Part shown: one piece after another, positions 1 to 32,000 of the stretch
How the letters are laid out: each line of letters begins with the position of its first letter
Numbering within the stretch: the first letter of the stretch is position 1
From: Candidatus Saccharimonadota bacterium
Lineage (GTDB): Archaea; Nanobdellota; Nanobdellia; Pacearchaeales; GW2011-AR1
Assembly (NCBI GenBank): GCA_049511795.1
Contig: JBEKXS010000001.1
Span: 240,001 to 272,000 of the forward strand
Length of the DNA: 32,000 nucleotides
Direction of reading: 5' to 3'
Translations under genes and position numbers: made by a program
Notes under the pieces: generated by a model
Database searches by the model: none
What the model saw: only the letters and a program-made list of their open reading frames with translations
Told to the model about the DNA's origin: nothing

Positions 1-30
1 GTAATTATTTTGCATACATTTTTATCGTCG

Positions 31-348
31 TCACTTTGTAATCTGCCGTTGGAGTTCGTTGATTTTCTCGGAAAAAGCTGCTTCCTGGCGCTCAAAACTC
101 TTGATTTTGATATCAATTATCTTCTCTTTTCTTGAAAGTTCTTCTTTCATCTCTTTTTTATCTGTCTTTATCATCATCTGGCCGATTATTTTATAGACTT
201 CATCGCCTGATTTTTCAAGTTCTTTCAGTGCAGCCTGTGTTTCCCTGAGCTCTATCTGAAAAGCCTGCTTCTGAAGAAAGAGATTTTGCATGTTTTGCTC
301 TGCAATCTGGAGCTCTTCAATATTTCTTTCCCTGTCCTTGTCAGTCAT
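31..348 (-). CDS. pfdB: Prefoldin beta subunit
   Basis: 105-aa all-coiled-coil protein with a central beta-hairpin region (DEVYKIIGQMMIK). Size and pattern are typical of archaeal prefoldin beta. It lies next to rpoP and rpl37ae, as in many archaea. Confidence 0.75.
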   Translation of the reverse strand: MTDKDRERNIEELQIAEQNMQNLFLQKQAFQIELRETQAALKELEKSGDEVYKIIGQMMIKTDKKEMKEELSRKEKIIDIKIKSFERQEAAFSEKINELQRQITK

Positions 349-349
349 T

Positions 350-487
350 TTAAACAGCCTTCACTCTTTTAACTCGAGTTCTTGGCTTGTAAAAAATCTT
401 GCTTCCGCAATTAGGGCAAACAAACCTTTTTTCAAGATTTGTGTTCTGAATTTTTTTCCCGCACTTGAAACACTTGTAGATTGGCAT
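350..487 (-). CDS. rpoP: DNA-directed RNA polymerase subunit P (Rpo12)
   Basis: Not in the ORF track. Hand translation gives 45 aa: MPIYKCFKCGKKIQNTNLEKRFVCPNCGSKIFYKPRTRVKRVKAV. It has a CxxC...CxxC zinc ribbon and a basic tail typical of RpoP, and sits between eL43 and prefoldin beta. Confidence 0.8.
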   Translation of the reverse strand: MPIYKCFKCGKKIQNTNLEKRFVCPNCGSKIFYKPRTRVKRVKAV

Positions 488-499
488 TTTATTTTTTAT

Positions 500-718
500 T
501 TATTCAAGATAGTAAGTATCTGATGCAAATTTTTTTCCGCATTTCTTGCATTTCCAAATTCCTTTTGAAAGCCTTTTGACACCCGGCTTTCCGCAATATG
601 GGCATTTTTGCTTTTTTCTCTGTTTATTTTCTATCGCAACAGTTGAAGCTCTAACTCTTTTTCCATATTTTGCTCCGAATCTTCCTGCTGATCTAGTTTT
701 TTTTAATTTTGATGGCAT
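500..718 (-). CDS. rpl37ae: Ribosomal protein eL43 (L37Ae)
   Basis: MPSKLKKTRSAGRFGAKYGKRVR...CPYCGK...WKCKKCGKKFA zinc-ribbon signature. The start is set at the internal Met because the longer ORF (to 769) runs into the tRNA-Pro gene. Confidence 0.9.
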   Translation of the reverse strand: MPSKLKKTRSAGRFGAKYGKRVRASTVAIENKQRKKQKCPYCGKPGVKRLSKGIWKCKKCGKKFASDTYYLE

Positions 719-729
719 TTTTATTGAAA

Positions 730-802
730 TGGGGATGCCCGGATTTGAACCGGGGTCGCAAGGTCCCAAACCTTGAAGGCTACCAGGCTACCCCACATCC
801 CC
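730..802 (-). tRNA. tRNA-Pro (anticodon UGG)
   Basis: Hand-folded cloverleaf. The acceptor GGGGATG pairs with CATCCCC. The anticodon stem is CAAGG/CCTTG with loop TTTGGGA. The T arm is CCCGG-TTCAAAT-CCGGG. No CCA is encoded. Confidence 0.85.
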
Positions 803-822
803 TTGATAAAAAGGGTAGAGGG

Positions 823-834
823 ATATTTATAAAC
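823..834 (-). promoter_or_regulatory. Putative TATA box for tRNA-Pro
   Basis: The reverse strand reads GTTTATAAATAT about 25 nt upstream of the tRNA 5' end. Confidence 0.35.
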
Positions 835-841
835 TATTTCC

Positions 842-1585
842 TTACTTCTTTTTCTTTGCCTCTTCAGCCTTTTTTTCAGGTTTCTTTTCTTCCACCTTTG
901 CAGCTTCAGCTGGCTTTGCTTCTCCTTCTTTTCCTGGAGCGATGGCTGCAGCTGCACCTTCAGTAGTTGTTGTTCCTGCAGCAGCGGCTGCAGCTGCTTC
1001 TGCAGCAGCCTTAGCAGCTTCTTCCTGTAACCTAATCTTTTCTTGTTCTGCCTGAACTTTAGCGAAATATTCTTGAATATTTTTCTTTTTCTCTTCTGAC
1101 ATCTTTGTCCTTTCTTCTGAAATTTCCTTGTCATACTTTCCAGCTTCAATATCCCTTATTACTTCAACTGGATTCTTGTTTTCAACGAGAACTCCAAGAG
1201 TTATGCATGTTCCCAAAACACTTTTTATTGCGTTTTTTAAATTTCTGCTCAACATATTTGGCAGTTTTGTTTTTGAGACAGAGATTATCTGTTCTATAGA
1301 AGCATTTGCAACTTTTGTCTTTTTTTGTAAGCCAGAACCTTTCTCAATTCCAAGCTCTTTTTTTAGCAATTCTGAAACAGGTGGTGAAAAAACTTTTATT
1401 TCGATATTTTTCGTTGAAACATCAATTTCAATTTCAACAGGAACTTTCATTCCTTTGAAATTCTCTGTTGCCTGATTTACTTTCTGAATAACCTGTTGAA
1501 TATTTATTCCGGCTGGCCCAAGCTTCTGGCTAAGTGCAGGACCTGGTTGCATGCTTCCGCCATCGACCAACATTTTAACTTGCAT
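842..1585 (-). CDS. rpl11: Ribosomal protein uL11 with a long low-complexity C-terminal extension
   Basis: The N-terminal ~160 aa are a typical uL11 (VDGGSMQPGPALSQKLGPAGINIQ...). The last ~87 aa are Glu/Lys coiled-coil followed by an Ala/Thr/Gly/Lys-rich tail. Confidence 0.9.
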   Translation of the reverse strand: MQVKMLVDGGSMQPGPALSQKLGPAGINIQQVIQKVNQATENFKGMKVPVEIEIDVSTKNIEIKVFSPPVSELLKKELGIEKGSGLQKKTKVANASIEQIISVSKTKLPNMLSRNLKNAIKSVLGTCITLGVLVENKNPVEVIRDIEAGKYDKEISEERTKMSEEKKKNIQEYFAKVQAEQEKIRLQEEAAKAAAEAAAAAAAGTTTTEGAAAAIAPGKEGEAKPAEAAKVEEKKPEKKAEEAKKKK

Positions 1586-2042
1586 TTTCTTCTTCTCCTT
1601 CGATTTCTTCTCTTCTTACTACGCGAACATTATCAATTTTGATTGTTACAGGCAAAGGAACAACTGCTCCAAGTAAACTGACAACTACTTCTTCCTTCTG
1701 CTTGTCAATTCTTAAAACTTTTGCTTTTTCACCCTTAAGTGTTGAACCGATTATTTCAACAATGTCGCCTTCTTTTATATCTATGTTTTCAACAGAAGGC
1801 TCCACCATATTTTTTATTTCTTCATAGGTTATTGTTTTTCCTATGATTCCCTTTACATAAGGAAGATTAAATACAGCTTCTTCAGCGCTTTCCCTGTCTT
1901 CTGCTTCCAAAAGAACATAGCCACGAAGGCCATGAGGCCTTAGGACAGCATATGCATTAAGATTCTTTTTCTCAATTCTATCTGCTATCATGTCGACTGC
2001 TTTCTCTTCCTTGTTCGTCGTGACTTTTATGATGAAAATCAT
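1575..2042 (-). CDS. spt5: Transcription elongation factor Spt5 (NusG)
   Basis: 155 aa with an NGN domain followed by a KOW motif (KEGDIVEIIGSTLKGEKAKVLRID). It sits immediately upstream of rpl11, the conserved arrangement, with an 11-nt overlap. Confidence 0.9.
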   Translation of the reverse strand: MIFIIKVTTNKEEKAVDMIADRIEKKNLNAYAVLRPHGLRGYVLLEAEDRESAEEAVFNLPYVKGIIGKTITYEEIKNMVEPSVENIDIKEGDIVEIIGSTLKGEKAKVLRIDKQKEEVVVSLLGAVVPLPVTIKIDNVRVVRREEIEGEEENAS

Positions 2043-2065
2043 TTGTTTTAGCTCCGTCTATGTCC

Positions 2066-2078
2066 TAACTTTTTAAGA
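2066..2078 (-). promoter_or_regulatory. Putative TATA box for spt5-rpl11
   Basis: The reverse strand reads TTCTTAAAAAGTT about 30 nt upstream of the ATG. A second TATA-like TTTATAAA lies at 2107-2116. Confidence 0.3.
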
Positions 2079-2119
2079 AATAGACAATATTAATTAAAGA
2101 TTTGGGTTTATAAAAGTTT

Positions 2120-2128
2120 GGTTAACTG
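2120..2128. repeat. Left copy of 9-bp direct repeat GGTTAACTG (putative target-site duplication)
   Basis: An identical 9-mer occurs at 5351-5359. Each copy lies immediately outside a terminal inverted repeat. Confidence 0.7.
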
Positions 2129-2159
2129 TGTATTGTTAACTCTAAGGGACTTTTTGATT
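2129..2159. repeat. Left terminal inverted repeat (IRL)
   Basis: TGTATTGTTAACTCTAAGGGACTTTTTGATT compared with the reverse complement of 5319-5350, TGTATTGTTAATTCTTCGGGACTTATTTGATT. By hand alignment there are 28 matches, 3 mismatches and 1 indel. Confidence 0.7.
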
Positions 2160-2188
2160 TGAAGTCCTAAAACCGAATAAGTAGAAAA

Positions 2189-2201
2189 GCTTTTAAATAA
2201 G
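2189..2201 (+). promoter_or_regulatory. Putative TATA box for the AbrB-like gene
   Basis: GCTTTTAAATAAG lies about 30 nt upstream of the ATG at 2227. Confidence 0.3.
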
Positions 2202-2226
2202 TCCAACTTAATTAAATAAGCGAAAA

Positions 2227-2466
2227 ATGACTATTAAAGACGTTCCAATTGTAGAGAAGAGGAAGCTTGTTGCTTCTGGCTCATCCGTTATGTTAGTTGT
2301 GCCTAAGCAGTGGCTTGAAGAAAACGGATTAGACAAAGGGGACGAAGTTTTAATGGTAGCAAATGGAGATTTATCATTCAAGAAAATGACAAAAGAAAAT
2401 GTAGATAAGATTAGAAATCAATTAGCAAATCATACTCAAACGAGTTCCTTAGCAACGGAGCCGTAG
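2227..2466 (+). CDS. AbrB/SpoVT/MazE-type DNA-binding protein (antitoxin-like regulator)
   Basis: 79 aa. The N-terminus VASGSSVMLVVPKQWLEENGLDKGDEVLMV matches the swapped-hairpin SpoVT-AbrB pattern. Confidence 0.7.
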   Translation: MTIKDVPIVEKRKLVASGSSVMLVVPKQWLEENGLDKGDEVLMVANGDLSFKKMTKENVDKIRNQLANHTQTSSLATEP

Positions 2467-2655
2467 AAACCTGCAGGTTTTGAAGCACGTGGAAAATCGA
2501 TAAGACGTTATTGAAATGTTTGAATTTCCTTGGGAGGGGAGAGGAAAAACGCTTGTTTGAGTGGCTTTAAGAATTATTATAAAAATTTGGCACTCATAAA
2601 TTACTTAACATCATTAAGTATATATATTTTTGTTTTTTTGCCTTTTTAAACCCTT

Positions 2656-2814
2656 TTAATCACCCTTTTTCTTTTTAGGCTCTTTGTCCCAACGAGCACT
2701 TTTACATTTAGGGCAAGTTAGAGGGCGTTCATCTCCACGAGAAAACCAAACATGACTACATTTATTGCATCTATAGGCGGTCTTCCCAAACTCTTTAATT
2801 TTTATTTCAGCCAT
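2656..2814 (-). CDS. Small zinc-ribbon protein (hypothetical)
   Basis: 52 aa from the internal Met (MAEIKIKEFGKTAYRCNKCSHVWFSRGDERPLTCPKCKSARWDKEPKKKKGD), with two CxxC pairs. A TATA-like box about 25 nt upstream of this Met supports the short form. Confidence 0.6.
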   Translation of the reverse strand: MAEIKIKEFGKTAYRCNKCSHVWFSRGDERPLTCPKCKSARWDKEPKKKKGD

Positions 2815-2834
2815 ATATTCTGTAGGTAATAATA

Positions 2835-2845
2835 CTTTATAAATC
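2835..2845 (-). promoter_or_regulatory. Putative TATA box for the zinc-ribbon gene
   Basis: The reverse strand reads GATTTATAAAG about 25 nt upstream of the ATG at 2814. Confidence 0.3.
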
Positions 2846-2909
2846 TTCCTTAATAGAGAAAGGTTTATATAGTAAGGTATACTCAATAGAGTAAGGTTAA
2901 TTAAGTAAT

Positions 2910-3821
2910 ATGGAACAAAACAAAAACGATATAGAATATAAAAAAGTATTGAAGTGTGTTAATTGTAATTCTGAAAATATAATAAAGAGGGGGCAAAGGC
3001 AAACACAGAATAGAGGAATAATTCAAAGATATGGCTGTCAAGATTGTAATAAACGTTTTGTAATTGATGATGGTTTTTTCAAGATGAAAAATACACCACA
3101 GAAAGTTACCTTGTGCTTGGATTTGTTTTATAGAGGTATTTCTACAAGAAAAGTCCAAGAACATTTACAAGCTTTCTATCCTCACAATTCTTCTAATGTT
3201 TCTATCTATAAATGGATTGTAAAATATTCTAAAATGATTTCTAAATTTACAGATAATCTAAAATTGAAAGTTGGAAAGGAATTACAGGTTGATGAGGTTG
3301 AGTATAGAGTAAATAAGAAGAAAGCATTTTTTATTGATACTATAGATACAGAAACAAGATTTATGGTTGCTTCTGAATTTAGTAGAAGTAGAAGAACAAA
3401 AGAACTAAAATATGTAATCAAAAAAGCAAAAGACAAAACAGATAACCAAATTCAAATATGCACAACAGATGGATTTTACGCATATCATAAAGCCGTCAAA
3501 TCTGTTTTCGGTTACAACAACAAATTAGGAAAATATAATGTAACTCACAATATTGTTACTCAATTAAAAAACGAGGGCTTTAATCACAAAGTTGAAAGAA
3601 TGCACAGCAATATTAGGGCAAGAACAAAAACTTTCAGGGGCTTTGGTTCTATCAAAGGAGCAAATGCAGTTATGAAAGGGTATGAAACTTACTACAATTT
3701 CATAAGAAAACATCAGGCTATAAACTGCTGTCCTTATGAATTGGCTCTGCCTGAATTAAAACTCGGCTTGAATAAGTGGCACGACCTAATTAAACTTTCA
3801 AAGCAAACCCAAAGTATTTAA
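2910..3821 (+). CDS. DDE transposase with N-terminal zinc finger (IS6/IS240-like or IS1-like)
   Basis: 303 aa. It has an N-terminal CxxC...CxxC, then candidate catalytic residues LQVDEVEY, ICTTDGFYAY and NHKVERMHSNIRARTKTFRGFGS...YNFIRKHQAI. That C-terminal pattern resembles the IS6/IS240 DDE domain. Confidence 0.75.
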   Translation: MEQNKNDIEYKKVLKCVNCNSENIIKRGQRQTQNRGIIQRYGCQDCNKRFVIDDGFFKMKNTPQKVTLCLDLFYRGISTRKVQEHLQAFYPHNSSNVSIYKWIVKYSKMISKFTDNLKLKVGKELQVDEVEYRVNKKKAFFIDTIDTETRFMVASEFSRSRRTKELKYVIKKAKDKTDNQIQICTTDGFYAYHKAVKSVFGYNNKLGKYNVTHNIVTQLKNEGFNHKVERMHSNIRARTKTFRGFGSIKGANAVMKGYETYYNFIRKHQAINCCPYELALPELKLGLNKWHDLIKLSKQTQSI

Positions 3822-3823
3822 AA

Positions 3824-5311
3824 ATGAAAAGAACTAATAAGAAATTAATGGAAACAAATGTGATTTATTGTGGAGATAGTCTTGATATTATGAAAGATTC
3901 ACAAAGATTTCCTGATGAAAGTGTTGATTTAATCTATCTTGACCCTCCCTTTTTCTCACAAAAACATTATGAAGATTTTTGGATAAAAGACAAAACTTCT
4001 AAAGTTGGTTTTTCAGATAAAGATTGGGAAAAATTAAGACATTCAATTAATCCAACCACACTAAAAGAATATGAGGAAATAGAAAAAAGATGGAAAGGTG
4101 GGCATCACGGAATTTATGTTTATATTGCATATATGAGGGAAAGATTAGAACAATGTTGGAGAGTTCTTAAAAAAACAGGAAGTATTTATCTGCATTGTGA
4201 TTCACATGCTGGACATTATCTTAAAATGATGATGGATGAGGTTTTTGGTTATGATAATTTCAAAAATGATATAGTTTGGAAAAGAACACATGCACACAAT
4301 GACCCTCAAAGATTTGGAGCAAATTCGGATAGAATTTTATTTTATACCAAATCAAATGAGTATACATTTAACATACAATATTCTAAATATGATAAAGAGT
4401 ATATTGATAATTTTTTCAAAGGAAAAGATGAAAGAGGAGTTTATCAATTAGTTATTTTAACTGGACCGAATATAAATCCAAATGACCCTACTTGGAAAAA
4501 GTATAACCCTGCTCAATCTGGAAGAAGTTGGTCTGTTCCAAAAAGAATTGTCAATAAGTTAGTAGGAAAAGAAAAAGCTTCTAAAATGTCTATTAAGGAA
4601 AGATTAGATTTACTTTATGAAAATAATTATATTGAAATAAGTAAAAACGGAGTTCCTCGTTTTAAACAATATTTGGATGATATGGAGGGGGTTCCGCTTC
4701 AAGAAATATGGATAGATATTCCTCCAATAAGCTCTAACTCAAATGAAAGGTTAGGTTATCCAACACAAAAACCAGAAGCTCTAATGGAAAGGATAATTAA
4801 GTCAAGTTCTAATGAAAATGATATTATTTTAGACCCATTTTGTGGCTGTGGAACCACTCTTGCAGTTGCTAAAAAATTAAATAGAAAGTTTATTGGCGTT
4901 GATATTTCAAGAACTGCCTGTGATGTAATGCAGAAAAGGGTTGGTGGGAAAGTTATTGGTGGAGAAAGTGAAGAAGAACTAAGAAAAATGGAACCCAACG
5001 AATTTGCAAGATTATTAGTTGTTGAGAAATTAAAGGGAACAATAAACCCAAAAAAATCTGGAGATATGGGTATAGATGGTTGGATTGAATTTATGACTAT
5101 CCCTGTTCAAGTGAAAAGATGGGGGCATAAAGTAGGCAGACCCGAAATTGATAAATTCAAGACAGCGATTGAAAGAGAACATAAAAAGAAAGGGTTGATT
5201 CTTGCTTTTGATTTTAGCAAAGATTGTTATGAAGAAGTTGAAAGAATAAAACACGAAGATAAAATAGATATTCAATTAAAAAGTGTAAAAGAGATTTTTA
5301 ATCACGATTAA
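3824..5311 (+). CDS. DNA methyltransferase (N6-adenine/N4-cytosine, beta-class order) fused to a C-terminal Mrr-type restriction endonuclease domain
   Basis: Motif IV DPPF is at nt 3941-3952 and motif I DPFCGCGTT at nt 4832-4858, so IV precedes I. The C-terminal ~110 aa carry GDMGIDG...VQVKRW, a PD-(D/E)xK (D...QxK) Mrr_cat signature. The start codon lies 2 nt after the transposase stop. Confidence 0.8.
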   Translation: MKRTNKKLMETNVIYCGDSLDIMKDSQRFPDESVDLIYLDPPFFSQKHYEDFWIKDKTSKVGFSDKDWEKLRHSINPTTLKEYEEIEKRWKGGHHGIYVYIAYMRERLEQCWRVLKKTGSIYLHCDSHAGHYLKMMMDEVFGYDNFKNDIVWKRTHAHNDPQRFGANSDRILFYTKSNEYTFNIQYSKYDKEYIDNFFKGKDERGVYQLVILTGPNINPNDPTWKKYNPAQSGRSWSVPKRIVNKLVGKEKASKMSIKERLDLLYENNYIEISKNGVPRFKQYLDDMEGVPLQEIWIDIPPISSNSNERLGYPTQKPEALMERIIKSSSNENDIILDPFCGCGTTLAVAKKLNRKFIGVDISRTACDVMQKRVGGKVIGGESEEELRKMEPNEFARLLVVEKLKGTINPKKSGDMGIDGWIEFMTIPVQVKRWGHKVGRPEIDKFKTAIEREHKKKGLILAFDFSKDCYEEVERIKHEDKIDIQLKSVKEIFNHD

Positions 5312-5318
5312 TTTTTTT
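5312..5318 (+). terminator. Oligo-T tract after the methyltransferase gene
   Basis: A T7 run directly follows the stop codon. Archaeal terminators are oligo-T tracts. Confidence 0.3.
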
Positions 5319-5350
5319 AATCAAATAAGTCCCGAAGAATTAACAATACA
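5319..5350. repeat. Right terminal inverted repeat (IRR)
   Basis: It is the reverse-complement match to 2129-2159 (see IRL). Confidence 0.7.
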
Positions 5351-5359
5351 GGTTAACTG
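5351..5359. repeat. Right copy of 9-bp direct repeat GGTTAACTG (putative target-site duplication)
   Basis: Identical to 2120-2128. It abuts the secE stop codon (5360-5362 on the minus strand). Confidence 0.7.
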
Positions 5360-5542
5360 TTAACTGAAAAATAATAGTTTAATAATAACTGCTATGAGGA
5401 ATCCTATTGCTCCGAGAAGTAAAACACCTATTGCAGAAACCTTGGCAACCATTTCAAATTCTTTTTTTGAAGGCTTTTTCAGTACAAGCCAGACTCTCTT
5501 TGATTTCTCGTAAAATGCTTTAAGCCTTTCTGTTAATACCAT
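5360..5542 (-). CDS. secE: Protein translocase subunit SecE (Sec61 gamma)
   Basis: 60 aa with an amphipathic N-terminus and a single C-terminal TM helix (VSAIGVLLLGAIGFLIAVIIKLLFF). It holds the conserved position between ftsZ and nusG. Confidence 0.8.
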   Translation of the reverse strand: MVLTERLKAFYEKSKRVWLVLKKPSKKEFEMVAKVSAIGVLLLGAIGFLIAVIIKLLFFS

Positions 5543-5562
5543 ATCTTAAATAAAATCGCCTG

Positions 5563-5574
5563 GTTTTTAAAAGT
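5563..5574 (-). promoter_or_regulatory. Putative TATA box for secE
   Basis: The reverse strand reads CTTTTAAAAACC about 25 nt upstream of the ATG, which suggests a leaderless transcript. Confidence 0.3.
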
Positions 5575-5587
5575 TTAGAAAACAAAA

Positions 5588-6673
5588 TCATTCAAAAAAT
5601 TCTATGCCCAACTCTTCCTCAATTTCACCGTGCTTGATTGTTTCCATAGTTTCTCCAGAGCCCATAATCTGGGAACTTTTAACGCCTGTAACTATGAGAA
5701 GAACACGGATTGATTTTTCCATGTCAGGAGAAATTTGTGCACCCCAAATTAATTTTGCTTCTGGATTTAGTTTTGTTCCTATTGATTCAATGATAACTTT
5801 GCATTCGTCAAGAGTCATTTCAGGGCCGCCAATTATATTGACAAGGGAACCTGTTGCATTTGAAATATCAACATCTAAAAGAGGGTTGCTTATTGCTTTT
5901 TCAACAGCCTCAATTGCCCTGTTTGTGCTGTCTGATTCTCCCATACCAATAAGAGAAACGCCTCCATCAACCATTACTGCTTTTACATCTGCAAAATCAA
6001 GATTTACAAGCCCTGCTGTTGTTACAAGTTCTGTAACTCCCTTTACAGCATTTGTCAAAATTTCATCAGCGATTTTGAAAGCCGTGTGAAGCGGCAAATC
6101 AGGCGCAAGTTCCAGAAGTTTGTCATTAGGAATAACTATCAAAGTATCGACGACAGATTCCAGCTTGTCAAGTCCATTCATTGCGTTCTCAATTCTTTTT
6201 TTACCTTCTATAGTAAAAGGCAATGTTACAACACCAATAACTAATGCTCCCTGCTTCCTTGCAAGAGATGCAACAACAGGGGCTGCTCCTGTTCCTGTTC
6301 CTCCGCCCAAACCGCATGTAATGAAAATCATATCGCTGCCTGCAATTTTTTTCTTTATTTCTGATTCTGATTCTTTTGCAGCTTCTTCTCCGACTTTTGG
6401 ATTGCTTCCTGCTCCAAGACCCTGCGTTAATTCACGACCAATGAGAATTTTCTGGTCAGCTGTACTGTATAAAAGGTCCTGAGCATCTGTATTTATTGCA
6501 ATTAATTCTCCTCCTTTAATTCCGATTTCCTTCATCCTACTTAATGAATTTCCTCCTCCTCCACCAACACCTATTACTTTTATTTTTGCAGCTTGCTTCT
6601 TAATAAGCTCTTCAAGTTCCTTGTCAATCTCTTTTACATCAGAAGTAAGATCTGTTTCATAAACATCTGCCAT
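5588..6673 (-). CDS. ftsZ: Cell division GTPase FtsZ
   Basis: 361 aa with the tubulin signatures VIGVGGGGGN and GLGGGTGTGAAPV. Confidence 0.95.
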   Translation of the reverse strand: MADVYETDLTSDVKEIDKELEELIKKQAAKIKVIGVGGGGGNSLSRMKEIGIKGGELIAINTDAQDLLYSTADQKILIGRELTQGLGAGSNPKVGEEAAKESESEIKKKIAGSDMIFITCGLGGGTGTGAAPVVASLARKQGALVIGVVTLPFTIEGKKRIENAMNGLDKLESVVDTLIVIPNDKLLELAPDLPLHTAFKIADEILTNAVKGVTELVTTAGLVNLDFADVKAVMVDGGVSLIGMGESDSTNRAIEAVEKAISNPLLDVDISNATGSLVNIIGGPEMTLDECKVIIESIGTKLNPEAKLIWGAQISPDMEKSIRVLLIVTGVKSSQIMGSGETMETIKHGEIEEELGIEFFE

Positions 6674-6690
6674 AGAGGATAGAAAAGGGC

Positions 6691-6704
6691 TTTATTTATA
6701 AAAA
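6691..6704 (-). promoter_or_regulatory. Putative TATA box for ftsZ
   Basis: The reverse strand reads TTTTTATAAATAAA about 25 nt upstream of the ATG. Confidence 0.3.
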
Positions 6705-6716
6705 TTGTTGTGGTTT

Positions 6717-7397
6717 TTAATCAGTCTTTTTATCAGATATATCTGATGTTTTTTCAGATTTTTCTGTTTCCAAAACTTCCAAATCAAGACCAAGAATTTC
6801 CTCAAATTTTTCTTTGAACATTTCAATGAAGCTTTTCATGCCTTTTTCAACCTTAAGAATGAGCGCTTTATCTTTTATTTCAAAATCAAAATCTCTTTTG
6901 AACAAAAAATCATTCAGCGCTCTTACTTTTTCATTAATATCTGTAACTTTTCTTTTTACCTCTATTTTGTATACAACATCCTTGCCTGAAAGAGGGTTAT
7001 TGAAATCTATCATGACTCTTCCTCCTGAAACGGTTAGTGTTTTTCCAACCCTGCCGTCAAAATTCAGCAAACCGCCAGGCACAGGATTTACCTGATGATC
7101 CCTAAACATTTTAAGTGGAACCATTTGCACTAAAGAAGGGTTTCTTTTTCCAAAAGCTTGTTCTGGTTTTAACTCAAGTTCATATTTTCCAATATCTTTT
7201 CCTATAAGAAAATCATCTATTGATTTCAGAAACATTCCTTCCCCTAATGCAAAGACAAATGGTCTTACTTCAATTGGATGGTCGTGGCCTTCGTGGAGCT
7301 TTTCAAGGTCTTCTTTGATTGTTGAGTCAAAAACTTCTCCACCCTTGACTTTTCCTGTAAAATCTATTTCAATAAAGTCTTTTTTGTTAAGTGTCAT
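6717..7397 (-). CDS. FKBP-type peptidyl-prolyl cis-trans isomerase (long archaeal type with IF domain)
   Basis: IDFTGKVKGGEVFDST is followed by an insert-in-flap region, then VMIDFNNPLSGKDVVYKIEV and a C-terminal helical domain. Confidence 0.8.
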   Translation of the reverse strand: MTLNKKDFIEIDFTGKVKGGEVFDSTIKEDLEKLHEGHDHPIEVRPFVFALGEGMFLKSIDDFLIGKDIGKYELELKPEQAFGKRNPSLVQMVPLKMFRDHQVNPVPGGLLNFDGRVGKTLTVSGGRVMIDFNNPLSGKDVVYKIEVKRKVTDINEKVRALNDFLFKRDFDFEIKDKALILKVEKGMKSFIEMFKEKFEEILGLDLEVLETEKSEKTSDISDKKTD

Positions 7398-7417
7398 TAG
7401 AGAAAAATTGATGGCGA

Positions 7418-7429
7418 GTTTTTAAAACT
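7418..7429 (-). promoter_or_regulatory. Putative TATA box for the FKBP gene
   Basis: The reverse strand reads GTTTTAAAAACT about 25-30 nt upstream of the ATG. Confidence 0.3.
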
Positions 7430-7458
7430 TGTCCTGCAAACTTTAAGTTTATCAAAAA

Positions 7459-7469
7459 CCTTTTTAAAC
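7459..7469 (+). promoter_or_regulatory. Putative TATA box for aIF5A-eL40-S2P
   Basis: CCTTTTTAAAC lies about 25 nt upstream of the ATG at 7490. Confidence 0.3.
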
Positions 7470-7489
7470 GCATTTTCTCTTCTTTAAAC

Positions 7490-7879
7490 ATGGTCTTAAA
7501 AATTATTAATGCACATGATGCAAAACCTGGCACAAATCTCATAATTGACGGGGCTGTTTACACTGTAAAAAAAATCGATATAAGCAAAACCGGAAAACAT
7601 GGAGCATCTAAATGCAGAATAGAGTTGGAGCACATAGTTTCCGGACAAAAGAAAATAGTTGCTGTTCCTGGACATGAAAGATTTGATGTTCCTATGATTG
7701 ACAAAAGAAAGGGGCAGGTTCTTTCTGTTAATGATAACAAGGCAAGTGTCATGGATATGGAAAGTTTTGAAACACTTGACATGGAAGTTCCTGAAGAATT
7801 AAAAGCAGATATTGAACCAAATTCAAATGTCGAATACTGGGATATTGAAGGATTGAAAGTAATCAAAAGGAAAATTTAA
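7490..7879 (+). CDS. eif5a: Translation initiation factor 5A (aIF5A)
   Basis: 129 aa. The hypusination loop ISKTGKHGASK is present. Confidence 0.9.
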   Translation: MVLKIINAHDAKPGTNLIIDGAVYTVKKIDISKTGKHGASKCRIELEHIVSGQKKIVAVPGHERFDVPMIDKRKGQVLSVNDNKASVMDMESFETLDMEVPEELKADIEPNSNVEYWDIEGLKVIKRKI

Positions 7880-7900
7880 ATTAATTAATAAAAATAAAAA

Positions 7901-8062
7901 ATGGCAAAAATACCTGAAGCAACAACAAGACTTTTCAAGAATGTCTTTGTATGCAAAAATTGTCAAACCAAAATCAGGGCAGACCCCCAAAAAATAATGA
8001 GAGGAAAAGTAAGGTGCAGAAAATGCGGAAAGAAAGCTTTTAGGCCCATAAATAGGAAGTAA
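7901..8062 (+). CDS. rpl40e: Ribosomal protein eL40
   Basis: Not in the ORF track. Hand translation gives 53 aa: MAKIPEATTRLFKNVFVCKNCQTKIRADPQKIMRGKVRCRKCGKKAFRPINRK. It has the CxxC...CxxC pattern of archaeal L40e. Confidence 0.8.
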   Translation: MAKIPEATTRLFKNVFVCKNCQTKIRADPQKIMRGKVRCRKCGKKAFRPINRK

Positions 8063-8063
8063 A

Positions 8064-9494
8064 ATGAGTTTTATTGTGTATGATTTAATTTTTCTTGTCT
8101 TATTCCTAATATTTTTTTCAGTATTTCTTTACACAAGAAGAAAAAATCTGAAAAAGGACGGGCTTTTGTTTTTATACAGAAGCAAATGGGGAATAAATCT
8201 TATAAATTCAATAGGAAAGAAAAACAAAAAAACGCTTAAATTTCTTAGTTATGTTTCCATAATTTGCGGCTATTTGCTTATGATTGGAGCCTTGTATTTG
8301 GTTTATGGTGTTGTGAAAATTTATATTTTTGAGCCTGCAATTGTCAGGGCAGTGAAAGTTTTTCCTTTAATTCCTTTGTTTCCTTACCTTCCCCAAGTAT
8401 TCAACCTTAAATTTCTTCCTCCATTTTATTTCACTTACTGGATAATAATAATTGCAGTAGTTGCAATAACTCATGAGATGGCACATGGAATTCTTATGAG
8501 GAGATACAATGTTAAGATAAAATCAACAGGATTTGCATTCTTTCCTTACTTCTTTCCCGTTTTCCCTGCGGCATTTGTAGAGCAGGATGAAAAAAGTATG
8601 GAGAAGTCAACGAAATTTCATCAGCTGTCAATTCTCTCTGCAGGAACTTTTGCAAATTTAATAACAACATTTGTCTTCTTGGTAATTCTTATAGGATTTT
8701 TTTCATTGGCTTTTGCTCCAGCAGGAATTGTTTATGATACTTATGCAACAGCCGCAATACCAATCTCCGGAATTTCAATGGTGAATGGAATGAATGTAAG
8801 CAATCTTTCATACAACCAGCTTTTGAGTTCTACAACAAGCAGTGGATTTACCAATATAACTTTAGGTAATATGACCTATCTTACAACTAAAAGCACATTA
8901 GAATCACAGGCAAATAATAATGGCTTTGCTATTGTTTATTACAATTCTCCTGCAATAAAAGATAATTTGAGCAGTATAATTACTGAAATAAATGGCGTAA
9001 ATGTAAATAGCGTTCAAAAGCTGCAGACAGAACTGTCAAAATATAAACCAGGAGAAAACATAACTATTACTGAATTGATAGACAATGGAACGCTAAATAA
9101 ATTGGTTACTCTTGAACCTAGACCAGACAATCAAAATGTTTCATGGCTTGGAATAGGATTTTTTAGCAATCAGCCAAGCAATTTTGGGCAAGAAGTAGTG
9201 GGCTGGTTTTCGTCTTTCAGAGCCCCAAATGTTTATTATCAGCCATTATTAAGCAGCGATATAAACACATTCATTTACAATCTTCTTTTGTGGGTTATAA
9301 TAATAAGCATAAGTGTCGCATTCATTAACATGCTTCCTGTAGGAATTTTTGACGGTGGAAGATTCTTTTATCTGACTGTGCTAGGAATAACTGGAAATGA
9401 AAACATTGCAAAGAAAGCATTCAAATTCACAACATATCTTTTCTTGTTTATTCTTCTTGTAGTAGTTATATTCTGGTTTATTAACACTTATTAG
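8064..9494 (+). CDS. Site-2 protease family (M50) membrane metalloprotease with inserted PDZ-like ectodomain
   Basis: It has HEMAHG (HExxH) in a TM segment and the second M50 motif NMLPVGIFDGG near the C-terminus. A PDZ-like segment (ITEINGVNVNSVQKLQ) lies between them. Confidence 0.8.
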   Translation: MSFIVYDLIFLVLFLIFFSVFLYTRRKNLKKDGLLFLYRSKWGINLINSIGKKNKKTLKFLSYVSIICGYLLMIGALYLVYGVVKIYIFEPAIVRAVKVFPLIPLFPYLPQVFNLKFLPPFYFTYWIIIIAVVAITHEMAHGILMRRYNVKIKSTGFAFFPYFFPVFPAAFVEQDEKSMEKSTKFHQLSILSAGTFANLITTFVFLVILIGFFSLAFAPAGIVYDTYATAAIPISGISMVNGMNVSNLSYNQLLSSTTSSGFTNITLGNMTYLTTKSTLESQANNNGFAIVYYNSPAIKDNLSSIITEINGVNVNSVQKLQTELSKYKPGENITITELIDNGTLNKLVTLEPRPDNQNVSWLGIGFFSNQPSNFGQEVVGWFSSFRAPNVYYQPLLSSDINTFIYNLLLWVIIISISVAFINMLPVGIFDGGRFFYLTVLGITGNENIAKKAFKFTTYLFLFILLVVVIFWFINTY

Positions 9495-9496
9495 AA

Positions 9497-9853
9497 TTAC
9501 AAATCAACAATTCCTTCTTTTGTCAATGCTGCAAATCTTATACCAACTGGAAGATTTATGAGTGCAGAAATCAAAGCCATATGCTCTTTTCCTTCGCCAG
9601 AAGCAATGCTCAATGCAACTTCTGTCCCTCTTATCTTTCCTGTGAGCTTCTGCTTGAACTCATCGCGAAGTTCAACAAGCTTTTTGTCCAAATCCACAAG
9701 AACAAATTCAAATTTTTTCTCAGAAGTGAATTTTCTTGCAAATTCATTGCCGACAACAATTATGCTATCCCAATCTCCGTGCTTAATCAATCCAGAAACC
9801 TGGGCCCATGACCCTTTTCCAGTTGAAAGCAATGCAAGAAGTTCCATTAACAA
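9497..9853 (-). CDS. Hypothetical protein (small alpha/beta-looking)
   Basis: 118-aa ORF with normal composition and no overlap with other genes. No family was recognised. Confidence 0.5.
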   Translation of the reverse strand: MLMELLALLSTGKGSWAQVSGLIKHGDWDSIIVVGNEFARKFTSEKKFEFVLVDLDKKLVELRDEFKQKLTGKIRGTEVALSIASGEGKEHMALISALINLPVGIRFAALTKEGIVDL

Positions 9854-9907
9854 AAAGAATTATTTTTGTTTATAAGTATTATTGTGGTTATTTTCATTGG
9901 CTCTGAT

Positions 9908-9920
9908 AAAGTTTATAAAT
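9908..9920 (+). promoter_or_regulatory. Putative TATA box for the rpl1-rpl10-rpl12 operon
   Basis: AAAGTTTATAAAT lies about 95 nt upstream of the rpl1 ATG. That implies an unusually long leader. Confidence 0.3.
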
Positions 9921-10010
9921 GGAGTTTATTTCCTGATTTTGCCGATTGAACCATGTCGTTTGCACATATGTTCTATGGTGTAGGCGCGTAAAATGGGAGG
10001 CAAATAAGAA

Positions 10011-10649
10011 ATGGAACAGAAAGAAATAGAAAAAGAACTGGAAAATGCATTAGTTGAACTAAGAAAAAATGAAGAGAGAAAATTCAACCAGACAGTTGAC
10101 TTAATATTAAATCTACAGAAATTTGACCCAAAGAAAAACCAGATAAATATTTTTGTAAATGTTCCCTTCAGGATAAAGGACAAAAAAATCTGCGGTTTTT
10201 TCGAGACAAAGCAGAAATCTGTAGAAACAATAACTCCAAGCGATTTCAAGAGTTATTCTGAGAAAACTGCGTTGAAAAAGCTTGTCAAGAGGTTTGATTT
10301 CTTCATCGCACAGGCGAGCGTAATGCCAAAGGTTGCAAGCACATTCGGTAAAGTTCTTGGTCCTGCGGGAAAAATGCCATCACCCGCTATGGGAATATTA
10401 ATGGATGTTAGTGATAAAGAAATAGAGGAGATAAAGGAGAAAATAAGCAACAGCCTAAGAATAAGAATAAAAGAGCCAAGCGTAAAACTTGCAATAGGAA
10501 AGCAAAGCATGAAAGACAAGGAGATTATAGAAAATGTAATGACTGTTTACAATGCAGTTCTAAAGGTAATGCCAAAGGGAAATGACAACATGAGAAACAT
10601 AGAGATAAAATTCACAATGACTAAACCACAAAAGGTGAGGATAAAGTAA
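10011..10649 (+). CDS. rpl1: Ribosomal protein uL1
   Basis: 212 aa with a typical uL1 sequence (FNQTVDLILNL...FDFFIAQASVMPKV...LGPAGKMP). It heads the L1-L10-L12 operon. Confidence 0.9.
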   Translation: MEQKEIEKELENALVELRKNEERKFNQTVDLILNLQKFDPKKNQINIFVNVPFRIKDKKICGFFETKQKSVETITPSDFKSYSEKTALKKLVKRFDFFIAQASVMPKVASTFGKVLGPAGKMPSPAMGILMDVSDKEIEEIKEKISNSLRIRIKEPSVKLAIGKQSMKDKEIIENVMTVYNAVLKVMPKGNDNMRNIEIKFTMTKPQKVRIK

Positions 10650-10650
10650 A

Positions 10651-11502
10651 ATGGCAGCAAAAAAACCAAAAAGCACTGTGAATGACAAGACAGCGCACGT
10701 GTCTGAAAGAAAGAAAAATGTCGTTGCAGAGCTTTCAGATTTGATAAAAAACAAGAAAACAATACTTGTAGCTTCAATAAAAAACATTCCTTCTTCCCAA
10801 TACCAAGAAATCTCGAAAAAATTAAGGGGAAAAGCTGTTGTGAAGGTTCCTAAGAAGAATATAATTTTCATGGCTTTGGAAAAATCAGGAGTAAGCGGGC
10901 TGAAAGAATTGGAGAGCTACATAAAAGACAGTAGCGCAATACTTTTCTCAGACGAAGATTCTTTTGACCTAGCTGCAGAATTGATAAACAAAAAAAGCCC
11001 TGCAAAGGCAAAGTCGGGACAGGAAGCAATGTCTGACATTGAAATTCCGGAAGGACCTACTGACCTTATACCTGGACCTGCAATATCTGAGCTTGGCGCT
11101 CTTGGAATAAAAATCCAGATAGAAAAGGGAAAAATAACAATCAAAGAACCTAAAGTTATTGCAAAAACTGGAGAAAAAATATCTGCCGGAGCTGCAGACA
11201 TGCTAAACAAGCTTGGAATACTTCCTTTCTCAATAGGATTTGTTCCTGTAGCTGCATTTGATTTGAAAGAGAAAAAACTTTACTTGGAAATCAGAATAGA
11301 CAGGGAAAAAACAATTTCAGACTTGAAAACAGCTTTTTCAAAATCTCTTGTATTTGCAGTAAAAATTGCATATCCTAATAAAGAAACAATAAAATTCCTG
11401 ATTGCGAAAGCAGGAATGCAGGAAAGAGCAATTGAAAAACTCACACTCACACAAACTAAATCAGAAGAGGTTAATACTCAACAAAATTCTCAGGAGGTTT
11501 AA
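10651..11502 (+). CDS. rpl10: Ribosomal protein uL10 (P0), short form
   Basis: 283 aa with a uL10 N-terminal domain, sitting between rpl1 and rpl12. It ends ...NTQQNSQEV without the acidic/GLxALFG stalk tail. Confidence 0.85.
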
Positions 11503-11503
11503 A

Positions 11504-11794
11504 ATGGAGTATATATACGCAGCGCTTTTGTTGCACAAACTTGGGAAAGAAGTAAATGAAGCAAATCTGAAAAAAGTTATTTCTGCTTCAGGAATTGAGC
11601 CAGATGACTCAAAAGTTAAGTCCCTTGTTGCAAGCCTTAAAGGTGTCGACATAACAAAAGAGCTTGAAAATGCGGCTTTGGTTTCAGCAGCTCCTGCAGC
11701 AGGCAGTGGAGCAAAGGAAGAAAAGAAAGAAGAAAAGCCTAAAGAAGAACCTAAAGCAGCAGCTGCAGAAGGTCTCAGCGCGCTCTTCGGATAA
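11504..11794 (+). CDS. rpl12: Ribosomal stalk protein P1 (archaeal L12)
   Basis: [19 protein letters not shown]... followed by an Ala/Glu/Lys hinge and terminal GLSALFG. The start is set at the internal Met. GGAGG lies about 8 nt upstream. Confidence 0.9.
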
Positions 11795-11802
11795 TTGATT
11801 AA

Positions 11803-11808
11803 TTTTTT
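11803..11808 (+). terminator. Oligo-T tract after rpl12
   Basis: A T6 run lies 9 nt after the stop codon. Confidence 0.25.
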
Positions 11809-11922
11809 ATTAATCTGAAGAGCTTTTCCTAGTTAGCAGAATATTTTAGTTTTAGTAAGAAGAGTTCTAATATAATTTAATGTTAATAATTAAGCCAGAT
11901 GATGCGAATAAGATTAAGAAGG

Positions 11923-11933
11923 CTTTTATACAT
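11923..11933 (+). promoter_or_regulatory. Putative TATA box for tRNA-Thr
   Basis: CTTTTATACAT lies about 25 nt upstream of the tRNA 5' end. Confidence 0.35.
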
Positions 11934-11953
11934 AAAACATTTTTGATAATAAT

Positions 11954-12025
11954 GCCTCAGTAGCTCAGTGGCAGAGCAATTGCTTCGTAAGCAATAGGTC
12001 GCAGGTTCAAATCCTGCCTGAGGCT
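11954..12025 (+). tRNA. tRNA-Thr (anticodon CGU)
   Basis: Hand-folded cloverleaf. The acceptor is GCCTCAG/CTGAGGC and the D arm GCTC-AGTGGCA-GAGC. The anticodon stem is ATTGC/GCAAT with loop TTCGTAA. The T arm is GCAGG-TTCAAAT-CCTGC. Confidence 0.85.
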
Positions 12026-12059
12026 TCTGAAAAAGATTTATAACTAATATTTGTTTTTT

Positions 12060-12734
12060 ATGAAGATGGAATTTGACAGTGTAGCAGGAGTGTTATCTTC
12101 AGTCAAAAACAGCACAATAGCAACTGGCGTAAATATTGTCTCAAATCCTGCTGGCTTGCTTGCATTTCTCCAAGCCAATGGGTATCTCATAATGATTGTC
12201 CTTATGATTATAGAAGGACCTATTGTAACTTATGTTGCTGCTTTCGCTGCATCCTTAGGCATATTCAATATATACTATGTTTTTATAATATCTTTTTTAG
12301 GCAATATGGCCAGTGATTTGATTGTTTTTTATATTGGAAGAATAGGAAAATGGTATGTAATTGACAAATATGTTTCCCACTGGTTAAAACAAAAAAGGAT
12401 TAAGAAAATAAAAAAATACCTTCATGAGAATCCTGGGAAAACAATAGCCGCAGTCAAGCTAACCCCCCCACTTCCAGTTCCTGGAATAATGCTTATCGGT
12501 GCCTCTGAATTGCCACTAAAAACCTTTGTAAAATATTCAGCAATTATAACATTATTTTACTCTTTATCTATGACTATTCTTGGTTTCTACTCTGGAATTT
12601 ATTTCAGTGCGATGCTAAAATATGTAAAAGATATCACATACCTCATAGGTGGATTTGTTCTGCTTGTAATCATAATTTATGTTCTGCTAAGAGATGCGTC
12701 AAGGGCTGTTGGTAAGAGAATAGAAAAGATTTAA
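12060..12734 (+). CDS. DedA/VTT-domain family membrane protein
   Basis: Multi-TM protein with the DedA-like core IIEGPIVTYVAAFAASLG...GNMASDLIVFYIGR. The first ATG at 12060 is preferred over the TTG at 12051. Confidence 0.65.
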   Translation: MKMEFDSVAGVLSSVKNSTIATGVNIVSNPAGLLAFLQANGYLIMIVLMIIEGPIVTYVAAFAASLGIFNIYYVFIISFLGNMASDLIVFYIGRIGKWYVIDKYVSHWLKQKRIKKIKKYLHENPGKTIAAVKLTPPLPVPGIMLIGASELPLKTFVKYSAIITLFYSLSMTILGFYSGIYFSAMLKYVKDITYLIGGFVLLVIIIYVLLRDASRAVGKRIEKI

Positions 12735-12743
12735 TTGAATATC

Positions 12744-13865
12744 ATGAGCAAAAAAATAAATTTTAAGGAATTTAGCATTGCAAGGGAAATATCTCCTTTA
12801 ATCAAGATAAGAATAAAGAAAATAGGAGGTTTTTTCTCTAAAAAACCAGAAATAAAATCAAAAAAGGTCCTTATTGTTGATACATGTATTATTGGGGATT
12901 TTTTGGCAACATTGCCCGCAATAAGAGAAATAGCAAAAAATCACAAAAATGTTGATTTAATCGTCTCTCCTCCTGTAAAATCACTTGCTGAAAGAATAAA
13001 TGGAATAGAAAATGTTTTTGTTGCAAAAACATCTTACAACAGAGAAATTGAAAATGGCGAAGATGGATTTTACAATTTACTAAAGGAATATGAAAAAATA
13101 GTCATACTGAGAATAAGTCCTGAATCATACAATCTGATAAAAAATATAAAGTTCTCTAATGTTATGGCAAGTGACTGGGTTTATTTTAAATATATATTCC
13201 ATATGGCAAAAAATATTTTTATCAGGAAGCCAATAAAGCAGTCAAGAGAAGTTATGTTTGAAATAATCAATGTAAAAAAAGACAGGAAAAAAATAGACAG
13301 AGAAATAAATCTTAGCCAGATGTTCAAATTCAAACAGTCAGATTACAAAAAAATTGAGAAAATACCTGAACTAAATCTGAGGGAAAAGAAAATACTTATC
13401 CATACAGGCTCCGGGTGGGAATCAAGGCTTTGGCAAAATGAAAAATGGGCTGAATTATTGGAAAAAATAAACAAAATTGGAAAGTTCAAGCTCATTTTTG
13501 TTGGAAGCGGAGAACAAGAAGAAAAATCTTTTGAACATATCAAGAAAATGGTTAGCTTCAAGATTTATTCTTTGATAGGAAAACTTGATTTGAAAGAACT
13601 TTTTTTGGTAATGAAAGAAAGTGATTATTTTATAGGGGCTGATAGCGGGCCAAGAAATCTAGCACATTTGGCAGACTTGAGAAGCATAAGTCTTAGAGGA
13701 CCAGGGCCCTATTTCATGCCATTGAACAAAAAAGATATTGTAATTGACAACTTAAATGGATTGTCTGCAATGCCTTTCTTCTCCAATAAAAACAATTCTG
13801 CCAGCAGCATTGGTGTTGATAAAGTTTTTATTGCCTTTAAGAAACTTCTGAGAAATAAAAGATAA
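12744..13865 (+). CDS. Glycosyltransferase family 9 (heptosyltransferase-like)
   Basis: The N-terminal VLIVDTCIIGDFLATLPAIREI and C-terminal FIGADSGPRNLAHLA motifs resemble the GT9 fold. The ATG at 12744 is preferred over the TTG at 12735. Confidence 0.6.
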   Translation: MSKKINFKEFSIAREISPLIKIRIKKIGGFFSKKPEIKSKKVLIVDTCIIGDFLATLPAIREIAKNHKNVDLIVSPPVKSLAERINGIENVFVAKTSYNREIENGEDGFYNLLKEYEKIVILRISPESYNLIKNIKFSNVMASDWVYFKYIFHMAKNIFIRKPIKQSREVMFEIINVKKDRKKIDREINLSQMFKFKQSDYKKIEKIPELNLREKKILIHTGSGWESRLWQNEKWAELLEKINKIGKFKLIFVGSGEQEEKSFEHIKKMVSFKIYSLIGKLDLKELFLVMKESDYFIGADSGPRNLAHLADLRSISLRGPGPYFMPLNKKDIVIDNLNGLSAMPFFSNKNNSASSIGVDKVFIAFKKLLRNKR

Positions 13866-13867
13866 AA

Positions 13868-13948
13868 CGCCCCCGCCAGGAATCGAACCTGGAGGCCCTT
13901 ACGGGCCCGGTTCTCAAGACCGGTGCAATACCATTATGCGACGGAGGC
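13868..13948 (-). tRNA. tRNA-Ser (anticodon UGA)
   Basis: Hand-folded. The acceptor is GCCTCCG/CGGGGGC. The anticodon stem is CCGGT/ACCGG with loop CTTGAGA. A long variable arm (GCCC-GTAA-GGGC) is present, and the T arm is CCAGG-TTCGATT-CCTGG. Confidence 0.85.
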
Positions 13949-13970
13949 TATTACTAATGAGAAACTGCTG

Positions 13971-13982
13971 TATTTTAAAAGC
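13971..13982 (-). promoter_or_regulatory. Putative TATA box for tRNA-Ser
   Basis: The reverse strand reads GCTTTTAAAATA about 25-28 nt upstream of the tRNA 5' end. Confidence 0.35.
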
Positions 13983-13993
13983 TTATGCAAGAA

Positions 13994-14266
13994 TTAAAGG
14001 CCGAAAAATCTTCGCCACCATGATTTCTTAGCTTCAACCGGTTGGTCATTCTCTCCAATAATTTCATGGGTAATCATTGGCTTATCCTGGAGAACAGGCG
14101 CCTCTTTTGACAGTTCTAGGTTTGCATCTTTTATTGCAAGGTCAACAAGAGTTCTTGAATATCCCTGGTCAACAAGAGCCCACTTCAATGACTCTAAAGT
14201 ATAACCCTTTCTTAGGTTTTTTTTGACATAATCGATTATTCTCTTTTTGTACTCTGAATCTCTCAT
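13994..14266 (-). CDS. Hypothetical protein
   Basis: 90-aa ORF with a TATA-like box about 25 nt upstream. It has an N-terminal helical module (YVKKNLRKGYTLESLKWALVDQGYS). No family was recognised. Confidence 0.45.
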   Translation of the reverse strand: MRDSEYKKRIIDYVKKNLRKGYTLESLKWALVDQGYSRTLVDLAIKDANLELSKEAPVLQDKPMITHEIIGENDQPVEAKKSWWRRFFGL

Positions 14267-14308
14267 AAAAAAGACAATATTTTGTAGTTTAAAAATATAA
14301 TTGTTTTA

Positions 14309-15799
14309 TTATTTTATTTTTATGGGGCTACTGGACTTAAAGAATTTCAAAGACTCATTAATTCTTGTCTGAGTTTCAGAATATATTGTAATAATCTTGT
14401 CCCCTTTTTTAACAATTTCGCCAACATGGTGGTAAATGTAAAGACCGGCTGGCTTATCTACAGGAGATCCTGCAATTCTTGCAAGAGAATTTATCTTTTC
14501 ATTGTCTATTTCTATTATTTTTCCTGATTTTTTGGAGAAAACATCTTTTTTCAATCTTGCATACCTTATCCTTTTAAGGCTTCCCTGCTGAGCTTTTACA
14601 ATTTCCTTGAATTTTTCAAATGCTTTTCCTGAGCGTAGGATTTTTTCAGCTAATTCAATACCTTTTCCATGTTTTGCTTTTCCTGTCATTTCAAGAATGT
14701 TTCCTGCAATAAAAAGAGATTTTTTTTCAAGATCTTTAGGACTTTGGTCATGCTTGCTTGGATCCAAAACTTTCAATATTTCCATCAATTCAAGATCGGG
14801 ACCAACACCGTGCCCAATAGGCTGGCTTCCATCTGTTATTACACATCTTATTTTTTTATGAAAATAATTCCCCAGCGTATCAAAATCTCTTTTAAGGTCT
14901 TCTGCTTTTTTTCTTGTAGTAATCTTTACTGATTTTCCGTAAGGAATGTCAATGAGAATGTATTTGCTTCCTACTGCGAGTTTCTTTGAAAGTATTGAAG
15001 CAAGAAGCTGGGATTTGGGGTCTATGCTGAGCTCTTTTTCAACACTTATTATCTTTGAGTCAGCTGGAACAAGCCCTATTCCACCTCCAAATATTATGAA
15101 AGCATTTGTTTTTTTTATTATTTTTTTTAATTCCTTAACAGAAAAATCAACTTTTGCGATTGCTTCCATTACATCTGCTGTTCCTGCTGCAGTTGTTATT
15201 GCCCTTGAGGACGTTTTGGGAAAAGTCAGGCCAGCTGCCGCACAAATAGGAACAACAATTGGCGTTGTCCTGTTGCCTGCGACTCCACCTATAGAATGCT
15301 TGTCAACAATGAATTTGTTTTTTAGAGAGAGTCTGTTGCCTGTTTTTACCATGGCATTTATCATGTAAATTGTTTCCTTCATGCTTATTCCAACTCTGTA
15401 CATTGCAGCAACAAAAAGTGCAATCTCTGCTTCAGAAAGGCGGTCATTTACGATATCTGAAATTATCTGGGAGATTTCATTTTTTGAAAGCTCCTTGTTC
15501 CCCAATTTTTTCTTGATCAAATCAACACTTCTTGGAACAGGTGCAATATTAACATCAACTTTTTGGTGTTTTTTAAGATTCAATCGAGAAACAATTTCAT
15601 CAGAAACAAGAATCTCATCTTTTTTCATCTCATCTTCAATTATATCTAGAATAGCAGTCATCTCCCGTATTGGTTTTATAATGGTCTTGATAAAAACAGT
15701 TTCTTTTGCTTGCAAGCCAAATTTCATTGCTGTTTCCTTGCTAAGCATTGCAACAGGAAATCCAGAGGACCATTTCTTGATTTTTGCTCTTAGTATCAT
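14309..15799 (-). CDS. deoA: AMP phosphorylase (thymidine phosphorylase family, archaeal DeoA type)
   Basis: 496 aa. An extra N-terminal domain precedes the glycosyltransferase family 3 core (HSIGGVAGNRTTPIVVPI...TSSRAITTAAGTADVME). Confidence 0.8.
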   Translation of the reverse strand: MILRAKIKKWSSGFPVAMLSKETAMKFGLQAKETVFIKTIIKPIREMTAILDIIEDEMKKDEILVSDEIVSRLNLKKHQKVDVNIAPVPRSVDLIKKKLGNKELSKNEISQIISDIVNDRLSEAEIALFVAAMYRVGISMKETIYMINAMVKTGNRLSLKNKFIVDKHSIGGVAGNRTTPIVVPICAAAGLTFPKTSSRAITTAAGTADVMEAIAKVDFSVKELKKIIKKTNAFIIFGGGIGLVPADSKIISVEKELSIDPKSQLLASILSKKLAVGSKYILIDIPYGKSVKITTRKKAEDLKRDFDTLGNYFHKKIRCVITDGSQPIGHGVGPDLELMEILKVLDPSKHDQSPKDLEKKSLFIAGNILEMTGKAKHGKGIELAEKILRSGKAFEKFKEIVKAQQGSLKRIRYARLKKDVFSKKSGKIIEIDNEKINSLARIAGSPVDKPAGLYIYHHVGEIVKKGDKIITIYSETQTRINESLKFFKSSSPIKIK

Positions 15800-15882
15800 T
15801 TTAACAATTTACTCTTTTTTAAAATATTTTACAAATATAAATGGAAAAATCTATTTTTATATTTATATCTTATGAAGAAATA

Positions 15883-16938
15883 TTACTTGCTTTCTTTTGC
15901 TGGTTCTTGAAGTATCAAACCAGGTGATGGTTTTTTCCTATATAGCTCCAGGATTATCAAAAGGTAAGCAATAACAAGTGGACCTATAATAAATCCTAAA
16001 ATTCCAAAGAAGAATACCCCACCAATCATGGAAATAAGAACTACAGCAGAATGCATTTTTGTCATTCTTGATACAAAGATTGGTCTTAAAATATTTTCAG
16101 CAATTGAGGATATTATTCCGAATATTATTACTCCCCATGCAGCTGTTGTGTTTCCTGCTATAAACATGTAGATTGCAACAGGAATCCATACTACAGGTGT
16201 TCCAACAATAGGCAATATTCCAGCAACAACTCCCAAAATAGTAAGGAATAGGGCGTTAGGAACTCCAAATATAAAGAAACCTACTCCTGCAATAAGTCCT
16301 TGAATCATTCCTATAAAGATATGACTGTATATAACTGACTTGGTTATTTCAGAAGAATGGTCAAATAATTTTTTCTCAACTTCTTTTGGGAAAGGCAAAA
16401 GGCTTTTTAGATATTCCAAAACTTCTTCCTTGTCTCTTAGGACAAAAAAGAAGGTGAAAAAAGCAACTACGAGCTGGAGAGCTATTGTTGGAAGATTAAC
16501 TAGCATATTTGTCAATGAGTTTGTTATTGCGTTTGTAGTATTAAGAATAAAAGAGGACAATGCAGAACTTACCTGAGTCGCGAATTGTGGCGAGGTAAAC
16601 AGTTTGGGAAAAAGGCCCTTAAGAAGGGTGGTAAAATCTATCTGAAGAGCTGCTTGGAATATCTTGAAAGATTGATCAATAAGAAGGGGAATCAAGAACC
16701 AGATTACTAGAAATATGATTATAAAAACTATGACCATAATCAGCCAAGCGCTTAGATTTTTTGATTTTGTTCTTTTGTAAAGCCAATCGTAAACAGGAGC
16801 GAAAATAAATGCAAGGAGAAGACCTGAGAAAATCGAAAGAATTATGGGCCTCAAAAGAAGAAAAGAAAGAACAATTAGAGATAAGAATATTATCAAACCC
16901 ATTGTCTTTTCAAAATATTCTTCGTCTATTTTAACCAT
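15883..16938 (-). CDS. AI-2E family transporter (PerM/UPF0118 permease)
   Basis: 351 aa with about 8 TM helices, and the topology and length of the AI-2E family. Confidence 0.6.
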   Translation of the reverse strand: MVKIDEEYFEKTMGLIIFLSLIVLSFLLLRPIILSIFSGLLLAFIFAPVYDWLYKRTKSKNLSAWLIMVIVFIIIFLVIWFLIPLLIDQSFKIFQAALQIDFTTLLKGLFPKLFTSPQFATQVSSALSSFILNTTNAITNSLTNMLVNLPTIALQLVVAFFTFFFVLRDKEEVLEYLKSLLPFPKEVEKKLFDHSSEITKSVIYSHIFIGMIQGLIAGVGFFIFGVPNALFLTILGVVAGILPIVGTPVVWIPVAIYMFIAGNTTAAWGVIIFGIISSIAENILRPIFVSRMTKMHSAVVLISMIGGVFFFGILGFIIGPLVIAYLLIILELYRKKPSPGLILQEPAKESK

Positions 16939-16957
16939 TAATTAGTGAATGGTAGTT

Positions 16958-16971
16958 AAAATTTATAAAGG
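16958..16971. promoter_or_regulatory. Single TATA-like element centred in a 52-bp divergent intergenic region
   Basis: AAAATTTATAAAGG lies about 26 nt from the ATG at 16938 (minus) and about 27 nt from the ATG at 16991 (plus). Confidence 0.35.
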
Positions 16972-16990
16972 TTTGTGAATAAAAATTTTT

Positions 16991-17653
16991 ATGAACTTCA
17001 TAAAAAAGATATTCTCTGGTAAGACTGATGAATCAGTGCACAAGCAGTTTGTAAGGTTTGGAAAGGGAGAATACAGGAGAAGGGCACTTTTGAGCATCTG
17101 GAAAACAAAAGCAATTAAGGTAAAAAGCAGCTTTGAATTCGCCAACGATTTTGTTAACTTTGTTTCAGAGATTGGAGAAGCATCATTTAGCGGAAATATT
17201 TGGAGCAAAGGCGAGCTTCCTGGTTTATTAGGAAAGAAAAGAGAGGGAAAAATAATTTATGAAGTAAATGGGTTAACAAGTAGGCAGATAAAAGAGATTT
17301 CTCCAAAAGTCTATTACTTTCTTTTAAATGCAGAAGGACCTGGAATAAAGTTAAGAATAAAGACCAAGCTTCCAAAACCAGGAAAAGGAGAGGACAAAAT
17401 TGATGATAAATTCTGCCAGATGGAAATTGATGAAAAATATTACAGCAAAGTAAAGGATGATTTTTTCTGGGATTTACCAGATATTAAAAAAGCAACTGTT
17501 GAACACACTTTTGTCATAAAAGACATTGTTCTTCCTAAAGGAGAAACAGACTATGCCAAAATCAGAGAACTTGCAAAGAGGAAGGGAAAAATTATAAGAA
17601 CTGCAAATATTGATGGCAAAGAAGTCAAGAAAGAGATTGATTTCGAAGCTTAA
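16991..17653 (+). CDS. Hypothetical protein (Lys-rich, soluble)
   Basis: 220-aa ORF with coding-like composition, immediately upstream of the ribosomal protein operon promoter. No family was recognised. Confidence 0.55.
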   Translation: MNFIKKIFSGKTDESVHKQFVRFGKGEYRRRALLSIWKTKAIKVKSSFEFANDFVNFVSEIGEASFSGNIWSKGELPGLLGKKREGKIIYEVNGLTSRQIKEISPKVYYFLLNAEGPGIKLRIKTKLPKPGKGEDKIDDKFCQMEIDEKYYSKVKDDFFWDLPDIKKATVEHTFVIKDIVLPKGETDYAKIRELAKRKGKIIRTANIDGKEVKKEIDFEA

Positions 17654-17664
17654 TTCTGTCAAAA

Positions 17665-17677
17665 AACTTTAAAAAGG
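17665..17677 (+). promoter_or_regulatory. Putative TATA box for the ribosomal protein super-operon
   Basis: AACTTTAAAAAGG lies about 70 nt upstream of the rpl3 ATG. Confidence 0.3.
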
Positions 17678-17742
17678 ACCTTTTTTTAGATATCTTATCC
17701 AGGGTAATAAAATGCTATCCGCAAAAGCAAATATAGTAAGAA

Positions 17743-18678
17743 ATGGCTACAATACGAAGACCGAGAAAGGGAAGTTTGCAGATTTGGCCGAGGAAAAAGG
17801 CCAGTAAGTTTCTGCCTAGAGTTAACTGGAGTTCTATAGATTCTGGAAAAAAATTGAAGGGTTTTATATGTTATAAAGCAGGAATGGCTTCTGCTTTTGT
17901 CAAGGACGAAACTCCCAATTCAATGACAAAAGGGAAAAATATTATTGTTCCTGTTACAATTCTTGAATGCCCATCAATGAGAATATTTTCCGTCAGGTTT
18001 TACAAAAACGGCCAAGTCAAAACAGAAGTTTTAGCTGAAAATATGGACAAGGAATTAATAAGCATAATAAAAATACCCAAGAAAAAGCCAGGAAAAATTG
18101 ATGATGTAAAAGATTATGATGACATTGCTCTTGTATGCTATTCAGAGGTTAAAAAAACAGGAATTAAAAAAACTCCCGACATAAGCGAAATTGGATTGTC
18201 TGGAGACTTGAGCGAGAAGCTTAATTTTGCAAAAGAAAATCTTGGAAAAGAAATAAATTTCTCTGACATGTTTGAAAAAAAACAGGTTGTTGACATTAGA
18301 GGATTGTCAAAAGGCTTTGGTTTCTCAGGACCTGTAAAAAGATTCGGCATTTCATTAAAAGCGCACAAATCTGAAAAAGGAAGAAGAAAGCCAGGAAGCT
18401 TGGGTCCATGGCATCCTGCAAGAGTCACATACAAAACACCATTGGCAGGACAGCTTGGAATGTTTTCAAGAATAACTTACAATAGCAACATAATAGATGA
18501 AGGAAAATCAGACGGAAAATTCAAGAACATAAAAAATTACGGAAACATTGACACAAATTATGTTCTTGTTACAGGCTCTGTTCAGGGTCCTGCAAAAAGA
18601 CAGGTTCTCATAACATATCCTTTAAGATCAACTAAAAAACAGGCGAAGAAAGTTTACAATTTAATAGAAATAAGATAA
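17743..18678 (+). CDS. rpl3: Ribosomal protein uL3
   Basis: 311 aa with PRKGSLQIWPRKKA at the N-terminus and KGFGFSGPVKRFG in the core. It is first in the conserved operon order. Confidence 0.95.
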   Translation: MATIRRPRKGSLQIWPRKKASKFLPRVNWSSIDSGKKLKGFICYKAGMASAFVKDETPNSMTKGKNIIVPVTILECPSMRIFSVRFYKNGQVKTEVLAENMDKELISIIKIPKKKPGKIDDVKDYDDIALVCYSEVKKTGIKKTPDISEIGLSGDLSEKLNFAKENLGKEINFSDMFEKKQVVDIRGLSKGFGFSGPVKRFGISLKAHKSEKGRRKPGSLGPWHPARVTYKTPLAGQLGMFSRITYNSNIIDEGKSDGKFKNIKNYGNIDTNYVLVTGSVQGPAKRQVLITYPLRSTKKQAKKVYNLIEIR

Positions 18679-18679
18679 A

Positions 18680-19480
18680 ATGAAAACAGCAATTTTTGAT
18701 TCAACAGGGAAAAAAGTAAAGGACATAGAACTTCCAAGTTTTTTCAGTCTTCCAGTAAGAGATGACATAATTTCAAAGGCGCTTGAAGCAAAGAAATCAA
18801 AACAGCCTTATGCACCGAGTCCTGTAGCTGGAAAACAAACAGCTGCATCAGGAAAGGTAGTTCACAGAAGACATGTATGGAGAAGCGGTTATGGAAGAGG
18901 AATATCAAGAATTCCAAGAAAAGTAATGACAAGAAAAGGAAGCCAGTTCAACTGGGTTGGAGCAGAAATTGCATCAACTCGTGGCGGAAGAAGGGCCCAT
19001 CCACCAAAAATTGCATCTATGATAAAAGAATTGAAAATAAACAAGAAGGAAGATGAAAAAGCATTAATTTCAGCAATCAGCGCAACAGCAAACAAAAAAC
19101 AGGTAGCTATGAAGTACCAGAGCATAGATGAAAAAGACATCAAAGATCTTCCGATTGTTGTTGAATCCAAAATCACGAGCGAGAAAACAAAACAGCTTTT
19201 AAGCGCTATCGAAAAAATACTTGGAGAAAAACTTTTCCAAGTTGCAGTAAGCAAGAAAGTTGTAAGAAGCGGCAAGGGAAAGTCAAGAGGAAGAAAATAC
19301 AAATCAAATGCAGGAATTTTGGTTGTTACAGGAAAGAGCGAAAACATGAAATCAAACATCTTTGATACAAGGAATGCAAATACATTGAGCATTGTTGATT
19401 TGGCAGAAGGTGGATCAGGAAGAATTACAGTTTATACAGAGCAGGCAATTAAAGATTTGGAGGAAAAGTTAAAACAATAA
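18680..19480 (+). CDS. rpl4: Ribosomal protein uL4
   Basis: 266 aa. The operon position and the motif RSGYGRGISRIPR fit uL4. Confidence 0.9.
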   Translation: MKTAIFDSTGKKVKDIELPSFFSLPVRDDIISKALEAKKSKQPYAPSPVAGKQTAASGKVVHRRHVWRSGYGRGISRIPRKVMTRKGSQFNWVGAEIASTRGGRRAHPPKIASMIKELKINKKEDEKALISAISATANKKQVAMKYQSIDEKDIKDLPIVVESKITSEKTKQLLSAIEKILGEKLFQVAVSKKVVRSGKGKSRGRKYKSNAGILVVTGKSENMKSNIFDTRNANTLSIVDLAEGGSGRITVYTEQAIKDLEEKLKQ

Positions 19481-19481
19481 A

Positions 19482-19730
19482 ATGACAATTGAATTAAAAC
19501 CATTAATAACTGAAAAAGCAGTCATGCTTATTGAATCTCAGAACACTTTGATATTCAAAACAAACCAAAAACCAAGCAAGCAGGAAATAAAAAAAGAAAT
19601 AGAGAGCTTGTTCAAGGTTAAGGTTGAAAAAGTGAGAGTTTCTGTGAAGGGAAACCAAAAATGCTTTTATGTTAAATTAAAAAAAGATTTTCCAGCTATT
19701 GATGTAGCGACGAAAATCGGAATGATATAA
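19482..19730 (+). CDS. rpl23: Ribosomal protein uL23
   Basis: 82 aa. The operon position and LITEKAVMLIESQNTLIF fit uL23. Confidence 0.9.
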   Translation: MTIELKPLITEKAVMLIESQNTLIFKTNQKPSKQEIKKEIESLFKVKVEKVRVSVKGNQKCFYVKLKKDFPAIDVATKIGMI

Positions 19731-19737
19731 AAATAAA

Positions 19738-20439
19738 ATGGGTAAGAGAATAATTGTTCAGGCAAGAGGACGCGGGGGACCAAGATACAGAGTTAGAAGC
19801 AAATCTTACAAAATAAGACCAAGATATCCACAAAAACTTTCTGGAGAAGGCACTGTTGTAAAAATCCTTAATTCATTGGCCCATACAGCTCCTTTGGCTA
19901 AAATTAGTTACTCAAACGGAGTTTTCTTTATGCCTGCATTCAAGGGAATGCTTGAAGGCCAGAAAATAAAATTTGAAACTCAGGAAACTTCTCCTGGAAA
20001 TATTTTAAGATTGAGAGATATTCCTGTAAAGACTTTTGTTTACAATATAGAGGCAAGACCTGGCGACGGCGGGGTTTTCATAAGAACAGGAGGAAGTTCA
20101 GGAGTTGTAAACCGTGTTTCTGAAACAGGAGTTTTCATTTTAATGCCATCAAGGAAAGAAAAAGAATTCAACCCAAATAACAGGGCAACTATTGGAGTTA
20201 TTGCTGGTGCAGGAAGAATGGACAAGCCAATAATAAAGGCAGGGAAAAGATATTTCATGAAAAAATCAAAAGGAGGAAGAGTCTGGCCAAGAACATCTGC
20301 AGTAAAGATGAATGTTATAGACCATCCATTTGGCTCTGGCAGAGGAAAGAGAATTAAGAGCAAGATTGCAAAGAGAAATGCGCCTCCTGGAGCAAAGGTT
20401 GGTTTGATAAGGCCAAGGAGAACAGGAAAGAAGAAATAA
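19738..20439 (+). CDS. rpl2: Ribosomal protein uL2
   Basis: 233 aa containing GDGGVFIRTGGSS and HPFGSGRG. Confidence 0.95.
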   Translation: MGKRIIVQARGRGGPRYRVRSKSYKIRPRYPQKLSGEGTVVKILNSLAHTAPLAKISYSNGVFFMPAFKGMLEGQKIKFETQETSPGNILRLRDIPVKTFVYNIEARPGDGGVFIRTGGSSGVVNRVSETGVFILMPSRKEKEFNPNNRATIGVIAGAGRMDKPIIKAGKRYFMKKSKGGRVWPRTSAVKMNVIDHPFGSGRGKRIKSKIAKRNAPPGAKVGLIRPRRTGKKK

Positions 20440-20440
20440 A

Positions 20441-20863
20441 ATGGAAAAAGAAGCAGAATCAAAAACATCTGAGATAAAAAGAAAAGAATTTACTTATAGA
20501 GGAAAAACTATTGACGAGCTGAAAAAGCTTGATGTAAGAGAATTTTCAAAATATATAAAATCAAAGCCAAGAAGATCTGTTCTCAGACAATTCCAGCAAA
20601 TAGAGAATTTCGTCAGCAGGGCTAAAATAAAGGCTGAAAAAAATAAGCCAATAAGAACTCATCAAAGAGAGCTTGTTATAGTGCCTGAAATGGTTGGAAT
20701 GAAAATAGCTATCCATGATGGAAGGACATTTGTGCCAACAATAATCATGGGTGAAATGCTTGGTCATAGACTTGGAGAGTTTGCAATGACAAGAAGCAGA
20801 GTCAAGCATAGTAAAGCAGGAATAGGTGCTACAAAGGGAAGTAAATTCAAGGCCAAGAAATAA
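20441..20863 (+). CDS. rps19: Ribosomal protein uS19
   Basis: 140 aa containing IAIHDGRTFVPTIIMGEMLGHRLGEF. Confidence 0.95.
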   Translation: MEKEAESKTSEIKRKEFTYRGKTIDELKKLDVREFSKYIKSKPRRSVLRQFQQIENFVSRAKIKAEKNKPIRTHQRELVIVPEMVGMKIAIHDGRTFVPTIIMGEMLGHRLGEFAMTRSRVKHSKAGIGATKGSKFKAKK

Positions 20864-20874
20864 ATAAAATAAAA

Positions 20875-21489
20875 ATGACAGAAAAAAATTACAATCCAGA
20901 ACAAAAACAGAACATGGGAATTAACAAGCAGCAAAAAAATCAGAAAATGCAACAGCCAGCAGTAGCTAAGACCGAGAAATTGGAAAAGAAAGAAGAAGCA
21001 AAGCCTGCAGAAGATAAAAAAACAGAGACAAAAGTTGAAGAAAAGAAACAAGAAACTGTTTCAAAACCTGTTATAAAGGAAAAACCAAAGAAAACAAATG
21101 CTGTTGTCAACGGAATTGGGGTTCCTATATCAACAAAACAGTCAATGGCAATATCAAGATTCATAAAAAGAAAAAAAATTGAAGATGCAATAAGAGATCT
21201 TGAGCAGGTTGCTAGATTGAAGAAACCTGTTCCAATGAAAGGAGAAATTCCTCACAGAAAAGGAGAAATAATGTCCGGAAGATTTCCACAGAAAGCTGCA
21301 AAAGAATTTATAATATTGCTTAAAAGCCTTGCAGCAAACTCTGCATACAACGGACTTGAAAACCCAATAATTACGCAATCTGTTCCAAATATAGGTTCAA
21401 GGCCTTTTGGCAGAAAGGGAATAAGAAGGAAAAGAACAAACATAACTATCATCGCTGAAGATAAAAAACAAATGGTAAAAAATAAATAA
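20875..21489 (+). CDS. rpl22: Ribosomal protein uL22 with N-terminal Lys/Glu/Gln-rich extension
   Basis: 204 aa. The uL22 core starts near residue 75 (VNGIGVPISTKQSMAISRFIKRKKIEDAIRDLEQV), and the operon position fits. Confidence 0.85.
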   Translation: MTEKNYNPEQKQNMGINKQQKNQKMQQPAVAKTEKLEKKEEAKPAEDKKTETKVEEKKQETVSKPVIKEKPKKTNAVVNGIGVPISTKQSMAISRFIKRKKIEDAIRDLEQVARLKKPVPMKGEIPHRKGEIMSGRFPQKAAKEFIILLKSLAANSAYNGLENPIITQSVPNIGSRPFGRKGIRRKRTNITIIAEDKKQMVKNK

Positions 21490-21493
21490 AAAA

Positions 21494-22201
21494 ATGGAAG
21501 AAAAAAACGTCGTTAAATTCAAGAAAGAAGAGTTCGCAATAAGAGAATACATAAGGCAGTCTCTCGGAAAGGGAAAAGTAAGTCGTGTAAAGATAGAATA
21601 TACTCCTGTTGGAGAAAAAATAATTATCTCAACAAACAGGCCTGGAATGATAATTGGTAAAGGTGGAGAAAAAATAAAAGATTTGACAAGAGTTCTTAAG
21701 GGAACATTCAAGCTTGAAAATCCAAACATAGAAATTGATGAAATAAGAAGGCCTCAGCTTGATGCGCAGTTCATGGCAGATGATATTGCATTAAGCCTTG
21801 AAAGATTTGGACCTTTGAAATTCAAAGTTATTGCATACAGGGCATTGCAGAGCATAATGGAAGCTGGTGCTCTTGGAACAGAAATAAGACTTAGCGGAAA
21901 ACTTCCAAGCGCAAGAGCAAGAACTTGGAGATTTGCACAAGGATATATGATAAAAACAGGCAACAGCGCAAAGGTTGTTGACAGAGCAAAAGCTGTTGCA
22001 CAGACAAAACCGGGAACTGTTGGCGTAAAAGTAAGCATTTTGTCTCCAGAAGCAATACTTACAGACAAGATAATAATCAATGAAGAACTTTTGAAAAAAA
22101 TAATAGCAAATATTGAACAAAAAGACCAGGCAGTTCCAGTTGAAAACAAAAAGAAAAAATCAAAGATAAAAATTAAGCAAGTTAAGGAGATTAAGGAATA
22201 A
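21494..22201 (+). CDS. rps3: Ribosomal protein uS3
   Basis: 235 aa with a KH domain (PGMIIGKGGEKIKDL) and the correct operon position. Confidence 0.95.
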   Translation: MEEKNVVKFKKEEFAIREYIRQSLGKGKVSRVKIEYTPVGEKIIISTNRPGMIIGKGGEKIKDLTRVLKGTFKLENPNIEIDEIRRPQLDAQFMADDIALSLERFGPLKFKVIAYRALQSIMEAGALGTEIRLSGKLPSARARTWRFAQGYMIKTGNSAKVVDRAKAVAQTKPGTVGVKVSILSPEAILTDKIIINEELLKKIIANIEQKDQAVPVENKKKKSKIKIKQVKEIKE

Positions 22202-22203
22202 AA

Positions 22204-22380
22204 ATGGCGAAAATAAAGGCATCTGAAATAAAAAAAATGACAAAGGAAGAAAAAAATCAGAAACTTGAAGAGTTAAAAATGGAGCTTATAAAATCAAGAG
22301 TCAGTGCTTCAAAAACAGGAAATTCAAAAGTCAAAGAAATTAAACGTTTAATAGCGAGGATAACAACGCTTAACAAATAA
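22204..22380 (+). CDS. rpl29: Ribosomal protein uL29
   Basis: Not in the ORF track. Hand translation gives 58 aa: MAKIKASEIKKMTKEEKNQKLEELKMELIKSRVSASKTGNSKVKEIKRLIARITTLNK. It follows rps3 as expected. Confidence 0.85.
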   Translation: MAKIKASEIKKMTKEEKNQKLEELKMELIKSRVSASKTGNSKVKEIKRLIARITTLNK

Positions 22381-22381
22381 A

Positions 22382-22681
22382 ATGGAAATATGCCCTAAAT
22401 GCGGATTACCAATGCAAGCATGCGTTTGCGAGCAGATTGTCAAAGGTACGCAAAGAATCAAAGTTTCAATAGACAAAAAAAGATACGGAAAAATTGTAAC
22501 TCTTGTTTCAGGATTTGAAAGTGGGATAGACATCAAGAAAATAACAAAAAACCTGAAAAATGGCCTTGCATGCGGAGGAACATACAGGGATAACACTGTT
22601 GAATTGCAGGGAGATCACAGAAAAAAAATTAAGGAAGTTCTCATAAAACTCGGTTTTGATGCAGAACTTATAGAGGATTAA
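22382..22681 (+). CDS. sui1: Translation initiation factor SUI1 (aIF1)
   Basis: 99 aa with an N-terminal Cys cluster (CPKCGLPMQACVCE) and the SUI1 core (KIVTLVSGF...LACGGTYRDNTVELQGDHRKKI). Confidence 0.85.
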   Translation: MEICPKCGLPMQACVCEQIVKGTQRIKVSIDKKRYGKIVTLVSGFESGIDIKKITKNLKNGLACGGTYRDNTVELQGDHRKKIKEVLIKLGFDAELIED

Positions 22682-22687
22682 AATAAA

Positions 22688-23050
22688 ATGAAAAAAGAAG
22701 AAAAAAACAACCAAAAGAAAATGGAAGGAAAACAGACAGCTGTTTTAGCCAATGCTAATGACAGAGACTGCCCTATTCATGGGAATCTCAAGGCAAGGGG
22801 AAGAATTTTTGAAGGAAGAGTTATAAAGAAATTCCCTAACAGGGTAACAATTGAATTCGAGAGAATGGTAAGAAATCAAAAGTATGAAAGATACTCAAAA
22901 TCAAGAACAAAACTTCATGCAAGGCTTCCTTTGTGCATGGAAAAGGACATTAATGTAGGGGATTTGATAAAAATTCAGGAATGCAGACCATTAAGCAAGA
23001 TAATCCATTTTGTTGTAATTAAAAAAATAAAAGACAAAGGAGAAAAATAA
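22688..23050 (+). CDS. rps17: Ribosomal protein uS17
   Basis: 120 aa. RGRIFEGRVIKKFPNRVTIEFERM...GDLIKIQECRPLSK and the operon position fit uS17. Confidence 0.9.
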   Translation: MKKEEKNNQKKMEGKQTAVLANANDRDCPIHGNLKARGRIFEGRVIKKFPNRVTIEFERMVRNQKYERYSKSRTKLHARLPLCMEKDINVGDLIKIQECRPLSKIIHFVVIKKIKDKGEK

Positions 23051-23053
23051 AAA

Positions 23054-23455
23054 ATGAAAGCTGTATCTGCAAAAATAACACCCGGATTGAACATTGGCGC
23101 AGTTCTCGTTGCTGCCGACAATAGCGGAGCAAAACTTTTGAGGCTTGTCTCTATAAAAAGAGGCAAGGGAACAAAGGGAAGGCAGGGCAATGCAAGAGTT
23201 GCAGATATGGTAAAAGTCAGTGTAAGAAAAGGACTTCCAGACATGATGGGAAAAGTATATGATGCAGTTGTTGTCAGGCAAAAAAAAGCTTACAGAAGAC
23301 TTAATGGAGAAAGAATTGCGTTTGAGGACAATGCAGCAGCAATATTAAAGGATGAAAAGGGAAACCCCCAGGGAACTCAGATTAAAGGGCCTGTGGCAAG
23401 GGAGGTTTTGGAAAGATGGCCATCTGTGGCTAAAATAGCAGCTTTCGTTCACTAA
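23054..23455 (+). CDS. rpl14: Ribosomal protein uL14
   Basis: 133 aa containing VADNSGAKLLRLVSI. Confidence 0.95.
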   Translation: MKAVSAKITPGLNIGAVLVAADNSGAKLLRLVSIKRGKGTKGRQGNARVADMVKVSVRKGLPDMMGKVYDAVVVRQKKAYRRLNGERIAFEDNAAAILKDEKGNPQGTQIKGPVAREVLERWPSVAKIAAFVH

Positions 23456-23465
23456 AAAAATTAAA

Positions 23466-23897
23466 ATGAAAAAAAAGTTTTCAACTTCATGGATATCAAG
23501 CAAAAGACCCGGAAAGCAAAGAAAATACGCAGCGAAAGCTCCTTTGCACTTGAAAAGAAGTTTCCTGAATGCAAACCTCTCAAAAGAATTGAGAAAAAGA
23601 TACGGAAGAAGAAGCTTCGCATTAAAGAAAGGAGATATTGTAAAAATAATGAGGGGGAACTTCAAGAAAAAAACAGGAAAAATAATCGAAGTTGACACAA
23701 AAAACATGAAAGTTCAAATAGAGGGGATGCAGATTAAAAAGCAAGATGGTTCAAAAGTAAACGTAAAATTCACTCCTTCATTTTTGCAGATAATAGAATT
23801 AAACATTGAAGACAAGAAAAGAAACGATTCAATAATGCGTTCAAAGAAAAAAACAGAAACACAAACACCAAAAGGAGAAAAGAAAAATGCACCTTAA
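23466..23897 (+). CDS. rpl24: Ribosomal protein uL24
   Basis: 143 aa with the KOW motif KKGDIVKIMRGNFKKKTGKIIEVD and a basic C-terminal tail. Confidence 0.9.
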   Translation: MKKKFSTSWISSKRPGKQRKYAAKAPLHLKRSFLNANLSKELRKRYGRRSFALKKGDIVKIMRGNFKKKTGKIIEVDTKNMKVQIEGMQIKKQDGSKVNVKFTPSFLQIIELNIEDKKRNDSIMRSKKKTETQTPKGEKKNAP

Positions 23898-24537
23898 AAT
23901 TCAGGAAGCTCCAAAGAGCTGGCCAATATACAGAAAAGGAAGAAGATATGTAGTTAGACCAAGTTCAAACCTTAATTCGGGACTTGCCTTCCTGACTGTA
24001 CTAAGAGACATGGCTAAAGTAGTTTCAAACAGGAAAGAAGCAAGAAGGCTCATATTCCTTAAGCATGTTCTTTTAAACAACAAAATTCCAAAAGATGAAA
24101 AAGAAGCCGTGGGTCTTTTTGACACAATATCTTTGGTAAGCATGAAGAAAAATTACAGAATTGACATTTCTGAAAAAGGAAAGTTTGAGCTTAAGGAAAT
24201 AAATGAAAGCGAAGCAAACAAAAAAGTCGCCAAGCTTGTTGACAAAAAAACGCTTAAGGGAAAGAAAACACAGCTTAATCTTCAGGACGGAAGAAATTTC
24301 CTTTCAGAAATGAAATGCAGTGTAAATGACTCTGTTCTGATAAATTTCAAGGATAAGAAAATAGAAAAATGCCTTCCAATGAACAAAGGTTCAAGGGCTG
24401 TTGTTTTCGTAGGAAAACATTCTGGAAAAAGAGGGGAAATAAAAAGTATTGATTTAAACAAAAAAACTATTGAGATGGAAACAGGAGACAAGGAAAAACT
24501 GAATGTTTTGCTCAAGCAGATAATAATAACAGAATAA
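23887..24537 (+). CDS. rps4e: Ribosomal protein eS4
   Basis: 216 aa. The operon position, the 11-nt overlap with rpl24, and an S4e-like N-terminus (APKSWPIYRKGRRYVVRP) fit eS4. Confidence 0.85.
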   Translation: MHLKIQEAPKSWPIYRKGRRYVVRPSSNLNSGLAFLTVLRDMAKVVSNRKEARRLIFLKHVLLNNKIPKDEKEAVGLFDTISLVSMKKNYRIDISEKGKFELKEINESEANKKVAKLVDKKTLKGKKTQLNLQDGRNFLSEMKCSVNDSVLINFKDKKIEKCLPMNKGSRAVVFVGKHSGKRGEIKSIDLNKKTIEMETGDKEKLNVLLKQIIITE

Positions 24538-24538
24538 A

Positions 24539-25033
24539 ATGAACAAAATGAGAGAAATAAAAATAGAGAAAGTTGTCCTTAGCGTAGGCGGCACTGGAGA
24601 AAACCTTGAGAAAGGCGTCAAGCTTTTGAACATTATAACAGGAAGAAAGCCATCAAAAAGAAGGTCTCACAAAAGAATTCCTGCATTTGGAGTAAGACCA
24701 AAGCTTGAAGTAGGCGCAATGGTAACTTTAAGAGAAAATTTTGAAGATCTTGTCAGAAGAATGCTTGCAACAAAAGATAATACACTCAAGAGAAGCCAAA
24801 TAAAAGAAAACAGTTTTTCATTTGGTGTTAAAGAATACATTGAAATACCTGGTATTGAGTACCAAAGAGAGATAGGAATAATGGGATTTGATGTCTCTGT
24901 TGCATTCCAAAGAGCAGGAAGAAGAGTAAAGTTAAGAAAAATAAAGGAAGGGAAAGTTCCCAGAAGAAATGATGTTACAAAGGAAGAAATAATAAAATTC
25001 ATGGAGGATAAATTTAAAACAAATTTCGTTTAA
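24539..25033 (+). CDS. rpl5: Ribosomal protein uL5
   Basis: 164 aa containing IEKVVLSVGGTGE and GIMGFDVSV. Confidence 0.95.
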   Translation: MNKMREIKIEKVVLSVGGTGENLEKGVKLLNIITGRKPSKRRSHKRIPAFGVRPKLEVGAMVTLRENFEDLVRRMLATKDNTLKRSQIKENSFSFGVKEYIEIPGIEYQREIGIMGFDVSVAFQRAGRRVKLRKIKEGKVPRRNDVTKEEIIKFMEDKFKTNFV

Positions 25034-25043
25034 AAAATAAAAA

Positions 25044-25274
25044 ATGACAGCAAGTGATTGGAAAAAAATATTGAAGCAGCTTGAAAACAAGCCTGAAAAA
25101 AAACAGAAATTCCTAAAGCACAATGAGCCAAAGAAAAGAAAGATAGGAATTGCAGCAAAGAAATGCGAACGCTGCGGGCGTTTCGGCGCTCATATAAAAT
25201 CATACGGACTAAATTTATGCCGACATTGTTTCAGGGAAACGGCGCAGGAAATCGGCTTCAAAAAATACAGCTAA
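25044..25274 (+). CDS. rps14: Ribosomal protein uS14 (zinc type) with N-terminal extension
   Basis: 76 aa with C-terminal [25 protein letters not shown]. Confidence 0.9.
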
Positions 25275-25275
25275 A

Positions 25276-25656
25276 ATGTCACAAGATGTTGTTTCAGATG
25301 CACTAAATATGATGAGGAATGCCATAAAGGCAAGAAAGGAAACTCTTGAAATAAAAAGAATTTCCGGCTTACTTATAGAAGTGCTCAAAATAATGAAGCA
25401 AAAGAACGCAATAAAAAGGTACAAGATAGATTCAAGGAAGAAAACTGTAGAAATTGATATCGGAACAATGGTCGAATGCAGGGCAATAAAGCCAAGATTC
25501 ACTGTAAAGAAAGAAGATATTGAAAAGTACAGAAGAAGATTCCTTCCTGCAAGGGGAATAGGAACAATAGTAGTATCGACAAACAAAGGTCTTATCACAC
25601 ATGATGAGGCTGTTGAGAAAGGGACAGGAGGGTCTCTTATCGCATACTTTTACTGA
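25276..25656 (+). CDS. rps8: Ribosomal protein uS8
   Basis: 126 aa. DVVSDALNMMRNA is at the N-terminus and GGSLIAYFY at the C-terminus. Confidence 0.95.
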   Translation: MSQDVVSDALNMMRNAIKARKETLEIKRISGLLIEVLKIMKQKNAIKRYKIDSRKKTVEIDIGTMVECRAIKPRFTVKKEDIEKYRRRFLPARGIGTIVVSTNKGLITHDEAVEKGTGGSLIAYFY

Positions 25657-25664
25657 AAATTAAA

Positions 25665-26207
25665 ATGAGAAAAGAACTTTACAAAGAAGTAGAAGTCCCA
25701 AGCGGAGTTGAAGTTGAAATAGATGGAGGCTTGTTCAATGTTAAAGGAAAAGAAGGAGAAAATTCAAGGATGTTTAAAACAAAAGGATTGGAATTTGTGA
25801 AAAAAGATGGGAAAATATCAATCGGAAGCAAAAATTCAACAAAAAAAGAGAAAAAAATGATGAACACAATCGCGGCACATATAAGCAATATGATTAAAGG
25901 CGTCCAGGAAAAGTTTGAATATGAATTAAAATCAGTTTTCAGCCATTTTCCAATAACAATCGAGGCAAAAGGCAGAGAAGTTTTAATAAAAAATTTCCTT
26001 GGAGAGAAGACACCAAGAAAAGCTACTCTTCCTGAAAAAGTTGAGATAGAAATTAACGGAAATGTGATAAAAGTAAGGTCAATAGACAAGGAACTTGCAG
26101 GGCAGGCTGCTGCAAAGCTTGAAACAGCCACAAAAATAAGGTCAAGAGACAGAAGAGTTTTCCAGGATGGAATTTTCATGACAAAAAAAGTCGGGAGTGA
26201 AATATGA
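25665..26207 (+). CDS. rpl6: Ribosomal protein uL6
   Basis: 180 aa with the correct operon position and the two-domain uL6 pattern. Confidence 0.9.
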   Translation: MRKELYKEVEVPSGVEVEIDGGLFNVKGKEGENSRMFKTKGLEFVKKDGKISIGSKNSTKKEKKMMNTIAAHISNMIKGVQEKFEYELKSVFSHFPITIEAKGREVLIKNFLGEKTPRKATLPEKVEIEINGNVIKVRSIDKELAGQAAAKLETATKIRSRDRRVFQDGIFMTKKVGSEI

Positions 26208-26551
26208 AATTCTTAAGGCGTGGAACAGGAATGCATCTTTTGATAGGAAAGAAGAGAAAAAAGCTCAGAAAATGGAGAAAGCCAAAAGGAAGAAGCAACA
26301 AAATGAGGGAAAACAGAAAGGGAAGAGCTCCAATAGTAAGCATTGGCTACAAAAACAAGGTTGAAAATAAAACAAAAATTATGGTTTACAATTTAAAAGA
26401 TTTGGAAAATGCAAAAAAGTATAATATTGTCATCTTGGGTAGCGTCGGAAAAAAGAATAAAAAAGAAATTTTAAAAAAGGCAGTAGAAATGAAGGTAGAT
26501 TTTCAAAACATAAATGCGGCAAAATTCCTTAAGAAAAATGAATCTAGGTAA
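26204..26551 (+). CDS. rpl32e: Ribosomal protein eL32
   Basis: 115 aa, basic, between rpl6 and rpl19e. It overlaps rpl6 by 4 nt. Confidence 0.8.
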   Translation: MKFLRRGTGMHLLIGKKRKKLRKWRKPKGRSNKMRENRKGRAPIVSIGYKNKVENKTKIMVYNLKDLENAKKYNIVILGSVGKKNKKEILKKAVEMKVDFQNINAAKFLKKNESR

Positions 26552-26945
26552 AAAGAAAAAACTGGCAATGAGAACCCTTCATGTGGGAAGTAGCAGAATT
26601 GTTTTTCTAGAATCAAGGCTGGACGAGATAAAAGAAGCAATAACAAAACAGGACATTAATGACCTTGTCAAAAATGGGGCAATAATAATAAAAGAAGGAA
26701 AAGGAAGAAGAAAAGTCCAGAAAAACGGGAAAAGCAGAAACATGGGCAATGTAAGAAAAAAGAAAAGGAACAGGAAAAGAAATTACATAATCCTGACAAG
26801 AAACTTAAGGAATTATTCAAGAAGCCTTAAGGCAGAAGGAAAAATTACAAAGGAAAAATTATCAGAGATAATGAGAAAAATAAGGAATAAGGATTTCAAG
26901 AATAAATCGCAGGTCAAGGAATATTTAGCAGGAGTGAAAAAATGA
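26538..26945 (+). CDS. rpl19e: Ribosomal protein eL19
   Basis: MNLGKKKKLAMRTLHVGSSRIVF... The start is set at the internal Met, giving a 14-nt overlap with rpl32e. Confidence 0.85.
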   Translation: MNLGKKKKLAMRTLHVGSSRIVFLESRLDEIKEAITKQDINDLVKNGAIIIKEGKGRRKVQKNGKSRNMGNVRKKKRNRKRNYIILTRNLRNYSRSLKAEGKITKEKLSEIMRKIRNKDFKNKSQVKEYLAGVKK

Positions 26946-27436
26946 AAACAATAAGGCGAAGAAGAAAAGAAAACAAGACAAATTACAATATAAGAATGAA
27001 TCTTTTGAAAAGTGGAATGCCAAGAGTTGTTTTCAGAAAAACTGACAAATACATTATAGGGGAATATGTCACAAGCGATGAGGCAAAAGACAAGGTTGTT
27101 TTTGGAATTACATCAAAAATATTGTTAAAGAATGGGTGGCCTGAAGATATGAAAGGAAGTTTGAAGTCTCTTAGTGCTTCCTATCTTACAGGATTCATTT
27201 TTGGAAAGGAAATAAGCGAGAAAAAGCTGCAAGTTCCTGTATTGGATATAGGAATGACAAGAAATGTTGCAAAGGGAAGAGTTTTTGCATTTGTCAAAGG
27301 AATTATTGATTCAGGAATAAAAATGAAATCAGGGGCAGAAGTCTTTCCAAGCGAGGAAAGAATAAATGGAAAAAACATGAAAAAAGATTTTTCAGCAACA
27401 TTCATTAAGATTAAATCAAAAATAGAAGGAAAATAA
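26942..27436 (+). CDS. rpl18: Ribosomal protein uL18
   Basis: 164 aa. RRRRKENKTNYNIRMNLLKSGMPRVVFRKT is present, with an ATGA overlap with rpl19e. Confidence 0.9.
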   Translation: MKTIRRRRKENKTNYNIRMNLLKSGMPRVVFRKTDKYIIGEYVTSDEAKDKVVFGITSKILLKNGWPEDMKGSLKSLSASYLTGFIFGKEISEKKLQVPVLDIGMTRNVAKGRVFAFVKGIIDSGIKMKSGAEVFPSEERINGKNMKKDFSATFIKIKSKIEGK

Positions 27437-27438
27437 AA

Positions 27439-28314
27439 ATGGAAAAAAAGGCAAAAGTAAAAAAACAGGAATTTGAAGACACGAAAAAAACAGTCGAAGC
27501 TCACAAAACAATGAGTGAGGAAGAAGCTGAAAAAATGGCTGAAAAGCCAGAGGAAGTTACTGAGAAATTAATTGAGTCAGAAATAATTCCTGAAGAAATC
27601 ATAAAATCTGTTGCATCCCCTGAAGAAATTGTTGTTAAGAGAGGAGATAGATTCAAGGGAAAAAGCAGAGAAGAAATTCTTTCTGAATGGGAACCAAAGA
27701 CAAAGCTTGGAAGAGAAGTAAAGGATGAAAAAATAACAAACATTGATGAAATACTTGACTCAAAAAGAAAAATACTCGAAGAGCAGATAGTTGACAAGCT
27801 TCTTAATTTAAAAACAGATCTTATTCTTATAGGCCAGGCAAAGGGTAAATTCGGAGGAGGAAAAAGAAGGGCATGGAGGCAGACTCAGAAAAAAACACAG
27901 GAAGGAAATGTCCCTACATTCTCAACAATGGCTGTTGTAGGAGACGAAGCAGGCCATATTGGCGTCGGAGATGGAAAAGCCAAGGAAACTCTTCCTGCAA
28001 GAGATAAGGCAATAAGAAAAGCAAAGCTTGCAATCATAAAAATAAGAAGGGAATGTTCAAGTTTTGACTGCTCATGCAATGAGCCACACACTGTTCCATT
28101 CAAAGTTACAGGAAAAGCCGGAAGTGTAAGAGTAACTCTTATACCTGCACCTCAAGGAACAGGACTAGTTGTTGCGAATGAATTAAAAAAAATACTTAAG
28201 CTTGCAGGAATAAAAGATGTTTACAGCAAAACATTCGGAAGCGGAAGAACAACATTCAATATGGTAAAAGCCTGCATTGATGCTTTAATTAAAACAAACC
28301 AAAAACTAAAATGA
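27439..28314 (+). CDS. rps5: Ribosomal protein uS5 with acidic N-terminal extension
   Basis: 291 aa. The core (WEPKTKLGREV...VVGDEAGHIGVGDGKAKE) is preceded by about 80 aa rich in Glu, Lys and Ile. Confidence 0.9.
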   Translation: MEKKAKVKKQEFEDTKKTVEAHKTMSEEEAEKMAEKPEEVTEKLIESEIIPEEIIKSVASPEEIVVKRGDRFKGKSREEILSEWEPKTKLGREVKDEKITNIDEILDSKRKILEEQIVDKLLNLKTDLILIGQAKGKFGGGKRRAWRQTQKKTQEGNVPTFSTMAVVGDEAGHIGVGDGKAKETLPARDKAIRKAKLAIIKIRRECSSFDCSCNEPHTVPFKVTGKAGSVRVTLIPAPQGTGLVVANELKKILKLAGIKDVYSKTFGSGRTTFNMVKACIDALIKTNQKLK

Positions 28315-28727
28315 TATGCATAATAAGAATATCCGGAGATGTAAAACTTGACCATGGAGTCAGGGAAACTTTGAATAGGCTGAGACTTGGAAGAAAATAT
28401 GCCTGTGTTGTTATAAATCCAAAGAAAGAGGAGATTGGAATGATAAACAAAGTAAGAAATTTCATTGCATTCGGAACCATAGAAAATAATATTTTTGAAA
28501 AGCTTATAGAAAAAAGAGGGAAGAGAATTGACAAGAAGAAAATGGTTGATGCAAAAAAAGTAATAGAGGGACTGGATAAAGGAAAAAAATATGAGGAATT
28601 AAATTTGAAGCCATTTTTTAGGCTTCATCCACCAAGAGGCGGAATAGATAGCAAAATTCATTTTCCAAAAGGAGTTTTAGGTGATAATGGAGAAAAAATA
28701 AATGACCTTTTGGTGAGGATGTTATAA
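28311..28727 (+). CDS. rpl30: Ribosomal protein uL30
   Basis: 138 aa. IRISGDVKLDHGVRETLNRLRL is present, with an ATGA overlap with rps5. Confidence 0.9.
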   Translation: MICIIRISGDVKLDHGVRETLNRLRLGRKYACVVINPKKEEIGMINKVRNFIAFGTIENNIFEKLIEKRGKRIDKKKMVDAKKVIEGLDKGKKYEELNLKPFFRLHPPRGGIDSKIHFPKGVLGDNGEKINDLLVRML

Positions 28728-28728
28728 A

Positions 28729-29226
28729 ATGCCATTAAAAAGAACAAAGAAAAGGAAAAGAGTCTCCAGAATGAGGGGAAGAGGAGCGGGAACCCATGGC
28801 TGGGGAGCGAGAAAGAAACATAAAAAGTCAGGACACCGTGGGGGAAAGGGAATGGCTGGAACAGGCAAAAGAGCTGACCAGAAAAAAACCCTTGTAACAA
28901 TGCTTTATGGTCATAATTATTTCGGAAAGCAGGGAGTTACAAGCAGAAAAACAGAAAGAGACAAAAGATTGAGAATTAATTTAAGAGACATTGAATTCAA
29001 TATTGAAAGTTTTGTAGAAAGAGGTATTGCGAAGAAAACTGCAAAGGGTTTTGAGATAAATCTTGAAAATTACAAAATTCTTGATAGTTCAGAAGAATAT
29101 AAAGTAACAAACAAAATGTTCATAAAGGCTCTTGGAGCTTCAGAATCTGCTATAGAAAAAGTAAAGAAAGCTGGCGGAGAAATTTTGTTGAAGAATAAGC
29201 AGGCTGAAGAAGAGAAAGCTGAGTGA
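28729..29226 (+). CDS. rpl15: Ribosomal protein uL15
   Basis: 165 aa with a Gly/Arg-rich N-terminus (RGRGAGTHGWGARKKHKKSGHRGGKG). Confidence 0.9.
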   Translation: MPLKRTKKRKRVSRMRGRGAGTHGWGARKKHKKSGHRGGKGMAGTGKRADQKKTLVTMLYGHNYFGKQGVTSRKTERDKRLRINLRDIEFNIESFVERGIAKKTAKGFEINLENYKILDSSEEYKVTNKMFIKALGASESAIEKVKKAGGEILLKNKQAEEEKAE

Positions 29227-29256
29227 ATCTCATTTTAATAAACTTAAATTAATCAT

Positions 29257-29269
29257 AAAGGTTTTAAAC
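29257..29269 (+). promoter_or_regulatory. Putative TATA box for secY
   Basis: AAAGGTTTTAAAC lies about 28 nt upstream of the ATG at 29293. Confidence 0.3.
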
Positions 29270-29292
29270 GATGTTAAATAGGTATAGTTAAG

Positions 29293-30732
29293 ATGGCAGA
29301 TTTAAGAAATATTTTTGGTCTGATTCCTGAAGTTAAAAAACCTGATGAGAAAAAATTAGGGTTCAACACAAAATTAAAATGGACTTTAATCGTTCTTGGC
29401 GCTTTTTTTATACTTGCAAATATTCCATTATTTGGGCTGTCTTCTAATTCCCTTTCTCAATTTCAGTACCTTGCAATAATTCTTGGAACTGATTTCGGGA
29501 GCATAATATCTCTCGGTATTGGGCCAATAGTTACAGCATCGATTATTCTTCAGCTTCTTAATGGTGCAGGAATAATAAACATAGATACAACGACTGATGA
29601 AGGGAAAAAATTCTTTCAAGGAATACAAAAATTACTTGTGTTCTTTTTCATAGTTTTCGAAGCAGCTGTTTATGTTGTCCTTAAGGGATTGCAGGCTGCT
29701 CCCGGGCTTGGATTTCTTTTGATACTCCAGTTGATATTAGGAGGAGTTGCAATCTACTATATGGATGAATTAGTGCAGAAATGGGGATTTGGTTCTGGTG
29801 TAAGTCTTTTCATCGCTGCAGGTGTTTCATGGAGGATCATAACAGGAGCTTTCCAGTTTATAGACCAACAAGGAAGAAACTGCCTTCTTGATTTTAAAAA
29901 TGTCCCTTGTTCAGGTAAAGTTCTTGTTCTTATTCAATCTCTGATAAACAGATTGCCTACAGAACTTCTTTCAGCAGCTGGTGCAATAATTGCAACAGTT
30001 GGAATTTTCCTTTTGATAGTATGGGCACAATCATTGAAAGTTGAAGTCCCTCTTTCATTCGGGAGAATAAGAGGATATGCAATGAAATGGCCATTGTCAT
30101 TCTTCTACTCATCTGTTATACCTGTTATTTTCACAGCTGCATTGATTGCAAACTTCCAATTGTTTGCAGGAATAATACAAAATGCCGCTGCATCGTGCGC
30201 TTCAGGGGCAGCGTGCGGTAGCATTGCAAAATTTGCCTCATATTTCACATTCCTCGGGCAGTTTTCTCAGGGTCAGCCTATTTCTGGCCTTGCATTCTGG
30301 CTTGGCTCAACAAATCTTCTTGATTTGATAATCAGAGGAGGATTCTTGCCAATATTTTTGTTCCAAGGGATAACACACATAATATTTTTCATGTTTTTCT
30401 CGACGCTGTTTGCAGTATTCTGGGTAAAAACTTCAAACATGGATGCAAAAAGTCAGGCACACAATATTACTTCTTCTGGATTGCAGGTTGCTGGATTCAG
30501 GCAGGATGAAAGAATAATTGAAAGCATTCTTGACAGATATATCATGCCACTAACAATAATGGGTGGATTAGCAATAGGACTTTTAGCAGCTCTTACAGAT
30601 TTGCTTGGAGCTCTTGTTTCAGGAACGGCAATTCTTCTTGTAATTATGATATTATTCCAGTTCTATCAAAACATTGCCCAGCAGCATCAAATGGATATGT
30701 CTCCAATGATGAGAAAATTCGTGAAGGTTTAA
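29293..30732 (+). CDS. secY: Protein translocase subunit SecY
   Basis: 479 aa, 10-TM pattern, conserved position after rpl15. Confidence 0.95.
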   Translation: MADLRNIFGLIPEVKKPDEKKLGFNTKLKWTLIVLGAFFILANIPLFGLSSNSLSQFQYLAIILGTDFGSIISLGIGPIVTASIILQLLNGAGIINIDTTTDEGKKFFQGIQKLLVFFFIVFEAAVYVVLKGLQAAPGLGFLLILQLILGGVAIYYMDELVQKWGFGSGVSLFIAAGVSWRIITGAFQFIDQQGRNCLLDFKNVPCSGKVLVLIQSLINRLPTELLSAAGAIIATVGIFLLIVWAQSLKVEVPLSFGRIRGYAMKWPLSFFYSSVIPVIFTAALIANFQLFAGIIQNAAASCASGAACGSIAKFASYFTFLGQFSQGQPISGLAFWLGSTNLLDLIIRGGFLPIFLFQGITHIIFFMFFSTLFAVFWVKTSNMDAKSQAHNITSSGLQVAGFRQDERIIESILDRYIMPLTIMGGLAIGLLAALTDLLGALVSGTAILLVIMILFQFYQNIAQQHQMDMSPMMRKFVKV

Positions 30733-30756
30733 AAACAACAACTACTTTTTTGAAAA

Positions 30757-31299
30757 ATGGATTCAGAAGGAAAAGAAGGAAGTTTTCGTGGTGTGTTTAT
30801 AGCAGTCCTTATCTCTATACTTATAGCTTCATTTTACAACAGTGTTCCTTTGATTAAAAATTCTGTTGAAGCTGTTTTAAATCCAACAGCAGGCGCGCTT
30901 CTTATCTGGAATTTGACTCTTGGAATGACTGTTATAATTCTAATTCTTTCTTTATTTACAACAATTGTACAAAAGTATACAACTGATCAGGAAACTATGC
31001 GACAAATGAGAAAAGATCAGAAAGAAATGCAAGAGCAATTGAAAAAATTGGAAGTTGGCTCAAAAGAGCACACTGAATTAAGCATGAAATCAATGAAAAT
31101 AATGGGGCCAATGTTCAAGCTAAGCTTAAGGCCCATAATATATACAGCAATTCCACTTATCCTTTTATTCAGGTGGTTCGCAGACTACTTTACAATTGTT
31201 CATTTCAGTTTCTTGGGATTTCTTAACTGGTTTTGGTTTTATTTTATAGGAACAATAGTCTTTACATCAATATTGAGAAAAATGATGAATGTTGTTTAA
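30757..31299 (+). CDS. DUF106 / EMC3-TMCO1-like membrane protein (archaeal YidC/Oxa1-type insertase candidate)
   Basis: 180 aa with a TM helix, then a Lys/Glu/Gln coiled-coil (MRQMRKDQKEMQEQLKK), then further TM helices. This matches the DUF106 proteins usually found downstream of secY/adk in archaea. Confidence 0.65.
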   Translation: MDSEGKEGSFRGVFIAVLISILIASFYNSVPLIKNSVEAVLNPTAGALLIWNLTLGMTVIILILSLFTTIVQKYTTDQETMRQMRKDQKEMQEQLKKLEVGSKEHTELSMKSMKIMGPMFKLSLRPIIYTAIPLILLFRWFADYFTIVHFSFLGFLNWFWFYFIGTIVFTSILRKMMNVV

Positions 31300-31342
31300 G
31301 AAAACTTAAAAATCATTATTCTGTACTAAAAATAGGTTAAAA

Positions 31343-31741
31343 ATGGAAAAAGAAAAGCAGCAGGAGTTTGTTTTCAAATTAAGCATGTTTGAACAGCAGA
31401 TGAACCAATTGCAGGAACAAATGGAAGCTGTGGAAAAGGGGATAAACGATCTTAGCTCACTTAATTTTAGCCTTGATGACATTAAAAATGGTGTTGGTAA
31501 GGAAGTTTTAAGTCCTTTAGGAAAAGGAATCTTTGTAAAAGCAAATCTTGTTTCTGATGACTTAACAGTAGATATTGGGCAGGGAAATTTTGTTAAAAAA
31601 ACTATACCAGAAATAAAAGAGATAATAAAAGAACAGACAAAAAAACTAATTTCTGTAAAAAAAGAACTTGATGAAAATCTTGAGAGAATAAACAGAGAGA
31701 TGACAAAAACTTTGGAAGAATTCAGAAAAGCATCAGAGTGA
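31343..31741 (+). CDS. pfdA: Prefoldin alpha subunit
   Basis: 132 aa. Coiled-coil regions flank two beta-hairpins (EVLSPLGKGIFVKANL...LTVDIGQGNFVKKTIPE). Confidence 0.75.
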   Translation: MEKEKQQEFVFKLSMFEQQMNQLQEQMEAVEKGINDLSSLNFSLDDIKNGVGKEVLSPLGKGIFVKANLVSDDLTVDIGQGNFVKKTIPEIKEIIKEQTKKLISVKKELDENLERINREMTKTLEEFRKASE

Positions 31742-32000
31742 AACTTTTTTTAAGAAATTAATGTAGCTCATTATTCCAAACTCACTTATAATTCCGCTTA
31801 TATACTTTTTATGAACAAACTCAAATGCGGGATTTTTTATCTTGATATTTCTTGGGGCTTTATTCCACACTTCATTTAATGGTCTCTGCTCTATTGGGAC
31901 TTTATTATTTGTGAATTTCCATGAATCTGAAACAATGTAAAAAGGTATTTTTTCTTCTTTTGCAATTCTTGCCAAAAGCTCTGAACCAACTTTGTTGATT
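31733..32000 (-). CDS. eIF-2B alpha/beta/delta family protein, C-terminal part (probable ribose-1,5-bisphosphate isomerase); truncated by window edge
   Basis: The frame stays open to the window edge (...INKVGSELLARIAKEEKIPFYIVSDSWKF...NPAFEFVHKKYISGIISEFG). NPAFD/E...IITE-like motifs are typical of the family. It overlaps the pfdA 3' end by 9 nt. Confidence 0.6.
   Translation of the reverse strand, partial: INKVGSELLARIAKEEKIPFYIVSDSWKFTNNKVPIEQRPLNEVWNKAPRNIKIKNPAFEFVHKKYISGIISEFGIMSYINFLKKVSL

Follow-up and report, generated by a model that had tools for sequence, protein, structure and literature searches.

Insertion sequences of the IS1 family are recognised by target duplications of 8–9 bp and by ends with the consensus GGnnnTG, and IS26, of the IS6 family, ends in GGCACTGTTGCAAA. 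Tn7 carries a five-protein machinery and inserts at attTn7 downstream of glmS, with TnsD recognising one specific gene end. In eukaryotes, Ty3, Ty1 and the Dictyostelium element TRE5-A insert at Pol III genes and Tf1 at Pol II promoters; these are retroelements with integrases for which tethering has been shown experimentally, the landmark of Ty3 being the TBP-containing factor TFIIIB.

According to the available portions of two accounts of the IS6 family, its members have 14-bp terminal repeats that start with GG and conserve a G at position 7 (PMC6807381), duplicate 8 bp of target and include only one cargo-carrying element, ISDsp3 (PMC7986276); neither portion mentions a preference for promoter edges as targets (PMC7986276, PMC6807381). 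Transposon-like restriction-modification (R-M) units, in which imperfect inverted repeats and a short target duplication surround R-M genes, have also been described (Furuta, Abe & Kobayashi 2010, NAR; PMC2853133). Those cases are bacterial and isolated, have 8-bp duplications and mostly lack an identifiable transposase, and no archaeal case passed the filter used (PMC2853133).

The window analysed here is a 32-kb stretch of DNA in which secE and spt5 are separated by a unit of 3222 bp (2129–5350). This unit is very probably an autonomous DDE transporter IS that is directed to promoter edges, carries R-M cargo and belongs to a family of DPANN archaea distantly akin to IS6; its catalysis and transposition pathway, be it cointegrate or cut-and-paste, are inferred. 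The locus comprises the following features.

1575–2042, minus strand: spt5/nusG, flanking host gene outside the element (TIGR00405, 140 bits)
2107–2119, minus strand: BRE/TATA promoter of spt5, the target, AAACTTTTATAAA, directly outside the left duplication copy
2120–2128, no strand: target-site duplication, left copy, GGTTAACTG
2129–2159, plus strand: left terminal inverted repeat (IRL), its first 24 nt, TGTATTGTTAACTCTAAGGGACTT, conserved in the family
2186–2198, plus strand: BRE/TATA-like promoter of the AbrB-like gene, AAAGCTTTTAAAT, with the ATG 41 nt downstream
2227–2466, plus strand: left-arm gene for a 79-aa DNA-binding protein of AbrB/SpoVT fold (MazE_antitoxin; PF04014, 29.8 bits, cutoff 24.7)
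2467–2655, no strand: non-coding stretch unique to the window copy
2656–2814, minus strand: gene for a 52-aa C4 zinc-ribbon protein, divergent from the transposase gene
2831–2871: back-to-back divergent promoters, the zinc-ribbon motif from 2848 (minus strand) and the transposase motif from 2859 (plus strand)
2910–3821, plus strand: transposase, 303 aa, with N-terminal C4 zinc finger, HTH and DDE domain
3811–3823, plus strand: possible internal BRE/TATA of the methylase gene, AAAGTATTTAAAA, within the 3' end of the transposase gene
3824–5311, plus strand: right-arm cargo, a 495-aa N6_N4 methyltransferase-Mrr fusion (PF01555, E = 7e-49; PF04471, E = 1.4e-10)
5319–5350, minus strand: right terminal inverted repeat (IRR)
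5351–5359, no strand: target-site duplication, right copy, GGTTAACTG, adjoining the secE stop codon
5360–5542, minus strand: secE, flanking host gene outside the element (TIGR00327, 65.8 bits, cutoff 36.2)

The preliminary description of this DNA placed the insertion exactly after the secE stop codon and inferred that it had split an ancestral gene pair. The stop codon (5360–5362) is indeed flush with the right duplication copy, spt5 starts at 2042, and a secE-spt5 spacer of 86 nt results once the element and one repeat copy are taken out. Two related species, L120 and L018, whose Spt5 proteins are 97% and 87% identical to that of the window, have both genes adjoining, 102–110 nt apart, without an insert, in agreement with the inferred split. 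The insert-free arrangement proposed as a check is thus present in relatives, but the exact allele with a single GGTTAACTG was not found; sequence upstream of the spt5 TATA box has diverged in these species.

The imperfect inverted repeats claimed at the two ends are reproduced by gapped alignment with 28 matches, 3 mismatches and 1 indel (a repeat search delimits arms 2129–2155 and 5324–5350 with 85% complementarity), and the 9-bp direct repeat is present as identical copies immediately outside both arms. Short repeats are frequent in AT-rich DNA such as this region, so that one could ascribe the repeats to chance, or to a chimeric assembly, and take the four genes between them for ordinary residents. 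When the entire window was searched for 9-mer direct repeats spaced 0.7–8 kb apart and immediately bordering an inverted repeat, the element was the best pair (23/27 ungapped), the runner-up scoring 16/27, and the maximum over 200 composition-preserving shuffles was 20/27. Identical junctions occur in independent assemblies of at least nine samples from ENA, JGI and Logan, excluding an assembly chimera. Together with the empty sites in relatives and the recurrence of these ends, with 9-bp duplications, at other sites, these results allow an origin by chance or misassembly to be practically dismissed.

Ends conserved over 24 nt (TGTATTGTTAAnTCTnnGGGACTT) flank homologous transposases in DPANN metagenome-assembled genomes and metagenomes. 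Among 23 non-redundant copies, the flanking duplications agree at nine of nine positions in 22 and at eight of nine in one, and the duplicated sequences are unrelated to each other. Since other genomes have such ends and perfect 9-bp duplications at 22 independent sites, the earlier reading of the repeats as the mark of DDE transposition is upheld, and we conclude that the secE-spt5 insert is a genuine transposon of a family of tiny DPANN archaea that is undescribed as far as can be judged without ISfinder. Copies range from 2013 to 6924 bp in length, the smallest relatives measuring 2013–2202 bp. Nucleotide homology between copies is limited to the zinc-ribbon/transposase core while the arms differ, except that copies sharing the same cargo are colinear end to end at 75–87% identity and lie at different sites. 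The family core is a conserved transposase of ~300 aa with a zinc finger, with or without the zinc-ribbon gene, between variable arms that carry R-M genes in most copies. The gene directly after the transposase is usually a DNA methyltransferase (N6_N4, C5, D12 or N6+S types), with Bsp6I and MvaI/BcnI restriction endonucleases and Vsr among its partners. R and M genes often sit on opposite arms with the transposase in the middle, and the cargo is interchangeable.

The right repeat of the window copy lies beyond the methylase gene, and therefore the entire 3.2 kb was inserted as a single unit. This and the relatives with other cargo between the same ends support the initial proposal of a cargo-carrying IS or unit transposon. 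One inverted-repeat pair and one duplication enclose a transposase together with genes that transposition does not require, which meets the criterion for a transporter IS (tIS), a term defined in PMC7986276, or unit transposon.

Pfam and NCBIfam bear out the gene identities first assigned. The transposase is one uninterrupted ORF with catalytic residues at D128, D187 and E229 followed by R236, and the DDE residues are invariant across 25 aligned transposase sequences. It matches Pfam PF13610, DDE_Tnp_IS240, at 47 bits (cutoff 27) and the zinc finger model NF050000 at 24.1 bits. On the strength of these matches, and because the annotated plasmid matches are all called 'IS6 family transposase' and the homologue P0099 (63% identical) is named 'IS1/IS6 family transposase' by NCBI, the element might be an ordinary member of a catalogued family, IS6 or IS1, with only its host being new. 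Likeness to IS1 extends to the N-terminal zinc finger, the 9-bp duplication, which meets the IS1 criterion, and the family ends, whose TGTATTG resembles the IS1 consensus. However, the single ORF differs from the frameshifted InsA/InsB' (InsAB') arrangement of IS1, the catalytic domain fits the IS240/IS6 models better, and the score on the IS1 profile (NF033558, 42.7 bits) is well short of the cutoff, 100. The family ends (TGTATTGTTAA...) also resemble the IS26 end in their TGTT core and G7, but they begin with T and their conservation reaches 24 nt.

Within IS6/IS26, the nearest branch appears to be the long zinc-finger clostridial elements of ISCpe7 type (clade h, Varani et al. 2021; clades VII–VIII, Harmer & Hall 2019). 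Transposases of this branch likewise consist of a zinc finger, an HTH and a DDE domain followed by K/R, and that of ISCpe7 aligns with ours at the zinc finger and DDE residues (27% identity, E = 7e-19). Nevertheless, transposases annotated as IS6 share just 23–28% identity with ours and the NCBIfam IS6 score (transpos_IS6, 90.9 bits) is under its cutoff of 125, so that by sequence comparison the transposase seems related to IS6 only distantly. The element departs from the IS6 criteria in three respects: size, duplication length and the carriage of cargo. IS6 elements measure 0.7–0.9 kb (long forms 1.2–1.5 kb), as against a family minimum of 2.0 kb and 3222 bp in the window; they duplicate 8 bp instead of the 9 bp seen here and in 22 of the 23 relatives; their ends start with GG rather than TG; and they have one gene, for a transposase of 213–254 aa without passengers, whereas our family encodes ~300 aa with a zinc finger. 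Accessory and cargo genes, borne by most copies, are the rule in this family of DPANN archaea, compared with the single cargo-carrying IS6 member on record (PMC7986276). On these criteria and profile scores, ISfinder aside, assignment to a catalogued IS family is quite improbable.

The preliminary description counted three non-transposase genes as cargo. This holds for the methyltransferase-nuclease gene, but the zinc-ribbon gene is instead a frequent transposase partner: of 23 complete relatives 14 have it, with the signature KCxxC...W.PR...CPKCKS..W(D/N)KP, and 9 lack it. The gene is called at 52 aa in independent assemblies, and its ATG lies exactly 34 nt from the start of its own BRE/TATA motif. 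Homologues of the AbrB-like protein, a presumed regulator, occupy the equivalent position in four relatives (L010, L057, L072 and L091); this protein and the zinc-ribbon protein probably act as DNA-binding regulators or as accessory factors. Nucleotide homology of the window copy to its relatives starts only at ~2644, and the non-coding stretch at 2467–2655 has no match in Rfam and folding z-scores of -0.27 and -0.84.

The window cargo is an R-M module. In the 495-aa fusion, the methyltransferase part is of the beta class with the motifs DPPF (LDPPFF) and FCGCGTT, and the C-terminal nuclease part is an Mrr_cat PD-(D/E)xK domain (residues 387–484) with the D...QVK residues; PADLOC classes the protein as MTase_II, and the fused architecture is common to >8000 homologues. 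We predict a single-polypeptide R-M enzyme of IIC/IIG-like type II, its methylase specificity and nuclease activity being inferred; in such an enzyme, site-specific cutting would be prevented by its own methylation. The second ATG of the gene, at 3848, sits 37 nt downstream of AAAGTATTTAAAA, a possible promoter by inference only. IS6 elements transpose through cointegrates and have no resolvase. No resolvase or integrase domain and no TnsABC-like gene was detected by Pfam and NCBIfam in the element's four proteins; a complex transposon of Tn3 or Tn7 type, considered as a candidate, was rejected in the absence of resolvase, TnsABC-type ATPase or target-selector domains from these searches.

With few exceptions, members of the family insert precisely at the upstream border of a gene promoter; how the target is recognised is inferred. 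The duplication is flush with a BRE/TATA promoter (AAACCTTTATAAA) directed away from the element in 20 of 23 insertions: nAAnnTTTAWAWA follows the duplication directly on one side in these 20, as against 1.05% among 9798 intergenic control positions (P = 5e-37). Having first been noticed on genome-derived loci, the motif was re-tested on independent metagenome loci, 15 of 18 of which carry it (P = 2e-27). Although some of these data also served to derive the scoring motif, the hold-out test is strong. In the three exceptions the motif is absent at the exact register (in L072 it is 1 nt off), and single-ended loci have it at the same register in 7 of 13. The ATG of the downstream gene peaks 34–36 nt past the duplication, the canonical leaderless spacing of the window, where the same motif stands 34 nt before the ATG of secE, ftsZ, FKBP, eIF5A and other genes. 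The downstream genes are mutually unrelated (uS2, TFB, CorA, a DEAD-box helicase and others).

At our locus the insertion left the spt5 promoter intact with a motif score of 10/10 at the exact register. The TATA box and 65-nt leader to the ATG are near-invariant in four genomes, and divergence sets in upstream of the TATA box. The insertion point after secE was correctly reported, but it is set by the spt5 promoter and not by the stop codon. A different IS240-like element with R-M genes occupies the same spt5 promoter edge in L118 (Spt5 97% identical), and an element in L116 obeys the same rule; both have transposases of a different subfamily.

Such a pattern might also arise if insertion were more or less random, or into AT-rich intergenic DNA, and purifying selection then spared genes and promoters. 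DPANN genomes are very compact, with just 9 nt from the secE stop to the BRE almost any other position there would be harmful, and the sampled insertions, whose copies differ by 13–25%, are all old enough for selective filtering. Selection alone is nonetheless unlikely to have produced a register that is nucleotide-exact in 20 of 23 insertions, even though 23–135 nt of free intergenic DNA is usually available on the opposite side, that only 1% of intergenic control positions match and that two further elements of another subfamily share. We instead favour directed insertion, in which the ZF-HTH-DDE transposase would bind the conserved 24-nt ends, the target would be cut with a 9-bp stagger and the whole 3.2-kb unit joined to it, producing the GGTTAACTG duplication. 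Insertion would be guided to the border just upstream of an archaeal BRE/TATA promoter, in this case the spt5 promoter, where the secE stop and the BRE lay only 9 nt apart and those 9 nt would have become the duplication. Whether the landmark is promoter sequence or shape read directly, or the TBP/TFB-promoter complex, is undecided.

Whether the window copy can still move is a separate matter. All 24 contigs read with an identical Spt5 carry the element and none has an unoccupied site, so that the copy is fixed, and it could be inactive. The exact window transposase was seen in one copy only, and no near-identical copies were found at two different sites; recent transposition is therefore not demonstrated. 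Fixation as a single copy, and repeat arms that differ at 3 positions and 1 indel, would suit an immobile domesticated relic, a chromosomal R-M island whose transposase no longer acts. This remains possible but doubtful, since the transposase ORF is intact with every family-invariant residue, the DDE triad included, the duplication is still perfect and the genes have canonical promoters. The features in which the left arm differs from the right also recur in other copies, such as the GGGACTTAT..AAAAAAATTAA right end shared by the window copy, L022, L005 and L007, and this points to functional asymmetry instead of decay.

Promoter-edge targeting is the interesting and unexpected part of these findings. 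Like the eukaryotic promoter-targeting elements, this family inserts at a fixed short distance upstream of the transcription start in a compact genome, sparing coding sequence (a 'safe haven'), but it is a prokaryotic DDE transposon with an archaeal BRE/TATA landmark, for which TBP/TFB tethering is only a hypothesis. Target selection leading to a harmless intergenic position beside an essential gene is shared with Tn7, which differs in that many different promoters are used here and TnsABC-like genes are missing. As in the bacterial R-M units (PMC2853133), R-M genes lie within inverted repeats and a duplication; here, however, there is a whole family with its own central transposase and interchangeable cargo, R and M often being on opposite arms.

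R-M genes bounded in this way support the view of R-M systems as units that move as transposons. The R-M cargo is probably both a host defence and an addiction module stabilising the element. The downstream promoter and both neighbouring genes remain intact, and the promoter edge would therefore be a safe haven for such an element in a very compact genome.

Computational analysis establishes the structure of the element, which occupies positions 2129-5350 between secE and spt5 and is flanked by a 9-bp direct duplication. In the window sequence, the left junction (2120-2159) reads GGTTAACTG followed by TGTATTGTTAACTCTAAGGGACTTTTTGATT and the right junction (5319-5359) reads AATCAAATAAGTCCCGAAGAATTAACAATACA followed by GGTTAACTG. 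The preliminary description had aligned the inverted repeat by hand, and a gapped alignment returned the same 28 matches, 3 mismatches and 1 indel; a repeat search of the window found the arms to be 85% complementary. When the whole window was scanned for 9-mer direct repeats 0.7-8 kb apart directly flanking an inverted repeat, the element's pair ranked first (23/27 ungapped), against 16/27 for the second best and a highest score of 20/27 in 200 shuffles. No additional element ends were detected within the window, the only matches being the two known ends. As originally described, the secE stop (5360-5362) adjoins the right duplication copy, spt5 starts at 2042, secE and spt5 are 86 nt apart once the element and a single copy of the repeat are taken out, and the flanking genes are rpl11 and spt5 on one side and secE and ftsZ on the other. 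Source records label the host Candidatus Pacearchaeota. The element encodes four proteins:

2227-2466, plus strand: AbrB/SpoVT-fold protein, 79 aa (PF04014)
2656-2814, minus strand: C4 zinc-ribbon protein, 52 aa, its ATG exactly 34 nt 3' of its own BRE/TATA (archaeal promoter motif)
2910-3821, plus strand: transposase, 303 aa, with N-terminal zinc finger, HTH and DDE domain (PF13610)
3824-5311, plus strand: N6_N4 methyltransferase-Mrr_cat nuclease-domain fusion, 495 aa (PADLOC class MTase_II)

Integrase, resolvase and Tn7-like genes are absent. DDE catalysis with a 9-bp stagger is inferred; against known structures the transposase gave only one weak match, to the Mutator family (6xg8, E = 4e-4). 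The zinc-ribbon protein had no significant hit in a PDB sequence search (best Pf0610, E = 0.013), no PADLOC match, and only Pfam matches under their cutoffs. We infer that it and the AbrB protein regulate or assist. That the AbrB gene might supply the antitoxin half of a toxin-antitoxin system was rejected, as there is no toxin gene and cargo-free copies have the AbrB gene too. Rfam had no matches in 1500-5700, and the noncoding stretch 2467-2655 folds no better than shuffled sequences.

The proposed insertion is real and not an assembly artefact, since the same junctions recur in at least nine samples and two relatives lack the insert. An identical transposase was found on 14 contigs and an identical Spt5 on the 24 contigs read, all with the same junctions; these contigs trace back to nine or more samples in ENA, JGI and Logan. 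Among the fetched loci of relatives, L120 (Spt5 97% identical) and L018 (Spt5 87% identical) have no insert, with secE-spt5 gaps of 102 nt and about 110 nt, respectively. The stretch from the spt5 ATG to the TATA box is nearly invariant in the four genomes compared, with divergence 5' of the TATA box; because the two empty sites diverge there, they demonstrate ancestral adjacency of secE and spt5 but not a single GGTTAACTG. The exact empty allele with one GGTTAACTG, as envisaged in the preliminary description, was not found: look-ups of identical Spt5 and transposase gave occupied contigs only, and the closest empty sites, L120 and L018, belong to related species. The window copy is fixed in its population, and the sites in relatives are empty or otherwise occupied, as determined computationally.

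The occupied case among relatives is L118 (Spt5 97% identical; GCA_027334715.1), in which a different IS240-like element (2090-4915; SWIM-zinc-finger transposase of 411 aa, N6_N4 methylase of 256 aa and HNH nuclease) lies just 5' of the spt5 TATA box. Its ends, AGAGAGTGTTAAG, are unlike those of the window copy. Its far flank is not secE; a He_PIG/Tricorn-like gene stands in for secE and ftsZ. This synteny break suggests IS-mediated rearrangement of a conserved cluster and, occurring at the same spot, that such elements also drive rearrangement of conserved clusters. Other peculiarities of this region were observed in L120 (2973-4665 and 6281-7084), where ftsZ is called as three fragments, possibly through assembly frameshifts, and is separated from secE by an ORF of 254 aa; L018 also has about 800 extra bp between these two genes. 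In L120, moreover, an ORF of LAGLIDADG type separates rpl11 from rpl37ae.

The host genes beside the insertion have features of their own. spt5 is not leaderless, contrary to most neighboring genes. Its 5' leader (2043-2106, minus strand; ~65 nt from TATA to ATG) is near invariant in the window, L120, L018 and L118, carries a GTCTAT...ATAGAC hairpin with GGAG after it, and may have a regulatory role in the spt5-rpl11 operon. The rpl11 ORF (842-1585, minus strand; 247 aa) extends past the Pfam L11 domains in a long Ala/Glu/Lys-rich C-terminal tail (…AAKAAAEAAAAAAAGTTTT…KKAEEAKKKK). At 5351-5369, CAGTTAA is repeated in tandem over the secE stop and target (TTCAGTTAA followed by CAGTTAACC, minus strand), which could be chance or the footprint of an earlier event.

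The element belongs to a family which, like its 9-bp duplications, is established computationally, while the transposition pathway is inferred. The transposase has more than 1100 homologs, almost all in DPANN archaea, of which 22 genome and 80 metagenome loci were fetched. Ends of the form TGTATTGTTAAnTCTnnGGGACTT recur around homologous transposases and delimit 23 complete nonredundant copies of 2013 to 6924 bp; in 22 of them the duplication is perfect (9/9), and the duplicated sequences are unrelated. At the nucleotide level, homology with the window copy is restricted to element coordinates ~516-1716, comprising the zinc-ribbon and transposase genes, and the arms differ. The zinc-ribbon gene is found in 14 of the 23 copies; because the other nine lack it, an obligatory place for it in the core was ruled out. 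At about 2.0-2.2 kb, L010, L020 and L057 are minimal copies with almost no cargo or none. Where copies share their cargo, they are colinear end to end and 75-87% identical, at different sites with different duplications; these were the best pairs, and no near-identical copies were found elsewhere among the fetched loci. A scan of IMG/VR revealed no relatives in viruses. Three independent Logan contigs (L030, L032 and L035; position 1-312) all stop at one point 312 nt inside the transposase gene, as assemblies typically do where a sequence is repeated or varies within the community. At ~173 in L051, two element ends directly adjoin (TGTATTGTTAAAG in the flank), and a third partial repeat copy lies past the right end in L116 (~7610-7640), both signs of nested or tandem insertions.

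The insertions share a position relative to host promoters. In the first eight loci, where the motif was first noticed, the duplication is bordered on its outer side by TTTATAAAGGTTT; in the direction leading away from the element this reads AAACCTTTATAAA, a BRE and TATA box facing away. Scoring at least 9/10 for nAAnnTTTAWAWA at the exact register on one side of the insertion as a match, 20 of the 23 insertions carry the motif, against match rates in those loci of 0.96% at random positions and 1.05% at 9798 intergenic ones (P = 5e-37). The metagenome loci, fetched after the motif had been noticed, serve as a hold-out, and 15/18 match (P = 2e-27). Distances to the downstream ATG peak at 34-36 nt past the duplication. 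Within the window the motif occurs 34 nt 5' of the ATG in secE, ftsZ, FKBP, eIF5A and others, and is therefore the host's canonical promoter for leaderless genes. The genes downstream of the insertions are unrelated (uS2, TFB, CorA, thioredoxin-reductase-like, DEAD-box helicase and others), and the opposite side usually has 23-135 nt of free DNA. Of 13 flanks at single-ended loci, 7 have the motif, which fits the expectation of one motif-bearing side per insertion. The SWIM-type elements L116 and L118 keep the same register, and the window target is the 9 nt separating the secE stop from the spt5 BRE, the sole pre-insertion spacing. A fixed orientation of the element to the promoter was ruled out, since 15 promoters lie beside the left end and 6 beside the right end.

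The promoter-edge register is a computational observation; that it reflects active targeting and is not a product of selection is an inference that we consider well supported. How targets would be chosen is far less certain. One tentative possibility is that the family uses a pre-initiation landmark, either a (bent) BRE/TATA bound by TBP/TFB or the BRE/TATA sequence read directly, in which case the transposase zinc-finger/HTH or the zinc-ribbon partner would be the reader; the element would then integrate exactly at the upstream edge of the BRE/TATA. Promoter-referenced target choice by transposons is well known in eukaryotes, and landmark recognition, if true, would give prokaryotic DDE transposons an equivalent of Ty3/TFIIIB targeting. 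A full-text literature search (ISfinder not covered) found no account of the family or of insertion at a BRE/TATA edge, nor any archaeal or bacterial transposon reported at a fixed nucleotide register to BRE/TATA.

The arms carry modular restriction-modification (R-M) cargo, as determined computationally. In most copies a DNA methyltransferase gene lies directly 3' of the transposase, and several types of partner gene were recognized:

Methyltransferases 3' of the transposase and partner genes, by copy
N6_N4 methyltransferase: window, L008, L042, L049, L085, L091, L095
C5 methyltransferase: L022, L036, L046, L047, L052, L055
D12 methyltransferase: L039
N6_Mtase + specificity-domain fusion: L097
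Bsp6I-type endonuclease: left end of C5 elements
MvaI/BcnI endonuclease: L042
Vsr: L046, L055

Several conserved unknowns of 180-230 aa fill the expected endonuclease position, and the R and M genes are often on opposite arms with the transposase in between. The methylase-Mrr fusion architecture of the window copy is very common (>8000 homologs); its closest relative outside the species (L116, 81% identical) is again 3' of an IS240-like transposase. We infer that the R-M cargo both protects the host and stabilizes the element. Besides R-M genes, some copies have AAA+ proteins in the left arm, including an ORC/CDC6-like AAA+ protein of 509 aa (L055, 4156-5685) and an AAA plus winged HTH protein of 351 aa (L042, 230-1285). 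Near another methylase-Mrr homolog, in L117, are an IS605 OrfB/TnpB (Cas12f-like; 5280-6446, ~3.7 kb away) and a MazE/AbrB-like gene.

The element is most fittingly classified as a family of its own inside the IS6/IS240 superfamily. Every annotated plasmid match was an "IS6 family transposase" at 23-28% identity, and among annotated types ISCpe7, a long zinc-finger form from clostridia, comes closest (27% identity, E = 7e-19); its zinc finger and DDE residues align with those of the element's transposase. IS6 elements generate an 8-bp duplication, compared with 9 bp here, and are defined without cargo, which the element carries; it also falls outside the IS6 definition in size, transposase length and the first base of its ends (PMC7986276, PMC6807381). 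Its transposase is under the NCBIfam IS6 cutoff. The element matches neither the IS1 profile cutoff nor IS1 gene organization. Cargo-carrying ISs are already known (PMC7986276), and so are transposon-like R-M units, although the study describing the latter found none in archaea and most of its units had no transposase (PMC2853133).

Of the element's features, target specificity most merits further study. Should the targeting prove genuine, the family offers a testable model for the survival of mobile elements where a genome has hardly any DNA to spare. The insertion sites could also act as natural flags for functional promoters in uncultured DPANN archaea. These archaea have been reported to encode CRISPR rarely. 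Arms that swap methyltransferases and endonucleases are a concrete route by which the DPANN defense repertoire can move and diversify and, if the landmark reading were true, the elements would be the main vehicle of R-M systems among DPANN archaea.

Follow-up and report, generated by a model that had tools for sequence, protein, structure and literature searches.

The window (the whole 32,000 nt stretch of DNA that was analysed) contains a cleanly bounded transposon of 3222 bp at positions 2129–5350 (Table 1), and the last gene of this element encodes a protein in which a DNA methyltransferase is joined to an Mrr-type nuclease domain. Our best explanation, held as a whole with moderate confidence only, is that the transposon is autonomous, that it belongs to an IS6/IS1-related family, so far undescribed and abundant in DPANN archaea, and that the fusion protein is a self-contained methylase and nuclease which would serve as the restriction-modification (R-M) cargo of the element.

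Table 1. Features of the transposon and of the methyltransferase-Mrr fusion gene (positions are those of the window).
Feature	Position	Strand	Description
Target-site duplication, left copy	2120..2128		9 bp, GGTTAACTG, identical to 5351–5359
IRL, left terminal inverted repeat	2129..2155	+	27 nt, TGTATTGTTAACTCTAAGGGACTTTTT; imperfect, 85% complementary to 5324–5350
AbrB/MazE-like gene (SpoVT-AbrB fold), left-hand cargo	2227..2466	+	79 aa; Pfam MazE_antitoxin, 5.6e-07
Small Zn-ribbon ORF	2656..2886	-	Divergent from transposase; weak Zn-ribbon Pfam matches only
IS6-like DDE transposase gene	2910..3821	+	303 aa; N-terminal CxxC...CxxC zinc ribbon; TAA stop at 3819–3821
Methyltransferase-Mrr fusion gene	3824..5311	+	495 aa; ATG 2 nt past the transposase stop
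Beta-class N6/N4 DNA methyltransferase domain	3923..4933	+	Residues 34–370; Pfam N6_N4_Mtase (PF01555)
Variable target-recognition region (TRD)	4379..4708	+	Residues ~186–295, between the conserved methyltransferase halves
Mrr_cat-type PD-(D/E)xK domain	4982..5275	+	Residues 387–484; Pfam PF04471
IRR, right terminal inverted repeat	5324..5350	-	27 nt; begins 12 nt past the fusion-gene stop codon
Target-site duplication, right copy	5351..5359		9 bp, GGTTAACTG

The inverted repeat (IR) sequence has just two matches in the whole window (IRL and IRR), against 0.01 expected by chance. The element lies between spt5/nusG and secE, and the predicted empty-site junction reads ...AAGTTTGGTTAACTG/TTAACTGAAAAATAA, with a single GGTTAACTG between spt5 and secE. 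The initial annotation had called the fusion gene transposon cargo from its adjacency to a transposase only, and the terminal IRs and the 9-bp target duplication bear this out.

Four ORFs are found within the element: the AbrB/MazE-like gene, the small Zn-ribbon ORF, the transposase gene and the methyltransferase-Mrr fusion gene. None is a separate restriction or specificity gene, as had been noted before, and no gene for a Res helicase-nuclease (Type III R-M) is present inside or adjoining the element. The AbrB/MazE-like product, a possible regulator, scores 29.8 bits against the MazE_antitoxin profile (cut-off 24.7), and its homologues occupy the same position in two related elements (L051 and L079; cluster c7). 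The Zn-ribbon ORF would encode 52 aa with the ATG at 2814 as its start, and 76 aa if the TTG at 2886 is used, and its position and orientation are kept in eight elements (cluster c2). The transposase matches Pfam DDE_Tnp_IS240 (47 bits, cut-off 27), and residues D128, D187, E229 and R236 are invariant among 24 aligned sequences. Its 1104 homologues come chiefly from Nanoarchaeota and Pacearchaeota. Viral contigs yielded a single transposase relative, and the family is therefore not a chiefly viral one, although one of its elements lies on a circular VirSorter contig.

The same IRs, with 0–5 mismatches, bound elements at more than 20 other metagenomic loci, and the mobility of the family is evident from exact 9-bp duplications, every one of a different sequence, at 19 of the 24 elements that could be tested (20 elements with that of the window). 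The transposase has the DDE_Tnp_IS240-type D-D-E + K/R pattern of the IS6 family, the elements share with that family short IRs and a short duplication, and some IS6 clades have an N-terminal zinc finger, as does the transposase in the window. Known IS6 members (IS26, IS257 and the archaeal ISH- and ISC-type elements) are 0.7–1.7 kb in length, with a single transposase ORF, IRs of about 14 bp and 8-bp duplications, with passenger genes recorded for one of them only (ISDsp3; PMC7986276). The elements described here, in contrast, are 2.2–4.8 kb long, have IRs of 24–27 nt that begin with TGTATTG, generate 9-bp duplications and carry two to five genes besides the transposase. The transposase of the window also falls under the cut-off of the NCBIfam IS6 equivalog (90.9 bits, cut-off 125), has a secondary match to IS1, and is under the cut-off for the IS1/IS1595 Zn domain (24.1 bits, cut-off 28). 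A literature search found no paper on IS6-type elements with methylase or R-M passengers.

The layout of the family is fixed: it runs from IRL through a variable left cargo, the small divergent Zn-ribbon ORF and the transposase gene to a methyltransferase gene a few nucleotides past the transposase stop, an optional right cargo and IRR. Of 69 informative loci, 37 have a methyltransferase gene directly downstream of the transposase, as do all 21 loci where the transposase is at least 72% identical to that of the window. The gap between the two genes is −7 to +4 nt at 35 of 41 junctions. In the window, the TAA of the transposase is followed by AA and then by the ATG of the fusion gene, exactly the 2 nt given in the initial annotation. 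The two genes are co-oriented, and their tight coupling is a trait of the whole family.

The methyltransferases behind the transposases belong to different families (C5, N6/N4, Dam-like, gamma-class and MT-A70), with at least six types following transposases that are 75–83% identical, in elements with near-identical IRs. They are often accompanied by restriction genes of the Bsp6I-, MunI- or MvaI/BcnI-like types, or by Vsr, which is present in two elements (L042 and L050). Seven elements carry a Bsp6I-like restriction endonuclease and a C5 methyltransferase, the transposase gene being located between the two. Other sister elements pair an MvaI/BcnI-like endonuclease with an N6_N4 methyltransferase, or a MunI-like endonuclease with an MT-A70 methyltransferase, and one carries an 830-aa single chain of N6_Mtase and Methylase_S. 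Among the unannotated cargo, a left-end protein of 177–204 aa that is paired with the N6_N4 methylases and a 225-aa convergent gene in L030 are candidates for new restriction enzymes. In some sisters (L028) the methyltransferase stands alone, so a cargo of a methylase only is viable. The cargo of the family is nevertheless typically an R-M system, and since sister elements carry a methyltransferase gene after the transposase, often accompanied by restriction genes, the fusion gene occupies an R-M cargo slot. By analogy with these sisters, in which the corresponding slots hold complete Type II R-M systems, the proposal of the initial annotation that the fusion may be a single-chain R-M enzyme or addiction module is the one that fits best. 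A PADLOC scan of the four element proteins returned methyltransferase models only and no other known defence system.

Transposon-like forms of R-M systems have been described before as R-M genes lying between imperfect IRs with a short target duplication, and such systems have been viewed as selfish mobile units (Furuta, Abe and Kobayashi 2010; PMC2853133). Those cases were isolated, bacterial and mostly without a recognisable active transposase, and had 8-bp duplications (PMC2853133), whereas the elements described here form a whole family with its own transposase, conserved IRs and a fixed transposase-methylase junction.

The family-wide coupling of transposase and methylase suggests a functional link, and is consistent with methylation marking the element or its ends and controlling transposase expression or end activity, with the nuclease acting on the unmarked state. 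Dam methylation controls IS10 and IS50 in such a manner, and a self-marking device of this kind had been put forward in the initial annotation. The cargo comparison gives it no support and makes it very improbable. The methylases are so diverse behind highly similar transposases and near-identical IRs that they cannot all share one methylation site, and the IRs lack the sites expected for the Bsp6I-, MunI- and MvaI/BcnI-like cargo, namely GCNGC (in L036), CAATTG (L027) and CCWGG/CCSGG (L038). In addition, homologues of the fusion mostly occur without any transposase. The last of these observations bears equally on a second idea, that the PD-(D/E)xK domain cuts the second strand at the element ends and so converts an IS6-type replicative mechanism into cut-and-paste transposition. 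A restriction-fold nuclease is indeed encoded directly after a DDE transposase, and TnsA and TnsB of Tn7 are a precedent for a nuclease beside a transposase. More than 35 sister elements, however, transpose with ordinary methylases and without such a domain, the fusion family occurs widely as solitary genes away from transposases, and the partner of the nuclease in the fusion is a sequence-specific methylase rather than an end-binding protein. This helper role is hardly credible and was rejected.

Turning to the fusion protein itself, the coordinates and motifs given earlier for the gene were all verified, and an AlphaFold2 model of the whole protein has a pLDDT of 85.3 and a pTM of 0.78. Both of its domains match their Pfam profiles above the curated cut-offs. 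The match to N6_N4_Mtase is strong (7e-49; 167.2 bits, cut-off 26.7), and motif IV (DPPF, residues 40–43, nt 3941–3952) is N-terminal to motif I (DPFCGCGTT, residues 337–345, nt 4832–4858), which is the circularly permuted, beta-class order and agrees with the initial annotation. Both motifs are invariant or nearly so among 45 sequences. The occurrence of DPPF rather than SPPF points to N6-adenine as the target, and the modified base is probably N6-adenine. By sequence, the methyltransferase part is similar to CcrM, M.BceJIV, MboIIA and Type III Mod, and the best Foldseek matches were EcoP15I Mod, M.BceJIV, MboIIA, CcrM and RsrI (E 1e-22 to 1e-15), so that the closest known relatives of this half are Type III Mod subunits and solitary methyltransferases. 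The fusion gene also resembles Type III mod genes in having conserved N- and C-terminal halves around a variable central TRD, but differs from Type III systems in that the element encodes no Res partner and a nuclease domain is fused to the methyltransferase instead.

Mean pairwise identity in the TRD is 0.22, compared with 0.51–0.61 in the other three regions of the protein, and TRD sequences are shared in a mosaic fashion with otherwise distant proteins of CPR bacteria. A hypervariable, mosaic TRD within a protein that is otherwise 50–60% conserved suggests a pattern as in specificity-switching R-M enzymes.

The C-terminal domain matches Mrr_cat (1.4e-10; 41.7 bits, cut-off 21) and contains the sequences GDMGIDG (residues 413–419, nt 5060–5080) and VQVKRW (residues 428–433, nt 5105–5122). 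In the alignment of 45 sequences, residues D414, G416, D418, G419 and K431 never vary, and Q429 has a conservation of at least 90%. The D...QxK catalytic pattern, formed by D418 of GIDG with Q429 and K431 of QVK, is thus intact, as the initial annotation had judged. Sequence and fold searches of the PDB with the whole protein were dominated by the methylase domain and were uninformative on the C-terminus; the domain was therefore modelled and searched separately. A profile search of the PDB gave one match only, the nuclease domain of LlaBIII. The model of the domain alone has a pLDDT of 87 and the order of secondary structure expected for the alpha-beta-beta-beta-alpha-beta restriction-nuclease fold. 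Its Foldseek matches include the FokI cleavage domain, EcoT38I, LlaBIII, AspBHI and AF1548, all of them weak (E 6e-3 to 8e-2), and the top-ranked match is to a domain that has no nuclease function, the N-domain of Rpb5; the highest TM-score (0.63) is to the FokI cleavage domain. We infer from these features that the domain is probably a working nuclease. A Vsr-like repair role was also considered and rejected, as the domain is of the Mrr_cat and not the Vsr type, and true Vsr genes are separate genes in the sister elements.

The covalent union of a methylase with an Mrr-type domain had been described as functionally paradoxical, which overstates the case. Pfam Mrr_cat covers the catalytic module only, and the fusion lacks the N-terminal domain with which Mrr reads modifications. 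The fusion shares the Mrr_cat domain and its D...QxK motif with E. coli Mrr and Type IV enzymes, but a methyltransferase takes the place of the N-terminal modification-sensing domain; Pfam searches found no Mrr_N or other modification-reading domain in the fusion, the N-terminal 370 residues of which are methyltransferase. Mrr-like PD-QxK nucleases are also found among Type II enzymes and as part of Lamassu and Avs effectors, and are already known from single-chain R-M enzymes: the Type ISP enzymes LlaGI and LlaBIII combine an Mrr-family PD-QxK nuclease, a methyltransferase and a TRD in one chain (PMC3874165). The fusion resembles these enzymes in its single-chain layout, and LlaBIII, the sole PDB profile match, is recovered by the fold search as well. 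Type ISP enzymes are large (~1500 aa), with an N-terminal nuclease, an ATP-dependent translocase and a gamma-class methyltransferase, whereas the fusion is 495 aa in length and has a C-terminal nuclease, no motor domain and a beta-class methyltransferase. A small PD-(D/E)xK cleavage module tethered to a separate recognition module is also found in FokI, which differs in having no methyltransferase. Judged by its domain matches and variable TRD, the fusion has nuclease, methyltransferase and TRD in one chain, as do Type IIG enzymes of the MmeI and BpuSI types. In known Type IIG and IIL enzymes, as far as they are covered in PMC3185434, the nuclease is N-terminal and the methyltransferase belongs to the gamma class; the fusion has its putative nuclease at the C-terminus and a methyltransferase of the beta class.

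These comparisons also bear on the idea that the nuclease cuts foreign modified DNA, as Type IV enzymes do, while the methyltransferase writes a different, tolerated mark, the two being separate activities and not a cognate R-M pair. Founding members of the Mrr_cat family restrict modified DNA (PMC3424549), and AspBHI, a member of the MspJI family, is among the fold matches, with a weak E-value. The fusion, on the other hand, has no Mrr_N, SRA or similar reader, the TRD of the methyltransferase is its sole recognition module, and the closest sequence match of its nuclease domain is to that of a Type ISP enzyme, which is blocked by modification (PMC3874165). We consider such a Type IV-like function improbable.

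A more serious alternative, though still an unlikely one, is that the protein is an orphan methyltransferase in which the Mrr-fold domain is not a nuclease but an additional DNA-binding or dimerisation module, like the C-terminal domain of CcrM. The transposon would then simply spread methylation, which might, for example, alter gene expression or guard the element and the host against other restriction systems. As outlined in PMC6787082, the C-terminal domain of CcrM binds DNA non-specifically, and the sister element L028 has a methylase as its only cargo. Relatives of the fusion are also classed as M genes by models of the PADLOC and REBASE type: in the PADLOC models, which are built largely from REBASE, the fusion matches only as a Type II or Type III methyltransferase, and one of these methyltransferase models reaches into the Mrr region, so that relatives have been curated as ordinary M genes. 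Such proteins are now annotated as 'restriction endonuclease' or 'DNA methyltransferase', and both names are putative. Some relatives match an 'inactive REase' family; a distant cultured relative on Mesorhizobium pMLa (WP_044552088.1, M. japonicum MAFF 303099; 574 aa) scores higher against NA-iREase1, and the Q of its QxK motif is replaced by S. Within the clade of the window, by contrast, archaeal and bacterial sequences alike show no variation at D414, D418 and K431 and at least 90% conservation of Q429, a pattern difficult to account for if the domain neither catalysed nor bound metal. A hypervariable TRD exchanged between lineages is, moreover, typical of defence enzymes and not of regulatory orphans.

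The fusion architecture is common: more than 100 clusters are represented among the best 120 matches, from both Archaea and Bacteria. Elsewhere the homologues stand alone and lack a conserved partner, and a genome scan with the fusion protein alone recovered only 11 loci and gave little context. A second transposon lineage (L006) has a transposase 34% identical to that of the window, different IRs and an 8-bp duplication; its last gene encodes a fusion 81% identical to that of the window. At another locus (L115), a small PDDEXK_5 gene follows the fusion gene, and the fused domain may there not be the sole nuclease; a search for IRs with a target duplication at the ends of this locus found none. 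The initial annotation had held that its reading would fail if the architecture proved to be a common, characterised family of orphan methylases. Common it is, but no paper was found that describes the N6_N4_Mtase + Mrr_cat architecture, with or without nuclease activity. A survey of archaeal R-M systems (PMC10609329) and one of mobile elements in Thaumarchaeota (PMC6563490) mention neither this architecture nor IS6-type elements with methylase or R-M passengers.

Under the preferred reading of the fusion as R-M cargo, the transposase and fusion genes would be co-transcribed and probably translationally coupled. The methyltransferase-TRD module would bind a specific site and methylate resident DNA, and the tethered nuclease domain would cut incoming DNA that is unmethylated at that site, probably requiring two enzyme molecules, by analogy with FokI or with Type ISP and IIG enzymes. 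In this way the element would gain a compact function in defence or addiction, which would help it to be retained.

A broader proposal is more tentative and unlikely: that the near-universal presence of a methylase gene at the transposase stop, kept through at least six exchanges of methylase family among close relatives, reflects a mutual dependence of transposase and R-M system. The fusion would be the most compact form of this arrangement, and with its beta-class methylase and C-terminal nuclease it would found a new class of minimal restriction enzymes. If such a dependence exists, the protective methylase would be expressed only via the transposase transcription unit, so that any mutation silencing the transposase operon would leave the host vulnerable to the nuclease of the element. 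R-M addiction would thereby enforce continued expression of the transposase, and new copies of the element would arrive already protected.

The 495-aa fusion, if active, would be among the smallest self-contained R-M enzymes, and as an enzyme scaffold it is attractive for its swappable recognition region. The idea that R-M systems can behave as selfish mobile elements is not recent, and its support has come mostly from scattered cases. The family described here is large and its elements are cleanly bounded; transposase homologues number in the hundreds and complete elements in the dozens, and an R-M system or a methylase is the standard cargo. With a transposase gene built into the R-M operon, the mobility of R-M systems, the swapping of cargo and addiction become directly testable. 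DPANN archaea have reduced genomes and are largely without CRISPR, and this family of elements points to a route by which they may gain and exchange defence genes.

The initial annotation described the 495-aa fusion protein as a beta-class methyltransferase joined to an Mrr-type nuclease domain. Its coordinates and all quoted motifs were found in place, and both domains match in Pfam: N6_N4_Mtase at residues 34–370 (7e-49, 167 bits), Mrr_cat at residues 387–484 (1.4e-10, 41.7 bits; cut-off 21). That observation is confirmed; the interpretation attached to it is supported in part. The upstream transposase matches DDE_Tnp_IS240 (Pfam); the nearest NCBIfam model is IS6, with a score under the model cut-off, and its N-terminus carries a zinc ribbon that resembles the IS1/IS1595 type at a profile score below cut-off.

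Both genes lie in an element of 3222 bp with four ORFs, bounded by a 27-nt imperfect inverted repeat (85% complementary). A degenerate pattern derived from the two arms had no other match in the window, where 0.01 chance matches are expected. The window is AT-rich archaeal DNA with ribosomal protein, spt5/nusG, secE, ftsZ and aIF5A-type genes. Beyond spt5/nusG and secE lie rpl11 and ftsZ, one on each side and likewise on the minus strand. The identical fusion protein was found on 16 contigs, all 16 with the same spt5/nusG-secE setting, indicating that the insertion is fixed in that population. Several ORFs listed around 500–1150 are merely other-frame overlaps of the tRNA-Pro and L37ae/L11 genes.

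Features of the element and its surroundings in the window
Feature	Position	Strand	Remarks
tRNA-Pro (TGG)	730–802		
spt5/nusG	1575–2042	−	one flank of element
9-mer GGTTAACTG	2120–2128, 5351–5359		abuts both arms on the outside
Inverted repeat arms	2129–2155, 5324–5350		
AbrB/MazE-like gene			79 aa, inside element
Small Zn-ribbon ORF		−	inside element
Transposase ORF	2910–3821	+	co-oriented with fusion gene; stop TAA
Fusion gene	3824–5311	+	ORF, 495 aa
DPPF	3941–3952	+	methyltransferase motif
DPFCGCGTT	4832–4858	+	methyltransferase motif
GDMGIDG	5060–5080	+	C-terminal domain of fusion
VQVKRW	5105–5122	+	C-terminal domain of fusion
Fusion stop codon			12 nt short of right repeat
secE	5360–5542	−	other flank of element
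rpl1, rpl10, rpl12	10011–11794	opposite	~4.5 kb from element
tRNA-Thr (CGT)	11954–12025		
tRNA-Ser (TGA)	13868–13948		

Homologues of the transposase are numerous (1104 at E ≤ 1e-5), and those with a named source are mostly from Nanoarchaeota or Pacearchaeota. Eighty metagenomic loci and one viral locus, with transposases 57–83% identical to that of the window, were compared (L-numbers below stand for compared loci, including those of fusion homologues). More than 20 of the 81 contain the window repeat, with 0–5 mismatches in 24 nt, as inverted pairs flanking the transposase, and the elements of this family range from 2.2 to 4.8 kb. Exact 9-bp direct repeats were present at 19 of the 24 pairs with readable flanks, and all 19 sequences differ, which points to independent transposition events. 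The IS6 family is described as having 14-bp repeats and 8-bp duplications, and a single member is on record as bearing a passenger gene (PMC7986276). The present family is related to IS6 but falls outside its definition.

Two elements lie head to tail in L027 (1796–7417), with the 9-bp repeat GTTTAATCG present three times (before 1796, at 3358–3366 and after 7417). The first unit (1796–3357, 1.56 kb) lacks a transposase but is bounded by related inverted repeats, TGTATTGTTAAGTTAATTGG. Its only genes are a 137-aa ORF and a MarR-like 92-aa ORF, which suggests a non-autonomous relative that used the same target. A minimal 2.37-kb element in L028 (4546–6912) consists of the small Zn-ribbon ORF, transposase and C5 methylase between perfect 24-nt inverted repeats, without target duplication; its 34.7-kb contig is circular by VirSorter, and two more N6_N4 methylases and an HNH gene adjoin the element. 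Many short contigs (among L033–L048, L060 and L079) start or stop 80–125 nt outside an inverted repeat, with repeats beginning, for example, at positions 119–124 in L034, L038, L043, L044, L060 and L079, which suggests assembly breaks around polymorphic insertions.

The close spacing of the two genes in the window, where the transposase TAA is followed by two bases (AA) and the fusion ATG, had been pointed out previously and proves to be a trait of the whole family. A methylase lies directly 3′ of the transposase in 37 of 69 informative loci (one duplicate locus counted), and in all 21 of those with a transposase at least 72% identical to that of the window. At 35 of 41 junctions the methylase start codon lies −7 to +4 nt from the transposase stop, irrespective of methylase family. 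The 48 downstream ORFs include 16 C5, 14 N6_N4, four gamma-class (N6_Mtase/Eco57I) and two Dam-like (D12) methyltransferases. Three transposases 78–82% identical to that of the window are each directly followed by a different methyltransferase: an MT-A70 enzyme with a convergent MunI-like nuclease, a C5 methylase, and an N6_N4 methylase of 301 aa accompanied by a convergent gene of 225 aa. At L074 (1201–1312) and L076 (2846–2957), a hydrophobic ORF of about 35 codons begins 1 nt past the transposase stop and occupies the 110 nt ahead of the methylase ATG. A self-marking role of the methylation, one of the functions initially proposed, is disfavoured, as the methylase families vary behind near-identical repeats and the expected sites of the cargo enzymes are absent from these repeats.

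The remaining genes within complete elements were clustered and scanned with Pfam. In seven elements the left end holds a Bsp6I-like restriction endonuclease and a C5 methylase follows the transposase, which places the transposase gene between R and M. Other cargo includes a Vsr gene (two elements), an MvaI/BcnI-like endonuclease, a single chain of 830 aa with N6_Mtase and Methylase_S, and AAA_15/AAA_21 and STAND-like ATPases. This census indicates that the family is a vehicle for restriction-modification (R-M) and other defence genes. Defence-type cargo other than R-M is found at L102 (1338–5884), L050 (2523–7331) and the left ends of L027 and L038. It includes a 416-aa AAA_15/AAA_21 ATPase, which has a partner of 205 aa, as well as a 509-aa ORC-CDC6-like/STAND NTPase and a 351-aa AAA_16 protein. 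Just within the left repeat of L044, L049, L055 and L079 is a 177–204-aa protein paired with N6_N4 methylases of 256–276 aa, and L030 carries a convergent 225-aa gene (4131–4805). These left-end proteins and the L030 gene had no Pfam match and occupy the restriction-gene positions of sister elements, making them candidate new restriction endonucleases.

Nearly all of the best 120 fusion homologues carry both Pfam domains. They derive from Woesearchaeota, Nanoarchaeota, Actinobacteria, Chlorobi, Pacebacteria and others, and are named either 'restriction endonuclease' or 'DNA methyltransferase'. This architecture is common but uncharacterised as far as found, the literature searched giving no account of it. 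Across 45 aligned sequences the methylase motifs are conserved, and the C-terminal domain shows no variation at D414, G416, D418, G419 and K431 and at least 90% conservation at Q429, bearing out the earlier view that the nuclease-type residues are intact. The region between the methylase halves (residues ~186–295) has a mean pairwise identity of 22%, compared with 51–61% elsewhere. CPR bacterial proteins that match the window protein at only ~50% identity overall are ~70% identical to it in this region, where close archaeal relatives show only ~20% identity. Mosaic variation of this kind is characteristic of recognition-domain exchange in Type III mod and Type IIG genes.

Outside the transposon family, fusion homologues are solitary, without a conserved partner. 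An 81%-identical fusion is the last gene of an element of a second transposon lineage (L006), with a transposase 34% identical, different 45-nt repeats and an 8-bp duplication, CGAACTGG. A third transposase-fusion pair, in L115, is followed by a small PDDEXK_5 gene. In L006, 126 nt covering the transposase 3′ end and fusion start (7905–8030) are repeated inverted at 9910–10035 (75%), about 300 nt past the right end of the element and beside an HTH_3 gene labelled also PDDEXK_19 in precomputed annotation; this is possibly what is left of a second copy. A solitary 574-aa relative with the same domain architecture as the fusion (L117; NC_002679.1, 55097–56821) is found on plasmid pMLa of the cultured Mesorhizobium japonicum MAFF 303099. 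It has N6_N4_Mtase and NA-iREase1/Mrr_cat domains, with TSVK replacing VQVK. Other rhizobial plasmids and 'Candidatus Megaera' have genes like it.

The full-length AlphaFold2 model of the fusion (pLDDT 85) matches EcoP15I Mod, M.BceJIV, MboIIA, CcrM and RsrI. Among PDB sequences, the C-terminal domain profile had a single match, to the Mrr-like nuclease domain of LlaBIII, a Type ISP enzyme (E 0.015). Modelled separately (pLDDT 87), this domain gave weak matches (E 6e-3 to 8e-2) to the Rpb5 N-domain, FokI cleavage domain (TM 0.63), EcoT38I, LlaBIII, AspBHI and AF1548.

A methylase fused to an Mrr domain had been considered a functional paradox. This falls away because Mrr_cat is a catalytic module only, and because an Mrr-like PD-QxK nuclease and a methylase are known to share one chain in Type ISP enzymes (PMC3874165). 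Other defence effectors make use of the module as well. The fusion is best read as a compact single chain of methylase and predicted nuclease serving as the R-M cargo of the element, since it takes the slot held by full R-M systems in sister elements, brings its own variable region for target recognition, keeps its nuclease-type residues intact, is self-sufficient elsewhere and is portable between transposons. Caution regarding nuclease activity is advised by the sister elements with a methylase alone as cargo, by PADLOC models that class relatives as M genes, and by the degenerate QxK of the cultured rhizobial relative, which scores better as 'inactive REase'. IS6-like transposons and mobile R-M units are known kinds of element, and the published idea closest to this family is that of Furuta et al. 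(PMC2853133), who described scattered 'transposon-like' R-M units. More notable than the fusion itself is the surrounding transposon family, with its fixed transposase-methylase junction and R-M cargo.
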